Of a stretch of DNA of 64,000 nucleotides, positions 1-64,000 are shown one piece after another. The notes below the pieces were generated by a model. The model saw only the letters and a program-made list of their open reading frames with translations, was not told the DNA's origin and did no database searches. Within the stretch, counting starts at the first letter, position 1; every line of letters starts with the position of its first letter. Location of the stretch: NCBI GenBank assembly GCA_963739205.1, contig CAVTZJ010000005.1:851819-915818 (forward strand). The letters run 5' to 3'. The translations under genes and the position numbers were made by a program. The DNA comes from an uncultured Pseudomonadota bacterium. GTDB lineage: Bacteria > Pseudomonadota > Gammaproteobacteria > Burkholderiales > SG8-39.

Positions 1-190
1 CGGCGCGCAGCATCGCCTCGAGCATCGCGCACACCGAGCCTTTGCCGTTAGTGCCCGTGACAGTCACCACCGGGCACTCGGGTCGCGCGTTTAGCCGCTC
101 AAGCACCGGCAGCACACGCTCGAGCCCGAGCGCAATCGACTGCGGATGCAGGCGCTCGATGTACTCGAGCCACCCAGCAAGCGTGTTCAG
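1..190 (-). CDS. folC: Bifunctional folylpolyglutamate/dihydrofolate synthase, 5' end only (runs off window)
   Basis: Manual minus-strand translation gives [26 protein letters not shown]...[16 protein letters not shown], with the FolC P-loop GTNGKGS. It lies directly downstream of accD, as usual. The start codon is uncertain (CTG). Confidence 0.9.
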
Positions 191-1059
191 CTGCTTTGCT
201 CCGCGGGGATGTCCTGCAGCATCGAGAGCAGCGCGGCAAGCCTGTCGCGCATCTGGCGCCGATCCATGATCATGTCGATCGCGCCTTTCTCGAGCAAAAA
301 CTCGGCCCGCTGGAAGCCCTCGGGGAGCTTCTGGCGAACGGTTTGCTCGATGACGCGCGGCCCCGCGAACCCGATCAGCGCCTTGGGTTCGGCGATGACG
401 ACGTCGCCGATCATCGCGAAACTCGCTGACACGCCGCCCATGGTCGGATCGGTCAGTACCGAGATGAACGGCAGCCTGCGCTCCGCGAGTTCGGCTACCG
501 CAGCAGTGGTCTTGGCCATCTGCGCCAGCGACAGCAGCCCTTCCTGCATGCGCGCGCCGCCGGACGCGCACACGCATACGAATGGAAGCTTCTGCTCGAT
601 CGCCACGCGCACGCCGCGCACGAAGCGCTCGCCGACCACCGAGCCCATCGACCCGCCCATGAACTCGAATTCGAACGCTGCGCAAACCACGCCTATCGAC
701 TTGATCGAGCCCTGCATCGTTACCAGGGCGTCGGTTTCGCCCGTCTGTTCCTGGGCCTCCGCGAGTCGTTCCGGATAACGGCGCGAATCCTTGAATTTGA
801 GGCTGTCGACCGGCAACACGTCCGCTCCGATCTCGAAGCGACCGTCGGCGTCGAGCAGGGTGTCGAGCCGCGCGCGCGCTCCCAAGCGCTGGTGGAAGCC
901 GCACTTCGGGCATACGTTCAGGTTCTTTTCGAGGTCCGTGCTATAGAGCACGGCATCGCACTCCGGGCACTTGGTCCACAGACCTTCGGGCACCGTCTTG
1001 CGCCCGCCGCCTGCCGTGCGCTGGATCTTCGGCGGAAGGAGTTTCTGCAGCCAGCTCAT
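187..1059 (-). CDS. accD: Acetyl-CoA carboxylase carboxyltransferase beta subunit
   Basis: C4 zinc finger WTKCPEC...CPKC, plus [19 protein letters not shown] and [12 protein letters not shown] motifs. Confidence 0.97.
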
Positions 1060-1859
1060 ATACGTCGATCGAGCGCGCTGCGAATCGGGCGCAACAGGTC
1101 CTTGACGCGCGAGACCGCGTTCGCGGGACCTGCTGCCTCGATTTCCTGGATGATCCGGCTGCCGATTACCACGGCGTCCGCAACCTCGGCTACACGACGC
1201 GCCGATTCCGCATCGCGAATTCCAAAGCCGACGCTGATCGGCAGCGTCGTTGCGGCCCGAATCGCGGGCAAATGCGAGGTAACGTCGTTCAGATCAAGAT
1301 GCCCCGCACCGGTAACGCCTTTGAGCGACACATAATAGATATAGCCGCTTCCGACGCGCGCCACTTCTTTGATCCGCGCCGCGGTGGACGTCGGCGCAAG
1401 CAGGAAGATCACGTCCAAACCACCGCGCTTGGCAAGCTCGGCGAACTGCCCAGCTTCCTCCGGGGGGTAGTCGACGACGATCACGCCGTCCACGCCCGCG
1501 GATGCCGCCCGCGCCACGAAGGTCTCCGCGCCCATCGCCTCAATCGGGTTCGCGTAGCCCATCAGCACAAGCGGCGTGTCGGTGTTACGGGTGCGGAATT
1601 CCCGCACCATCTCGATGACGTCGGAGAGTCCGACGCGATTCGCCAGCGCGCGCTCCGACGAGCGCTGGATGACCGGACCGTCCGCCATCGGATCCGAGAA
1701 CGGCACGCCGAGCTCGAGGACGTCTGCGCCCGCCTCCACCAGCGCGTGCAGCAGCGGCACCGTCAGCGACGGCTCGGGATCACCCGCCGTGATGTACGGG
1801 ATCAATGCCTTGCGCCCAGCCTTGCCAAGCGCCTCGAAGCGCGACCGTATGCGCGACAT
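1056..1859 (-). CDS. trpA: Tryptophan synthase alpha chain
   Basis: [28 protein letters not shown] and VGFGI motifs; adjacent to trpB. Confidence 0.97.
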
Positions 1860-1861
1860 CG

Positions 1862-3061
1862 TCAGAACTCGATCCCGGAGCGCTCGGCGACGGTATGCAT
1901 GTCCTTGTCACCGCGACCGGACAAGTTCACAAGCAATATCGCGTCCTTGGGCAAATCGGGGGCGATCTTCGCGGCGTAGGCCACCGCGTGGCTCGACTCG
2001 AGCGCCGGAATGATGCCCTCGTAGCGACATAAATCGTGAAACGCCCGCAGCGCCTCGTCATCGGTCACGGCCACGTATTCGGCGCGTCCGCTGTCCTTCA
2101 GCCAGGCGTGCTCGGGTCCGACGCCAGGATAGTCCAGGCCGGCCGAAATCGAGTGCGTTTCCATGATCTGCCCGTTGGCATCCTGCAGAAGGTACGTGCG
2201 ATTGCCGTGCAGCACGCCCGGTCGGCCGGCGACGAGCGATGCCGCATGCCTGCCGGTGGCGAGTCCCTCGCCGGCAGCCTCGACCCCGATCAGCCGCACC
2301 TTGTCCATACCGAGGTACGCGTGAAAGATCCCGATCGCGTTCGAACCGCCCCCGACGCAGGCGACCACCGCGTCCGGATGCTTGCCCGCGATCTCGGGTA
2401 CCTGTTGCAGGCATTCATTCCCGATCACCGCCTGGAAATCGCGCACCATCATCGGATAGGGATGCGGACCGGCGACAGTACCGATGATGTAGAAGGTGTT
2501 TTCCACGTTCGTCACCCAGTCGCGCATCGCCTCGTTCAGCGCGTCCTTGAGCGTCTTCGAGCCCGACTCTACCGGCACTACGCTCGCCCCGAGCAGCTTC
2601 ATGCGATGAACGTTGGCCGCCTGCCGCTTGACGTCCTCCGACCCCATGTACACGACGCATTGCATGCCGTAGCGCGCAGCGACTGTCGCCGTCGCCACGC
2701 CGTGCTGCCCGGCCCCGGTCTCCGCGATCACGCGCGCTTTGCCCATGCGCCGCGCCAACAACGCCTGGCCCACGGTATTGTTTATCTTGTGCGCGCCGGT
2801 GTGATTCAAATCTTCGCGCTTGAGGAAAATCTGTGCGCCGCCATACTTCTGAGACAGACGCTTGGCGTGGTACACGGGGCTGGGGCGGCCGACGTAGTGT
2901 TTGAGATCATAGCGGAGCTCGGCCTGGAATTCCGCGTCGGCTCGCGAGCGCTCATAGGCTGCGCGCAATTCCTCGAGCGCGTGCATGAGCGTCTCGGCGA
3001 CGAAAACGCCACCATAGGGGCCGAAATGACCCCGGGCGTCTGGCAACTCAACCATCTGCAT
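1862..3061 (-). CDS. trpB: Tryptophan synthase beta chain
   Basis: [16 protein letters not shown] (PLP lysine), AETGAGQHG and NLSGRGDKD. Confidence 0.98.
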
Positions 3062-3668
3062 TCCTAACCTCTCTGATGAACGCGGTGATCTTGCCGGCGT
3101 CCTTGATCCCCTTGGCCGACTCGACGCCGCTGGATACGTCTACGCCCCACGGACGCACGATACGAATCGCGTCGCCAACATTGTCGCAGGTGAGCCCCCC
3201 CGAGAGGATAAGCGGCAGGGCTCGCTGCTGCGGCACTACCGACCAGTCGAAGCTCGTCCCGGTACCCCCGTAAGCCTCGACGTAGGCGTCTGCGAGCCAC
3301 CCGCTCGCGCCGCTATAGGGGCGCAGATATTCTAGCAAATCGACGCCTTGCCTCACCCGGCACGCCTTGAGGTAGGGAACCCCGAAGCGCTCGCAGAATT
3401 CGGGACTCTCGTCGCCATGGAACTGTAGGGTATCGGGCCGCACTGTCTCGAGCACGCGTTGCACCTCTTCGACGGACGGATTGACGAACAGCGCCACGGC
3501 GCTGACGAAGGGGGGCAGCGCGCGGCGCAGCGCGCGCGCCTGCTCCAGGCGCAGGAACCGCGGGCTCGGCGGATAAAACACCAGCCCGATCGCGTCGGCG
3601 CCGGCTCGCGCGGCCGTCTGCGCGTCGGGGACTCGCGTAATGCCACAGATCTTTACTCTGGTGCGCAT
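3048..3668 (-). CDS. trpF: Phosphoribosylanthranilate isomerase
   Basis: [19 protein letters not shown] and VDVSSGVE motifs. Confidence 0.96.
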
Positions 3669-3671
3669 CGA

Positions 3672-4463
3672 TCAGTACGCCAGCGGCAAGGCCGCGAGTT
3701 CGCTCCGCGCGACGTCCAGCCCACACGCGTGCGCATAGTCGATTGCCTCGAGATACAGACCCTCGGCGGCGAACGTCGGGGCTGCGCGCGCCCGGTCGCG
3801 CGACTCGAGAACCTCCCCCACCCATGCCGCCGGATGTTTGCCCTTGCCGACGTAGACTAGGGTGCCGACGAGGTTGCGCACCATGTGGTGCAGGAACGCG
3901 TTCGCGGTGAGGACGAAATCAATGCGCTCGCCGCGACGCTCGACGTCGAGGCGATGCACGCTGCGGCGGGGCGACTTCGCCTGGCACTCGGAGGACCTGA
4001 AGGCCGAAAAGTCATGTTCGCCCAGCAGCAGCGCGGCGGCCTCGCGCATTGCCGCGACGTCGAGCGGCAGGTGAAACCAGCCAACGTAGGCCGCGGCGAG
4101 CGCGGGACGCACCGGTCTGTTCAGCAGCACGTAGCGGTAGGTGCGCGACCGAGCGCAATAGCGTGCGTGGAAGCTTGCAGGCACAGGCCTGGCCCACAAC
4201 ACGGCGACCGACCCCGGAAGCACCGCATTGACGCCACGTACCCACGCCGCGAGCGGGCGCTCGGACGTCGTATCGAAGTGCACCACCTGTTCGCGCGCGT
4301 GCACGCCGCGATCGGTGCGCCCAGCGCAGGTCACGCCGACCGGCTCTCCGGCGATCGTCGCCAACGCAGCTTCCAGCGCGTCCTGTACGGTGCCGCCGCT
4401 TGGCTGAGTCTGCCAGCCCAGAAAGCGGCTCCCGTCATATTCGAGGCCGAGCGCGATTCTCAT
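3672..4463 (-). CDS. truA: tRNA pseudouridine(38-40) synthase
   Basis: [21 protein letters not shown] and [11 protein letters not shown] motifs. Confidence 0.96.
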
Positions 4464-4533
4464 CCCGGAAAAAGTTTAGCCACGGCGCCCGCAGTTGTCG
4501 CGGCCGATCCGTGGCTAAGTATGGTTTGCGCCG

Positions 4534-7155
4534 TCAGCCGAGGCTGGAGAGCATCTGCTGCGCCTGGCCTTTCTGCGCGGCGTCGCCTTCCTTCAATACC
4601 TCGTTTAGCAGCTCGCGGGCACCGTCCTTGTCCCCCATGTCCTCATAGGCCTTTGCCAAGTCGAGCTTCGTGGCGACTTCCTGCCACTTGGGGTCGGTTT
4701 CCGTCGCACGCGCCACTGACTCGCCAGCGCCCCCGAGATCCAGGCTGATAGATGACAGGTCGATCGGCGCTTGCGCCGCGCTCGAACCCGACGCCTCCTT
4801 TGGCGCCTTGGTATCGAGATCAAGATCAAAATCTATGCTCCCGGCCTTGTCCGCCGCCTGCGTGTGTACCGCGGGCTGCTCGACGTGTTGAGTCGCGGCT
4901 GGAAGCTCGAAGTCGAGGCCCACATCCGGCGGCTTGGTCTTGTCGGCTGCGCCCAGATCGAAATCGATGCCACTGCTCGCGGTCCGCTCTTCCTCTTTGT
5001 CCATCTTCATCTTCAGCGTCCCGCCGGCCGAAAATGCGCTCTGCTCCGTAGGCAAGGCTTCGTGCGTTCCGGTACCTAGATCGAAGTCAACATCCGCCTT
5101 CCCTGCCTCGGTGCTCTGTGCGGAGTCGAGATCGAAATCTAGCGTCGGCGCCGCAGCGGGCGCCGACTGCAAGGAGATGTCCACCTGGGCGGATTCGGCA
5201 GCGCCGCCACCATATAGGCCGTTCGTCGGATCGATCGAGCGACCGAGCGCGGCCGCCTTCTCCCAATCTGCGCCAGTGCCGTTCGTAAGGCCCTTCAGCT
5301 TCAGCGCGGTCTGCTCGAAGGCGTTCGTATCACGGCGCCCAGAATATATTTCCAGCAGCTTGGCGTGCACGGCTGCGCGATTGGGATCCTTCTGCAGCGC
5401 CTCCTTGAGGATCTCTTCCGCTTGCGCGTCGCGCCCGTAGGCCATGTAAACGTCGGCCTCGGCGATCGGATCGACCTCGTCAGCCCCCAACTCGCCGACG
5501 CCCGCCTGGCTCACCGAGACCTGAGACGGGATGCCCCCAGGTTGTTGTTCCGGCGCGCCCGGCGCCGCGTCTCCCCCGGGACCCTCGGACCCGCCGGCCA
5601 CTACGCTTTCCTGAAAGCTGGTGCGCGCCGACTTCTTGCGCTGCCACGACCAGGCGCCGTAGCCGAGCAGCAATGCTACGACGGCACCTATGCCGCCCAG
5701 CGCGAGCGGGTTCTCCAGCGCTTCGTCGACGAGACTGGGTTCGGGCGGCGGTGGCGGCGCGACTCGCTTCGGCTGCGGCTTGGGTTTCTGTACCGCTGCA
5801 GGAGGGGCCGGATGCGCGGGCGGCTGCGGCGCCGATGCCGCTGGCTGCGTGCCCTGCGGTGGCGGCTGAGGCGCGGGCTGAGGAGCCTGCTCCTGAGGTG
5901 CGGGCTGAGGAGCCTGCTGCTGAGGCGCCGAGGACGCCGGGGCGGGAGCCTGCTGCGCGGCGGCTTGTTTGTGCAGCTCCGCCAGCTGCTCGTTTCTGAC
6001 TTCGAGCAGCTTCTGCAGATCGGAGACGTTCTTCTCGAGGTCGCGAACGCGCGATTGCGCCTCTTCCAGCGCGCGCTCACGCGCGACCGCGTTGTCGCCG
6101 CGGGCGGCGAGGTTCGCGGCGGAACTCGGCTTGCCGGGCTCCGCCTTCGAGAGTTTGAGTTGATCCTGTGTCGCTTGCGGCGTCGGTTCGGCCGGCTTCT
6201 CGGTGATGCGGCCCGCAGCGGTCTGCTGTCCGGTCGATTCACCCTTCGCGAGTTTCGCGGCTGCGGCGGCTGCAGCGAGCTTGCGCCGATACTCCGCGAA
6301 CTCAGCCATATTCGCTCGCACCTGCTCGCGCGCCTCTTCCGGGTCTACGGCCGAAACCTCGTCCTGCCCGGGGATCTTCAATATGCCCCCCGCCTTCACG
6401 AGGTTGACGTTGTCGCGAATGAACGCCTCGCGGTTGGCGCGAAACAGCGCGATCAGCATCTGGTTATACGTCACGCCCTTCAACATGTAACGGCGGGCAA
6501 TCTCGCCGAGCGTGTCGCCCTTTTTGACCTCGTATGTCTGCTCCTTCGCGGGCTCCTTCGCGGGCTCCTTCACCTGCTCTTTCACCGCTTCCTTCGCGGG
6601 CTCCGGCGGCTGTGCCGCTGCCGCCGGCTCCGGAGCCGGTGCGATGGGTTTTTCTTCGACCGACTGGGGCGCCGGCGCTGCCTGCGGTGTCGGACTTTGC
6701 GCCGGAACCGAAACGGGCGGCGCAGGTGGCGGCGCGGCGGCGATCGGCTGCGGTCCCTTGTACTCTGCAGGATCCAGCAGGAACGTGTACTCGCGCATCA
6801 ACCTGCCGCTCGACCACTGCAATTCGACCAGGATGTCGAGGAAAGGCTCGTTCACCGGTTGCGTGGTGCGCAGGTGCAGGACAGCCTTTCGGTCGCGGCG
6901 CTCTACATCGAGCTTTATGCCGAGCAGCACCGGGTTGTATTCGATCCCTGCTTTCGCGAACGCGTCCTGCGAGGCGATGTGCGCATTCAGGGAGTCGAGT
7001 TCGTCGGACTGCTCCGAGACGATTGCGATCTCGGCATTGAGAGGTTGCCCGAGAGCGGAGAGAACGGTGAGCTTGCCCAATCCGACCGCGTGTGCGAGCA
7101 GCGGCGCGAACAGCAGCGCCGCTACGAGCATTCTTCCGGCGATGGATTTGCCCAC
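4534..7155 (-). CDS. fimV: FimV/HubP polar landmark protein
   Basis: N-terminal GLGKLTVLSALGQPLNAEI, LysM (YEVKKGDTL), coiled coil, one TM helix, DPIAEADVYMAYGR and C-terminal ATKLDLAKAY...ARELL. Sits in the asd-fimV-truA context. Start placed at GTG 7155. Confidence 0.93.
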   Translation of the reverse strand: MGKSIAGRMLVAALLFAPLLAHAVGLGKLTVLSALGQPLNAEIAIVSEQSDELDSLNAHIASQDAFAKAGIEYNPVLLGIKLDVERRDRKAVLHLRTTQPVNEPFLDILVELQWSSGRLMREYTFLLDPAEYKGPQPIAAAPPPAPPVSVPAQSPTPQAAPAPQSVEEKPIAPAPEPAAAAQPPEPAKEAVKEQVKEPAKEPAKEQTYEVKKGDTLGEIARRYMLKGVTYNQMLIALFRANREAFIRDNVNLVKAGGILKIPGQDEVSAVDPEEAREQVRANMAEFAEYRRKLAAAAAAAKLAKGESTGQQTAAGRITEKPAEPTPQATQDQLKLSKAEPGKPSSAANLAARGDNAVARERALEEAQSRVRDLEKNVSDLQKLLEVRNEQLAELHKQAAAQQAPAPASSAPQQQAPQPAPQEQAPQPAPQPPPQGTQPAASAPQPPAHPAPPAAVQKPKPQPKRVAPPPPPEPSLVDEALENPLALGGIGAVVALLLGYGAWSWQRKKSARTSFQESVVAGGSEGPGGDAAPGAPEQQPGGIPSQVSVSQAGVGELGADEVDPIAEADVYMAYGRDAQAEEILKEALQKDPNRAAVHAKLLEIYSGRRDTNAFEQTALKLKGLTNGTGADWEKAAALGRSIDPTNGLYGGGAAESAQVDISLQSAPAAAPTLDFDLDSAQSTEAGKADVDFDLGTGTHEALPTEQSAFSAGGTLKMKMDKEEERTASSGIDFDLGAADKTKPPDVGLDFELPAATQHVEQPAVHTQAADKAGSIDFDLDLDTKAPKEASGSSAAQAPIDLSSISLDLGGAGESVARATETDPKWQEVATKLDLAKAYEDMGDKDGARELLNEVLKEGDAAQKGQAQQMLSSLG

Positions 7156-7328
7156 TATTCCGCCCTGAGTCTTTCTTTGATCGCCAAGTAACATAACATC
7201 ATGGTCTTAGGCTTGCAAGCTGAGAGATCTTCTGCAGTTTTGCGGCTTCCAGCCGGAACTAGCTATGAATTTATGCCTCGAGTTCTGGATTTGCTCCTTG
7301 GCGTCCAATCCCACGCGTAGTCCTGGCA

Positions 7329-8453
7329 TCAACCCTTCACGCCGGCGTCCAGCAGGAGTCGGAGCATGCGGCGCAGCGGCTCGGCCGCACCCCACAAGAG
7401 CTGGTCGCCAACCGTAAAGCCGGTCAGATACTCGCCCCCCATGGGCAACTTGCGCAGACGACCGATAGGCACCGCAAGCTTGCCGCTTACCGCTGCGGGC
7501 GTCAGCTGCGCAAGGCTTTCCTCGCGCCGGTTGGGTACCACCTTCGCCCAATCGTGTGCCTCGGCGAGCATGCCTTCGATTTCGTCGAGCGGCACGTCCT
7601 TGCGCAGCTTGATGGTCAGCGCCTGGCTGTGGCAGCGCATCGCGCCGATTCGCACACAGACGCCATCTACCGGTACGGGCCGCCCGTTGCGACCGAGAAT
7701 CTTGTTCGTCTCCGCCTGACCCTTCCATTCCTCCCGACTCTGACCGTTGCCAAGGTCTTTGTCGATCCACGGCAGCAGGCTGCCCGCGAGCGGATGCCCG
7801 ATCTGCGCGCGCGGCAAAGCCGAGTCGCGCAGCGTTTCCGTGACTCGCCGGTCAATGTCTAGCGCGCTCGAGCCCGGGTCCTCCAGCAAGCGCCTCGCAT
7901 CCTCGCCGATATGCGCGATCTGCTCGACGAGTTCACGCATGTTCGCCGCGCCGGCACCCGACGCCGCCTGGTAGGTCATGCTGGTCATCCACTCGACCAG
8001 ATCGTGCTGGAACAGGCCGGCCATGCCCATCAGCATGAGGCTGACGGTGCAGTTTCCACCGATAAAACTCCTGGTGCCACCGGCGAGCGCATCTTTGATA
8101 AGGGGCATGTTTACCGGGTCCAGCACAATCACCGCGTCGTCGTTCATGCGCAGCGCGCTCGCCGCGTCGATCCAGTAGCCTTTCCAGCCTACCGATCGCA
8201 GACGCGGATACACCTCATTCGTATAGTCGCCCCCCTGGCAAGAGACGAGCACCGGAAGCGCCTGCAAGGCATCGAGGTTCTTTGCGTCCCGCACCGCCTC
8301 GGTTTCGCGGCCGATGGCGGGGCCTTTGCCGCCCACCTGGGAGGTAGAAAAGAATACCGGCTCGAAGTGCGCGAAGTCATGCTCCTCGCGCATGCGCTGC
8401 ACGAGCACCGAGCCCACCATCCCGCGCCAGCCGATGATCCCGACCTTCAGCAT
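7329..8453 (-). CDS. asd: Aspartate-semialdehyde dehydrogenase
   Basis: [17 protein letters not shown] and [11 protein letters not shown]. Confidence 0.97.
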
Positions 8454-8477
8454 GACTCGATTTCCGCGACTTTTCCG

Positions 8478-9545
8478 CTAGCTTAGGGCCGCCACCACAA
8501 CGTCCCCCATTGCAACCGTCCCGACCTTCCGGGTACCGGGAGTGTATATGTCGGCGGTGCGTACGCCTTGCTGCAGCGCCCTTTGCACGGCTCGCTCGAC
8601 GCGGTCCGCCGCCTCTTCCCGGCCGAGCGAGTAGCGCAGCAGCATTGCCGCGGACAGGATCGTCGCCAACGGATTGGCCACGCCCTTGCCCGCGATGTCC
8701 GGCGCAGATCCGTGGATCGGCTCGTACAGACCCTTGCCGCGCTCGTCGAGGGAAGCGGACGGCAGCATGCCGATCGAGCCCGTCAACATCGAAGCTTCAT
8801 CGGACAGGATGTCGCCGAACATGTTGCCTGTAACGATCACGTCGAACTGCTTCGGATCGCGCACCAGCTGCATGGCGCAGTTATCCACGTACATGTGCGA
8901 CAGGGATATGTCCGGATACTCCTTGGCGCAATCCGTCACGACCTGCTTCCACAGCTCGGTAGTCTCCAGCACGTTGGCCTTGTCCACCGAGCAAAGACGC
9001 TTGGCGCGCTTGCCTGCCGCCAGGAACGCCACGCGGGCGATGCGCCGGATTTCGCTCTCCCGGTAGCGCATCGTATTGACACCCTCGCGTTCGCCTCCCG
9101 CGAGAGTGCTGATGCCGCGCGGTTCGCCGAAGTAGATGTCTCCGGTGAGCTCGCGCACGATCAGGATGTCGAGGCCCGTGATCACCTCGGGCTTGAGCGA
9201 CGATGCTGCCGCGAGCTCAGGGTACACGCGCGCCGGCCGAAGGTTCGCAAACAATCCGAGCTCCTTGCGCAGGCGCAGCAGGCCGCGCTCAGGGCGTTTG
9301 TCGCGTGGCAGCGAGTCGTATTGCGGCCCGCCGATGGCGCCGAACAGTATCGCGTCGGCCTGGCGCGCCAGCGCGAGGGTCTGCTCGGGCAAGGGGTCGC
9401 CGGATGCTTCGTAGCCGGCGCCGCCCACCGGTGCCTCCTCGAGCTCCAGACGCAGGCCGTCTTCACCCAGCCGACGCAGGACGCGCACCGCCTGGGAAAT
9501 GATCTCGTTGCCGATGCCGTCACCGGCGAGGACCGCGACTTTCAC
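8478..9545 (-). CDS. leuB: 3-isopropylmalate dehydrogenase
   Basis: [20 protein letters not shown] and [12 protein letters not shown]. Start trimmed to GTG 9545. Confidence 0.96.
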
Positions 9546-9552
9546 GGGGCGC

Positions 9553-10194
9553 CTAGCTGAAAATCCAGGGAAACTGCTCGCGCCGTCTCGCCTCGAATGC
9601 CCGGATCTTGTCGGCGTGACGCAGTGTGAGGCCGATGTCGTCAAGACCGTTCAGCAAGCAATGCTTGCGAAACGGCTCGACGTCGAAGCGCGCGAGGAAC
9701 GATTCGTCCAGCGTAGCGACCGTTTGCCGCTCCAGGTCGACGGCCAGCTTGAATCCCGGGAACGAGGCCACGTCGTAGAACAGCCGGTCGACCTCTGCTT
9801 CCGTGAGCACCACGGGAAGCAAACCGTTCTTGTAGCTGTTGTTGAAGAAGATGTCGCCGAACGAGGGCGCGATGACGCAGCGGATGCCGTAATCGAGCAG
9901 AGCCCACGGCGCGTGCTCGCGGGACGACCCGCAACCGAAGTTTTTTCTCGCAAGCAGGATCTGCGCGCTCTTGAAGCGCGCTTGATTGAGCGCAAAATCC
10001 TCCCTAAGCGGCCGCTTGCTGTGGTCCATGCCGGGCTCGCCGTGGTCGCGGTAGCGCCAGGCGTCGAACAGATTGGGCCCGTAGCCGGTCCGCCTGATCG
10101 ACTTCAGGAACTGCTTCGGAATGATGGCGTCCGTGTCGACGTTCGCTCGGTCGAGCGGGACGACGATGCCTTCCAATCGCGTGAATTTCTGCAT
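9553..10194 (-). CDS. leuD: 3-isopropylmalate dehydratase small subunit
   Basis: [13 protein letters not shown] and [11 protein letters not shown]. Start trimmed to ATG 10194. Confidence 0.96.
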
Positions 10195-10222
10195 ACCCCA
10201 GCGCGTCTTCCGATGTGTTGAC

Positions 10223-11638
10223 CTAGAAGCTCGAGCGCACGTCGACGAAGTGGCCCGCAATCGCCGCCGCCGCCGCCATCGCAGGGCTGACGAGGTGCGT
10301 CCTGCCGCCGTCGCCTTGCCTGCCCTCGAAATTTCGGTTCGAAGTCGCGGCGCAGCGCTCGCCCGCCTCCAGGCGGTCGGCATTCATCGCCAGGCACATC
10401 GAGCAACCCGGTTCGCGCCACTCGAAGCCGGCGTCGCGGAAGATGCGATCCAGCCCTTCCCTCTCGGCCTGTGCCTTCACCAGCCCGGAGCCGGGCACGA
10501 CCATTGCCAGCCGCACGCCAGGCGCCACCCGCCGGCCCTTGACCATCGCCGCCGCACTGCGCAGGTCCTCGATGCGCGAATTCGTGCACGAGCCGATGAA
10601 GATCTTGTCTAGCCTTATGTCTGTAATGCGCGTGCGCGGCTTCAGCCCCATATAGATCAGCGCGCGCTCCATGCCCTCGCGCTTGGTGCCGTCCTTTTCA
10701 CGCTCCGGGTCGGGCACCATGCCGTCGACCGGCACCACCATCTCGGGCGACGTACCCCAAGTCACCTGCGGCTTGATCTCGCGCGCGTCAAGCGCCACCT
10801 CGCGGTCGAAAACCGCGTCCGGGTCGCTGCGCAAGCTGCGCCAATAGGCGACTGCCTGATTCCAGTCGGGGCCGCTAGGCGAGAACGGTCTGCCCTTCAA
10901 GTATTCGATGGTCGCGTCGTCGACCGCCACCATGCCCGCGCGCGCGCCAGCCTCGATCGCCATGTTGCATAGCGTCATGCGGCCTTCCATCGACAGCGCG
11001 CGGATCGCGCTACCGGCGAACTCGATCGCACTGCCGGTGCCACCGGCGGTCCCGATGCGGCCGATGATCGCGAGCGCCACATCCTTCGCCGTTACGCCGC
11101 GCGCCAGCGGACCTTCCACCAGCACCCGCATGTTGCGCATCTTCCTCGCGATCAGGCATTGCGTGGCCAGCACGTGCTCGACCTCGGAAGTACCGATGCC
11201 GTGCGCCAAGCAGCCAAATGCACCGTGCGTGCTCGTATGAGAATCGCCGCACACCACTGTCATTCCAGGCAGCGTGGCGCCGTTCTCCGGTCCGATCACG
11301 TGCACGATCCCCTGGCGACGGTCGAGAAACGGAAAGTAGGCCTTGGCACCAAACTCGCGGATGTTCACGTCCAGGGTTTCGACCTGGAGGCGCGAAATCG
11401 GATCGCGAATGCCCTCGATTCCGCGCTCCCAGCCCGTCGTCGGCGTGTTGTGGTCGGCGGTCGCGACCACTGATCCGGTGCGCCAGGGTTTGCGCCCGGC
11501 CGCCTTGAGCCCTTCGTAGGCCTGCGGGCTGGTTACCTCGTGCACGAGGTGGCGATCGACGTACAGCAGCGCCGTGCCGTCCTCCTCGACGTGCACGACG
11601 TGCGCGTTCCAGAGTTTGTCGTAGAGCGTCTGTCCCAT
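10223..11638 (-). CDS. leuC: 3-isopropylmalate dehydratase large subunit
   Basis: [30 protein letters not shown] and [11 protein letters not shown]. Confidence 0.97.
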
Positions 11639-11683
11639 AGGAAGTGTGAAATTATGGCACACCGACCGCGTACCGCGCCGTAC

Positions 11684-12502
11684 TCATCGCGCGCTCCGCG
11701 CCTGCTCGTAGAGCGGCGCAACGCGGGCGGCGTAGACCTTCAAGTCGTCGATGCGCGAGGCGTAGGAAGGGTGCGTGGATAGAAACTGGGGCGGCTGGGA
11801 GTCGCCCAGGCTGGTCATTTTCTGCCACAGGCTGATTGCAGCACGCGGGTCGTAGCCAGCGCGCGCCGCAAGCTCCACCCCGATGCGGTCGGCCTCTGTC
11901 TCGAAGGCGCGCGAATTGGGCAGGTTGACCGTCACGTCCAGTATCACGCGCGACAGGTCCTGCGCAGCGCCTGGCAAACCGGCGACGGCGGCAATAACGC
12001 CGATCGCAATGCTCTGTGCCATGGCTTGCGAGGCGCGCTCGCGCCCGTGCTCGCGCAGAGCGTGGGCGATCTCGTGGCCCATCACTGCCGCCAGCTCATC
12101 GTCGGTCGGTTGCACGCGATCGATCAGACCGGTGTACACGGCAATCTTTCCGCCGGGCATGCACCATGCATTGATCTCCTTCGAGGTCAGGACGTTGCTC
12201 TCCCAGCGCCAAGCTGCCGCATCTGCTCGAAACACTGTCGCTTGCGCGATCAAGCGCTGCGCGATGCCACGCACGCGCGCTACCTGCGCCGGATCGTTGT
12301 TGAGGCGCCCCTTGCGCGCGGCCTCCTCGAGCACATCCCGATATGCGCCGGAGGCGCTCGCATTGACTTTCTCCGACGACAGCAGCATCGTCTGTTGGCG
12401 TTCAACGCCAACCACGCCGGCCTCGGTGGTGCGCACGGTCTGACAACCGGCCGTCAACGCCAGCAGGCCGCAGCAAAACACAGTGGCCGGCGCTCGCTTC
12501 AT
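11684..12502 (-). CDS. M48 family metallopeptidase, lipoprotein
   Basis: Lipobox LTAGC, INAWCMPGG, HEIAH zinc motif, ETEAD and FLSTHP. Confidence 0.9.
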   Translation of the reverse strand: MKRAPATVFCCGLLALTAGCQTVRTTEAGVVGVERQQTMLLSSEKVNASASGAYRDVLEEAARKGRLNNDPAQVARVRGIAQRLIAQATVFRADAAAWRWESNVLTSKEINAWCMPGGKIAVYTGLIDRVQPTDDELAAVMGHEIAHALREHGRERASQAMAQSIAIGVIAAVAGLPGAAQDLSRVILDVTVNLPNSRAFETEADRIGVELAARAGYDPRAAISLWQKMTSLGDSQPPQFLSTHPSYASRIDDLKVYAARVAPLYEQARSAR

Positions 12503-12522
12503 GCGCGATCTCGAGCGCTATT

Positions 12523-13659
12523 CTAGATCCGCGCGTGCTTTAGCTGGCGTGCCAGAAAGGCCCCCGCCAGCGCGGCGACCGCGGCCAGCGAGAACGCCGC
12601 CGGAGCGCCGTACCACCCCCAGGCCCAGCCGGCGAGCAGCGTGCCCGCCGCGCCTCCGGCGCCGTAGCTCAGGCTGGAAAACAGCGCCTGGCCTCGCGCT
12701 TGCGCGGAACGCGGGAACAGCCGGTGCACCGCGGCCACTGAAGCGGCGTGAAATGCGCCGAAGGTTGCGGCGTGCAGGAGCTGGGCCAGCACCAGCACGG
12801 CCACATGCTCGGCCGCCCAAGCGATCGCCAGAAAGCGCAGCACCGCGGCGAGCAAGCTCGCCTGCAGGATGGTAGACAGCGCAAAGCGCCTGAAAATCGC
12901 GGGCAGATAGAGGAAGACGGCGATCTCGGCTAACACGCCAAGCGTCCAGAACGCGCCGATCGACTTGCCGCTGTAGCCCAGTTGCTCCAGGTGCAGGCTG
13001 AAGAACGCGTACAAGGCGCCGTGCGCGATGGCCATACAGAAGCCGGCCGCAAGTAGCGCCCGCACGCCCCTGATCGCGAAGCGCCCGCGTTCCCCATCGT
13101 AGGCTGCTGCCCGACCGTGGGAGCTCGCGCCGGGCAGGGCGAGCGCTGCCGCGAGCGCAACGAACGCCAAGCCGAACAACACGGCGGGCAGCAGGCGCAT
13201 CGCGGCGGCGTCCAGCCAGGCGCCCACGGCGAGTACCGCGCCGATGAAACCGAGCGATCCCCAGAGTCGGATCGGCCCATAGCGCCCGCTCTGTCCGGCG
13301 AGCGATGCCAGCGTGATGGCCTCTACGAGCGGAAGGCCGCCCGCCGATAACACGCTCATCAGCGCGATGAGCGCCGCGATTGCGGCAAACCCCTGCGCGA
13401 GTGGCAACAGCACGAGGCCCGCTGCGAGCGCGCTACAGGAGAGCACCACGACACCGCGCTGCGCGCGCCAACGATCCGCGACCCAGCCCCAGAGTCCCGG
13501 CGCGAAGATGCGTGCCAGCTGGGGAAGCGCGAGCACTGCGGCGATTCGGCCCGCGTCCAGCCCGCGTTCGGCCAAATAAAGTGGAAAATACGCCATGAAT
13601 GCGCCTGCGTAGGCGAAGTGGGCGAAGTAATAGATCGCGAGACGCGCGGCGACCGGCAT
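12523..13659 (-). CDS. MFS transporter (MFS_1_like/HcaT-type)
   Basis: About 12 hydrophobic segments, with YGPIRLWGSLGF and QLLHAATFG. Confidence 0.85.
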   Translation of the reverse strand: MPVAARLAIYYFAHFAYAGAFMAYFPLYLAERGLDAGRIAAVLALPQLARIFAPGLWGWVADRWRAQRGVVVLSCSALAAGLVLLPLAQGFAAIAALIALMSVLSAGGLPLVEAITLASLAGQSGRYGPIRLWGSLGFIGAVLAVGAWLDAAAMRLLPAVLFGLAFVALAAALALPGASSHGRAAAYDGERGRFAIRGVRALLAAGFCMAIAHGALYAFFSLHLEQLGYSGKSIGAFWTLGVLAEIAVFLYLPAIFRRFALSTILQASLLAAVLRFLAIAWAAEHVAVLVLAQLLHAATFGAFHAASVAAVHRLFPRSAQARGQALFSSLSYGAGGAAGTLLAGWAWGWYGAPAAFSLAAVAALAGAFLARQLKHARI

Positions 13660-13677
13660 GGCGGCCCAGTCGTGGCG

Positions 13678-14283
13678 CTACGCGACGAACCGCGGCGGCT
13701 GTGCGCGCAGGCTGAAGCGCAGCGCGCCGAGCACTTCGTCGACAAAGCGCTCGTCGGGGCTTCCCCCGTCGCGCGCTGCGCCTAGGTGCCCGTCCAGCAT
13801 CAGTTGTGCGAGTCCGTGCACGAGGCTCCATGCGGCCGCTGCGGCGCGCTGCGTCTCCTGCGCTTCAGCGAGACCCGAAAACGCGCGCGCGAAGGCGTGC
13901 ATCGTGCCCTGCAGCGCGTCGCGCCAAGCCGCCTTGCGCCCGGCAACCGCTGCGAGTGCGAACATCAGACGGAAGCGGTCCGGCTGCGCGAGCGCGAAAC
14001 GGATGTAGGTCCGCGCCACCTCGCGCCCCCCGCGCGGCGCGGCCGCATCGAGCGCGTTGGCGAGGCGCGCGAATCCGTCCCACGCAAGTTCCGCGAGCAG
14101 CGCTTCGCGGCCGGCGAAATGCCGATACGGAGCGCCGTGCGACACCCCGGCACGCCGCGCCGCCTCGCGCAACGTGACTCCGTGCACGCCGCGCTCGTCC
14201 AGCAGCGAGGCTGCCGCCCGCGTCAGTGCTGCGCGCAGGTCACCGTGGTGATAACGCCGCCTTGGGCGGGCATATGTAGGCAT
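13678..14283 (-). CDS. TetR/AcrR family regulator (WHG-type C-terminus)
   Basis: YHHGDLRAAL...TLREAARRAGVSHGAPYRHF HTH and WSLVHGLA. Start placed at ATG 14283. Confidence 0.9.
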   Translation of the reverse strand: MPTYARPRRRYHHGDLRAALTRAAASLLDERGVHGVTLREAARRAGVSHGAPYRHFAGREALLAELAWDGFARLANALDAAAPRGGREVARTYIRFALAQPDRFRLMFALAAVAGRKAAWRDALQGTMHAFARAFSGLAEAQETQRAAAAAWSLVHGLAQLMLDGHLGAARDGGSPDERFVDEVLGALRFSLRAQPPRFVA

Positions 14284-14324
14284 CGCCAACATTATGCCGG
14301 CAAGCGTGTAGCTGCTGTCAACAT
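14274..14324 (-). promoter_or_regulatory. Probable TetR promoter with two operator-like imperfect palindromes
   Basis: Minus strand has TTGACA (14321-14316) and CATAAT (14296-14291) with a 19-nt spacer. Two 19-bp RTGTAG-N7-CAACAT boxes lie at 14274-14292 and 14306-14324. Confidence 0.55.
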
Positions 14325-14337
14325 AAGTTCCCTCGGA

Positions 14338-15681
14338 TCAGCCTCGACGCGCTTGCCGGCGCCCGAGAAACGGATTGCCGTGCGTACGGAACTCCACCGA
14401 AAGCGGAGTACCGCGCAGGGCAAATGCCTTCCGAAACCTGGCCTCCAAGTAGCGCCGGTAGCTGTCCGGCACGGCGTCGAGCGCGTTGCCGTGAATGATG
14501 ATGCGCGGAGGATTCATCCCGCCCTGATGCGCATAGCGCAGCTTGGGCCGCACCAGGCCCTTACGCGGGGGGGCCTGCTGCTGCACCGCAGCGATCATCG
14601 CTCGGGTGAGCTTCGGCGTCGACAGCTTCGCCATCGCCGCAGCGTAGGCGACGTCCACGGATTGCATCAACTCGCTCAATCCCCTGCCGCCGCGCGCAGA
14701 AATGAAATGCGCGTCGGCGAAGCCGAGAAACCCGAGCTTCCAGGCGAGTTCCTGCTTCACGCGTTCGCGCTGTTCGCGGTCCGCCACGTCCCACTTGTTC
14801 ACCGCGACGACCACCGCGCGCCCGCGCTCGAGAATGTAGCCCGCGACATGCGCGTCCTGGTCGCTCACGCCCTCGAGCGCGTCCAGCATGAATATGGCGA
14901 CGTTCGCATCCTCGATCGCCTGCAGTGTCTTCACGATCGAAAAGCGCTCCACCGCCTCACCCTGCTTGCCCCGCTTGCGCAGGCCGGCTGTATCCACCAG
15001 CGTATAGCGCTTTCCGCCGCGCTCGAATGGCACATCGATCGCGTCGCGGGTGGTTCCGGGCTGGTCGAAGATGATGACCCGCTCCTCGCCCGCCAGGGCA
15101 TTGACCAGCGTCGATTTGCCGACGTTCGGCCGTCCGATGATCGCCACGCGCGGATGACGTTCCGCACTTTCCTCGGGTTCGGCCTCCTGCGGCAGGCCGG
15201 CGAGTACCGACTCGAGCAGGTCGCTCACGCCCTCGCCGTGCGCAGCGGATATCGCGGCAGGTACGCCGAGTCCGAGCTCATGGAACTCGGCGGCTGCCGT
15301 GTCGGGCGCAAGCCCCTCACACTTGTTGACCGCGACCTGCACGCGCGCCCTCAGCTTGCGCAGCCGCATGGCGATCTCACGATCGGTGGCGGTCAAGCCG
15401 CTCCGGCCGTCGACGACGAACACGACCGCGTCCGCCTCCGTGATCGCCTGCTCGGTCTGGCGCGCCATGGCCACAAAGATCGCGTCGGCGGTCCCGGGCT
15501 CGAGGCCGCCGGTATCGATGACGATGAAGGAGCGGTCGCCGAGCCTGCCTTCGCCGTAATGTCGGTCACGCGTCACGCCCGGGACGTCCACCACGATGGC
15601 GTCGCGGCTGCGGGTGATCCGGTTGAACAGCGTCGACTTGCCGACGTTCGGGCGCCCGACTAGGGCGATGACCGCCTTCAT
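14338..15681 (-). CDS. der: Ribosome biogenesis GTPase Der
   Basis: Two GRPNVGKS P-loops, DTGG/DTAG, NKWD and a KH-like C-terminus. Start trimmed to ATG 15681. Confidence 0.97.
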
Positions 15682-15695
15682 TGCATGCCGTGGCG

Positions 15696-16847
15696 CTACA
15701 GAGCCAGCGCGAACAGGCCGCCGCTCTGCGTCTGCACCAGACAGCCTTCCGGCAGGCGGATAGGCGCCGCACGAATCGGCGCACCGCCCGTCGCCATGCG
15801 CGCGACGAAGGCCCCCGAATCGCGCGCGAGGAAGTGCACGTATCCTTCCAGGTCGCCGACGACGATTTCCGATCCGACCGGCAGCGGCAACGACAACTGC
15901 CTGTTGGCGAGGCGGTCCTGTTTCCAGAGGCTGCGGCCGCTGCGCCGCTCGAACGCGTACACGGCACCCGTGTCGTCGCTCACGTAGACGTTCGCCTCGT
16001 CCACGCTCGCCCCGTTCACGGACGACATCTCGCGCGACCAAAGCAGATTCCCGCTCCCTGTGTCGAAGCATGCGACGCGGCCCTGGTAAGCTGCGGCGCA
16101 GACCTCGCGCCCGCGCACGACCGGGACGCCGAGCACCTCGGTGATGCGCTCCAGCTCGGTCGCACCGCGCGGCACCGCGACGCTTCCTTCCCAGCGAGCG
16201 ATGCCATTGTTCAATGCGATGGCGACAAGCTTGCCGCCGGAAAAGCCTGCATACGCAGTGTCCGCGGCGATCGTCACTCCGGCGGGAGAGCGCACGATGA
16301 GCGACGAGGGTGCCCGCTGGTAGACCCAGATGCGCTTGCCGTCGACGGCATCGAACGCGAAGATGCGGCTATCCTCACTGCGCACCAGCACCAGCCCTGC
16401 GCCGACGGCCGGCGCCGCCAGCACCTCGCTCGAAACGCGCGCGCGCCAGCGTACCTTGCCACTTTGCGCATCGAGGGCGAACACCTCGCCTTCGTCGGTC
16501 GCTACGGCCACTAGCGCGCCATCGCTGCCGACTCCGCCCGAGAGGCGCGACTCGAGCGACACGCGCCAGCGCTGCCGACCGCTCGCCGCATCGAAGGACG
16601 CGACCGATCCGTCGCGGTCGGCGGCGTACACGCTATCGCCTGCGAACACCGGGCTGAAAGTGAAGCTGCCGCCTCCGCCCACGCTCGCCGACCACAGCAC
16701 GCGCACCGCCTTGGCGTCGGCGATGGGCGTGAGCGGCGCCGGTGTCGGGCCGGACGGGCCGCTGAACCAATTTAGCGGGTTCAGGCTCGAGCAAGCCCCT
16801 AGCGAGAGACCCGCGGCGAGCAGAACGAGTAGCGTGCGCTTTCTCAT
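15696..16847 (-). CDS. bamB: Outer membrane protein assembly factor BamB
   Basis: Lipobox LGAC, PQQ-type propeller repeats and ATELERI; yfgM-bamB-der synteny. Confidence 0.92.
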
Positions 16848-17476
16848 CCGCCCAGGGCCTCCAGCCGCATACGCACGCTCTCGCGAAACGCGCCTTCCTG
16901 CGCACCTGCCTTGTCCAGCGCCAGCTGGTACGCCGCGCGGGCGGCGGCCGTCTGGTGCTGCGCAGCCAGGATGTCGCCCTTGAGCGCCGCATACTGGGCC
17001 GCATAGGCCGCACCGTGCTTTGCGTCGACCAGCTTGAGCGCCTCGTCGAAGGACTTCCTGTCGAGCAAGATCGCCGCGAGGCGCAGCCTCGCGATGTCCT
17101 TGAAATTGTCCGACGGCGAGCGCTCGAGCACCCAGCGCAATTGCGCCTCGGCGCTCTTGTCATCGCGCCGGTCGAAATAGAAGCGCGCCGAGACGAGGGC
17201 TGCCATCGACGCGTACAGGGTGCCCGGATACTTCTCCGCCAGCTCGCCGCCAGCGTCGCGCATCATCTTCGCATCGCCCGTTTCCACCGCCTTGGTGAGC
17301 GCCTCGTAAAGTACGCTTGCCTGCAGCGCCTCCCTGCGCTGATACCAGTCCCAGCCGCGCCACGCCGCGATCGCGATAAGGACGACGGACACGACGAGCA
17401 GCACCCGGTTGCCGTTCTCCTGCCACCAGGACTTCAGCGCTTCAATCTGTTCCTGCTCTTGATGATCGAGTGCCAT
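16844..17476 (-). CDS. yfgM: YfgM tetratricopeptide membrane protein
   Basis: EQEQIEALKSWWQENG, a TM helix and ARLRLA; lies between hisS and bamB. Confidence 0.9.
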   Translation of the reverse strand: MALDHQEQEQIEALKSWWQENGNRVLLVVSVVLIAIAAWRGWDWYQRREALQASVLYEALTKAVETGDAKMMRDAGGELAEKYPGTLYASMAALVSARFYFDRRDDKSAEAQLRWVLERSPSDNFKDIARLRLAAILLDRKSFDEALKLVDAKHGAAYAAQYAALKGDILAAQHQTAAARAAYQLALDKAGAQEGAFRESVRMRLEALGG

Positions 17477-17477
17477 G

Positions 17478-18758
17478 CTATGACTTTGCCCTCTGCAATG
17501 CGTCGCCGAAGGCGGCCACCGCCACCTCGCGTCGGACGCTGAACTGTGGTTCCGTGCGGCGCAACAGCTTGACCGCAATTTGCCGCGCGCGTACTTCATC
17601 TTCGCCGACGATGAGCGCCGTCCACGCGCCGCTCGCATCGGCCTTCTTTAATTGCGACTTGAAGCTGCCGCCTCCGGCGTGTTGCACCACCGCGTAGCCG
17701 GCCGCGCGCAGCTCCTCGGCGAGCACCAGCGCATAGGGCTGCGCGCCCTCGCCCTGTGCGACCACGTAGGCGTCCGGGACGCGCGGCTGCCGCGCACCGC
17801 CGGGTTCGCGCAGCAGCGTGATCAGGCGCTCGTTGCCCATCGCGAAGCCGGCTGCCGGCGCCGGCTTGCCGCCGATCTGCGCGAACAGGCCATCATAACG
17901 TCCGCCGCCGCACACCGTGCCCTGCGCCCCGAGTGCGTCCGAGATCCATTCGAAGACCGTGAGATTGTAATAGTCGAGACCGCGCACCAATCGCGGGTTG
18001 AGCTCGAAAGACACGCCGGCCGCCCTGAGCAGCCGCTTCAGCTCATCGAAGTGCGCGAGCGACGCGGCGCCGAGGTATCCCATCAGCGGCGGCGCACCCG
18101 CCACGACATCCTGCACCTGCGGATTCTTGGAATCGAGCACGCGCAGCGGATTGGTGTGCATGCGGCGTTTGGCATCGGCGTCGAGCCGATCGACGTGCGC
18201 CTCCAGATGGCGCACCAGGTCTGCGCGATAGCGCGCGCGCTCCTCGGGTGACCCGATGGTGTTCAGCTCGAGCCGGATGCCCTGCAGGCCGAGCTCGCGC
18301 CACAGCGACGCGCACATGACGATCAGCTCGGCATCCACGTCGGGTCCCTCGTAGCCGAGCGCCTCGACGCCGTACTGATGGAACTGTCGGTAACGGCCCT
18401 TCTGCGGCCGCTCGTGGCGGTACATCGGGCCCGCGTACCAGAGGCGTTTCGGTCCGTCGTACAGCAAATTGTGCTCGATCGCCGCGCGTACGCAGGAGGC
18501 CGTGCCCTCCGGACGCAAGGTCAGGTCCTCGCCGTTCAACTCGTCGCGCCAGGCGTACATTTCCTTTTCCACGATATCGGTCACCTCGCCGATCGCGCGC
18601 CGGAACAGTTGGGTGTGCTCGACCAATGGCATGCGGATGTTCCGGTAGCCGTAGCGCTCGAGCCACGCCTCGACGCGCGCTTCGAAGTCGCGCCACCACA
18701 CGGCCTCGTCGGGCAAAATGTCGTTCATGCCGCGAACGGCCTGGATGCCTTTGCTCAT
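17478..18758 (-). CDS. hisS: Histidine--tRNA ligase
   Basis: [26 protein letters not shown] and GGRYDGL. Confidence 0.97.
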
Positions 18759-18772
18759 GCACGCAGCGGCGA

Positions 18773-20065
18773 TCAGGAAATCGCCTTGATCCTGATTTGT
18801 TTCGACTCGTTGTTCGCCGGGCGGCGGCGTCCGGCCTCCGGAGAGAAATTGCGGCGCACGTACTCGGCGATGAGCGCCTGGAATTCCTCGGCGATTCGGT
18901 CGCCCTTGAGCGTCACCGTCTTCTCGCCGTCGACGTACACCGGAGCCACCGGATACTCGTTGGTTCCGGGCAGGCTGATGCCGATATCGGCGTGCTTGGA
19001 TTCGCCCGGTCCGTTGACCACGCAACCCATCACGGCGACGCGCATCTCCTCCACGCCCGGGTACTGCTCGCGCCACACGGGCATTTGCCGGCGCAGATAC
19101 GCCTGAATGCCTTCTGCGAGCTCCTGGAAATAGGTACTAGTGGTGCGGCCGCAACCGGGGCAGGCGCTTACCATCGGCGTGAAGCTGCGCAGGCCCATGG
19201 TCTGCAGGATTTCCTGCGCAACCTGCACTTCACGCGTCCGGTCGCCCCCCGGCTCGGGTGTGAGCGATACGCGGATGGTATCGCCGATGCCTTCCTGGAG
19301 CAGCACAGCGAGAGCGGCGGTGGAGGCGACGATCCCTTTGGAGCCCATGCCCGCTTCCGTGAGCCCGAGATGCAACGCGTAGTTGCAGCGGCGCGCGAGT
19401 TCCCGGTACACCGCGATCAGATCCTGCACCTGGCTCATCTTGCAGGAGATCACGATCCGCTCGGCCGCCAAACCCCAGGCTTCCGCTTGGCGCGCAGAAT
19501 CGAGCGCGGATCGCACGACCGCCTCACGCATCACCTCCTGGGCCGACAGCGGTTGCGCGCGGCGGCCGTTTTCGTCCATCAATCGGCCTAGCAATCCCTG
19601 GTCGAGGCTACCCCAGTTGACGCCGATTCGCACCGGCTTGCCGTAACGCATCGCGCACTCGATCATGGTCGCGAACTGCTCGTCGCGCGTGGCAACCGTA
19701 CCGACATTGCCCGGGTTGATGCGGTACTTCGCGAGCGCCTGCGCGCATTCCGGAAACTGCGTGAGCAGCTTGTGTCCGTTAAAATGAAAGTCCCCCACCA
19801 GCGGTACGCGGCAGCCGGCCGCGTCCAGGCGCTCGCGGATGCGCGCCACTTGCGCCGCCGCCTCCGCATTGTTCACCGTGATGCGCACCAGCTCAGAGCC
19901 CGCGAGCCACAGCTCGCGCACCTGCGCGGCAGTTCCAGCTGCGTCGGCGGTGTCCGTGTTGGTCATCGACTGAACGACGACCGGAGCGCCGCCGCCTATG
20001 GCGACGCCGTCGACCATCACTTGCGTCGCGTGGCGCCGTTGCGCAACGTTCATGCCGGCGCTCAT
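18773..20065 (-). CDS. ispG: 4-hydroxy-3-methylbut-2-enyl-diphosphate synthase
   Basis: [21 protein letters not shown] and [10 protein letters not shown]. Confidence 0.96.
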
Positions 20066-20967
20066 TTCAGGGTAAAGCGCGCCACGTCGACCCTGGTGTG
20101 AGGCCTGAGGTCGAACGGCTGGTTCTGGTACATGACTTGCACGTGCTGCGCATTGCCGATCACCATGTCGAACGGCGGCTGGCCGCTGACGACGCGCTGG
20201 CTGCCCGCGGGAACCAGCTGCTCAAGCAGCGTGTGTCCCGCCGCGTCGCGCACCTCCACCCACGACTCCTCATCGAAGCGCATGACGATACGCCGCGCGT
20301 CGGGGTCCGCGGAAGGTGCAGCCTTGGCGGCGGGGGGCTTTTGCGCCTTGGCAACGTCCTGCGCGCTCTGCATCGTGGCCGGAGCCTGCGCTGCCGCAGG
20401 CGCGGCACTCGGTTGCATGGCTGCGGCGGTGGGCGCAGGAGGTGCAGGCGGCGCGGGTTCGGCTGGCGTCACAGTATCCGCCGCGCGCGGTTTCTCGGCC
20501 TGCGCCGGGGCGGAGGCAACGACCACCGGACCCGCAACTTTGGCGCGCTCCTGCTTCCATTCGATCAGCACCCCGGCCACGGCCGTCAGGATCAGCAGCG
20601 ACAGAATTCCGTAAATGACGTTCGAGCGCCGTGACGCGTTGGCAAAGGGCACGGGTTGCCTGAAGCGGTCCGCGAGCCGGCCAGGATCCGGAACCTCAAG
20701 TTTGCCCTCCATGCGCGTCAGCAGGGACTCGGCGTCGAGCTTCAGCAGCCTGGCGTAGCTGCGCACCATGCCGCGCGCGAACGTGCCGCCCGGCAGGAGG
20801 TCGAAGCGGTCTTGCTCCAGCGCCTCGAGCTGGCGCGCACCGAACTTAAGCTGCTGGGCAACTTCCTCGATCGTCAGCCCGCGCGCAGCGCGCTCGCGGG
20901 CAAGGATCTCACCGATCTCTTCCTCGCGCGGCACCTCCAGCTCGCGCCCTTCGACCATGCTAGTCAT
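20062..20967 (-). CDS. rodZ: RodZ-type HTH/DUF4115 membrane protein
   Basis: N-terminal HTH ([13 protein letters not shown]), TM helix and C-terminal SWVEVRD...IGNA; lies between pilW and ispG. Confidence 0.85.
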
Positions 20968-21739
20968 AGGCTCCGCGCTGCAAGAGCTGGTACTCGCTCG
21001 ATCTGGGAAAGTCCCGGCGCAGCTGGTTGGCGTAGCCCGCTTCGGCGATGGTATTGCCAAGCTTGCGCTCGACGCGCAGCGCCAGCCAAAGCGACTCGGC
21101 GGTCGGCGGCACGCTCCGGTTGTAGCGCAGCGCGTAGCGCCTCGCCTCCTCCATGTCGCCCTGCCGGTAGCGGATCAGCCCCATCTGCAGCAAGGCGCCG
21201 GGATCGTTTGGCTGCAGCCGCAGCGCCTGCTGGATGAACTTCTCCGCATCGTCGACCTTGCCCTGGCGCAGCAAGCAAATTCCGGCCGCCGTGTACGAGC
21301 GCCAGGGCGCCGGATAGAGCGGATTACGGATTGCCCTCTCGAAGTAGCCGATCGATTCGGTCTCGCGCCCCGTCTGGCACAGGAACCAGCCGTAGTTGTG
21401 GTTGATATCGGGGTCGTTGGGCGAGATTTTCAGCCCGCGCTCGAAGTTTTCCTGCGCAAGCCGGTTTTCCTTTAGATCCATGTACACCAGTCCGAACATG
21501 CTGTAGGCAGGCGCGTAGTTCGAGTCGGCGGACGTGGCGCTGCGCAGCTCCTCGAGCGCGACCGCCATACTGCCGCGTCGATAGTAGAGCGCCGCGAGCT
21601 CCGTGTGCAGCTTCGCCCTGTTCTGGGGATCGCCCACCTCTCCGACGATCTGCCCGGTGTCGACGCTTGGCGGCGGCGGCGGCTGAGTCGCGCACGCGCT
21701 AGCAAGCAGCACCAGACCAGCGCCTATCAGGCGTCTCAC
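20960..21739 (-). CDS. pilW: Type IV pilus biogenesis/stability TPR lipoprotein PilW/PilF
   Basis: Lipobox [16 protein letters not shown] and AESLWL; follows rlmN. Start placed at GTG 21739. Confidence 0.88.
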
Positions 21740-22830
21740 GCGCTTAGCTCCGTCAGCCTTTGCACAACGCGACCGGAGCGCCGCGTGCGGTCGGCCACGT
21801 CCCCGGCGAGCTGGCCGCATGCCGCGTCGATCCCCTCCCCGCGCGTCTTGCGCACGGTGGTCGTGACGCCTCCGGCGCGCAGGATTTCCGCGAAGCTCCG
21901 GATGCGCTCCGGAGCCGAGCGCCGGAATGACGTGTTCGGGAACGGATTGAAGGGAATCAGGTTGAATTTGCAGCGCACGCGCCGCGCGATCCCGAGCAGC
22001 TCCCTGGCATGCGCATCGGAGTCGTTTACGCCGTCGAGCATCACGTACTCGAAGGTGATGAAATCGCGCGGTGCCTTGTCCAGATACCGGCTGCACGCTT
22101 TGAGCAGCTCGCGGATCGGATACTTGCGGTTGAGCGGTACGAGCTGGTCGCGCAATCGGTCGTTCGGTGCGTGCAACGACACCGCGAGCGCGACAGGACT
22201 TTCGTCGCGCAGCCGGTCCATGCCCGGGATCACCCCGGAAGTCGATACGGTCACCCGCCGGCGCGAAAGGCCGTAAGCGTTGTCGTCGAGCATGAGGCGC
22301 AGCGCGGGCAGCACGTTGTCCAGATTGAGCAGCGGCTCACCCATGCCCATCATCACGACGTTGCTGATGACCCGCTCGCCCCTCGGATCGCGCCCGAGCT
22401 GGCGGTTGGCGATCCACAGTTGCCCGATGATCTCAGCGGTGTCCAGATTGCGATTGAAGCCCTGCTTGCCGGTTGAGCAAAACGCGCAATTGAGCACGCA
22501 GCCCGCCTGGCTCGATACGCACAGCGTGCCCCGGCCGTGCTCCGGTATGAACACCGATTCGACCGCATTCGCGCCGTCCACTTTGAGCAGCCACTTGCGC
22601 GTGCCGTCGGGCGCGGTCTCGTCGCCGACGATCTGCGGCACTCGAACATGCGCGTGCTGGGCGAGTTTCGTGCGCAGCGTCTTGGCGAGGTCGCTCATGC
22701 GCGCGAAGTCCGACTCGCCGAACTGGTGGATCCAGCGCAGGACCTGGCGCGCACGGAACGACTTCTCGCCGAGTGCGGCGAAGTACCGGTCCATGGCCGC
22801 CGCGTCGAAAGCGAGCAAGTTGTCTGTCAT
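21736..22830 (-). CDS. rlmN: Dual-specificity RNA methyltransferase RlmN
   Basis: Radical SAM motif [14 protein letters not shown] and AACGQL. Confidence 0.96.
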
Positions 22831-23252
22831 CGCGAATAGATTTCGCACGCCGGAAAGAAGTACGCGATCTCGGAACGCGCCGTGTCCGATCCGTCCGAGC
22901 CGTGCACCGCATTCGCGTCGATCGATTCCGCGAAGTCCGCGCGGATCGTGCCCGCTGCCGCCTTCTTCGGATCGGTGGCGCCCATCAGTTCGCGGTTCTT
23001 GGCGATTGCGGCTTCACCCTCCAGCACCTGCACCAGCACCGGGCCCGAGATCATGAAATCGACCAGCTCGCGAAAGAACGGTCGTGCGCGGTGCACCGCG
23101 TAGAAGCCCTCAGCCTGCGCGCGCGACAAATGCATCATGCGCGCCGCCGCGATCTTCAGGCCCGCGGCCTCGAACCGCGCACAGATCTTTCCCACGACGT
23201 TCTTTTTCACCGCGTCGGGTTTGATGATGGACAAGGTCCTCTCGACCGCCAT
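22827..23252 (-). CDS. ndk: Nucleoside diphosphate kinase
   Basis: [12 protein letters not shown] and NAVHGSD. Confidence 0.97.
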
Positions 23253-23297
23253 TATTCGCTCCGTAACCAAGGCTCGTATATGAAAGCTGAAATTCTA

Positions 23298-24644
23298 TCA
23301 CGTACCCTGGTCGAATCGCTTAAAAACAAGGGCTTGCGCTTGCGATAGAGGTGCGCCCGGGTGCCATTCCGGGAGCAGGCCGGGCGCTCCTGGCGCGGCG
23401 CGATAGCGCGCATCGATGCCCAGCCCCGGCGCCCAGACCAGCTCGCCATCGCAGTAAAGGAGCGGCAGGCGCTCACGCCACCAGGGCGGCACACCCGCCT
23501 CCTGGAACAGGTTCTTGAGCGTGCGACGCGGCCGCTCGGGATCCGGCTGCAACCGCTCCCCACCGCGGCGCTGGCACACGCGCACCTCGCCTGCCTCGAG
23601 TCGCTCCCGGTCGATGCCAGCGCCGCGCGCCGGCCGCAGCCGCAACTCGCCGGCAGGCGCGGGCAGACTCAGCCTGCGCTCACCCGACCACTTGACCGGC
23701 GCGAACTGGATCGGTGGCGCCGCACGCTCAACCGTGACCTCCCCGCGATACGCGCGCATCACCGCGCCATCGTGGCGTATCGCGGTACGCGCGCCGCGCC
23801 CGCTCAGCTGGCGCAGCATGTCCGCCAGGCGTCGTTCCGTCGGCGCACGCAGGCCGTGTGCCGCCAAGTGCTCGCGCAGCGCGAGCGCGGGGGAGGTCGC
23901 CCCGCGACGGCGCAGCAGCGCATCGGCCTCGGCGAAGTGGCGCGCCGCCCGCGCCAGCGCCTCGCGCCAGCGGGGGTAGCGCTTCTCGAGCAGCGGAAGG
24001 ATCTGCCGGCGCAGATAGCCGCGCGTCAGCGACAGATCGTCGTTCATTTCGTCGTCGACCCACTGCAGACCGTGGGCGCGCGCATAGCGCACGATCACCT
24101 TGCGCGGCACTGCGAGCAGGGGTCGCACGACGACCTTGTCGCCGAGCGTGCCGCGCACCGGCATGCCGCTCGCACCGCGCAGACCCGTGCCGCGCAGGAG
24201 GTTCATGAGCACCGTCTCGGCCTGGTCGTCGAGCTGGTGCGCGAGCGCCAACATCTCGGCACGTGCGCGGCCGAGGGCCGCGCGACGCGCAGCTCGCGCG
24301 GCGGCCTCGAGCCCGACGCCGCGCCTCTCGCCTACCTTTACGCGGCGTACCTCGAACGGCACGCCCCAGTCACGACACAGGCGCCGGCAGAAGCGCGCCC
24401 AACTCCCGGAGTTCGCGCTCAGGCCGTGATCGACGTGAATCGCGCGCAGCGCGTAGCCGTGGCGCGGCGCCAGGTGCGCGAGCAGATGTAGCAGGACGAC
24501 TGAGTCGACGCCCCCCGAGAGCGCCACCGCGAGGGTCCTGCCCCGCAGGTCGGTCTCCGCCAGGATGCGATCGACTGCCGCGGCCGCGCCGCTCCGGCGC
24601 TTGCGCGGCTCAGCTGCGCTCCGCGAGGTCCTTGAACTTGCCAT
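23298..24644 (-). CDS. tilS: tRNA(Ile)-lysidine synthetase
   Basis: PP-loop [20 protein letters not shown] and C-terminal [13 protein letters not shown]; follows accA. Confidence 0.93.
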
Positions 24645-25581
24645 GGTCCATGAGTTTTTCGAGGCGTTCCTCGACGAGCTCTTTCGGCTTTTTCCCCTGG
24701 ACCTGCTTGAGCGCTTCGGCGAGCGCTTTCTTGAGCGACGCAGCGGTCGCCTGCGGATCGCGGTGCGCACCGCCCAGCGGCTCGTTGACGATCTTGTCGA
24801 TCAGGCCGAGCGTCTTCAGCCTGCCGGCGGTGATGCCGAGCGCCTCGGCCGCCTCGGGTGCCATTTCGGCGCTGCGCCAGAGGATCGAGGCGCATCCTTC
24901 CGGAGAAATTACCGAGTATGTGGCGTATTGCAGCATCAGCACCACATCGCCAACCGCAATCGCCAGGGCCCCGCCCGAGCCGCCCTCGCCAATTACGCTG
25001 ACGATGACCGGCGTCTTGAGGCCCGCCATGACGTACAGGTTGCGACCGATTGCCTCGGACTGACCTCGTTCCTCGGCGTCGATGCCGGGATAGGCGCCAG
25101 GAGTGTCGACGAAGGTGAACACCGGCAAGCGGAACTTCTCCGCTAGCAACATCAGGCGCAGCGCCTTCCGATAGCCTTCGGGTTTCGGCATGCCGAAATT
25201 GCGCAGGATCTTTTCCTTCGTATCTCGCCCCTTCTGGTGGCCGATCACGACGCACGGTGTGCCATTGAAGCGCGCCAGCCCGCTGACGATCGACGCATCG
25301 TCGGCAAAGCTGCGATCGCCGTGCAGCTCCTCGAAGTGCGTGAACAGCATGCCTACGTAATCCAGCGTATACGGCCGCTGCGGATGCCGCGCGACCTGCG
25401 CCACCTGCCAGGGGCTGAGCTTGGCGTAGATGTCCTTGGTGAGCGCCTGGCTCTTCTTCGTTAGACGGCCGATCTCCTCGGAAATATCGACTGCGGAATC
25501 GTCCTGCACGAAGCGCAGTTCCTCGATGCGCTGCTCGAGCTCGGCGATCGGCTGCTCGAAATCGAGAAAGGTCGTTTTCAT
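24610..25581 (-). CDS. accA: Acetyl-CoA carboxylase carboxyltransferase alpha subunit
   Basis: [23 protein letters not shown] and [10 protein letters not shown]. Confidence 0.97.
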
Positions 25582-25612
25582 CGGTGCGGCATTCTACGCT
25601 CAAGGCGCACGG

Positions 25613-26230
25613 CTAGTATTCCACTGGCACCGGGTCCAGCGAGCGCCACAGGTACCAGGTGGCAACCGAGCGCCAAGGCTGCCAGGCCTGCGCGATACGC
25701 CGGATACCGCCCGCGCTGACCTCGCGTCCGCGGCGGTAGCTCAGGCTGACTGCGCGTCGCAACCCCAGGTCGTCGAGCGGGAGCACGTCGGGGCGCAGCA
25801 GATTGAATATCAGGAACATCTCGGCGGTCCAGCGTCCTATCCCGCGCACCTCCGTCAACTCGGCGATCACCCGCTCGTCGTCCATGTCCTGCCAGCGCGC
25901 GGGGACGATCGCGCCGCAGGAAAAGTGTGCCGCCAGGTCGAGCACGTATTCGACCTTGCGCCGCGAGAGCCCGCACGCGCGCAGCCGCCGCGCTCCCGCA
26001 TCTGCGGCGCCGCGCGGGCTCACCTGCCCGACTGTGGCGAGCACCCTGTCCCACACCGCCTGCGCGGCCTTCACCGAGATTTGCTGTCCGACGATCGAGC
26101 GCGCCAGCGTGGCGAAGGGATCGCCGCGCGCCACGAGGTGCACGCGAGGATGGCGCCGCATGATCTCGCCCACAACGGGGTCGCGGCGCGACAGTTCGCG
26201 CTTGGCCCTGTCCCAGTAGATCGGCTTCAT
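25613..26230 (-). CDS. DNA-3-methyladenine glycosylase (AlkA/HhH-GPD family)
   Basis: SIVGQQIS, HhH motif VRGIGRWTAEM, DDLG and PWRSVATWYLW. Confidence 0.9.
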   Translation of the reverse strand: MKPIYWDRAKRELSRRDPVVGEIMRRHPRVHLVARGDPFATLARSIVGQQISVKAAQAVWDRVLATVGQVSPRGAADAGARRLRACGLSRRKVEYVLDLAAHFSCGAIVPARWQDMDDERVIAELTEVRGIGRWTAEMFLIFNLLRPDVLPLDDLGLRRAVSLSYRRGREVSAGGIRRIAQAWQPWRSVATWYLWRSLDPVPVEY

Positions 26231-27240
26231 GGTTGAGCGAGCGGGAGATTCAGCAAGAGGTTCTGCGGCTTGAGGCGCACGACGTCATGCTCGTCGCATG
26301 ACAGCGCGAGATATACGGGTCGGCCGCGGAGTTCTTTGCGCACGTCCGAAGGTTCCACGAAATCCATGCGCAGCAGCGCGAGTATGCGGCGCATGCGCTC
26401 CGGTCCGACGTCCGCACCGTGCCATAGGTCGTCGAGTATGGAAGTCGACTCCGCGTCGAGCCCGATGTGCCACGACCAGCGACTCTCCTCGATCTCGCGC
26501 AGCGCACGGACATGCACGCGTACGCCACGCAAGTGGCTCACCCAAGCCTCGATGACTGCGCACAGCGCTTCGAGCGCTGGGCGTCCGTAAGCGAGACTGA
26601 TCACCGTGTCGAAGCGCGACTCGCACTCCCAGTACTTGCTCGCATTGGCTCGATCGAGCACGTCCAGCCCTGTGCCTCCTAGCGCGCCGCGTGCCTCGAC
26701 AATCAGCCGGCCAAGGCTGCCGTAGCGTTCGCCTGAGGCATGCCGCTGCACGGTTTCAAGGTCCGCCAGGAGGGGCTGACCGTCGTGCAAAGCGACTCTC
26801 TGTTCGCGAAACAGCAATTCGGCCGCGCGCACGCGCAATGGGTCGTCGCAGCCGTCGAGCACGTTTCTCAAGATGACATGCACCAGCTGTTGTACGAAGA
26901 GCGGCGGCACGTCCACGCCGCCCTCGAACAGGGAAACGTAGCAGGCCTCCACGCTGCCGGCATCGACTAAACGCTGGCGGAAGCGGAGCAGCACGCGGTA
27001 GTTGTGCTCCAGGTCACGATCGGCCAAGGATTCGATTTCTCGGGCAATGACCTCACGCCGCGGATCGTCCATCAGCGCCGCGTGCAACCGGCGCTCGAAT
27101 TCGGAGGATTCTTCGGCGGGGCGGATTTCGGGACGCAGGAAGTACGCGCGCAGGAAATCGTCTGTGATCCCTAGGCGACCCCGAGCGTCCCGCCGCAAGA
27201 GATGAAAGCCGCTGTTGCGCCAGAAATCGGGCACGCGCAT
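26227..27240 (-). CDS. DUF6352-like protein
   Basis: N-terminal DFWRNSGFHLL...TDDFLRAY..RPE and C-terminal KPQNLLLNLP, recalled as DUF6352 hallmarks. Overlaps the alkA-like start by 4 bp. Confidence 0.7.
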   Translation of the reverse strand: MRVPDFWRNSGFHLLRRDARGRLGITDDFLRAYFLRPEIRPAEESSEFERRLHAALMDDPRREVIAREIESLADRDLEHNYRVLLRFRQRLVDAGSVEACYVSLFEGGVDVPPLFVQQLVHVILRNVLDGCDDPLRVRAAELLFREQRVALHDGQPLLADLETVQRHASGERYGSLGRLIVEARGALGGTGLDVLDRANASKYWECESRFDTVISLAYGRPALEALCAVIEAWVSHLRGVRVHVRALREIEESRWSWHIGLDAESTSILDDLWHGADVGPERMRRILALLRMDFVEPSDVRKELRGRPVYLALSCDEHDVVRLKPQNLLLNLPLAQP

Positions 27241-27267
27241 GCCGTCCCGCGCGCTCCCGCGCGCCGC

Positions 27268-27846
27268 CTAGGCGACGGCGGTTACCAGTCTCGAATGCGC
27301 CGACACGTGCTGCCTGAGGAACTCCATCTGGTCGGCGTAGATGCGTCGATTGCTCAGGATCAGGTACTCGGCCTTGTTCGGCACGTAGGGGGCGTACAGC
27401 AACTCCATGCCTGCCTCCTGAGGCAGGCGGTTGCGCTTCTGCCCATTACACTGACGACAGGCTGTCACCACGTTCATCCAGCCGTCGCGTCCGCCGCGCG
27501 ACAAGGGCGTGATGTGGTCGCGGGTCAGACGAAAGAAACTGAACACGCCGCCGCAGTATGCGCACAGGTGGCGGTCGCGCCTGAATAGCTCGCGGTTGTT
27601 GAGCGGCGGGACCTGATCGAATCCGCGCACCGCCAGCGCTTTGCCCTTAACGGCGATGATCGACGCCGCGGTAATGGTCGAGCGTTGGCCGGTCGCACGC
27701 GAGATGCCGCCGTAGAACGTGAACGTCCTCTCGCCCATGGTCCATGCAACCAGGTTCTTTGCGTAATAGAAGCAAGCCTGCTGCCAACTGATCCAGCGGT
27801 GCGGCACACCGTGGCTGTCGAGTGAGAGGATGAGCGGATTGTCCAT
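27268..27846 (-). CDS. HNH endonuclease (McrA-like)
   Basis: RDRHLCAYCG...TRDHITPLSRGG...WMNVVTACRQCN. Confidence 0.9.
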   Translation of the reverse strand: MDNPLILSLDSHGVPHRWISWQQACFYYAKNLVAWTMGERTFTFYGGISRATGQRSTITAASIIAVKGKALAVRGFDQVPPLNNRELFRRDRHLCAYCGGVFSFFRLTRDHITPLSRGGRDGWMNVVTACRQCNGQKRNRLPQEAGMELLYAPYVPNKAEYLILSNRRIYADQMEFLRQHVSAHSRLVTAVA

Positions 27847-27965
27847 GGCAGGAACTTAGTTCGCAACGATTCTGCCAAGCCTTCTTGTGCTTTGCAACGG
27901 CGCGTCAATCCGCGGGCTTAGGCGCGGATTTTCGCACACTGCATGATGTCTTCCGCAGCGCGCGG

Positions 27966-28256
27966 TCAGCGCCGGTCGACTGCGTCCTTGAACCCCTGGC
28001 CCGCCGCGAAGGCAGGAATGGTCTTGGCCGAGATCTTGATTTCCTTGCCGTTTACCGGGCTGCGTCCGGCACGCGCCTTGCGCTTGCGCGGCATGAACGT
28101 GCCGAAGCCGACCACCGTGACACGATTCCCTTTGGCAACGCCCATGACGATCGCCTCGAACACCGCGTTGACCGCTTCGCCCGCTTCGCTGCGGCTGAGA
28201 TTGCCCGCCTTGGCGGCGGCTTGAACGAGGTCGGATTTCGTAATCACGGCTGGCAT
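27966..28256 (-). CDS. HU family DNA-binding protein
   Basis: TKSDLV...GFGTF...RAGRSPVNG...PAFAAGQGFKDAV. Start trimmed to ATG 28256. Confidence 0.92.
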   Translation of the reverse strand: MPAVITKSDLVQAAAKAGNLSRSEAGEAVNAVFEAIVMGVAKGNRVTVVGFGTFMPRKRKARAGRSPVNGKEIKISAKTIPAFAAGQGFKDAVDRR

Positions 28257-28591
28257 ACGTTCTCCATATCTGCCCGATCGCGTGCCGGGCATCTCCCAGT
28301 TCTTCCTCGCTGCGCGCTTGCTCCGCGAGCGAGCACGCATCGTAGCGAATCCGCAACGCGAACACAACGCGCACGCGTGATTTCGCGCACGACGATTGCC
28401 AAACAATAATGAACGCGTCGAACTGCGCAGTGAAGCAAGCACGATCAGCACAGTCCCATTTACGCCTCAGCAGCGCCGCTGATCGTGCGGGGCTGTGCGT
28501 TTGTTTTTTTCCGTGAGCTGACTTGCGACTTGCCAGGCAGGGGCAAAAGTCCTGTTCTTCCGCGTGATCTGGTGTTGCGAGCGCGAAGCGC

Positions 28592-29476
28592 TCAGCGCGC
28601 ACCCGCAAGCAGCTCGACGAACACGCTCGGCTCTTCGGCGCCCCGGCCCTGCGCGAGCAGCAACCGATAGAGCTCCGCAGCCATACGCGCCATCGGCAGC
28701 GGCACGTCTACGCCGCGCGCCACTGCAGCCGCATTCTCCAAGTCCTTCAAGAGCGTATATGCGGTACCGCTCGGATTGGCGAAGTCGCGCCGCGCCATCC
28801 GGGGACCGAACACCTGCAGCGGCAGCGAGTCGGCGAAACCACCCTTCAGGGCCTCCGGGAGCATGCGGGCATCGACCCCCGCCGCCTCGGCGAGCCGCAC
28901 CGCCTCCGCGATTACTGGAAACAGGCAGCCGACGATCACCTGGTTGCAAAGCTTCGTGACCTGGCCGGCGCCGGACTCCCCCATGCGCGTGACGCGCTGC
29001 GCGACCACTTGCAGCACGGGCCGCGCGCGCTCGAGATGCTCCGCCTTGCCGCCCGCCATGACGACAAGCTTCCCCTGCTGCGCCCCGGCCACGCCGCCGG
29101 AGACCGGGGCGTCGATCAAGCCCATCGCGCATTGGCGCTCGAGGCGCGCGGCAAAAGCGCGCGTGGATTCGGGTGCGATGCTGGAGAAGTCGACCACGAG
29201 CTTCCCCGCGCTGCCGCCTTCAGTGACGCCCGACGCCCCGAAGAGCACTTCTTCTGCCGCGTGCTGGTCGGTCACGCACATGAGGATGATGTCCGAAGCG
29301 CGCGCCAGCGCCGCGGGCGATTCCGCCGCGGCCGCACCGCGCTCGAGCAGGGGTGCAAGCTTGTCGCGCGTGCGGTTCCATACCTGCACGCGATAGCCAG
29401 CGTCGAGAAGCCGTACGACCATCGGCGCTCCCATCAGGCCAGTGCCGATGAAACCCACCCTGGGCTTGTCGCTCAT
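28592..29476 (-). CDS. NAD(P)-dependent oxidoreductase, 3-hydroxyisobutyrate/tartronate dehydrogenase family
   Basis: GFIGTGLMG, DAPVSGG and KLCNQ. Confidence 0.9.
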   Translation of the reverse strand: MSDKPRVGFIGTGLMGAPMVVRLLDAGYRVQVWNRTRDKLAPLLERGAAAAESPAALARASDIILMCVTDQHAAEEVLFGASGVTEGGSAGKLVVDFSSIAPESTRAFAARLERQCAMGLIDAPVSGGVAGAQQGKLVVMAGGKAEHLERARPVLQVVAQRVTRMGESGAGQVTKLCNQVIVGCLFPVIAEAVRLAEAAGVDARMLPEALKGGFADSLPLQVFGPRMARRDFANPSGTAYTLLKDLENAAAVARGVDVPLPMARMAAELYRLLLAQGRGAEEPSVFVELLAGAR

Positions 29477-31167
29477 CTGTGTGCCGTCCGTTTCTTTGCC
29501 CCGCGATGGGTTACGGCGCCTGTGAACGCCGAGCCGACCAGCGCCGCATACTTCTCGAGCGCGCCCGAGAGCGGGGCGCGCGAGGGGCCGCGCCACGCCT
29601 TGCGCCGTCGGGCGAGCTCGGCCGCGCTGACTTGAAGGGACAGCTGCCCCTTGCGCGCGTCGATCAGCACACGGTCGCCGTCCTTCACCAGTGCCAGGGG
29701 CCCGCCTACCGCCGCCTCCGGCGACACGTAGCCGATCATCATGCCGCGCGTCGCACCTGAAAAGCGACCGTCGGTGAGCAGCGCGACCTTCTCGCCCATG
29801 CCCTGGCCATAGATCAGCGCGGTCACGCCCAGCATCTCGCGCATGCCCGGCCCTCCCTTCGGCCCCTCGTAGCGGATCACGAGCACGTCGCCTTCGCGGT
29901 AGGTCCGCTTGCGCACGACCTCCGCACAGGCTTCTTCCGAATCGAAAACCCTAGCGGTACCCTCGAAAGCGAGCGCCCTGAGGCCGGCGACTTTGAGCAG
30001 GGCGCCCTCGGGGCTAAGGTTTCCCTTTAGCACGACGATGCCCCCGCTCGCGAGCAGGGGCTCCGTGCGCACCACCCGACCGTCGGCGCCGGGATGATCG
30101 GCCAGTTCGTCTTCGAGCGTGGTGCCGAACAACGTGAGGCTGTCGCCATGCAGGGCGCCGCGCCGCAGCAGCTCTCGCAGCACCGCGTACACACCGCCTG
30201 CCGCATGCAGGTCCTTGGCGAGGAATCGTCCGCCCGGCTTCATGTCGGCGATGAGCGGCGTTCGCTTCGACACGCGCGCGAGGTCGTCGAGGCAGAAACG
30301 GATGCCCGCTTCGTGCGCGATTGCCGGAATGTGCAATCCCGCGTTGGTCGAACCGCCGGTCGCCGCAACGGCGGCGCAGGCATTTTCGAGGCTCTTCTTC
30401 GTCACCAGGTCGCGTGGCAGCGGACCGCCGCGGGCGAGCAGCTGCATGACCACCCTGCCCGCTTCGCGCGCCAGGGCTGGCCGCTCGCCGGCCACCGCGG
30501 GCATGGTCGCCGACCCCGGCAGCGCGAGCCCCAGCGTCTCGGCCACCATCGCCATGGTGTTGGCGGTGAACTGGCCTGGGCATGCGCCTAGCGTCGGCAG
30601 GCAAACGTGCTCGATTTCGTCCAGCTCGGCGTGCGTCATGTCTCCCGCGAGCACCGCGCCCACCGCCTCATAAGCGTCGAGCACCGTGACCTCGCGCCCA
30701 CGCCAGGTGCCCGGCAGCGCCGCGCCCCCGTATACGAATACCGAGGGCAGGTTCAGGCGCGTTATCGCCATCATCATTCCCGGCAGCGTCTTGTCGCAGC
30801 CCGCAAACGTCACCAGCGCGTCATAGGCGTGGCCCCGGGCGACGGCTTCGATGCCGTCGGCGATGATCTCGCGCGACGGCAGCGAGTAGCGCATGCCGGC
30901 GTGGTTCATCGACATCGAATCGGCGACCGAGATCGAGGCAAAATCGAAAGCTGTGCCGCCCGCCTCGCGCACTGCGGCGCAAGCCTCCTGTGCGAACTTG
31001 CCGAGCAGAGCGTTGCAGGGTGTCACGCGGCCGTCCGCCGAGACCACGCCAACGAAGGGTTTGCCGATGTCCGCGTCGGATAGGCCGAGGCCGCGCAGGA
31101 ACGCCCGATGCGGCGCTCGGTCGAGCCCTTCGACCGTGATGCGGGAAGGCAGCTTGCGGACCTTCAT
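29473..31167 (-). CDS. ilvD: Dihydroxy-acid dehydratase (IlvD/Edd family)
   Basis: TPCN, GCDKTLPG, GGSTN, RYEGPKGGPGMREM and TDGRFSG. The substrate could differ from canonical IlvD. Confidence 0.85.
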   Translation of the reverse strand: MKVRKLPSRITVEGLDRAPHRAFLRGLGLSDADIGKPFVGVVSADGRVTPCNALLGKFAQEACAAVREAGGTAFDFASISVADSMSMNHAGMRYSLPSREIIADGIEAVARGHAYDALVTFAGCDKTLPGMMMAITRLNLPSVFVYGGAALPGTWRGREVTVLDAYEAVGAVLAGDMTHAELDEIEHVCLPTLGACPGQFTANTMAMVAETLGLALPGSATMPAVAGERPALAREAGRVVMQLLARGGPLPRDLVTKKSLENACAAVAATGGSTNAGLHIPAIAHEAGIRFCLDDLARVSKRTPLIADMKPGGRFLAKDLHAAGGVYAVLRELLRRGALHGDSLTLFGTTLEDELADHPGADGRVVRTEPLLASGGIVVLKGNLSPEGALLKVAGLRALAFEGTARVFDSEEACAEVVRKRTYREGDVLVIRYEGPKGGPGMREMLGVTALIYGQGMGEKVALLTDGRFSGATRGMMIGYVSPEAAVGGPLALVKDGDRVLIDARKGQLSLQVSAAELARRRKAWRGPSRAPLSGALEKYAALVGSAFTGAVTHRGAKKRTAHR

Positions 31168-31201
31168 GCGCGCAGTGTAGCGCGCGAGCGCCCGCGGCGC
31201 G

Positions 31202-32047
31202 CTAGGCGGGAGCGCCCTGCTTTGCCGCCGCGCTGCGTGCCGCGCGCGTCGCGCGCGCGCCAAACAATCGCATGAGCAAGAGAATCGTCGCCAGCGTCAC
31301 GACGTAGAAGAGCAGTTCGATGCCGGTCGGCCGGTCGTTGTAGCCGACCAGCACGTGCAGCATGCGGCCGGTCATGCTGTCCATGCTCAACAGGCGCGAG
31401 GAGTTCCAAACCTGGTCGATCAGTGTCGGCAGCAGTCCCGCCTGCACTAGGAAGCCCGCTGCGCTCGCGGCGAGCCCGGCGGCCAGCAGAAGCACGATCA
31501 CGCCCGTCACGGTAAAGAAGTGGCGCAGTGGTATGCGCAGCAGGCCGAAGTAGAGCAGCACGCCGATCCCCGTCCCGCCGGCAAGACCCAGCAGGCCACC
31601 GACCGCGAGGCCGGCGCTGCCGCCGCTCGCCACCAGGCCGTAAAGGAACAGCACCGTCTCGGCGCCCTCACGCAGCACGGCGAGCGCGGTGACCGCGAGC
31701 ATCGCCGAAAGCGGCCGAGCGCCTACCTGGACGTCGTGGCCCAGGTGGCGCATCTCTTCCACGTGCTTGCGCGCATGCGAGCTCATCCACACGTTGTGCC
31801 AGGCGAGCATCGCCACCGCGACGAGCAGCACCGCCGCGTTGAACAGCTCCTGGCCGCGGCCTTCGACCGCCTGAGAGATCGCGCCGGCAAACAGCGCCAC
31901 CACGAGCGCGCCGACGATGCCGAGCGCCACGCCCCCCGCGACCCAGCGCCCGCGGTGCGCCACGCCGCGCGTCGCGCCCATGACGATGGCGACGATCAAA
32001 GCCGCTTCGAGCGTTTCGCGGAATACGATGACGGCGGATCCGAGCAT
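31202..32047 (-). CDS. FTR1-family iron permease
   Basis: Two RExxE motifs (FRETLE, LREGAE) and about 7 TM segments. Confidence 0.92.
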   Translation of the reverse strand: MLGSAVIVFRETLEAALIVAIVMGATRGVAHRGRWVAGGVALGIVGALVVALFAGAISQAVEGRGQELFNAAVLLVAVAMLAWHNVWMSSHARKHVEEMRHLGHDVQVGARPLSAMLAVTALAVLREGAETVLFLYGLVASGGSAGLAVGGLLGLAGGTGIGVLLYFGLLRIPLRHFFTVTGVIVLLLAAGLAASAAGFLVQAGLLPTLIDQVWNSSRLLSMDSMTGRMLHVLVGYNDRPTGIELLFYVVTLATILLLMRLFGARATRAARSAAAKQGAPA

Positions 32048-32056
32048 GGCGGGTCG

Positions 32057-32383
32057 CTATTTGGCGTGCAGCTTGCCCTGGGCGGTGGCTTCGTGGAATT
32101 CGCCGAAAAACGGATAGGTGCCGGGCTTCAGCGGGCCGACGCTCACCATTCCCTTGCTACCACCTGGAACGATTTTCTCCACGCGCAATTCGTGGCTCTC
32201 GAACTCCTCCGGCGTGCCATCCTGGTTGTCGATCACCAGCTTGATGCGCTTGCCGGAGGGGACGGTCAGCTCCGCTGGCTGGAAGCGATGTTCCTTGATA
32301 ACAATGGTGTACTCCGGCGTCTGCGCGTGGGCCGCGACAGGCAATGCGAGCGTCAGCAGGAAGGCAAAGCGAACCAGATCCAT
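32057..32383 (-). CDS. Periplasmic cupredoxin-domain protein (FtrB/EfeO-Cup-like)
   Basis: Signal peptide, PEEFES..L..EK and YPFFGEFH; lies upstream of FTR1. Confidence 0.85.
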   Translation of the reverse strand: MDLVRFAFLLTLALPVAAHAQTPEYTIVIKEHRFQPAELTVPSGKRIKLVIDNQDGTPEEFESHELRVEKIVPGGSKGMVSVGPLKPGTYPFFGEFHEATAQGKLHAK

Positions 32384-32422
32384 CGACAAATCAGTGTGAA
32401 GTAATCTTTATGAGAGCGGCAT

Positions 32423-32441
32423 GCGAATGATAATAGTTCTC
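32423..32441. promoter_or_regulatory. Fur box
   Basis: GCGAATGATAATAGTTCTC matches 14/19 of the consensus GATAATGATAATCATTATC, about 40 bp upstream of the iron uptake pair. Confidence 0.75.
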
Positions 32442-32460
32442 ACCTAATCTGGCAAGCCCC

Positions 32461-33393
32461 TCAAAATGTAAGGGTTTCAAGATATTCCAGAAGGATTTCT
32501 TCGAAGTCTGCGTTGTGCGCGAATCCCAGGCTGGCGGCGCGCCGCGAGCGCGTGGCGCGCGGCACCGTATCGATGACCGCTTGCACCACGGGATCAGGTT
32601 CGAAGCGCAGTTTCCCGAGAGCGCGACCGCCGGCATGGCGCTGCACCGCGCGCCACATCTCGTTCGCCGCGACCGGAATCCCGGTGAGCAGCACCGTGCG
32701 GTCCCAGCCGAGTCGCTCGCCGTCGAATTGCGCCCCATGCAGCAGCGCCTCCACAGTGCGCCGCAGTGACAGGCAGGCCATGCGCGTATCCGGGCGCACC
32801 GGACAGGTGTAGTTCCGCCCGGCGAGCGTCTCGCGCACGATGGCGCTCGCCCAGCCCGAAACGGCGGTGTTGGCGCTGCCCGGGCGGACCATCACCGTCG
32901 GTAACCGCAGCGACCTGCCGTCGACATAGCCGCGCCGCGTGTAATCGTTGATCAGCAATTCGCAAACCAGCTTCTGCACGCCGTACGAGATGCGCGGCGC
33001 GGCGGCTATTTCGTCCGTCACCGGGTCGGGCAGCGCGCCGCCGTAAACCGCAATCGACGAGCTGAACACGAAGCGCGGGCGGTGCCCCGCGAGCCGGCAA
33101 GCTTCGAGCAGGTCGCGCGTCGCGTCCAGGTTGACCTTGCTACCGAGCTCGAAGTTCTGCTCGGCGCCTCCCGACACTAGCGACGCGAGATGGAACACGG
33201 TATCGACCGTGCGGTCGATGAGCGCGCGGGCGAACTGCGGATAGGCGATGTTGCCGATGAGCGCCCGTGCCCCGGACGGTTCCATCGGCGACTGGTCAGC
33301 CGCCAGCACTTCGGCGCCCGGCGAGCGATCGAGCAACGCGGTGACCAGAGCGCGGCCGATGAATCCGGCCGCGCCGGTCACCACGACGGTCAT
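32461..33393 (-). CDS. NAD-dependent epimerase/dehydratase (D-erythronate dehydrogenase DenD-like)
   Basis: TGAAGFIG, HLASLVSGGAE, YGVQK and RLPTV. Confidence 0.8.
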   Translation of the reverse strand: MTVVVTGAAGFIGRALVTALLDRSPGAEVLAADQSPMEPSGARALIGNIAYPQFARALIDRTVDTVFHLASLVSGGAEQNFELGSKVNLDATRDLLEACRLAGHRPRFVFSSSIAVYGGALPDPVTDEIAAAPRISYGVQKLVCELLINDYTRRGYVDGRSLRLPTVMVRPGSANTAVSGWASAIVRETLAGRNYTCPVRPDTRMACLSLRRTVEALLHGAQFDGERLGWDRTVLLTGIPVAANEMWRAVQRHAGGRALGKLRFEPDPVVQAVIDTVPRATRSRRAASLGFAHNADFEEILLEYLETLTF

Positions 33394-33992
33394 TTCCGCG
33401 GCTTGCCCAGGTGCTTCCCGAAGTTCTGCAGCAGTTGTAGCGAGCGCTGCGCTTGCGGGTCGCGCAAGACGTGCCACGTCCCGCCCAGGCCGCCGGAGGG
33501 CGCCGGCAGGCGCGAGGTCTCCTCGACCGCAGCCTCGAGGCTGCCGAGCACATGCTCTACGGCGTCCAGCCGTTCCATCAGCCTGGGCAGCGTCACCGCG
33601 ATGCGCTCAAGCGCGCCAGATGCCTGCATCTTCTCCAGCATTTCGACCAGGCGCAGAACGCCACCGCGGCTCAGGCGGTCCATCAGCGAAAGCCCTTCGG
33701 CCACCGTCTCGGCCAACCGCCCGATCATCTCGTCACTTAGCGCGTCCTCCGCCGAGCCATAGACGCGCGCGAGCTGCACGAGCCGCTCCAGGTCGCCGTC
33801 GCGAACCATGCGGGCGATGGAAGGCAGCGCCTTCTCCAGCCCTGAACGGTTGATCTGGTCGAGCAGGCTCAGCCCCTCGCCAACGGCCTCGGTCAGCCTG
33901 CCGACCATCTCGTCGGTCAGCGCATCCCGCGCAGCCTCGACCACGCGCTGCACTTCGAGGTCCGTCGATACTGCCTCGTTAGGGTTGCTCAT
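33390..33992 (-). CDS. DUF1641-like protein with internal duplication
   Basis: Two copies of DALxDEMxGRL...EGLSL and a C-terminal GGLGG.W..LRDP..QRSL; follows the SQR-like gene. Confidence 0.7.
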   Translation of the reverse strand: MSNPNEAVSTDLEVQRVVEAARDALTDEMVGRLTEAVGEGLSLLDQINRSGLEKALPSIARMVRDGDLERLVQLARVYGSAEDALSDEMIGRLAETVAEGLSLMDRLSRGGVLRLVEMLEKMQASGALERIAVTLPRLMERLDAVEHVLGSLEAAVEETSRLPAPSGGLGGTWHVLRDPQAQRSLQLLQNFGKHLGKPRK

Positions 33993-34002
33993 CGTCGCCT
34001 CC

Positions 34003-35136
34003 TTAGAGCAAGCCCCGGGCCGAGGCCCAGTACAGCTTGTTGTAGGCCATCTTGAACCAGTGCACCGCCCGCGTCGGCGCCTTCGGATCGGGCGGGTTCT
34101 GGTAATTGAACATGGCGTAAGTCGCCCGGTCCTTTCCGGCCTCTATGAAGCAGAACACTTTCCCGTCGTAGTCGCGCACCGGGGTACCTATCTTGACCAT
34201 CGCCGCGATGTTCTCTGCCAGCGCTTCCGCCTCGAAGTGGGCGGTCGAGCCCGCCTTGCTGATCGGCAGGTTGGTCGTGTCGCCGACGACGAACACGTTG
34301 TCGCGACCCTCCATGTTGAGGCGGTGCCGGTGCGTCGGGATGAACCCGCGCTGACCCAGGCCGTTCTTCTCGATCACCTCCATGCCGCGATGCGCCGGGA
34401 TGGTGATCAGCAGGTCGAATGCGGCCTCGGATCCTTCCTCGCTGCGCACCACCTTCTTCGCGCCGTCCACTTCCTTCATGTTGAACAGCGTCTCGTAGGT
34501 GATACCGAGCCGCTCCATTTCCGGCGTCGCCCACTTGGCGACGTTCTCTAGAGAATGTGTGCGCCCGATCGGATAGGTGTAGTGAATCTTGGTCTTGTCG
34601 AGGATGCCGCGGTCCTTGAAGTAGTCGTACAGCATGAACATGATCTCGAGCGGCGCCATGGGACACTTGTGCGGCACGCCGACCGCGATTACCACGCGAC
34701 CGCCCTGGAATTGCTGCAAGCGCTTGAACATCTTGAGCGCCGATTCTTCGGTGTAGAACTGCTCGGCGTTTTCGGCAAGACCGGGAATTTCGTTGGCGAC
34801 CGGGCGCGAGCCGGTGGCGATGACGATCACGTCGTAGCCGTAGGTCTTGCCGCTCTTGGCCGTGACCTGGTTCTTGTCCAACTCGAACTTCTCGACCGGA
34901 TCGACGTGAAATTCGATTCCCGGCTCCAGCAGGCTCCGCTGGTCGCGGTACAGCTCGTCGGGGGTCGCGCGCCCGACCGCCAGGTAAAGCAGCCCGGGCT
35001 GGTACATGTGCTTGTCGGAGGCCGACAGCATCGTGATGCGGGCCTTGCCGCCGCGCAGCTCGCCCGCAAGCCGACGCGCCAGGTTGTTCGCCAGAATCGT
35101 GCCCCCCATCCCCCCGCCTACCACCAGGATCTTCAT
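34003..35136 (-). CDS. Sulfide:quinone oxidoreductase-like FAD oxidoreductase
   Basis: GGGMGG FAD motif, HMYQPG, HKCPMAPLE, GDTTNLPISKAGSTAH and YDGKVFCFIE (two conserved Cys). Confidence 0.82.
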   Translation of the reverse strand: MKILVVGGGMGGTILANNLARRLAGELRGGKARITMLSASDKHMYQPGLLYLAVGRATPDELYRDQRSLLEPGIEFHVDPVEKFELDKNQVTAKSGKTYGYDVIVIATGSRPVANEIPGLAENAEQFYTEESALKMFKRLQQFQGGRVVIAVGVPHKCPMAPLEIMFMLYDYFKDRGILDKTKIHYTYPIGRTHSLENVAKWATPEMERLGITYETLFNMKEVDGAKKVVRSEEGSEAAFDLLITIPAHRGMEVIEKNGLGQRGFIPTHRHRLNMEGRDNVFVVGDTTNLPISKAGSTAHFEAEALAENIAAMVKIGTPVRDYDGKVFCFIEAGKDRATYAMFNYQNPPDPKAPTRAVHWFKMAYNKLYWASARGLL

Positions 35137-35173
35137 CGTCTCCTCCTCCGGTTAGCCATCATTCGCCGCGCCG

Positions 35174-35404
35174 TCACTTGGCTTTGCGCACCACCACGTG
35201 CCAGACGCCGTTTTCCTCTCTGGTTTCGAGGTGCTCGTGCTTGACCTTGTGGATCCACTCCGGGATCTCGTTGGCCGAGCCCTTGTCGGTCGACAGCACC
35301 TCCAGTTCGTCGCCGATCGAAGCGGCCTTCATCGCCGCGATCAGCTCCATCAGGGGTCCCGGGCAGAAGCTGCCCCGCGCATCCACCAGTTTCCTGGTCG
35401 TCAT
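35174..35404 (-). CDS. TusA/SirA family sulfur carrier
   Basis: 76 aa, with VDARGSFCPGP (CPxP) and LEVLSTD. Confidence 0.9.
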   Translation of the reverse strand: MTTRKLVDARGSFCPGPLMELIAAMKAASIGDELEVLSTDKGSANEIPEWIHKVKHEHLETREENGVWHVVVRKAK

Positions 35405-35431
35405 CGTCTTACGCCTCTCGTCGTGCCAATC

Positions 35432-35821
35432 TCAGAAGGACCAGACTTGCCCTTCGCTCGCATCGTCTAGGAACTTGGTCAGGCCCATCGCCTCGCCCAC
35501 ATAGGGCTCGAGGTCGCTCTGCTCGAGCTCGAGCACATCCATGGCCATCGAGCAAGGATAGATCTTCGCGTCGCCGAGTTCCACCGCGTTGGAGAACAGC
35601 TCGGTGAACGGCGGCGCCTTCTTCTGCGCCAGCAGCTCGCCGACCTTGCCTTCCGCTGGCGCGTCCTTGCCCTTGCCTTTGACGAAAAACGGCAACGCGT
35701 TCATCGACAGGAACACGCGGACGTCGCTTCCGCCCACCGCCCCCACCGACGCGACCATCGCCGCCATCTGCAGCCGCTCGCGGCTGCCGGATACCACCAT
35801 GATGCTCAACCGATTCGACAT
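35432..35821 (-). CDS. DsrE/DsrF/DrsH-like sulfurtransferase
   Basis: 129 aa, with VRVFLSMNA and KIYPCSMAM (conserved Cys); adjacent to TusA. Confidence 0.8.
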   Translation of the reverse strand: MSNRLSIMVVSGSRERLQMAAMVASVGAVGGSDVRVFLSMNALPFFVKGKGKDAPAEGKVGELLAQKKAPPFTELFSNAVELGDAKIYPCSMAMDVLELEQSDLEPYVGEAMGLTKFLDDASEGQVWSF

Positions 35822-35997
35822 GTCAGCCTCTTGTCATTCGCCCGCCCCAGCCGATGCATTATCCGAGGGCCCCTCCAGTCCGGTTATCAAGCGCGCTGAT
35901 ACCCCCATTCGCAGCCGTTCTGAGCCCCGCGCGCGACACGACATGATGGGGCAGCGGCCACTGGTCGCGTTGAGCCAGATCAAATAAATTCCCGACC

Positions 35998-36633
35998 ATG
36001 GACGCTTTGCTACTGGACCGGCTGGCGATCGCTGAGACGGTGCAGAACTGGGCGCTGTGGCGCGACGCGGGCGACTGGGAGCGCTTTCGCACGGTGTGGC
36101 ACGACGACGGCTGGATGACCGCAACCTGGTTCCAGGGACCCGCATCGCGTTTCATCGAGGTCAGCCGCGCGGGATTCGAGAAGGGCGTGAGCATCCTGCA
36201 TTTCCTCGGCGGCACGAGCATCGACCTGCACGGGGGGCGCGCGGTAGCGCAGACCAAGATGACGATCAGCCAGCGTGCCCTGGTCGACGGGGTGCCGGTG
36301 GACGTTGTGTGCACGGGGCGATTCTTTGATTTCTTCGAGAAGCGCGTCGAGCGCTGGGCGATCGTACGGCGACAGCCGATCTACGAAAAGGATCGCATGG
36401 ATCCCGTCGATCCCGGCGCGCAACTGTGTCTCGATGCAGCGCTCCTGGCACGTTTTCCGGAAGGCTACCGGCACCTTGCCTACCTGCAGTCGAAGAACGG
36501 CTTCACGATCAAGCTCGATCTGCCGCAGCTGAAGGGGCCGGTGGTGGAGCGCCTGTACGCCCACGGCCGCGCCTGGCTCGCGGGCGCGCCGTCTGCTTTC
36601 CCGGCCGACGATCCGCCGCGCCCGAGCGCGTGA
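35998..36633 (+). CDS. SnoaL-like/NTF2 family protein
   Basis: WALWRDAGDW, HFLGG, CTGRFFDFFEKR and IYEKDR. Confidence 0.75.
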   Translation: MDALLLDRLAIAETVQNWALWRDAGDWERFRTVWHDDGWMTATWFQGPASRFIEVSRAGFEKGVSILHFLGGTSIDLHGGRAVAQTKMTISQRALVDGVPVDVVCTGRFFDFFEKRVERWAIVRRQPIYEKDRMDPVDPGAQLCLDAALLARFPEGYRHLAYLQSKNGFTIKLDLPQLKGPVVERLYAHGRAWLAGAPSAFPADDPPRPSA

Positions 36634-36654
36634 GCGCGGCCGCCCGGCCCGCGA

Positions 36655-38364
36655 TCAACGCCCGAGGTGCTTGCCGAATTCCGAATCGAGCCCGAGGGCG
36701 TACGTCCCGAGCTGATCCGCCAGTTCGTCGGTGAGCGCTTCGGGCACGATGCTCAAGCGTGCGCGGCCGATCTTGCGCACATTTAGGAGGTCGATCGCGA
36801 TGCGTAGAGTGTCCAAGTCAGCGCGCAGGGTCACCTCGCAGGGAACCAGGCCGCTCAAGGTGAGCGTCGCGTGCGTGACCTGGCCGAAGTCGTTCCGCTT
36901 CGTCTCGCGCAGCTCGTAGGGCACGTTATGCCCGGCCAGGTATTCCTTGCAGCGCTGGATGTCCTGGCCCGCCAGGTCGATGGCCGGCGGCGGCGCATAG
37001 CGTGCCTTGAATCGCAGCACCACGTAGTCGCAGACGTGCGCGTCGTCGATCTTGTGCGTGCGGTAATCGGCAAACGCGTCCGAAAGCGTGGTGTGCGGCG
37101 ACTGTCGCAGGTAGACCATCTCGAGCGGATGCCCTGAAGTCGGCAGCACTCGATTGAGCTCAGCCGCGAATTCGGTGAAGTACTGGTAGGCGGTACGCAG
37201 GCTGCTATCGATACGCGCGACCGTCTCGGCGCGGCGTTGCGCTTGCTCCTCGACCGGACTGCGAGTCGCGGCGCGGCTGCGCAGCGTTTCGAGCGCGCCG
37301 ACGCGCCGCGCTGGGGCCTGCGCGTCGGCGTCACGCCGGCGCTCGAATTCCGCCTGCTTGTGCGCCTCCGACTCGGCCCAGCGCCGCAACGCCTCCCCCT
37401 TGCGCGCGCGCTGCTCGCGCTCGGCGCGCGAGCGCTCCTCCTGGGCCAGCTCGAAGTCGCGTGAGAACGCCTCGAGCTCTTGCAGCAGCTGGGCGCTCGA
37501 TTCGTCCGGGTCGGGAGCCGGCGCCGTGACGCTGTGCCCGGGGGCGCGGAAATTGCGCAGATCCTCGGCCATGTCGCCGGCGCGCGAATAGCGCTCGGCC
37601 GCGTTCTTAGCCAGCGCGCGCGCGAGGATCCGATCGAACACTGCCGGGATGCGCGGATCGAAGCGGGTCACCGGAACGTGCGGCTCGCGCGCGATGCGAT
37701 TCATGAGGTTCAGCGTCGTCGGCTCTCCGGGCCTTTCAAACGGCGTCTTGCCGGTGAGCATTTCGTACAGCACGGAGCCGAGCGAGAAAATGTCCGAGCG
37801 CGGATCGATCGGCAAGCCGAGCACCTGCTCGGGCGACATGTAGCGCGGCGAGCCAAGCGCGGTACCGACCTGCGTGACGTCCGACGAGGGCACGTAGGCC
37901 ACGCCGAAGTCGGTGAGCTTCGCGCGCCCCGAGGGCGAAACCATGACGTTGCCGGGCTTCACGTCGCGATGGACGATCGCGAAGCGCTGCGCGTGATCCA
38001 GTCCCTCGGCGATCTGCACCGCGAGATCGACCGCGGTCTCGAGCGGCAGGCGCTCTGGTGCGCGCAGCATCTGCTGCAGCGTGCGCCCTTCGATCAGCTC
38101 CATCGCGATGTACGCGATCTGGTCCTGCTCGCCGACATCGTAGATGGTGACGACGTTCGGGTGGTTGAGCCGCCCGGCGCTCTTCGCTTCGCGCAGGAAG
38201 CGTTCGCGCACCTCGTCCATGACCTCTTCGGGGAGGTCCGGGTTGAGCGTCTTGATCGCGACCTCGCGCTCGATCAGCGGGTCTTCCGCGCGATACACGA
38301 CGCCCATGGCGCCGCGGCCAAGTACGCCGAGTATGCGGTAGCGGCCGAGTCTCCCCTGGTCCAT
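36655..38364 (-). CDS. Hanks-type Ser/Thr protein kinase with uncharacterised C-terminal region
   Basis: LGRGAMGVV, VAIK, HRDVKPGN, DFG, YMSPE and DIFSLG; no TM helix. Confidence 0.92.
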   Translation of the reverse strand: MDQGRLGRYRILGVLGRGAMGVVYRAEDPLIEREVAIKTLNPDLPEEVMDEVRERFLREAKSAGRLNHPNVVTIYDVGEQDQIAYIAMELIEGRTLQQMLRAPERLPLETAVDLAVQIAEGLDHAQRFAIVHRDVKPGNVMVSPSGRAKLTDFGVAYVPSSDVTQVGTALGSPRYMSPEQVLGLPIDPRSDIFSLGSVLYEMLTGKTPFERPGEPTTLNLMNRIAREPHVPVTRFDPRIPAVFDRILARALAKNAAERYSRAGDMAEDLRNFRAPGHSVTAPAPDPDESSAQLLQELEAFSRDFELAQEERSRAEREQRARKGEALRRWAESEAHKQAEFERRRDADAQAPARRVGALETLRSRAATRSPVEEQAQRRAETVARIDSSLRTAYQYFTEFAAELNRVLPTSGHPLEMVYLRQSPHTTLSDAFADYRTHKIDDAHVCDYVVLRFKARYAPPPAIDLAGQDIQRCKEYLAGHNVPYELRETKRNDFGQVTHATLTLSGLVPCEVTLRADLDTLRIAIDLLNVRKIGRARLSIVPEALTDELADQLGTYALGLDSEFGKHLGR

Positions 38365-38489
38365 TCAACGCACGTTCTGCGAAAAGTCCGATTCCAGGCT
38401 GGTAATTTTTCTCTCCTGGCTGCGGTTAAGCTACTCTGAATTCCCCGGGGTCGGCAAGTGAGAATGCCACGGGACTGCGGGATAATTCC

Positions 38490-38915
38490 TCAGTCCGGCG
38501 CCGCCCGGTACACGATGCACTGCCCTTTGATGCAGATTCGCTCCGCCACGTCGCCCGGCCCCCTGGCGGCAACCCGCACTTCGAGGCGGCATACCGGCTT
38601 GCTGTCGTGCAACCAAACGACCTCGCCGTGCGCGCTCAGCTCGTCGCCGATGTAGGCCGGACCGACGTATTCCAGCTCCTGCTTGATGAACACGCTTCCA
38701 GGTCCGGGCATACGCTCGGCGACGAGCGCATTCAGCGCCCCGGCCGTGATGCCGCCGTGCACGATCAGCCGGCCGAAGGTCGTGGCCCTCGCGTACGCCT
38801 CGTCGAAGTGCAGCGGATTCGCGTCGCCGGTGATATCGCGGTACATGCGCACGTGCTCGGCTTCGATGCGCCGGTGCCAGACAGCCTTCTGGCCGAGCTT
38901 CAGGTCCAGCCTCAT
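38490..38915 (-). CDS. MaoC/PhaJ family dehydratase
   Basis: TGDANPLH and IVHG...MPGPG. Confidence 0.88.
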   Translation of the reverse strand: MRLDLKLGQKAVWHRRIEAEHVRMYRDITGDANPLHFDEAYARATTFGRLIVHGGITAGALNALVAERMPGPGSVFIKQELEYVGPAYIGDELSAHGEVVWLHDSKPVCRLEVRVAARGPGDVAERICIKGQCIVYRAAPD

Positions 38916-38944
38916 CTGTCCTCCTCGCTCACGACGCCCGCGAA

Positions 38945-38976
38945 GAAAAGAAAAAGCCCCTGCTTATGCAGGGGCT
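38945..38976 (-). terminator. Rho-independent terminator
   Basis: AGCCCCTGC/GCAGGGGCT stem with a 4-nt loop and a U-tract on the minus strand, after the SHOCT genes. Confidence 0.8.
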
Positions 38977-38994
38977 CCGCGGGTGCAAGCGCGC

Positions 38995-39207
38995 CTAGTT
39001 CTTGCGCCGCATCACCTTCTCACGCAAGCCGTCGTACTCCTTCTGATTGATGGCTCCTTCGTCCAGCGCCCTTTTCAGGTCCTCCAGCTCTTTGCCCTTG
39101 GAAACGGTCGAAATGTGCTGCTCGACCTCGGCTCCGCCGCCGCAGCCGGTGAACGCGAGCGGCAGGCCCAGGACGAATGCAATAGCGAGATTGCGCATGA
39201 TCCTCAT
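38995..39207 (-). CDS. Small lipoprotein with SHOCT-like C-terminus
   Basis: SD-like AGGGA, lipobox FTGC and ELEDLKRALDEGAINQKEYDGLREKV. Confidence 0.75.
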   Translation of the reverse strand: MRIMRNLAIAFVLGLPLAFTGCGGGAEVEQHISTVSKGKELEDLKRALDEGAINQKEYDGLREKVMRRKN

Positions 39208-39245
39208 GACGTGTCCCTTCGAATAGTATGGCCCAATGCCGCCGT

Positions 39246-39461
39246 TCATTTCGCGTTGTCGACGATCTCTTCGCGCAGCTTCCGGTACTCCGAATCTGAC
39301 ATCGAGCCCTTGTCGTGCGCGTTCTTGAGATCGATTAGCTGCTGACCTATGGACACCGTCGTCGTTGTGGTCCTAACTTCCGCACCACCTCCGCCGCACC
39401 CCGCCAGAACCAGCACAAGTGAAAGCGCGACGCCGGTAGCGCAACACTTAGCAGAACACAT
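39246..39461 (-). CDS. Small lipoprotein with SHOCT-like C-terminus (paralog)
   Basis: SD AGGAG, lipobox LAGC and QLIDLKNAHDKGSMSDSEYRKLREEI. Confidence 0.75.
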   Translation of the reverse strand: MCSAKCCATGVALSLVLVLAGCGGGGAEVRTTTTTVSIGQQLIDLKNAHDKGSMSDSEYRKLREEIVDNAK

Positions 39462-39545
39462 AACTCTCCTTTCCAGGATGGACAACCCGTTCATGCCTCA
39501 AACTAACACTATTGCGGATTATAGGCACGCTTACGGGAGTTCCAT

Positions 39546-40340
39546 ATGAATTTGAAGCTCGAGAACCGGTGCGCGCTGATTACCGGATCAACTGCCGGAA
39601 TCGGCTACGCAATTGCCCACGGCCTGACCGCGGAGGGCGCGCGGGTCACGCTCACGGGACGCAGCCAGGCCTCGGTCGACGCGGCGCTCGGCCGCCTGCG
39701 CGGCTTGCTGCCCAGTGCCCAGGCCGATGGCATCGCTGCCGACTGCGCTTCGGCGGAAGGCGCCGAGACCGTCTTCGCGCACGTGCCGGAGGTGGACATC
39801 CTGGTGAACAACCTCGGCATCTACGAGCGCAAAGCGTTCTTCGACATCCCGGACTCCGACTGGTTGCGCCTTTACGAGACGAACGTGCTGAGCGGCATAC
39901 GCTTCGCTCGCCGCTACGCGCCCGGCATGGCGAGGCGCGGCTGGGGTCGCGTGCTGTTCGTCTCGAGTGAATCGGCACTCAATATCCCGAAGGAGATGAT
40001 CCACTACGGCATGACGAAGACCGCGCAGCTCGCCGTGTCGCGAGGGCTTGCGATGGAGCTGGCGGGTACCGGGGTCACGGTCAACGCGCTGCTGCCGGGC
40101 CCGACCCGGACCGAGAATACCGAGCGCCTGCGCGCCGCGCGCGCCAGGGCCGCCGGCAAGTCGGTCGCTGAGATCGAGGCGGACTTCTTCACACACTTTC
40201 GTCCCACGTCCCTGCTCAGGCGCTTCACTTCCGCCGAGGAAGTCGCGAATCTGGCGGTCTACTTGTGCGGCGAGGGCGCCTCGGCCACGACCGGCGCGGC
40301 GCTGCGCGCCGACGGCGGCGTGGTGAACCAGATCATGTAG
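39546..40340 (+). CDS. SDR family oxidoreductase
   Basis: TGSTAGIG, NNLG and YGMTK. Confidence 0.9.
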   Translation: MNLKLENRCALITGSTAGIGYAIAHGLTAEGARVTLTGRSQASVDAALGRLRGLLPSAQADGIAADCASAEGAETVFAHVPEVDILVNNLGIYERKAFFDIPDSDWLRLYETNVLSGIRFARRYAPGMARRGWGRVLFVSSESALNIPKEMIHYGMTKTAQLAVSRGLAMELAGTGVTVNALLPGPTRTENTERLRAARARAAGKSVAEIEADFFTHFRPTSLLRRFTSAEEVANLAVYLCGEGASATTGAALRADGGVVNQIM

Positions 40341-40346
40341 CGCTGC

Positions 40347-41258
40347 TCAGCTGCCGATGCGGTTGCGCAGGACGCCGATGCCGGCCACCTCGGTCTCGAG
40401 CAGGTCGCCCGCCTTCAGGAACTCGGGCGGCGTGCGCGCGTGGCCGACGCCGGCGGGCGTGCCGGTCGAAATGACGTCGCCCGGCTCCAGGGTCAAGCCG
40501 GCCGACAGCTCGGCGATGATGCGCGGGATGCGGAAATACATATGGAGGGTGCTCGAATCCTGCTTGACCGCGCCGTTCACGCGACAGATGACGCGCAGCG
40601 CGTGCGGGTCGGGTACCTCGTCGGCGGTGACGATCCACGGCCCCATCGGACAGGTGCCGTCCAGGCTCTTACCCTTGAACCATTGCTGGCCGTGCTGACG
40701 CTGCACCTCGCGCGCCGAAATGTCGTTCACCACCGTGTAGCCGAAGACATGCTTCATGGCGTCGGCCTCGGCGATGTTGCGGCCGCCGCGTCCGATCACG
40801 ACGCCGAGCTCGACTTCCCAGTCGAGCTTTTCCGTGACGCCAGCGTGCAACGGAATTGCGTCGAACGGACCGTTCACCGCGGTTGGCGCCTTGGTGAAAA
40901 ATGCCGGATGCGCCGGCATCTCCTGCACCTGCGGCCGCGCCCGCGCACCCTCCTCGAAATGCTCCACGTAGTTCCAGCCGACGCAGAACACGTTCTTGCG
41001 CGGCCGCGGGATCGGCGCCAGCACGCGCAGCGCGCCCAGCGACGCGCCCTTTCCTGCGGCGCCGCGCGTGAGCTTGCGCAGCGCCGCGAGCCCTGCCCGC
41101 CCCGAGCCGATGAGCGATAGCATGTTGCCCGCATCGAAGGGCAGGCGCTGGCGCGCGCGCTTTGCCGCCGCGCCGACGTCTAGCACACGCTCGCCGCCGA
41201 GCAGCATCCCGACGCGCGTCGCGCCGCCGCGCCGCGGCCTGAAGGTGAGCAGACGCAT
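40347..41258 (-). CDS. Fumarylacetoacetate hydrolase family protein
   Basis: CVGWNY, DWEVEL, NDISAR, KGKS and TGTPAGVG. Confidence 0.9.
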   Translation of the reverse strand: MRLLTFRPRRGGATRVGMLLGGERVLDVGAAAKRARQRLPFDAGNMLSLIGSGRAGLAALRKLTRGAAGKGASLGALRVLAPIPRPRKNVFCVGWNYVEHFEEGARARPQVQEMPAHPAFFTKAPTAVNGPFDAIPLHAGVTEKLDWEVELGVVIGRGGRNIAEADAMKHVFGYTVVNDISAREVQRQHGQQWFKGKSLDGTCPMGPWIVTADEVPDPHALRVICRVNGAVKQDSSTLHMYFRIPRIIAELSAGLTLEPGDVISTGTPAGVGHARTPPEFLKAGDLLETEVAGIGVLRNRIGS

Positions 41259-41307
41259 GCGCCCATTGTCGCATTTTCCCGGATCGCGCCGGTGCGATAA
41301 TCGCCCC

Positions 41308-41952
41308 ATGAGCTCCGTCTACGTGATCGGCACGTCGTGCACGCGGTTCGGCAAGCTGCCGCACAAATCCTTCAAGGACCTCGCGCGCGAGGCCTACCTG
41401 CAGGTCCTCGCCGACCGGGTCGTGAGCTATCCGCTCACGCGCGCCATGTGCGCCCCGATCGGTGACGGCGCCGCGGCGGCGCTCCTGTGCTCGGAGCGCT
41501 TCCTCGCCTCGCTCCCTGCGCGCGTGCGCGAGCGTGCGCTCAAGGTGCGCGCGAACACGCTCTCGGGCGGTAAGTATCGCGCTGCCGGCATTGCGCCATC
41601 GGACCTCGATCTCGCCGAGGTGCACGACGCGACCTCGTTCTGCGAGCTGTACCAGTGCGAGATGCTCGGCTTCTGCGAGCCCGGCGAAGGCGGCTGCTTC
41701 GTCGATTCGGGCGCGACCGCGCTCGGCGGCAAGCTGCCGGTCAATCTCTCCGGAGGACTCGTCTCCAAGGGCCACCCGGTCGGCGCCACGGGCCTGTCGA
41801 TGATCCACGAGCTCGCGACGCAACTGCGCGGCGAGGCGGGTGAGCGTCAGGCGCGCGGCGCGCGCCTTGCGCTTGCCGAGAACGGCGGCGGGGTGATCGG
41901 CTTCGACGAGGCGGCCTGCTCGATCATCATCCTCGAGGGACCGGGCCGGTGA
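41308..41952 (+). pseudogene. Internally deleted SCP2-type thiolase (open frame, 214 aa)
   Basis: The thiolase N-terminus (VIGTSCTRFGK) is joined directly to the mid-protein PLTRAMCAPIGDGAAA. It retains EVHDA and GHPVGATG, but the N-terminal catalytic Cys region is absent. Confidence 0.65.
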
Positions 41953-42740
41953 ACTTCGCCGGGTGCATGGCGGTGGTGACCGGCGCGGGCTCGGGAATCG
42001 GGCGCGCCACTGCGCTCATGTTCGGCGCGCGCGGTGCGGCGGTCGCGGCGGTCGATCTCGACCCCGTTTCTGCGCGCGAGACCGCCGAGCTGATTGTGCG
42101 CGCCGGCGGGCGCGCGGCGGACTACGCGGCGGACGTGAGCAAGGCCGCCGCACTCGACGAGACGGTGACCAACGCGATCGCCGAGCTCGGACCGCTCGAG
42201 ATCCTGTTCAACAACGCGGGCATCCTGGATGGCTACTTCGATGTGCACGAGCTCGACGAGTCGATCTGGCGACGCGTACTCGATATCGATCTGACCGGGG
42301 TGTTCCTCGGCTGCAAGCGGGCACTGCGCGAGATGCTGCCGCGCGGCCGCGGCCGCATCGTCAACATGGCCTCCGTGGCAGGGTTGAACGGCACAGGCGG
42401 TGGCGCCGCCTACATCGCAGCAAAGCACGGCGTAGTCGGACTCACGCGCCAGATGGCAGTGGCCTACGGCGCGCGCGGCATCCGCGTGAATTGCGTCTGT
42501 CCCGGCGCGATCCCGACCGGGCTGCGCGCCCATTCGCAGGCGATCCTCGGGGCCGGGGTTCCAGACATGAGCAAGCGCGGTGTCGCGGTAAACGACGACC
42601 AGGTGCGCGCGCTGGTGCCGGTCGGCACGCGTGGCACCGCGGAAGACATCGCCGCCGCCGTATGCTGGCTCGTTTCGGACGAAGCAAATTACGTCAACGG
42701 CCACGCGCTCGTGGTCGACGGCGGCTGGCGCGCGAAATAG
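41949..42740 (+). CDS. SDR family oxidoreductase
   Basis: [17 protein letters not shown] and VDGG. Confidence 0.9.
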
Positions 42741-42753
42741 GGAAGGCGCAGGG

Positions 42754-44112
42754 TTAATCGGTCCACACCCTGAGTGGCATTCCGCCGCGCGGGACGAGCG
42801 TGACGCGCGCGACCGGCAGCGGCTCGTGACCCTCGAGCGGGGCAAAGCGCGCTCGCTGCAGAAGAGTGGCGAGCATTGCGGTGGCTTCGAGCATCGCGAA
42901 CGCCATGCCGATACAGATGCGCGGCCCCGCGCCGAACGGCATGTACTGGTAGCGCGGGATCTGCGCCTCCTTCGCCGGTGCGAAGCGCTCCGGATCGAAC
43001 GCGTCGGGATCGCTCCACCGGGTGCGGTGCCTGTGGATGGCGTAGATCGACATCACGACGGAGGTCCCGGCGGCAATCGAATGAGGGCCGAGCTGCGCCT
43101 CGGCAACCGCCTGGCGCGTCATCATCGGCACCGGCGGGTAGAGCCGCATGCTCTCCTTGAGAACCTGCTGGACGAGCACCAGTCGATCGATGTCCCCGGC
43201 CGAGACTGCGGCGCCGCCCGTGACGCGCGCGACTTCGTCCTTCAGCGCCGCAGTCCAATGCGGCGAGCGCGCCAGGAGATAGAGCGTCCAGGTGAGCGCC
43301 TTCGCCGTCGTCTCGTGCCCAGCGAGATAAAAAGTGAGCAGGTTGTCGATAAGCTGCTCGTCGTTCATCGCGTGCCCCGTATCGGGATCGCGCGCGCGCA
43401 TAAGGCTCTGCATCAGATCGTGCGGCTCGAGGCCGCTCGCGCGCCGCTCGGTCAGCAGCCGGCCGACCGCCGCGCGCAGCGCGAGCACCGCGCGCCGATT
43501 TGCCCGCTGGCGGGGCTGGGGCAGCCAGCGCGGCAACCTGGCGAGAGCGTACAACTGGGACCACGCGCCCGTCCTCTGGAAGTTCGCGGTGGAATGCTCG
43601 ATCGCGTCCATGACCTGCGCGTCGGCCATCGGCAGCAGCGTCGTCGAGATGACCTGGAACGTGACGTGCGTCATATCGCGCTCGATCGCCTGCACGGCGC
43701 CCTGCGGCGCGGCGCGCCAGCGAGCGACGACGTCCTCTGCCGCGCGCACGAAGTTCGGCACGAAGTTCGCGAGCTCCTGCTGCCGGAACAGCGGAGCGGC
43801 GGTCTGGCGCTGCCACTTCCAGTCCGCACCCTCGCTCGTGAGAATACCCTTGCCGAGCAAAGGGCCGAGCACCCGGATCTGCGCCAGCTTGTGGAACTTT
43901 TCGCGCTCGTCGAGCAGCACCGTCTTGACGAACGCGGGCGCGGTTATCCAGGCGAGCGCCGCCCTGCCGCCGCGATACGGGACGAAGTCCTGTTCATAGA
44001 CCGCCTGTGGAATGACCTGCAGCGGATTGCGCACGAACTTGGCCACGAACGCCGGACCGACCGGCGCGCGCCGCGGCGGCGCGACGTGAGGGGGCACGAG
44101 GCGGGCGTCCAC
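42754..44112 (-). CDS. Cytochrome P450
   Basis: I-helix AGHETT, ExxR (ESMR), PERF and heme motif [10 protein letters not shown]. Confidence 0.95.
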
Positions 44113-44256
44113 GCGGCAAGCATAGCGGACAACCGAGGCTCAGCGCGCGGCGCCCGAGCCGGCCGACAGGCTGCCGCCGCGGCCTTGCGCGCGGCTCAAT
44201 GGAGCGTGTGCTACCTTTCTGCGGGGCGTTTGACGCACGGCAAAGGGACCGCGCGA

Positions 44257-45246
44257 TTGAAGGTTTCGATCCTTGATGACTACTTTGACACCCTGCGGAC
44301 GCTGGACTGCTTCCGCAAGCTGTCGGGTCACGACGTCGCGATCTCGAACGATCACGTCCAGGACATCGAGACGCTATCGGGCAGATTGCGCGACACCGAG
44401 GCGCTGGTTTTGATTCGGGAGCGCACCGCGATCCGCGCCCCTCTGCTAGATCGGCTACCGAAGCTTCGGCTCATCAGCCAACGCAGCGTCTACCCGCACA
44501 TCGATGTCGCGGCCTGCACGCGGCTCGGCATCGTCGTTTCGTCGAGCCAGCACCCGGGTACGCCCTCGTACGCTGCCGCCGAGCTCACCTGGGCTCTGGT
44601 GCTGGCGGCGATGCGCCAGCTCCCGCAGCAGATGGCCGCGCTCAAGGCAGGAAAATGGCAGATCGGCGTCGGTCACGGCCTGCGCGGCAAGACGCTCGGC
44701 ATCCACGGCTACGGCAGGATCGGCGCGGCGGTCGCGGCTTACGGCAAGGCGTTCGGAATGGACGTCCTGGTGTGGGCGCGCGCGGCCTCGCGCGAGCGCG
44801 CACGCCGCGACGGCTGGCCCGTGGCCGCCAGCAAGGAAGTATTCTTCGCGCGCTGCGACGTGCTGTCGCTGCACATGCGGCTAGTCGATGCCACGCGCGG
44901 CATCGTTACCGCGACCGACCTGGCGTGCATGAAGCCGAGCGCGCTGTTGGTAAACACCAGTCGCGCCCCGCTCATAGAACCGGGCGCGCTCGTGGCGGCG
45001 CTCAAGGCCGGGCGGCCCGGCATGGCCGCGGTGGACGTGTACGAGAAGGAGCCGTTGCGCGATCCCGACGATCCATTACTCGCGCTGGACAACGTCGTTT
45101 GCACGCCGCACATTGGCTACGTGACATTCGAAGAGTACGAGATCCAGTTCGCCGACATCTTCGACCAGATCGTCGCCTATGCCGCCGGTGCGCCGACCAA
45201 CGTCGTCAATCCCGAAGTGCTGCAGTCCCCTGCGCTGCGCAGCTAG
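44257..45246 (+). CDS. D-2-hydroxyacid dehydrogenase family protein
   Basis: ILDDY, IRERT, GYGRIG, NTSR, DVY and TPHIGY. Start placed at TTG 44257; the longer ORF-track call is an antisense artefact. Confidence 0.9.
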
Positions 45247-45261
45247 GATGGTTAGAGGCGG

Positions 45262-45903
45262 CTACCGCGCCGGGAAGCCGACCGTCTGCGCGAGGATGAT
45301 ACGCTGCTCGCGTCGCAGCCGCATGGCGGGAGCGAGCCGCTTGCGGTCGACGAGGCCGCGCACGACGGTCGCGAGGCCCGCCGCTGCGCAGTAGAGGTAG
45401 ACGTTCTGCGCGATCACCGCGGCATCGCAAGCAGCGAAGAACAGCCGGTCGTCGTCGCTCGCTTCCGACATGCGCGCGAAATCGGCGACATAGACGAGGT
45501 TGACGGGCGCAACGCCGACGAAGTCCTGCACGCCGGTCAGCGCGCGCAGGTCCTGTTCCACTGTCATTTCGAGCGCGTGTGCCGCGGCGTCGAAGCGGTA
45601 AAGCCCTTCGGCAAGCGCGGCATAGACACCGATCTCCTGCCAGCCGTGTGCTGAGGGCGCAGTCCGGCCGCCGCCGCGTGGCCGGTTCACGCCGAAGCCT
45701 GCCCACAACAGGGAGGAAAGAGTCTCCGCTGGCAAGGGCTTCACTGTGAACTCGCGCATGCTGCGGCGCGCCTTCAGCGCGTCAATCAGATCACATCCGA
45801 CGTTTGCCACAGGCCGAGGAAGCGCGATCCGTGATTGGCCCTTTGCAAGAACAGCGCTTGGCATCATGAGCATCACCTCCAGGAATCTCCGACGGTCTAG
45901 CAC
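45262..45903 (-). CDS. SagB/ThcOx-type nitroreductase family protein
   Basis: ARRSMREF, RTAPSA and IAQNVYL. N-terminal RRRFL is Tat-like. The start is approximate. Confidence 0.8.
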   Translation of the reverse strand: MLDRRRFLEVMLMMPSAVLAKGQSRIALPRPVANVGCDLIDALKARRSMREFTVKPLPAETLSSLLWAGFGVNRPRGGGRTAPSAHGWQEIGVYAALAEGLYRFDAAAHALEMTVEQDLRALTGVQDFVGVAPVNLVYVADFARMSEASDDDRLFFAACDAAVIAQNVYLYCAAAGLATVVRGLVDRKRLAPAMRLRREQRIILAQTVGFPAR

Positions 45904-45974
45904 GGGCAGTACACACCTCACGCCGATCTCGAAAAGCGTATGCTTTGCTGCGATCGACGACTTGATCCCACGCA

Positions 45975-46337
45975 ATGTCGCTTCAGGAATCCGCCGGGGA
46001 CGCTCCAAGGCTGAAGAGGCGCCTGCAGCTCGCGTCTGGCCTCATCCTGGTGCTTGGACTGTGCGCCGCCGTGCTCATCTATCGTGCCGCCGACGCAGGC
46101 GCGGACGAGGCGGTCACCTACGAAATCATCAACGGTCAGGCATATTCCGTAGCACCTACTGATTCCAAGATGTACAACCGTGAACTCGAGCGTATCGGTG
46201 GCAAGGCCGCGCTGCTATTCGCCGATTTCGACCGCTGGTTCGCCGGCCTCTGGAGGGGAAGATCGCTCGCCTTCACCGTGGCGTTCCTCGCCGCCACCAC
46301 TTCCGCCGGGCTCTTTCTCATCGCCCGCCGCTGCTAG
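45975..46337 (+). CDS. Small hypothetical membrane protein (2 TM)
   Basis: Two hydrophobic segments; fills the intergenic space. Confidence 0.6.
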   Translation: MSLQESAGDAPRLKRRLQLASGLILVLGLCAAVLIYRAADAGADEAVTYEIINGQAYSVAPTDSKMYNRELERIGGKAALLFADFDRWFAGLWRGRSLAFTVAFLAATTSAGLFLIARRC

Positions 46338-46349
46338 ATCAGCGCGGGC

Positions 46350-47060
46350 TCAACTGTGTAGCCCGAGCCTTGCAAGCGCGCGCCGCATTTCGGCGCTCCA
46401 GCCGCGGTTCGCCGCGGGGCTCGCCGGACTAGGGTGGGGAATACGGCCGATGGTCACCGGCAAGCCGGCCAGCGCCTCGGCCGCGCGCGCTGCGGCGAAC
46501 ACGCCGATGCCGACGACATAACGCGGTGCCAGCTGCGTCACGCTCGCACGTAAAGCGCGATCGCAAATCGCGAACAATCGGGCGCGCTCGGTACGCGGAA
46601 GCTTGTCAGGCGTGCGGTTGCGCCCGCTCGCCTCGAGGAAGGCGAGCGGACAATAGTTCGCCACGAAAAACTTTTTGAAGAATCTTTCCGGGATGCCGAA
46701 GTCCTCGCGCGCCCAGCCCCACAGGCGCCGGCCGCTCACCTCGCCGCGCGGACAGGAGAATCCCGTCACGCGCCGCTTAGGATGCTCGCGCGCCGGCCGG
46801 CCGACCGGCGTCTCGATGCGCAGCCACTCGCGAACCATGCGCACGTCGCCGAAGGGCACGCCGGTCTGCACCATGCCGAACGGACCGGGATTCATGCCGA
46901 GCAGCAGCACCTCGGGCCGCCCCGCGCCGTAGAGCTCGAGATAGCGCCGGTGCGCGGACCAGGCGTACTGCAGAGGGTTGTAGACGTACGCTACCGGGGC
47001 CGCAAAGTGCAATGCCCCCGCCTCCCGGCCGAGCTTGCGGGCGATCGCTACGAGTTGCAT
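46350..47060 (-). CDS. SMUG1-type (family 3) uracil-DNA glycosylase
   Basis: GMNPGPFGMVQTGVPFG, EVSGRR, NYCPL and HPSPASP. Confidence 0.9.
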   Translation of the reverse strand: MQLVAIARKLGREAGALHFAAPVAYVYNPLQYAWSAHRRYLELYGAGRPEVLLLGMNPGPFGMVQTGVPFGDVRMVREWLRIETPVGRPAREHPKRRVTGFSCPRGEVSGRRLWGWAREDFGIPERFFKKFFVANYCPLAFLEASGRNRTPDKLPRTERARLFAICDRALRASVTQLAPRYVVGIGVFAAARAAEALAGLPVTIGRIPHPSPASPAANRGWSAEMRRALARLGLHS

Positions 47061-47113
47061 GCCGCATTCTAGCGATGCTTCCGCGGCGCGGCGGGATGCG
47101 CGACACTCGGGCC

Positions 47114-47929
47114 ATGTTGACGCCCAAGCACCCTCTTGACGCCGCCACGCACCTCGAGCCCCTCGCCGCCGGCCTCTATCGCGGCCACACTTCTGCGGAT
47201 TACGCGAACATGGTCGGACCGTTCGGCGGCGTCATCGCCGCGACGCTGCTGAACGCGGCGTTGCAGCATCCGGGGCGCCAGGGCGACCCGATCGCACTCA
47301 CGGTCAACTACGCTGGACCGCTCGCGGACGGCGGGTACACCGTGGAAGCGAGTCCCGTGCGCACCAACCGCTCGACGCAGCACTGGCTGCTCGTCATGAA
47401 GCAGGAGGAGCAGATCGCTGCCACGGCAAGCGCGGTGCTCGCGTCTCGCCGAGAAACCTGGTCCGCGCTCGAGGCGCGTTTTCCCGATGTCCCCGCTGCG
47501 TATGAGCTGCCGGTGGAGCCGAACCTCGAGCGGGCGCCCTGGACGCGCAGCTACGAAATGCGCTTCGTCGACGGCGCGGTGCGGCTCTCCTCGCCCGCAC
47601 GCCAGGAAGGCAACTCGAGGAGCACACTCTGGATCCGCGATGCCCCGCCGCGGCCGCTCGACTTCGTGTCCTTGGTCGCGATCTGCGACGCATTTTTCCC
47701 ACGCCTCTTCGTGCGCCGCCCGGTCTGGGCGCCGATCGGTACGGTCTCGTTCACGACCTATTTCCATGCCGATGCGGCGCAGCTTGCCGGAAACGGAGAA
47801 GCGCCGGTGCTGGGCACTGCGCGCGCGCAGCAGTTCCGCAACGGCTACTTCGACCAGACGGCGGAAGTGTGGAGCGAGAAAGCCGCCCTGCTCGCCACTT
47901 CGCATCAGATCGTCTACTACAAGGAGTAG
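47114..47929 (+). CDS. Thioesterase family protein (TesB-like double hotdog)
   Basis: GPFGG, RTNRSTQHW, DAFFP and GYFDQ. Confidence 0.82.
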   Translation: MLTPKHPLDAATHLEPLAAGLYRGHTSADYANMVGPFGGVIAATLLNAALQHPGRQGDPIALTVNYAGPLADGGYTVEASPVRTNRSTQHWLLVMKQEEQIAATASAVLASRRETWSALEARFPDVPAAYELPVEPNLERAPWTRSYEMRFVDGAVRLSSPARQEGNSRSTLWIRDAPPRPLDFVSLVAICDAFFPRLFVRRPVWAPIGTVSFTTYFHADAAQLAGNGEAPVLGTARAQQFRNGYFDQTAEVWSEKAALLATSHQIVYYKE

Positions 47930-47939
47930 CACTGAAATG

Positions 47940-47965
47940 AAAAAGGGGCCGCATCGTGCGGCCCC
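47940..47965 (-). terminator. Rho-independent terminator downstream of pal
   Basis: GGGGCCGCA/TGCGGCCCC stem with a U-tract on the minus strand, between convergent genes. Confidence 0.75.
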
Positions 47966-47993
47966 CGGATCCGCGTGCTACCGGCGCTTCGCG

Positions 47994-48515
47994 CTACTCG
48001 TGTGTATAGACGATGTCGCTGCGCCGGTTTTGCGCCCAGGCTTGCTCGTCGTGCCCTTGGGCGCGCGGCTTCTCCTCGCCCCAGCTCACCGTCTCGATGC
48101 GCGAGTCGGCCACCCCCAGCAGCGCCAGCGCCTTCCTCACTCCGTCGGCGCGCCGCTGCCCAAGCGCCAGGTTGTACTCCCGGCTGCCGCGCTCGTCGCA
48201 GTTGCCCGCGATCCTCACCGTCGCCTGCGCGTGATCGCGCAGGTACCCCGCGTGCGCCTCGATCATCGGCCGGTACTCGGACTTGATCTCGGACTTGTCG
48301 AAGTCGTAGTACACGCTGCGCTTGGCCAGGATGCTGTTCGGATCGTGCAGCGGGTTCCCCGCCACGCCGCCCGGGCTCACCGCGCCGGCCTGCGGCTGCT
48401 GCCCGGCCCCTGCGGCGGGCTGCGCCCCCGGCTGCGCCTCTTCCTTGGTCTGCTGGCCCGCGCAAGCGCCGAGCAACAAAATCGACGATGCGATAAGCAA
48501 GGTTCTAATTTTCAT
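47994..48515 (-). CDS. pal: Peptidoglycan-associated lipoprotein
   Basis: Lipobox LGAC, YYDFDKS, GNCDERGSREYNLALGQRRA and NRR. Confidence 0.9.
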   Translation of the reverse strand: MKIRTLLIASSILLLGACAGQQTKEEAQPGAQPAAGAGQQPQAGAVSPGGVAGNPLHDPNSILAKRSVYYDFDKSEIKSEYRPMIEAHAGYLRDHAQATVRIAGNCDERGSREYNLALGQRRADGVRKALALLGVADSRIETVSWGEEKPRAQGHDEQAWAQNRRSDIVYTHE

Positions 48516-48600
48516 CGTGCCCCTCCCGTACGTAACGCCTCGATCAAAATGGAACGGCCTGCGCCGCCTCTCGACCGGGCAGCGCAGGCCGGTTGTACTG

Positions 48601-49089
48601 CTAGAGCTGGCGCGGCTTGAGCGCGCGCAGGTGGAATTTGCCGTGTTTATCGATGAGCCAGGTTTCCGTGACCTCGACCATGCCGCCCCGCAGCCATGTC
48701 TGGGGAGGCGCGGGTAGCTCGCCTGCATGATGCAGGGTCGTGCGAGCGATGCGGTCGGCTTCTGCTTCGGGCGAGCGCCAGGTGCGCACATTGTGCACCC
48801 CGCCGTTTCTGTCTACGTCGAACCGCAAGATGACGATCGCACGCAGCAGCGGCTGCAGATCGCCCTTGATCGTCCTGTCGGGGTTTGCGTCGAAAATACG
48901 CTTCGCGACCGCAGCCTCGTACTGCTGCATCGAAGCGTATTGCGACCTGGGGGCCCGCTCGACCACCCGCGGTGCCGGTGCGACGGCGACCGGCTGAGGC
49001 GGCGTCTGAACGGTCGTGCACGCAGCGGCCAGCGCCCCGAACAGGACGGCGGCGGTGGCTCGTGCGGTGTAAGTGCGACGCGAATTCAT
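48601..49089 (-). CDS. Lipoprotein with TonB/TolA C-terminal-like domain
   Basis: Lipobox AAAC, Pro-rich linker, VILRFDVDRNG and LPAPP. Confidence 0.65.
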   Translation of the reverse strand: MNSRRTYTARATAAVLFGALAAACTTVQTPPQPVAVAPAPRVVERAPRSQYASMQQYEAAVAKRIFDANPDRTIKGDLQPLLRAIVILRFDVDRNGGVHNVRTWRSPEAEADRIARTTLHHAGELPAPPQTWLRGGMVEVTETWLIDKHGKFHLRALKPRQL

Positions 49090-49299
49090 GGCGATCCCCC
49101 TAAGGATATTTGAACGGCCCAATGATCAGCAAATCGCTTGCCGTACGCCAGGTTATTTTTCACGCCTCGTGCAGTTTCTCGATCGCCTTTTTGAACGGCC
49201 TGACCGCGGCGAGGCGCAAACGGCGGAACTTTGCCACGCCGGTCCCGCAAACTTGCCACCTGCCGGCCGGTATTATGCAAGAGAAGCCTGAAGAACCAC

Positions 49300-49773
49300 A
49301 TGCCCCGAGGGAAGTCATCCAGAAGGTCTCGCGCAACTGCGACCGCATTGGCTCTGCTGGCGGCGTGCAGCGGCGCCGAGGCGCAGCAACTGCCAAGCGC
49401 GATCGAGCTGCGCGCCACTTATTGCGTCGCGGTCCTGCAGTATCAACTGGCCCTATTCAACAGCATGCCGCCGGACACCCCGGCGGAGATCCAGAGCGGG
49501 ATCCTCGAGGAAAAGGAGCGCGTTTCGTCCAATCTGCACCGTCTGCAGCGCTTCCTCACGCCACGCGTCCCACACCTGGAGCCCGCGAGCCTTGCGCTCG
49601 CGCTTGATGCCGGAGACCAGGACGCGGAGCGCGCCACGCAAGAGGCCGCACGTTGCGTTGACCGCTGCGAGGACGAGGGTGATGCGGGTGCCTGCGTGCA
49701 TCAATGCCGCGAGCAGTCCGCGGTCATTACACGCGTTCGGCTCTGCGACGATACGTCCTGGTACCCGCTCTGA
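49300..49773 (+). CDS. Exported Cys-rich hypothetical protein
   Basis: Signal-like N-terminus, with CxxxC...CxxxC and further Cys residues in the mature part. Confidence 0.6.
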   Translation: MPRGKSSRRSRATATALALLAACSGAEAQQLPSAIELRATYCVAVLQYQLALFNSMPPDTPAEIQSGILEEKERVSSNLHRLQRFLTPRVPHLEPASLALALDAGDQDAERATQEAARCVDRCEDEGDAGACVHQCREQSAVITRVRLCDDTSWYPL

Positions 49774-49776
49774 GGA

Positions 49777-50661
49777 TCAGTGCGGCCTGGCCACGCGAAA
49801 ACCGACGACGGCGTAACGCCCCGAGCCGTCGTGCACCTCGCGCTCGGCGCTGCGAACGGTAGATGCGCTGCAGTTCCATGAGCCACCGCGCAAGACATGG
49901 TCCACACAGCTGCCCGAAACCCAGGCGCTCCCGTCCGTCGGCGCGCCTTCATAGCTCCGGTGCCAGCAGTCCTGCGTCCATTGCCAGGCATTGCCGTGCA
50001 TGTCGTAGAGGCCGAAAGCATTCGGCGGAAAGCTACCCGCGGGCGAGGTAGTTAGCCAGCGGTCCTTACCCTCTGTTGCGGGCTGGCAACACGGCTCCTC
50101 ACCGAAGTTCGCGTGATCGTGGCTCGCCTCGGCGCCCCAGGGATATGCGCTGAGCGTCCCGGCGCGCGCGGCGTACTCCCATTCGGCTTCGGCAAGAAGC
50201 CTGTACGCGTGGCCGGTCTTTCGGCTGAGCCAGGCGGCGTAGGCCGCTGCGTCGTCCACGTTCATGCACACGACCGGGTCGCGCTCCGTCTGCTTGAACC
50301 CCGGCCTGCGCCAGTCGGCCTTGCGATCGTCGATCCAGCCGCCCGGTCTCCGGATTAGGCACCCTGGGCCGGCGCGGTAGCCAGACTCCTGCACGAAGCG
50401 CGCAAATTCCGCGCGCGTTACCAGGTATCTGCCGACTGCAAAACCATGCGCGAACGTGACTCGGTGCTGCGGGCCTTCGTCGGGAAACCTTCCCGGCTCA
50501 GTTGTCGGCGAGCCCATTACGAAACTGCCTGCCGGGACGACCACCATCTCGGGACAATGGTCGCAATCGCGGAAGGTCGCGCCGGGCGGCATGTCGGAGC
50601 CGAACCCCGCGGCGCACGCCGCAAGCTGAATCGCCAGCGCAAGTGCGGCGAGCGGCTTCAT
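49777..50661 (-). CDS. Formylglycine-generating enzyme (SUMF1/FGE-sulfatase) domain protein
   Basis: FRDCDHCPEM, EAEWEYAAR, NAFGLYDMHGN, RGGSW and GFRVAR. Confidence 0.9.
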   Translation of the reverse strand: MKPLAALALAIQLAACAAGFGSDMPPGATFRDCDHCPEMVVVPAGSFVMGSPTTEPGRFPDEGPQHRVTFAHGFAVGRYLVTRAEFARFVQESGYRAGPGCLIRRPGGWIDDRKADWRRPGFKQTERDPVVCMNVDDAAAYAAWLSRKTGHAYRLLAEAEWEYAARAGTLSAYPWGAEASHDHANFGEEPCCQPATEGKDRWLTTSPAGSFPPNAFGLYDMHGNAWQWTQDCWHRSYEGAPTDGSAWVSGSCVDHVLRGGSWNCSASTVRSAEREVHDGSGRYAVVGFRVARPH

Positions 50662-50685
50662 CGGCCGCATGGTAACCGGTCCGGC

Positions 50686-51468
50686 TCAACCCGTAGCTGC
50701 CAGACGCGCGAAAAGTCGCTTCATCGAATCTACCCGCGCCAGGTAGCGGGCGGCGTCGTGATCTCCGCAGCGCTGCCCGGGCAACAGGCGGAAACCGCGC
50801 CTGGCGTAGGCCTCGCCCGCCGCCGCGCCGCACACGTGGATCACGGCGGCCAGATCCTGCTTCTGCCCGAGCGTAGCGCGGACGCCCGGCCGGCGAGCAA
50901 GCGCGTCGGCGACACGATGATCGAGCAAGGCCGAAGTCATCTCTACAGCATCGCTCGGCACGACGCGCAGGTATAAGCTGTTGAACCAGCACGAGCGCCA
51001 CTTGTGCCATGGGCCGTCCTCGGCCACGGCGTGATCGTGAATGCAGAAGCGCTTCGCGTCGCGGAACGTCGCGTCGGTGATTTGGTACATCCCGACCGCG
51101 CTCGACGCCGGGCGGTAAACGTCGAAGGGCTCCGCCGTCAGGCGCCAGCGCCAGTAGGTGCGCGCCACGGGGTTCCCGGCCGCCTCGACCTGCGCGAGCG
51201 CCGCGAGAAACTCCGGCGTGATCACGGCAGTGGCGTTCTCGCGGAAAAGCGGCGCGTACGCCCTCCAGGTCTCCTGGGGCGTCTTGGACAGCGCGCCGCT
51301 CACCGGGAAGAACAGCTCTGCCGGCTTGCGCACAGCCTGATATGTCCAGTTGACCGCGAACGCGAGCGCGATGAGCGCAAGCACGGCGACGCCGGCCTGG
51401 ATACTCTGCGGCGCAACCCTTAGCGCGCGCCATGCGCGGCGCAAACGGCGGAAACGACGGCGGCGCAT
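50686..51468 (-). CDS. Lytic transglycosylase-like (SLT) membrane-anchored protein
   Basis: N-terminal TM helix, AALAQVEAAGNP (catalytic Glu) and AVGMYQI. Confidence 0.7.
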   Translation of the reverse strand: MRRRRFRRLRRAWRALRVAPQSIQAGVAVLALIALAFAVNWTYQAVRKPAELFFPVSGALSKTPQETWRAYAPLFRENATAVITPEFLAALAQVEAAGNPVARTYWRWRLTAEPFDVYRPASSAVGMYQITDATFRDAKRFCIHDHAVAEDGPWHKWRSCWFNSLYLRVVPSDAVEMTSALLDHRVADALARRPGVRATLGQKQDLAAVIHVCGAAAGEAYARRGFRLLPGQRCGDHDAARYLARVDSMKRLFARLAATG

Positions 51469-51495
51469 GCGCCGAGACTGTACCCCCGAAATGAC

Positions 51496-51523
51496 GAAGG
51501 GGTTGCATGGATGCAACCCCTTC
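51496..51523. terminator. Hairpin downstream of the tRNA fragment (original tRNA terminator)
   Basis: Perfect 13-bp inverted repeat GAAGGGGTTGCAT-GG-ATGCAACCCCTTC, 7 bp past the CCA end. Confidence 0.7.
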
Positions 51524-51530
51524 TTTTGAC

Positions 51531-51575
51531 TGGCGCGCCCGGCAGGATTTGAACCCACGACCCCCTGGTTCGTAG
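51531..51575 (-). mobile_element. att site: 3' half of tRNA-Arg(ACG)
   Basis: Minus strand reads CTACGAACCAGGGGGTCGTGGGTTCAAATCCTGCCGGGCGCGCCA, i.e. anticodon loop, T-arm, acceptor 3' strand and CCA. There is no D-arm or 5' acceptor strand upstream. Confidence 0.88.
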
Positions 51576-51603
51576 ATTACGAACTAGAAATCGACAGACG
51601 CAA

Positions 51604-51667
51604 TTTCAACAACTTAGGGGCGACCGTCCGTTGCCCTTCTGCACGACTCTGCACAACAGAGCACGAC
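51604..51667 (+). promoter_or_regulatory. IHF-like site plus three 10-bp phased GCACRAC repeats (att arm)
   Basis: TTTCAACAACTTA has 1 mismatch to WATCAANNNNTTR. GCACGAC, GCACAAC and GCACGAC start at 51641, 51651 and 51661. Confidence 0.55.
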
Positions 51668-51796
51668 TAATCTGGGCAAATATCGGGCGGCGTTTCTATC
51701 CGCGATGGACAGCAGGAACCTCGCTGAGCCTATCGACCGGCGCCTCAAATGCTGCCAAGAGTGATGACCCGGTCGCAGATTGCTGCCGTTCAAATT

Positions 51797-54700
51797 TTAG
51801 AAGGGAATAGACAGCTTGACCGTACCACTGTTGGATTTCAGGTGGTCAGAGAAACTCCCAAAGTAACCCACCTGCAGAATTTGCCCTTTGTTGTTCAGCA
51901 CTGTCAGGCCGATGTGGACGTCCGCATAGGTCTTGTCCATTTCGCCTTTGACCGTGAACGGGGCAGCACCCACCGGCGCACCCTGGAAGGTGGCCGTGAT
52001 CTCGGGTGAGGTTCCCGAGAGGAATTGGGTGATGCCGAGCTTCGCGTAGGGCCGCAGCAGCAGCCCGTTCTCGAGGCTCGTCTCGCCACCGATTTCAAGC
52101 GCCGGCGTCAAATTGACGTAGGTCTCGTCGCGCCTCGCGACATTGAGGTTGGCGGCGCCCGCCCCGGTCTCCTGGAATCCGGGGAACCACGCCTGCGTGA
52201 CGCCAAGGTCGATCAGCGGTTTGACATACCAGTTGACCCCTTGCTCGTACGCATGGGCAAGCCGCAAGTGGCCCGAAACGAACTCCACATCCTGATTGCT
52301 TTTCGCCGTCACGCCCGGCCCAGGGAGATTCACATAGCGGGCAGTATCGTAATTGCCGTATCCGGCACTAAGATCGGCGGCAAGGGAAGTCGCCCCGTAT
52401 TCCTTCTTTACGATCGCGCCGATTTGAATCTGATCGCCGGACGTACTGGCGTCTTGCTCGACATCCAAGGTGCTGTACTCGTAGGACAAGCCGAATCCGC
52501 CATGCCAGCTGCCGTCGCCGAAAGCCCGCTGCGCCCCAGTGGACAGGTTGACTGACCGGCGGTCGAAGCCCATGTTCTCGGCCGTCCGCTCCTGGTTGGC
52601 CTCACCGCCCATCAGCCGGAACCAGTCACACTCGCCTTCGCGCACGAATCGATTTGAACCGTCAGGCACACCGCAGCTGTGCAGCGCGTCACTGAACCCG
52701 ATATTCGAGAACAGCGTTCCCGTGGCCGTACCAAGGTAAGGCTCGGGGCTTAAGCGATCGTAGGCGTCGCCAAGGCTGCGCGCATCCGGCAGGTCGAGTA
52801 GTGCAGCAACAATGGGCGCCAGACGTGATGAGCCTCCCGCCGACTGAAAATCAGTAACGTTATGACCGATCGCGCTCTGATTCGCGCTCAGCCCTGCGGG
52901 CGAAAAGTCGATGCTGTAGCCTAGAACCACATCGGTCGGATCAGGAAATAGCAGCTGGTACTGAATAACGGCCGAGGGCCGGGCATCAATGCCGAGACCG
53001 GAATTGGCGACACCTCCGGAAGCGGACAGTATGGTGAGCCGATGAACGCCGGGCATGACATAGCCGACATTCACGTTGTTCGGTTGCACCTTGCCGGCAA
53101 GACCGGCGGTCCCGGAAACGTCAAGCCGGTCTGCCATACCGCTCGCGTGATCCAGATCCACAGCATAGATCCCCGTCACCGTCTGAGTCAGGCTGCCGCT
53201 GACGGAGGTGGTCATGACGGTCCGCGCACCGCCGGGCGACACTACGCCCTCGTTGGTCAGAAGATTTCCGGCGCCGAGGCTCACCCCAGCTCCGGAATTG
53301 AACGTCGCGGCGCGTTCGTTGTGGAACGAGTTGAGGCCGGTGCCGAGATCGACCGAGCCGGTGACCGTGCCGTAGTTGTCGATGGCTTCGTTGCCGGAAT
53401 TGGCGACGATCGCGCGGCCCTGAACGCCCGGTACCGAGGTGATGATGCCGTGGTTGACCAGGCTGTTGGCTGCGCCGCCTGAAAAGGCGACGCCCGCGCC
53501 GGTTCCGCTGCCACCCGAGACGATGCCGTCGTTGACGGCGATGGTGATGTTGCCGTTGCCGCCGCCCCCGCCGCTCTGCGCGTAGATGCCGTCGGCATTC
53601 TTGCCCGAGGCGGTGATGGAGCCGTGGAGCGTGATGTCGACGTTCCCCGCGGTCCCTTGGCCGGCTGCGCTCTGCGCAAACAGGCCGTGGGCGCCATCTC
53701 CCGTCGTCTCGATCGTGCCGGTGTGGTTAACGACGACGTGCCCCGCCGTGCCCGCGCCGCCGACACTGCCGGCGAAGCTGAGGCCGGCTTCGGTGTCGAC
53801 GAAGGTGTTGAAGATCGAATTGACGATCTCGTTGCTGGTCACGCCTTGCGGGTTGTAGAAGCCGGCCAGGCCGCCGCCGCCCGCGACGCTTTGCGCGACC
53901 ACGCCCATGGCGAAATCGCCGGAGGTCCTGATGCGGCCGGTGCTGTTGAGCGTCACGTCGCCGCCGTTGCCGCCCGCACCGCCGCTGCCCTGCAGGGTCA
54001 TCGACAGGTTGGTCAGGCCGGAGATGTCGTCGAGCACCGGGATCTCGGGCACGACGTCCGCGTTAGAGAACTGGAATGTCATGGCGCTGCCGCCGGAACC
54101 GCCGCCGCCGCCCACGCTCTGCGCGACGATGCCGTGCGAGAAGGCCCCGGTCGTCGTCACGTTGCTTTCGTTGGTCACCGTGACGTTGCCGCCGTGGCTG
54201 CCGGTGCCGCCGGTACCGCCAAAGACCATCGTCATGTCGAGGCTCGTGAGCGAGGTCAGCGGCATGAAGTCCATTGGGTCGGCGGTGAGCTCGACCTGGA
54301 TGCTGCGGGCGTCGCCGCCGGTGCCGCCCGAGCCACCGACGCTCTGCGCCATGACGCCCGCGGCGAATTTTCCGTCGGTGCGGATGGTGCCGGTATTGTT
54401 GACCACGACGTCGCCGCCGGTTGCGCCGTTGCCGCCGTTGCCGCCGATCGCGAGATCGAAATTGCCGCTTGGCGACGGAATGAAGTCCTCCGGCGCGGTG
54501 GGCGGAGGCGTGAGCGACAGGGAGAAGTTGGTCGCATTGCCGCCGGCGCCGCCACCGCCGCCGACGCTTTGCGCGAACACGCCGTTGGAGAAGTCGCCCT
54601 GCGTGTGAATCACGCCGCCGTTTCCGACGGTGACCTTGTTGCCGGTGCCGCCTTGGCCGCCCGACCCGCCGACAGCCACCTTGCCGGTGAAGGTGGCGTC

Positions 54701-57700
54701 GTACGAGAGGGAGATGTTCGTCGCATTACCGCCCTTGCCGCCGCTGCCGCCCACGCTTTGCGCGAAGACGCCGTTGGACATGAAATTGGTGGTATCGATC
54801 TCGCCGCCATTGGTGACCGTGACCGTGTTCGCCACGCCGCCGCCACCACCGCGACCGCCGACCGCAACGTTGACCGAAATCGCGGGGATCTGGACGTCTT
54901 CGATCTCGATCGGGAACACGAGCGTGCCGGTCGTGGCGCTGCCGCCCGCGCCGCCGCTGCCGCCGATGCTCTGCGCGAAGACACCGTCGCTGTTCGGCCC
55001 CGTGGCCGCGATGCGCCCCTGGTTGTCGACGCTGACCTGGCCGCCGTTGCCGCCCGAGCCGCCGTTGCCGCCGACCGCCACGGCCACCGCCACCGGCCCC
55101 GCCAGCGAAAGGCTGGTCGCATCGCCGCCCGAGCCGCCGCCGCCGCCGACGCTCTGCGCGAAGACGCCGGCCGAGTTGTTGCCCTGCGTCGCGATCAGGC
55201 CGCTGTTCACGATGTTGACCAGGCTGCCATCGTTGCCGGCGCCGCCGGCGCCGCCGACCGTGGTCGTGACGGATGCCACGCCGATGCTGCCCGCAAACGC
55301 GGAGCCGCCGTTGCCGCCGCCCCCGCCGATGCTTTGCGCGAAGATGCCCGCTGCGCTCTCTCCGCCCGTTGCGATCGTGCCGGAGTTGGTGATGCCTATC
55401 TGACCGGCGGCGCCGCCGCTGCCGCCGGAGCCGCCGAGACTGACGCCGACCGAAGTACCGCCGACGGCCAGGCTGCCGGCGAAGCCGCCGTTGCCCCCGC
55501 CGCCGCCGATGCTTTGCGTGAAGATCCCCGCGGAAAGATCGCCCGTCGTGGCGATCGTCCCCGCGTTGTCGATGCTCACGTTCTTGCCGCTGCCGGCGAC
55601 GTTGCCCTTGCCGCCGACGCTGACGGCCACGCTGAGGCCGGGGCCGCCCGAGCCCGAGAGCGCCATGCCGCCGTTGCCGCCGCCGCCGCCGATGCTCTGG
55701 GCCATGATTCCGTACGACCCGTTGCCGCTGGTGCCGATCGTCGTCGCGCTGTCGGTCTTGACCTCGACGAGGTCGCCGGCGTCGCCGCCGCCACCGCCGT
55801 TGCCGCCCAGGGCGACCGATACGTTGATGGTCGAGCCTCCCGGGGGCGTCCCGGCGACGGCCAGGCCGCCGTTGCCCCCGCCACCGCCGATCGACTGCGC
55901 CTGAATGCCGGGCGAACTGTCGCCGGCTGTTTCGATGTCGCCGCCCTGCGCGGTGACGTGAACCTCGTCGCCCTTTCCACCCAAGCCGCCGGCACCGCCC
56001 ACGGCGACGCTGACCGTCGAAGAAATGGAAACCGCGTCTCCGCCGTTGCCCCCGCCGCCGCCGATCGACTGGGCGAAGATGGCCGTCGAACGGTCGCCGC
56101 CGGTCCGGACCTTGCCGGAATCAAACACCGTGACCACGCCGGAGCCGCCCCCGGAACCGCCCCGGCCGCCAACCGTAAACCAGCCGCCGGCCCCGCCGCC
56201 GTCGCCGCCGCCGCCCCCGATCGATTGCGCGAGGATGCCGAAGGAATCGGAGTTCTGCGTCGTGACCGTGCCGCTGTTGTTGACCGTCACCGCGGCGCCG
56301 TTGGATTCGCCGCCGCCGTTGCCGCCTTCCGCGTAGATCCCGCTCGAACTGCTCCCAGAACCAGCACCGGCACCGACACTGCTCGCGTAGATTCCATGAG
56401 CGTTCCAGCCGGTGGTCAGAATGGTGCCCTGGTTGACGACGAGGACGTCGCCGGCATCGCCGCCGTTTCCTCCGTCGCTGCCGAGTGCAACCGCGGCGCT
56501 CGCATGGCCGCCACTTCCGCCATTGCCGCCCCGGCTCAAGGCGAATACGCCGTCGCCCTTGTCCCCGTGTGTGGTGATATTCGAATTCGCGCCGAGCAAG
56601 ACCGACACCAGTGCGCTGTCGCCGCCGTCGCCGCCTCCTCCCGCAGAGGACACGAGGCCTACGAAACCGCCGCCGTCGCCGCCGGTACCACCCTGGCTGA
56701 TGGCCGTGATCCCGTTTTTCCCTTTGGCATCACCATTCACGATGATGGTTGAGTTGCTGTTTACCGCAACCGAGCCCGCGTTGCCCCCGCGAGAACCGTC
56801 GTCACACCATGTGTAAAGGAACAGGATTGTGTAGCAGTGGCCGTTGCCGCCATTGCCGCCGGTCGAGCTCACGACAATGCCTCCTGCATTGGTAGTGCCG
56901 AAGGGAGCGCCTTGCGACGAAGCACCGGCGTTGTTGTTGACCGTCAGGCTGCCGCTGATGGCGGCTCCGCTATCCGGTGCATTACCCGCCAGGTATTGGG
57001 CGAGTTCCGTGCCGCTGTATGTGACCGCGTCGGGCCCTGTGCCGATCCTGAAAGTCTCAGGATGTTGGTTGGCATCGTACGTTACAACCGTAATATAGCC
57101 GCCGTTGATCAGGTAGGGCGTATTGCCGTCCATCGACACCACGTCGACCGCGGGGGTGTTGGAGTCGTTATCCGTATCCCACTTGATGGTCGTGAGATCG
57201 GCGTCGGGGGCGGCCGCGCCGCTCACGCCGGTACGTGAAAGCTCGATGCCGATCGTGCCCGGATTGACAACCGTCGTGCCAGGCACGCCGTCGCCCACGT
57301 TCACGGTGGTGACGCCGCTGGTATAGCGGACGCCGCCGGGGCCTACGTCGGCACAGTTCGCAGTCGGACTCCCGGAACACGAGGCATTGACCTGCGCTTC
57401 GACCTCGCGCACGCCGCTCGCCGCGTAGGTAAGCGCCGCTGCGCCCAGCGTGGCTCCAAAATCCGCGACGCCGCCGCTCAACGCAAAGATAAGCGCCGCG
57501 GTAAGCGACCCGAGGCGCATCGGGATTGCTCGCAGCCGCTCGCCGACATTCAAGAACATCATGAAGATATTCAGCGTGCTTGGCGGCGCAGTGACGTTGA
57601 TCCCTGCTGATTGGTCGCCTTGGCAATCGCTCCCGACACAGGCGTCGTGGCCTGCGAGGCGAGTGCCCGAAAGAGCAGCGAAGACCGCTAGGACATATGG

Positions 57701-57739
57701 CTTGAGCGCATGCTGCTGAAGGGCAATTGAGCGGAGCAT
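51797..57739 (-). CDS. Large glycine-rich repeat autotransporter (type Va)
   Basis: About 15 GxxAQSxGGGGGxGG repeats, a linker (AYDRLSPEPY) and a C-terminal beta-barrel ending in KLSIPF (terminal Phe). Confidence 0.9.
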   Translation of the reverse strand: MLRSIALQQHALKPYVLAVFAALSGTRLAGHDACVGSDCQGDQSAGINVTAPPSTLNIFMMFLNVGERLRAIPMRLGSLTAALIFALSGGVADFGATLGAAALTYAASGVREVEAQVNASCSGSPTANCADVGPGGVRYTSGVTTVNVGDGVPGTTVVNPGTIGIELSRTGVSGAAAPDADLTTIKWDTDNDSNTPAVDVVSMDGNTPYLINGGYITVVTYDANQHPETFRIGTGPDAVTYSGTELAQYLAGNAPDSGAAISGSLTVNNNAGASSQGAPFGTTNAGGIVVSSTGGNGGNGHCYTILFLYTWCDDGSRGGNAGSVAVNSNSTIIVNGDAKGKNGITAISQGGTGGDGGGFVGLVSSAGGGGDGGDSALVSVLLGANSNITTHGDKGDGVFALSRGGNGGSGGHASAAVALGSDGGNGGDAGDVLVVNQGTILTTGWNAHGIYASSVGAGAGSGSSSSGIYAEGGNGGGESNGAAVTVNNSGTVTTQNSDSFGILAQSIGGGGGDGGGAGGWFTVGGRGGSGGGSGVVTVFDSGKVRTGGDRSTAIFAQSIGGGGGNGGDAVSISSTVSVAVGGAGGLGGKGDEVHVTAQGGDIETAGDSSPGIQAQSIGGGGGNGGLAVAGTPPGGSTINVSVALGGNGGGGGDAGDLVEVKTDSATTIGTSGNGSYGIMAQSIGGGGGNGGMALSGSGGPGLSVAVSVGGKGNVAGSGKNVSIDNAGTIATTGDLSAGIFTQSIGGGGGNGGFAGSLAVGGTSVGVSLGGSGGSGGAAGQIGITNSGTIATGGESAAGIFAQSIGGGGGNGGSAFAGSIGVASVTTTVGGAGGAGNDGSLVNIVNSGLIATQGNNSAGVFAQSVGGGGGSGGDATSLSLAGPVAVAVAVGGNGGSGGNGGQVSVDNQGRIAATGPNSDGVFAQSIGGSGGAGGSATTGTLVFPIEIEDVQIPAISVNVAVGGRGGGGGVANTVTVTNGGEIDTTNFMSNGVFAQSVGGSGGKGGNATNISLSYDATFTGKVAVGGSGGQGGTGNKVTVGNGGVIHTQGDFSNGVFAQSVGGGGGAGGNATNFSLSLTPPPTAPEDFIPSPSGNFDLAIGGNGGNGATGGDVVVNNTGTIRTDGKFAAGVMAQSVGGSGGTGGDARSIQVELTADPMDFMPLTSLTSLDMTMVFGGTGGTGSHGGNVTVTNESNVTTTGAFSHGIVAQSVGGGGGSGGSAMTFQFSNADVVPEIPVLDDISGLTNLSMTLQGSGGAGGNGGDVTLNSTGRIRTSGDFAMGVVAQSVAGGGGLAGFYNPQGVTSNEIVNSIFNTFVDTEAGLSFAGSVGGAGTAGHVVVNHTGTIETTGDGAHGLFAQSAAGQGTAGNVDITLHGSITASGKNADGIYAQSGGGGGNGNITIAVNDGIVSGGSGTGAGVAFSGGAANSLVNHGIITSVPGVQGRAIVANSGNEAIDNYGTVTGSVDLGTGLNSFHNERAATFNSGAGVSLGAGNLLTNEGVVSPGGARTVMTTSVSGSLTQTVTGIYAVDLDHASGMADRLDVSGTAGLAGKVQPNNVNVGYVMPGVHRLTILSASGGVANSGLGIDARPSAVIQYQLLFPDPTDVVLGYSIDFSPAGLSANQSAIGHNVTDFQSAGGSSRLAPIVAALLDLPDARSLGDAYDRLSPEPYLGTATGTLFSNIGFSDALHSCGVPDGSNRFVREGECDWFRLMGGEANQERTAENMGFDRRSVNLSTGAQRAFGDGSWHGGFGLSYEYSTLDVEQDASTSGDQIQIGAIVKKEYGATSLAADLSAGYGNYDTARYVNLPGPGVTAKSNQDVEFVSGHLRLAHAYEQGVNWYVKPLIDLGVTQAWFPGFQETGAGAANLNVARRDETYVNLTPALEIGGETSLENGLLLRPYAKLGITQFLSGTSPEITATFQGAPVGAAPFTVKGEMDKTYADVHIGLTVLNNKGQILQVGYFGSFSDHLKSNSGTVKLSIPF

Positions 57740-58452
57740 GATGAGATCCCCCTATCGGAATCACCGCCCGCGGCACCTCGCAAGGCTATTGAGCCTGCCG
57801 CGCCCCCTATTCGATCGCGCCCATTGCGCGCGAATAGCCGGACGAGATTCTCACCGATGACACTGCAGCGAACTTGCGTGCGTCCGCGAGACGAGCAATC
57901 ACCGCTAGAAGGACTGTCCGTCATAGTAGATTTGTCCTCTTGCAGGCGCTCTTTTTATCGAATAACTGCCGAACTAGGAGGGAAAGCTAACTCATTAGAA
58001 ACTTCACCGTTTGATGCGCATCAAGGCATGTGATGAAAGACCACGAGGTCAGCTAAGCCAAGCCTCGCGGAGTGCTTCTCGTGCTCCCCCCATGCGCCAT
58101 CTGCGGACAAGTTGTCCCACAGGCACGAGCAACCCGCCTCGGCGACAGAGCGTCACACCTAGTTAACGAGGCGCGAGACGATGAGTCAGTCCCCTGGCAA
58201 TGTCGAGCAAGTGGAATCAGCGCCATCCATGCTTAAGTTCGGCCGAGATCAGACCTGAAAACGGAGGCCGGCTAATCGGGAGGCCACGCTACTAGCGTCG
58301 CGCGAGCGGGCCAAGGCGCGTTACCACGGAGCGCGACTGGCAATAGCAGAGAATGCTACGCGAGAGCTTAGTGACTACTTAACCTGGCCACCAATTGCCC
58401 GCAGGGTCGCGACGATACCCGCTTAGCAGTTGCATCTTCGCCGTGGAACTGG

Positions 58453-58480
58453 ATGTCCGCTGTCGACCCGAAGCGGACAT
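58453..58480 (-). repeat. 28-bp 11-6-11 pseudo-palindrome, copy A
   Basis: Minus strand: ATGTCCGCTTC-GGGTCG-ACAGCGGACAT. Confidence 0.75.
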
Positions 58481-58571
58481 TCCCACAAAAGGCAACTCGA
58501 CTGAACAGCTCCATCGGTTCTCAGGTTGCCGGTGTCGTGTACGCTCTATTTATGCGAATAGAATTCATCAT

Positions 58572-59153
58572 ATGAATTCCGCAATTCTTCTGTTGCTTCG
58601 CTATAGGCGGTTGTTGGGCGTCCTGCTGTTTCTGGGTGTGTTGATGGCTGTCTTCGAGGCCTCCGGCCTTAGGGATCACTTCAGCCTTCAGTTCCTGCAG
58701 CATCGGATATCGGAGAACAAGTTCAGCGGAATTTTGATCTTTGTGCTTCTGTTTGCCTTAGGCAACTTCATCCATATCCCGGGCTTGGTCTTTCTTGCGG
58801 CAGCCGTACTGACCTTGGGGAAAACCATGGGCGCTGTGGTCACGTACATTGCGGCGAGCGTCTCATGCGTCGTGACATTCCTGAGCATTCGATACGTGGG
58901 CGGCGATGCGCTGCGGCAGCTAGACAATAGACTTGCCGCCAGAATTTTCAGTCATCTGGATGCACGGCCGATAACAAGCATTTTCATGCTGCGGACCTTG
59001 TTTCAGACTATGCCCGCGCTCAATTACGCTCTTGCAATGTCGGGCCTTAAGTTTCGGCAATATCTGGCCGGCACACTGCTGGGACTTCCCTTGCCCATCG
59101 TCTTGTATTGCCTACTTGTTGGCTATCTGGGCCAAATTCTGAGGACCCAATAG
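58572..59153 (+). CDS. TVP38/TMEM64 (DedA/VTT domain) membrane protein
   Basis: Very hydrophobic, with HIPG, RYVGG, LNYALAMSG and YLAGTLLG; codon use is AT-richer than the core genes. Confidence 0.8.
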   Translation: MNSAILLLLRYRRLLGVLLFLGVLMAVFEASGLRDHFSLQFLQHRISENKFSGILIFVLLFALGNFIHIPGLVFLAAAVLTLGKTMGAVVTYIAASVSCVVTFLSIRYVGGDALRQLDNRLAARIFSHLDARPITSIFMLRTLFQTMPALNYALAMSGLKFRQYLAGTLLGLPLPIVLYCLLVGYLGQILRTQ

Positions 59154-59247
59154 CTGGGCAACAACAGTCAGGACAGGGTCGAGAAAGCTCTCACGGATGA
59201 ACGTCCCCCCGTGGAGAGCTAGCTAAATAGGCGATAAGACTTGGTGC

Positions 59248-59275
59248 GTGACCGCTTCTGGTCGATAGCGGAAAT
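59248..59275 (+). repeat. 28-bp 11-6-11 pseudo-palindrome, copy B
   Basis: GTGACCGCTTC-TGGTCG-ATAGCGGAAAT; 23/28 identical to copy A and inverted relative to it. Confidence 0.7.
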
Positions 59276-59465
59276 TAGAGGGCGGCACGCGCGAAGAACG
59301 CAGCGCGAGTCAGGATCCTGAAAGGGCACAAAAAGAAACTGATTGCAGTTGCGCGCGTACTTTCCCTCAGTCGACTCTTGACCGGATTCGACGCAGGCGG
59401 CTAAATCCTCCGCAGGCTCGGTGACGACGGGGGAAAGAGCCATGTGCTGCGGATTCAGACGTCAA

Positions 59466-60590
59466 ATGCGGTTGCGCCTGGTGGCCGGCGCGGCGCTTCT
59501 TTGGTCGGCATTCGCGGCGGGACAGACCCCGGGAGTCACCGCAACCAGCGTGGTCCTCGGCGAATCCGCCGCCTTCTCCGGGCCGGCCGCACAGCTTGGG
59601 ATCCAGATGCGCGACGGCATGAAGCTGTACTTCGACCAGGTCAACGCGCAGGGCGGCGTATACGGGCGCAAGATCGCGCTGGTGACGCGCGACGATGGCT
59701 ACGAGCCTAACCGGGCCGCCGAGAACACGCACAAGCTGATCGAGAACGACAAGGTGTTTGCGCTCATCGGCTACGTGGGTACGCCGACCAGCCAGGCGGC
59801 CCTGCCGATCTTCACCGAGGCGAAGGTGCCGTTCATCGGAGCGTTCACTGGCGCCGAACTGCTGCGCAAGCCGTTCAACCGCTACATCTTCAATGTGCGG
59901 GCGAGCTATTACGACGAGACCGACCAGATCGTCGAGCAGCTCTTGACGGTGGGCATCAAGCGCTTCGCCGTCTTCTACCAGAACGACGCTTACGGCCAGG
60001 CAGGGCTGACCGGTGTGCAACTTGCGGTGAAGAAGCGCGGCGGGGACATCGTTGCGCTCGGCACGGTCGAGCGCAATACCGTCGACGTCGCCAAGGCGGT
60101 GAAGGAAATCGAGCCGAAGCACCCCGACGCGATCATCATGATCAGCGCCTACAAGTCGATCGCCGCCTTCATCCGGGAAATGAAGAAGCTCGACTACAGG
60201 GGACAGTTCCTGAACGTGTCCTTCGTAGGCAGCACCGCGCTCGCTCACGAGCTGGGCGACGAAGGGCGCGGCGTGGTGATCTCTCAGGTCGTCCCGTTTC
60301 CGTGGGGCGAATCGACGCCGGTCATCGCCGAGTTCAACGCGCTGGCCGCGCGGAACAAGGTCAACGTCAACTTCTCGAGCGTCGAGGGCTACCTGGTCGC
60401 CAAGGTGTTCGTCGAGGGTCTACGCCGCGCCGGCAAGAACCTGAGCCGCGAGAGCCTGATCAGGGGCCTGGAGACGATGTCGGACTTCGATCTCGGCGGC
60501 TTCAACGTAAGCTTCACACCGACCGATCACAACGGGTCGTCCTACGTCGACCTGACGATCATCACCCGCGACGAGAAATTCCTGCATTAG
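59466..60590 (+). CDS. ABC transporter substrate-binding protein (branched-chain amino acid, PBP1 type), orphan
   Basis: Signal peptide, DDGYEP, GYVGTPT, NVRASY and YQNDAYG; no permease genes adjacent. Confidence 0.88.
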   Translation: MRLRLVAGAALLWSAFAAGQTPGVTATSVVLGESAAFSGPAAQLGIQMRDGMKLYFDQVNAQGGVYGRKIALVTRDDGYEPNRAAENTHKLIENDKVFALIGYVGTPTSQAALPIFTEAKVPFIGAFTGAELLRKPFNRYIFNVRASYYDETDQIVEQLLTVGIKRFAVFYQNDAYGQAGLTGVQLAVKKRGGDIVALGTVERNTVDVAKAVKEIEPKHPDAIIMISAYKSIAAFIREMKKLDYRGQFLNVSFVGSTALAHELGDEGRGVVISQVVPFPWGESTPVIAEFNALAARNKVNVNFSSVEGYLVAKVFVEGLRRAGKNLSRESLIRGLETMSDFDLGGFNVSFTPTDHNGSSYVDLTIITRDEKFLH

Positions 60591-60762
60591 GCGCTGGGCC
60601 CCCCGATAGCGGTCATCATGCGAGTCGCATCCTGCGCTGCACGCCCAGCAGCTCATACGGGCCGCGCCGATCGTCAAAGAGTGCAAAGCGCGGCCTGATT
60701 CTTAGCCTTATCGTTGGCTGGCGTGATTGGATGCACGGTACGCAGCCTCAGCGAGTGCGACC

Positions 60763-61095
60763 ATGGACTCACCCGACGTCGAGCTATTCCTTAGCATGGT
60801 AAAGGATCTAGACCTAGAGCTCGACAAGTGCCTATCCGGAGTATCGAAACCTCTCGAGGCGGCCGCTCTCATCCTTGAGACCTGTCAACGGATGCGTGCG
60901 AAGGAACTCACGGGCCCGATCCACTATTTGCTAGGCGCTATCGAGCAACACGCAAGGCGGATCAGCAGCCCGAACAAGCGCCCAGAGACCGATGCGCGGT
61001 TCCTCGGATCTGACACGTATTGGAGCATCCGGCTACGTAAAGATATCCACGCCCTGCGCGGGCAGCTAATGAGCGCGCAAAACGCCGTCAATTAG
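60763..61095 (+). CDS. Hypothetical protein
   Basis: 110-aa helical-looking ORF with no recognised motif. Confidence 0.45.
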   Translation: MDSPDVELFLSMVKDLDLELDKCLSGVSKPLEAAALILETCQRMRAKELTGPIHYLLGAIEQHARRISSPNKRPETDARFLGSDTYWSIRLRKDIHALRGQLMSAQNAVN

Positions 61096-61182
61096 GAGGC
61101 GCGTCGTGGATCAGATTGTTCTGCGGGGATCCGTAACGACCCATGGCGCGCCAGAAAGTCTCATCGGTACTCTCGGGCGCGA

Positions 61183-61611
61183 ATGAAGATCTTCTTGGAC
61201 TTCGACGGCGTGCTTCGCCGCGAGTCGTCGCCGAACGCGAGGTTGGACGCCGATTGCGTTCGCACTTTCGGGTCGGCTGTGCTGTCGCACCCAGACGTGC
61301 CCGTGGTGATTACGTCGACGTGGCGCTTGGTGCAACCGCTTGACGCGCTGCGCTCCCTGTTCCCCACGGAATTGAGGGCGAGAATCGAGGGTGCGACCCC
61401 CGACTTTCCCGAGGTCGAGGGCTATCCCCGTCACGCCGAAATCCAAGCGTATCTCGCAGTGCATGCTGCGCGCGGCACTCGCTGGATTGCGATTGACGAC
61501 GACGCTGAGCAATATCAACGCGGCGCTCCGCTGATCCTGGTTAACGCGGCAACTGGGTTTGACGAGCCGTGCGCGCAGCGGCTGCGCAATTGGCTAGCGT
61601 ACGGGCACTAG
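61183..61611 (+). CDS. HAD domain protein (Swiss Army Knife RNA repair-like, HAD_SAK_2)
   Basis: IFLDFDGVL, VITSTWR, R..EI..YL and WIAIDD. Confidence 0.82.
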   Translation: MKIFLDFDGVLRRESSPNARLDADCVRTFGSAVLSHPDVPVVITSTWRLVQPLDALRSLFPTELRARIEGATPDFPEVEGYPRHAEIQAYLAVHAARGTRWIAIDDDAEQYQRGAPLILVNAATGFDEPCAQRLRNWLAYGH

Positions 61612-61720
61612 ACACGCGCTCCCGGAAATGGCTGCAGACGCGGCTCAGCTAAATTGGGTCAGCGGACAAGTCGACCAATCTGAAGGGCGAGACTAGAGTG
61701 AGTCGAAAATCGGACAATCG

Positions 61721-61876
61721 ATGGCAATCCTCGATCCGCTGAAGTACTGCTTTCATGGCCAGCACTGCATGCCACGCGCTGGCTTCCGGCTCCTGCCAGG
61801 ACTGAAGGCGAAGCGCGCGGTGTGCGCTCAGTGCTACGCCAAGATCATGGCCGATCGCACGCAGAAAAGACGCTGA
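61721..61876 (+). CDS. 51-aa basic Cys/His microprotein, putative zinc-binding
   Basis: Manual translation gives MAILDPLKYCFHGQHCMPRAGFRLLPGLKAKRAVCAQCYAKIMADRTQKRR. It is below the ORF-track cutoff. Confidence 0.5.
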   Translation: MAILDPLKYCFHGQHCMPRAGFRLLPGLKAKRAVCAQCYAKIMADRTQKRR

Positions 61877-61927
61877 GGCCATATTCGGTCCGTTAGTCGC
61901 CCCGCGCCGCGCCGACTACGCAGTCGA

Positions 61928-61955
61928 GTGACTGTTCCTGGCCCATGGCGCACGT
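61928..61955 (+). repeat. 28-bp 11-6-11 element, degenerate copy E
   Basis: GTGACTGTTCC-TGGCCC-ATGGCGCACGT; 19/28 identical to copy B. Confidence 0.45.
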
Positions 61956-62059
61956 TATGAAGTTGTCTGGAAGCCGAGCTTCGAGAGAACGGCCGGCTAG
62001 TGACTATCCAGCGATTCGTTCAGGACTGCCCGTAAGCACCCCACAAGGTAAATCGAAGA

Positions 62060-62151
62060 TGGGTAGCGAAGGGCGTAGGGAGGGGGGTAGGTCGAGGGTA
62101 CGTAAAAGGTAGGGATAAGGGTAGGAAAACGGGTAGGTAACTGGCGTAGGG
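62060..62151 (+). repeat. Phased GGGTAG-like tandem array, ~12-bp period
   Basis: GTA cores at 62063, 62075, 62087, 62098, 62109, 62121, 62133 and 62146. Confidence 0.7.
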
Positions 62152-62312
62152 ATTGCCTGCAGAACCTCGTAAGAAACGCAAATTCCGTACGGTTGCTACT
62201 TGCTGGAGATGATGCGCGAGGACGCCCTACTACGTCGCGACAAGCCGAGGGTTAATGCGTTAGATAGTTAACGTGTCGTCGTCTCCAATTACGCGCGGCG
62301 GGCCAGCAGGCG

Positions 62313-62340
62313 ATGACTGCTAACGGCCAATAGCGGACAT
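62313..62340 (+). repeat. 28-bp 11-6-11 pseudo-palindrome, copy C
   Basis: ATGACTGCTAA-CGGCCA-ATAGCGGACAT; 20/28 identical to copy A. Confidence 0.65.
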
Positions 62341-62379
62341 CGACTAACGCCGGAGCTTGGCCAAGCGCGAGCCCTTCCA

Positions 62380-63207
62380 TCACTTCGGAGCGAGGTCGCC
62401 GTACCAGTAGGCAGCTGTGACTCCGCCGTCCATTAGGAAGTCGCTACCAGTGATGAACGCGCCGTCCGGCCCCATCAGAAGGGCCCCAACGGCTCCGACC
62501 TCATCCGGAGTGCCGACGCGCCCGGCCGCGGACAGGTTGATCATGCGCCGGTATCCTTCACCCCGCGGACCGGTCAGCTCATCCTTAGCGAGAGGCGTGG
62601 AGATTATTCCGGGGCTAATTGTGTTGATCCGCGCCCCCCGTTTGCCCCACCGCACCGCCTCGGCCATCACCCGCAACGAGTTCCGGCGCTTCGAGAGCTG
62701 GTAGGCGTGGAGCGGGTCCGTCACTCGGTCGAGCTGGAGCATCGGAAGAGCGAGCAACTCGTCGGCGGGCGTAGTCGCCAGCGCCTTGTTTTGTTCTGGC
62801 GTCAGCGCGGGGAGACGGTGCCCCGATTGCGACGCGATGACGACGCCCGCTCCGCCGCGCGCAATGACGTTGCCGAATTCCTCCAGCACGAGCGCGGTAC
62901 CATACAGATCGACCTTTAGGATTGTGGCCGGCGATGCCTGCGTAGGCGATACACCGGCGGCATGGATAAGGCCACTTATGGTGCCGGTCGCCTTAGCCAC
63001 TTCGACAAGCGCGTGGACTGCCTTGCGCGAGGACACGTCAACGATAGCAGTGGTCACGTCGAACCCGGCGTCGCTGAGAACGTTCGCGGCCACTTCGACG
63101 TTTTCGCGGCGCAGATCAGCTAGCAGGACATGTTTGCCTACACTGACCCGCCGCGCGATGGCCTGACCGATCGACCCCGCACCGATGACGACGATAACAT
63201 TAGTCAC
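62380..63207 (-). CDS. SDR family oxidoreductase
   Basis: VIGAGSIG, HAAGVSP, YQLSK, INTISPG and MDGG. Confidence 0.88.
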   Translation of the reverse strand: MTNVIVVIGAGSIGQAIARRVSVGKHVLLADLRRENVEVAANVLSDAGFDVTTAIVDVSSRKAVHALVEVAKATGTISGLIHAAGVSPTQASPATILKVDLYGTALVLEEFGNVIARGGAGVVIASQSGHRLPALTPEQNKALATTPADELLALPMLQLDRVTDPLHAYQLSKRRNSLRVMAEAVRWGKRGARINTISPGIISTPLAKDELTGPRGEGYRRMINLSAAGRVGTPDEVGAVGALLMGPDGAFITGSDFLMDGGVTAAYWYGDLAPK

Positions 63208-63326
63208 TGAGATCTCCTTTCACGTGGTCGAACGCTTGAGTCTCGCGACCGATTCGTGCTGACGTTAAAGGAAGGGCCTACCCAGCAATATTAGTCCGCA
63301 CGGGCTGTCAGGTCCGGTGCAGTCGA

Positions 63327-63346
63327 ATGTCCGCTTTGGGTAGCGG
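63327..63346 (+). repeat. Half/degenerate copy D of the 28-bp element
   Basis: ATGTCCGCTTT-GGGT matches the left arm and core of copy A at 14/15; the right arm is truncated (AGCGG). Confidence 0.55.
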
Positions 63347-63543
63347 GTTCGTTGACGGATGGCCAATTTTCGACCCGATATGGGCGCTAAGACCAGCTAG
63401 AAGCGTCGCCAGGCATTAGCCAGTACGATAGGCGTGAACGCGGCCTGCTTCTTTCTGATAGAGATCACGCGCCAGGCCGGGCGTCCCGGATCTGGCATTT
63501 TTGATTCAATCGTTGTGTTCATGACAACCTAACGGGATCTCCC

Positions 63544-63888
63544 ATGAATGCCGATGCACCTGCGTCCAGTCGTAAGCCTCAGATCGACGCTTTGCTTCTC
63601 AAGCTCCCGGGCGTCAGCACAAAAAAAATCAACGGCCTTGACGCCTACTTTGTCAGCGACAAGATGTTCGCCTGCATTAGCGGCCACGGCGTGGGGCTTC
63701 GCCTGCCTGTCGCCACCACGACCGAACTGCAATTCTCAAGGGACAACGTCGTCCCGTTTCAGCCCGGCGGTATCGCGAGTTCGAGGGAATGGATACAGAT
63801 CAACCGTGCCGAGGCGGCCGATTACGAGAAGGATCTCCCGCTATTTCAGGCGTCGCTCGAGTTTGTGAAAGCCGCCAGGACCCGCTAG
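63544..63888 (+). CDS. TfoX/YjbR-like small protein
   Basis: AYFVSDKMFACI...GLRLP...FQPGG...REWIQI pattern. Confidence 0.6.
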   Translation: MNADAPASSRKPQIDALLLKLPGVSTKKINGLDAYFVSDKMFACISGHGVGLRLPVATTTELQFSRDNVVPFQPGGIASSREWIQINRAEAADYEKDLPLFQASLEFVKAARTR

Positions 63889-64000
63889 GTCGACACTGTG
63901 GGGAACAATAAGCGGCGTAAGACATATCAGCAATCACCCAGACTCCGCTGTGGTGAGTCTCGTTCTTGGTGTCACCTAGACCCTCTGGCAAAGATAGGAC

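Follow-up and report, generated by a model that had tools for sequence, protein, structure and literature searches.

The 28-bp repeats of the tRNA-Arg island were found to mark the joints between small accessory-gene cassettes, and the site has the appearance of a joint in a gene-cassette exchange system not described before. We observed a conserved family of sites placed past stop codons and arranged in co-oriented arrays, breaks of homology at the sites, and one slot that holds different cargo. To the explanation that these are core sites at which a cassette recombination system acts in trans, standing beside integrons and dif modules, we give an even chance. A recombinase encoded elsewhere would then bind the arms, the DNA would be cut at the centre and exchanged between two copies, and cassettes would be excised, inserted or swapped, much as happens in integron arrays and in the dif modules of Acinetobacter; the two forms of the centre may be compatibility classes.

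Identification of the sites

In the window (the whole 64,000-nt stretch of DNA that was analysed), re-reading of the sequence recovered all five elements of the original prediction with the same coordinates and letters. Site A (58453-58480, + strand; 45.5 bits) reads ATGTCCGCTGT-CGACCC-GAAGCGGACAT, site B (59248-59275, + strand; 39.7 bits) GTGACCGCTTC-TGGTCG-ATAGCGGAAAT, the diverged site E (61928-61955, + strand; 31.3 bits) GTGACTGTTCC-TGGCCC-ATGGCGCACGT, and site C (62313-62340, - strand) ATGTCCGCTAT-TGGCCG-TTAGCAGTCAT on the minus strand. Site D (63327-63354, - strand), formerly described as a half site, appeared by eye to be a full site decayed via small deletions, namely ATGTCCGCTTT-GGGT and then AGCGGGTTCG with deletions, and it scored under the threshold of the site model. 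The shared GCAGTCGA upstream of both D and E was likewise confirmed. An additional half-site N (60600-60616, + strand) had been overlooked; it consists of the centre remnant CCCCCG and the right arm ATAGCGGTCAT (60606-60616), immediately 3' of the binding-protein gene.

The exact word of site A occurred once, as against 0 in 100 shuffles. A degenerate 28-mer with at most two mismatches matched the window at A, B, E and C only; two of these sites matched on both strands, so that there were 6 matches where 0.14 were expected. It had no match before 58453, and the original prediction likewise had seen none in the first 51 kb. All five repeats represent one conserved 28-base site, and their occurrence goes far beyond chance.

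Distribution in this genome and across bacteria

The model-based genome scan called for in the original prediction was carried out on the 3.9-Mb genome (G000) with a model built from 10 copies (E<0.01), and yielded 13 matches at 10 places, the next best match having E=0.11. Six of the ten strong copies lie in the tRNA-Arg island, namely A, B, E and C together with F (C5:916131) and G (C5:917860) just outside the window, whereas contig C2 carries the other four (H, I, J and K). Because the scan found both island and C2 copies, the copies are not confined to the island, nor do they show the even spread that was to count against the original prediction.

The common form, ATGWCCGCTyy-(CGACCC or TGGCCG)-AwAGCGGWCAT, was present in 32 of 101 relatives (matches at E<=0.001; same family, 23 of 60). 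Viral contigs had the pattern in 108 stretches, with 95 sites in 73 of 80 fetched viral loci confirmed by the model, and named genomes from Alpha-, Beta-, Gammaproteobacteria and others had it in at least 120; one 2.8-Mb chromosome (G101) gave at least 150 model matches. The site family is pan-proteobacterial and occurs in phage-like contigs as well, which overturns the notion of a system local to this island. In both G000 and G101, the copies are clustered unevenly among small accessory genes.

Arms, centres and orientation

The conserved site spans 28 bp (about 34 bp counting flanks) and has two 11-bp arms, ATGWCCGCTyy and AwAGCGGWCAT, with a mean identity of about 76%, around a 6-bp centre; beyond what was originally predicted, the arms reach about 14 bases (CGAAT...ATTCG). 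The centre comes in two forms, which read CGACCC and TGGCCG in the sense of neighbouring genes. Among 49 sites in 9 genomes there were 22 TGGCCG, 19 GGGTCG and 8 other centres, and among the 150 G101 matches listed, 76 were CGACCC/GGGTCG, 52 TGGCCG/CGGCCA and 22 other. Retention of just two centres across bacterial classes is unusual for a crossover region, which would normally drift, and suggests that the centre itself is recognised; this weighs against the recombination reading.

None of 11 mirrored positions co-varied in 102 distinct G101 sites, in which mirrored G-T pairs numbered 55 vs. 48 C-A pairs and an A faced an A at position 4/25 in 63. Weak co-variation was seen in this lineage at one mirrored position of 14 tested (31/48 vs. 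22.6 expected, p=0.007). Since G101 lacks co-variation and this lineage has a single weak case, a site bound as double-stranded DNA by a protein seems likelier than a hairpin. Predicted fold energies were -11.9 and -10.9 kcal/mol for the strong copies A and I, and poor for B (-5.0 kcal/mol) and E (-1.5 kcal/mol, forming no hairpin). The site had no match in Rfam, and no T run was seen by eye 3' of the sites.

The sites characteristically follow genes: 146 of the 150 listed G101 sites were intergenic, the median gap from stop codon to site was 38 nt, and 83 of 122 typed sites (68%) showed CGACCC or TGGCCG when read in the direction of the upstream gene. One stretch carries GFA, RRM, DUF1330 and CBS genes, each with a site 11-30 nt past its stop. 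Neighbouring pairs were co-oriented in 107 of 119 cases in G101 and in 27 of 30 in this lineage, the centres alternating in this lineage and mixing nearly at random in G101. The inversion of A relative to B postulated originally was based on centre likeness alone, and the array statistics make CGACCC and TGGCCG on one strand co-oriented; if so, A, B, N and E would be oriented like the + strand genes, and C and D like the - strand short-chain dehydrogenase (SDR) gene. Between sites there are modules of 0.1-4 kb, tandem doublets occur in phage-like loci, and full sites often stand alone (J in G000; those of L103, L105 and L115).

Cassettes and homology breakpoints

As originally proposed, the elements delimit gene modules. 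The gene for a VTT-domain membrane protein (58573-59153, + strand; PF09335, 52.9 bits) is taken to start with the ATG at 58573, 92 nt downstream of site A, and its stop codon lies 95 nt upstream of site B. The periplasmic binding-protein gene segment (59421-60590, + strand; PF13458, 227.6 bits) behaves as one unit over 59276-60602, and relatives have the gene alone in common with it (70-77% identity). A further cassette (60727-61876, + strand; PF18143, 90.4 bits) comprises a hypothetical ORF, the HAD_SAK_2 protein gene (61183-61611, + strand) and a 51-aa ORF (61721-61876, + strand); this group recurs in G007 at 75-77% identity, the likeness stopping at 61912, 16 nt before E. The non-coding cassette at 61993-62312, 74% alike in G011 where it also adjoins a site, contains an array of eight words one or two letters off GGGNAGGG (62061-62151, + strand, 12-nt period) that points towards site C, and nowhere else in the genome are there four or more such words per 120 nt. 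The SDR gene (62380-63207, - strand; PF13561, 104.3 bits) has its stop codon 40 nt from site C. The island ends at a 45-nt direct repeat of the tRNA-Arg 3' part (51531-51575), and the tRNA-Arg and the island integrase lie beyond the window (C5:921862-923183).

Homology breakpoints, on whose coincidence with the elements the original prediction had staked itself, fell in or at A, B, C, H, I, J and half-site N (60603). Metagenome contigs diverge at 58457, 59256, 59276, 60603 and 62326, and 4 of the 18 distinct divergence places shown lay at sites, as against about 1 expected. At site A, the likeness of one metagenome contig begins at 58457; in run X3, 58457-59256, ending in site B, is joined, inverted, to 63551-63998. 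Contigs of run X1 part from the window at 59276, again at B, and at 60603, while run X2 has at the position of half-site N the full site CGAATGTCCGCTCT-TGG|CCG-ATAGCGGTCAT, with likeness beginning at 60603. The centre of site C, at 62326, is where near-identical contigs from X2, X3 and X4 diverge. The H/I slot has the same flanks and outer arms in G004 with different inner arms and cargo, is a mere scar in G012 with the left arm of H joined to remnants of the right arm of I, and differs from I leftwards in G011; J and its G011 counterpart are alike on the left side through the site and unlike beyond it. Twelve phage-like loci have a umuC-like gene and then a site, beyond which there are, over all the loci, nine unrelated right flanks. 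Against the recombination reading, several breakpoints lie at the site edge, not the centre (59276 and the right edge of J), and many further loose contig ends fall within the binding-protein gene, away from sites. Assembled metagenome contigs, in which rare forms are not visible, contained no circular or inverted product.

Candidate recombinases and alternative explanations

Apart from fragments of the island integrase, no recombinase family recurred near sites in 24 loci of relatives, and tblastn with four queries, a blunt test, detected a tyrosine recombinase in just 4 of 73 viral loci. The island integrase itself, tentatively suggested at first, was not supported as the enzyme: it adjoins tRNA-Arg and has its own att repeat of 45 bases, an intact copy turned up in G000 only, and its query had no match in the six site-rich relatives G015, G066, G042, G012, G011 and G019. 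That the sites are its att sites, or short attC-like sites of an integron integrase, is very improbable and is largely refuted by the counts of sites and integrases. Fragments of the island integrase do occur close to clusters of sites in G010 and G007, an integron integrase is encoded in G000 (TIGR02249, 491 bits), and the second cassette of that integron contains site K, 8 nt upstream of a lipoprotein ORF. Yet 80 integron loci (923 kb) held 2 site matches and 80 island-integrase-family loci (1.1 Mb) 2 weak ones; the integron integrase was present in 23 of 32 genomes with sites vs. 38 of 69 without, and had no match in the site-bearing G019, G001, G004, G009 and G056. The integron's own sites are of the ordinary YCTAAC...GTTAGGY type, unlike these, which upholds the prediction that the elements are not attC; nor are they dif, the real dif being located at C5:479518, on the GC-skew peak. 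Host XerC/XerD with FtsK is the sole named enzyme candidate with any support, although we think it unlikely that these proteins are the enzyme and the sites true relatives of Acinetobacter dif modules. The 11-6-11 geometry agrees, G000 has no serine recombinase, the site-bearing G019 has three PF00589 matches (XerC, XerD and one weak other), and the XerC arm of the G000 dif reaches 5.2 bits with the arm profile, which places it among the top 0.13% of 11-mers in the genome. Because of its skew around dif (49:9 to the left, 7:43 to the right), GGGNAGGG behaves as an FtsK-guiding word in G000, and the genome's one dense array of its near-copies points at site C. However, perfect copies were not enriched near other sites (relatives, 8 vs. 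6.1 expected; viral loci, 23 vs. 18.4), the XerD arm scores -9.3 bits, and the XerC arm of the G101 dif differs while the site arms are the same, so that the likeness does not co-vary. The sites also have CTTy-centre-AwAG in place of the ATAA-centre-TTAT motif, which one report describes as decisive for binding and cleavage by Xer (PMC11705084). Overall, the evidence for XerCD is weak.

A REP-like palindrome with a non-recombination job, shielding the upstream mRNA 3' end or binding a nucleoid protein, is a fairly unlikely alternative; the repeats would in that case incidentally act as short homologies or fragile points for DNA exchange. Such a repeat would fit the copy number above 100 and the post-stop position, which together with the lack of a linked recombinase count against the recombination reading; the at least 100 copies of G101, their intergenic placement and gene-sense bias, the foldable A and I, and the weakly co-varying position of this lineage all point the same way. 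Against it stand the absence of co-variation in G101, where G-T does not rise above C-A and an A opposite A is conserved, the lack of an Rfam match or T run, and the uneven clustering among small accessory genes. RAYT fails as a partner, since the single RAYT-like gene of G000 is flanked by another palindrome and no Y1 transposase was present in G101. With 11 bases and a mean identity of about 76%, the arms would moreover be too short for RecA-driven exchange. It is quite improbable that each site is made up of two terminal inverted repeats lying end to end, belonging to small non-autonomous transposable modules that insert next to existing ends with the 6-bp centre as preferred target. The arms are indeed inverted repeats facing a short spacer, and the intervals of 0.1-4 kb and the tandem doublets of phage-like loci would suit such modules, but lone full sites are frequent, no target duplication was seen by eye around A/B or H/I, no transposase recurs near sites in loci of relatives or phage-like loci, and the H/I slot keeps its outer arms while inner arms and cargo change.

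Comparison with known systems

Viewed as core sites of a cassette recombination system, the elements can be set beside three known systems. REP elements and BIMEs with RAYT are short imperfect palindromes that follow genes, cluster and fall into subtypes. The present sites share the imperfect palindromes 3' of genes, the clusters, the subtypes and the at least 100 copies in some genomes, but differ in having no partner RAYT found, only 10 copies in G000, a concentration among accessory cassettes and a stem that is not conserved.

Like integron arrays, the site arrays consist of small, mostly single genes, each with a same-orientation site a few bases past its stop, and they reach dozens of sites, with cargo as in chromosomal integrons. 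The site is, however, about half as long as the shortest attC, and the R boxes of attC sites are missing from it. Unlike in integrons, no intI adjoins the sites, the true attC sites of G000 are different, and signs of a folded strand are absent in G101 and limited to one weakly co-varying position in this lineage.

The dif modules (pdif or xrs) of Acinetobacter Rep_3 plasmids are, in two reports, small accessory-gene modules bounded by 28-bp 11-6-11 sites and recombined by XerC/XerD; they lack a recombinase gene, different modules occupy one slot, and the 6-bp centre is thought to decide which sites pair (PMC13141974; PMC11705084). As far as those accounts go, the present system resembles them in its 28-bp 11-6-11 sites, small modules, variable slot and lack of a recombinase gene within modules, and differs in having no XerD-type arm or ATAA/TTAT inner motif, and in two centres only and co-oriented arrays, as opposed to the alternating C/D and D/C sites there. 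By the same accounts, the Acinetobacter dif modules belong to plasmids of one genus, whereas the sites described here lie on chromosomes, within islands, prophage-like contigs and an integron cassette, and extend over several proteobacterial classes.

Site copies in the window and the genome

The sequences and positions of five related elements in the window, namely A (58453), B (59248), E (61928), C (62313) and D (63327), were in agreement with the first reading. The exact word of site A was single-copy, with matches in 0 of 100 shuffles, and a degenerate 28-mer with two or fewer mismatches matched A, B, E and C only, against 0.14 expected, with nothing before 58453, in keeping with the reported absence of the elements early in the window. 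Site D, previously described as a half site, was judged by eye to be a full site eroded by small deletions. Missed by the first reading were a half-site, N (60606-60616), with the right arm ATAGCGGTCAT directly 3' of the binding-protein gene, and the extension of the arms to approximately 14 bases (CGAAT...ATTCG).

The genome-wide profile scan that had been proposed was performed on the source genome G000 (3.9 Mb, 68% G+C, 6 contigs), of which the window is C5:851819-915818, with a position matrix and then with R1, a covariance model derived from 10 copies. Since the 13 matches at E<0.01 (the next best having E=0.11) fell on 10 places, namely four in the window (A, B, E and C), two shortly beyond its end (F and G) and four on contig C2 (H, I, J and K), the site family was shown to be real and low-copy in this genome, neither evenly spread nor island-confined. 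The assertion that all the elements lie inside the island thus had to be abandoned, four of the ten strong places (H, I, J and K) being on C2.

The island is delimited by a 45-nt repeat of the 3' end of tRNA-Arg (window 51531-51575) and by the tRNA-Arg gene at C5:923107-923183. Its left end carries a 1980-aa ORF (51797-57739, - strand) without a Pfam or NCBIfam match. Beyond the window, the module between F and G is bracketed by a 64-nt direct repeat, 81% alike (locus L001 11043-11106 and 12944-13007; C5:916042 and C5:917943), and about 95 nt upstream of G recur upstream of I on C2 and partly at C2:457257. A STAND/AAA ATPase gene and, after it, a gene for a TPR-containing trypsin-like protease occupy the stretch from the last site to the island integrase (L001 13137-15995; C5:918136-920994); the pair looks defence-like.

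Site anatomy and array layout

Ungapped alignments of 10, 49 and 150 sites displayed a 28-bp core of two 11-bp arms and a 6-bp centre. The 49 sites of nine genomes gave the consensus GCGAATGWCCGCTyy-KGGYCG-AwAGCGGWCATTCr, with the centre TGGCCG in 22, GGGTCG in 19 and others in 8. The set from G101, a site-rich 2.8-Mb gammaproteobacterial chromosome with at least 150 model matches, comprised 150 sites from 16 regions (289 kb), whose centres were CGACCC/GGGTCG in 76, TGGCCG/CGGCCA in 52 and others in 22. Nearly all of them (146/150) were intergenic, at a median of 38 nt downstream of a stop codon, and 83 of 122 typed sites showed CGACCC or TGGCCG when read in the direction of the gene upstream; in the stretch L383, GFA, RRM, DUF1330 and CBS genes each had a site 11-30 nt behind.

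The centre is the sole guide to orientation, joined in G101 by arm position 4/25. When CGACCC and TGGCCG were taken as the same sense on a given strand, neighbouring sites were co-oriented in 107 of 119 pairs in G101 and in 27 of 30 pairs in the G000 lineage, the latter set including two hand-typed sites, the decayed D, and B counted as TGGCCG type. Because neighbours on one strand read either CGACCC or TGGCCG, the arrays are, as judged from their sequences, direct repeats running with the genes. By the same rule, A, B, N and E are assigned to the + strand genes and C and D to the - strand SDR gene, so that the inverted orientation originally ascribed to A relative to B gives way to one shared sense. 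Gene direction within modules, taken from the longest ORF, was as expected in 9 of 13, a crude measure in a 68% G+C genome. An arrangement of strictly alternating inverted sites, with GGGTCG and TGGCCG in the same sense as a "cassette exchange" pair, was also considered; this strict alternation was dropped because the larger G101 set showed CGACCC co-oriented with TGGCCG and the two centre types near-randomly mixed.

Among 102 distinct G101 sites, 0 of 11 mirrored positions co-varied, G-T pairs were no commoner than C-A pairs (55 vs 48), and position 4/25 was A opposite A in 63, a feature of G101 that was absent from the G000 lineage and the viral set. Hairpin energies ranged from -11.9 (A) to -1.5 kcal/mol (E). 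An RNA reading was rejected, as no Rfam match was obtained at E<=1 in 57500-64000 and no covariation signal was present in the 10-site alignment. The absent covariation in G101, the A/A opposition, the variable hairpin energy and the lack of an Rfam match therefore make a double-stranded protein-binding site the likelier reading, with some doubt for the G000 lineage, in which 1 of 14 mirrored positions co-varied weakly (p=0.007).

Spread of the site family

Model matches at E<=0.001 were found in 32 of 101 relatives, with 11 of the 16 congeneric genomes and 23 of the 60 from the same family positive, and the sites were often clustered, 1-4 kb apart. Several of these tallies count G013 and/or G085, which are unpublished; none of the claims depends on those two alone. 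A wider search with a 24-letter pattern retrieved 108 stretches in viral contigs and at least 120 in named genomes, the matches listed including Pseudomonas, Stenotrophomonas, Lysobacter, Pseudoxanthomonas, Sphingomonas, Brevundimonas, Bosea, Ramlibacter, Nitrospirales and others. One Lysobacter soli record carried 4 pattern matches spaced over about 2 kb. The model confirmed 95 sites in 73 of 80 fetched viral loci (45-68% G+C). The site letters were absent from the 8.4 million papers and preprints searched.

P2-like prophage contigs carried a site directly 3' of a umuD/umuC-like pair (loci L294, L301, L275, L295, L309, L317, L331, L332, L312, L297, L274 and L261), with a Dam methylase and an SRAP peptidase nearby and often a second partial site after.

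Homology breakpoints and differing cargo

The expectation that homology between strains breaks at the elements was borne out at the H/I slot, at J and in metagenome contigs. At the H/I slot on C2, relative G004 kept both flanks, the outer arm of H, and the centre and outer arm of I, while the inner arms and the cargo of about 800 bp differed from those of G000. In G012, the slot was reduced to a scar fusing the left arm of H to remnants of the right arm of I; G011 was unlike G000 leftwards from I, and G005 missed the entire 1.86 kb. At site J, G011 was alike on the left side through the site and different thereafter, and a partial site occupied the corresponding intergenic space in G001. The roughly 290 bases immediately left of J (L003 9537-9830; C2:254536-254829) are found again at four or more further places in G000 and in G007, G011 and G015; they probably represent the end of a gene that has paralogues.

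The non-coding cassette 61993-62312 was 74% alike in G011, there too ending at a site. In 12 phage-like loci, a site abutted the stop of a umuC-like gene and was followed by nine unrelated right flanks.

The metagenome comparison rests on assembled contigs, those described here being from runs X1 to X4. Near-identical contigs of X2, X3 and X4 (1 to 5 differences in 346-660 bases) diverged at 62326, the centre of C. X2 carried a full site with a TGGCCG centre in place of half-site N, the switch falling at TGG|CCG, and in X3, as well as in X4 with a short side, the VTT cassette 58457-59256 was joined, inverted, to 63551-63998. Contigs of X1 parted from the window at 59276 and 60603, and one low-depth "opposite strands" joint (depth 4.1) was observed in X1 inside the 62061-62263 array. 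Loose ends fell inside a site at 4 of 18 distinct places listed, against about 1 expected, 49 further loose ends being outside this tally; many of the remaining listed ones lay inside the conserved binding-protein gene.

Module boundaries, co-oriented arrays, and breakpoints in or at sites together support the reading of the elements as cassette joints; support did not extend to the enzyme originally proposed. That the breakpoints reflect dedicated site-specific recombination is, in our estimation, an evenly balanced proposition.

Candidate recombination enzymes

Five tyrosine-recombinase matches were found in G000, namely XerD, XerC, an integron integrase, the island integrase and a polysaccharide chain-length fusion domain, and no serine recombinase was found there. 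The last of the five is a 678-aa ORF (C3:2524-4560, L209) with a polysaccharide chain-length-determinant region and a C-terminal tyrosine-recombinase-like domain, located within a PEP-CTERM/exosortase gene cluster; a weak PF00589 match in relative G019 may be similar. No recurrent recombinase emerged among clustered ORFs within 5 kb of the sites (24 loci, nine genomes) or among those of 73 viral loci, the clusters near sites being flanking core genes, phage genes and umuDC-like genes.

A tyrosine recombinase at the far end of the island had been anticipated, and one indeed adjoins the tRNA-Arg gene. With the island ending in the tRNA-Arg 3' repeat and the integrase beside the tRNA, this enzyme has its own attachment site; an intact copy was found in G000 only, it was not found with the query used in G015, G066, G042, G012, G011 or G019, and its wider family yielded two weak site matches in 80 loci, all of which speak against it as the enzyme acting on the sites. 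Of the 32 site-bearing genomes, 23 have the integron integrase (the other 9 lacked an intI match), as do 38 of the 69 that are devoid of sites, and 80 intI loci held two site matches. The lone RAYT-like Y1 transposase gene of G000 (C4:1001370-1002122; L208 1207-1959), its sole PF01797 gene, is bordered by palindromes of the GGGGACAGACCC type (AAAATGGGGACAGACCC...GGGTCTGTCCCCATTTT), a different repeat family; RAYT was rejected as the enzyme on account of this different palindrome and of the lack of a PF01797 match in G101.

XerC and XerD share the 11-6-11 geometry of their target with the sites. The host dif was located at C5:479518 (ATGTGCGCATA-TGTGTA-TTATGTCAAAT), on the cumulative GC-skew peak, and the word taken as FtsK-guiding, GGGNAGGG, flips its skew there (49:9 on one side, 7:43 on the other). 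An array of eight words at 62061-62151 (+ strand), each one or two letters off GGGNAGGG with a 12-nt period, is the genome's only dense cluster of this kind. The strand that carries it is the disfavoured one at its side of dif; the array is aimed at site C, 165 nt off, and is conserved in G011, including one perfect GGGTAGGG. In addition, the XerC arm of dif scored 5.2 bits against the arm profile (top 0.13% of genome 11-mers), and the site-bearing G019 has no tyrosine-recombinase match beyond XerC, XerD and a weak third one. Nevertheless, a XerD-type arm is lacking, the dif XerD arm scoring -9.3 bits; the ATAA/TTAT inner motif is missing, the columns flanking the centre being CTTy and AwAG; the site arms are the same in G101 though its dif XerC arm differs, a likeness without co-variation; and GGGNAGGG words were not enriched at other sites. 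We thus consider XerCD an improbable enzyme for the sites.

It also seems rather unlikely that a REP-like repeat that merely attracts exchange explains the breakpoints. Copy number and position do resemble those of REPs in some genomes, but the sites have neither a RAYT partner gene nor a conserved hairpin. REPs are numerous extragenic repeats dispersed over a genome; the sites number 10 in G000 and at least 100, clustered, in G101. Were the repeat nevertheless REP-like, the value would be smaller, namely a new, widely shared repeat family marking hot spots of genome change.

Dedicated recombination at the sites could form part of a pan-proteobacterial cassette system without its own integrase, with a shared enzyme, integron-like arrays and perhaps FtsK-driven exchange, which we propose tentatively and with some doubt. 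In such a system, an enzyme that is either a conserved host protein or widely shared would act on a single conserved 28-bp site, for which two centres are permitted, and the resulting integron-like arrays would be housed in chromosomes, in genomic islands, in integron cassettes and in prophages. The FtsK-guiding words would, in one cassette or more, form an array directed at the site of that cassette, and because of this aim the chromosome-segregation motor may be recruited to drive exchange. To our knowledge, integrons and Acinetobacter dif modules are the known means by which bacteria store genes singly, each behind a short recombination site. If a third site family followed this filing logic, it would represent a general, overlooked gene-exchange route without a dedicated integrase, in hosts spanning Pseudomonas, Lysobacter and Sphingomonas to uncultured soil and sediment Burkholderiales as well as phage-like contigs, and would offer a simple sequence tag for spotting mobile cassettes in metagenomes.

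Comparison with known systems

The sites differ from transposon ends in that, by eye, no target-site duplication was present at A/B or H/I, outer arms stayed fixed while inner arms changed, and full solo sites occur.

The attC sites of integrons have outer R''/R' boxes (RYYYAAC ... GTTRRRY) and a length of approximately 55-140 bp. As had been stated, the elements are not attC: they lack these boxes, whereas the integron of G000 keeps ordinary YCTAAC...GTTAGGY sites, and, with two matches in 80 intI loci, they do not form arrays beside intI. This chromosomal integron (C2:458000-467686, L004) comprises intI (TIGR02249, 491 bits), four or more attC-like sites of the ordinary type and low-G+C cassettes, its array being interrupted by an IS481-family transposase with 42-nt inverted repeats. 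The second cassette of the integron contains site K, 8 nt upstream of a lipoprotein ORF with a decayed partner site at the opposite end. Integrons and the sites have in common cassettes of one small gene, each with a co-oriented site behind, as seen in L383 and the array statistics; the array logic is alike, the site and the integrase are not.

The distinction from dif likewise stood, the real dif of G000 lying at C5:479518. The nearest known system is that of the dif modules of Acinetobacter plasmids (PMC13141974, PMC11705084). As described in these two papers, dif modules share with the sites the 28-bp 11-6-11 geometry, module boundaries that fall at sites, modules that carry no recombinase, and the idea of a centre controlling pairing. 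They have a conserved ATAA-centre-TTAT motif (PMC11705084) and neighbouring sites that alternate in orientation, as C and D modules (PMC13141974). The present sites have neither a XerD-like arm nor the ATAA/TTAT motif, and are distinguished by a fixed pair of centres, direct rather than alternating arrays, and a chromosomal and phage setting with broad hosts.
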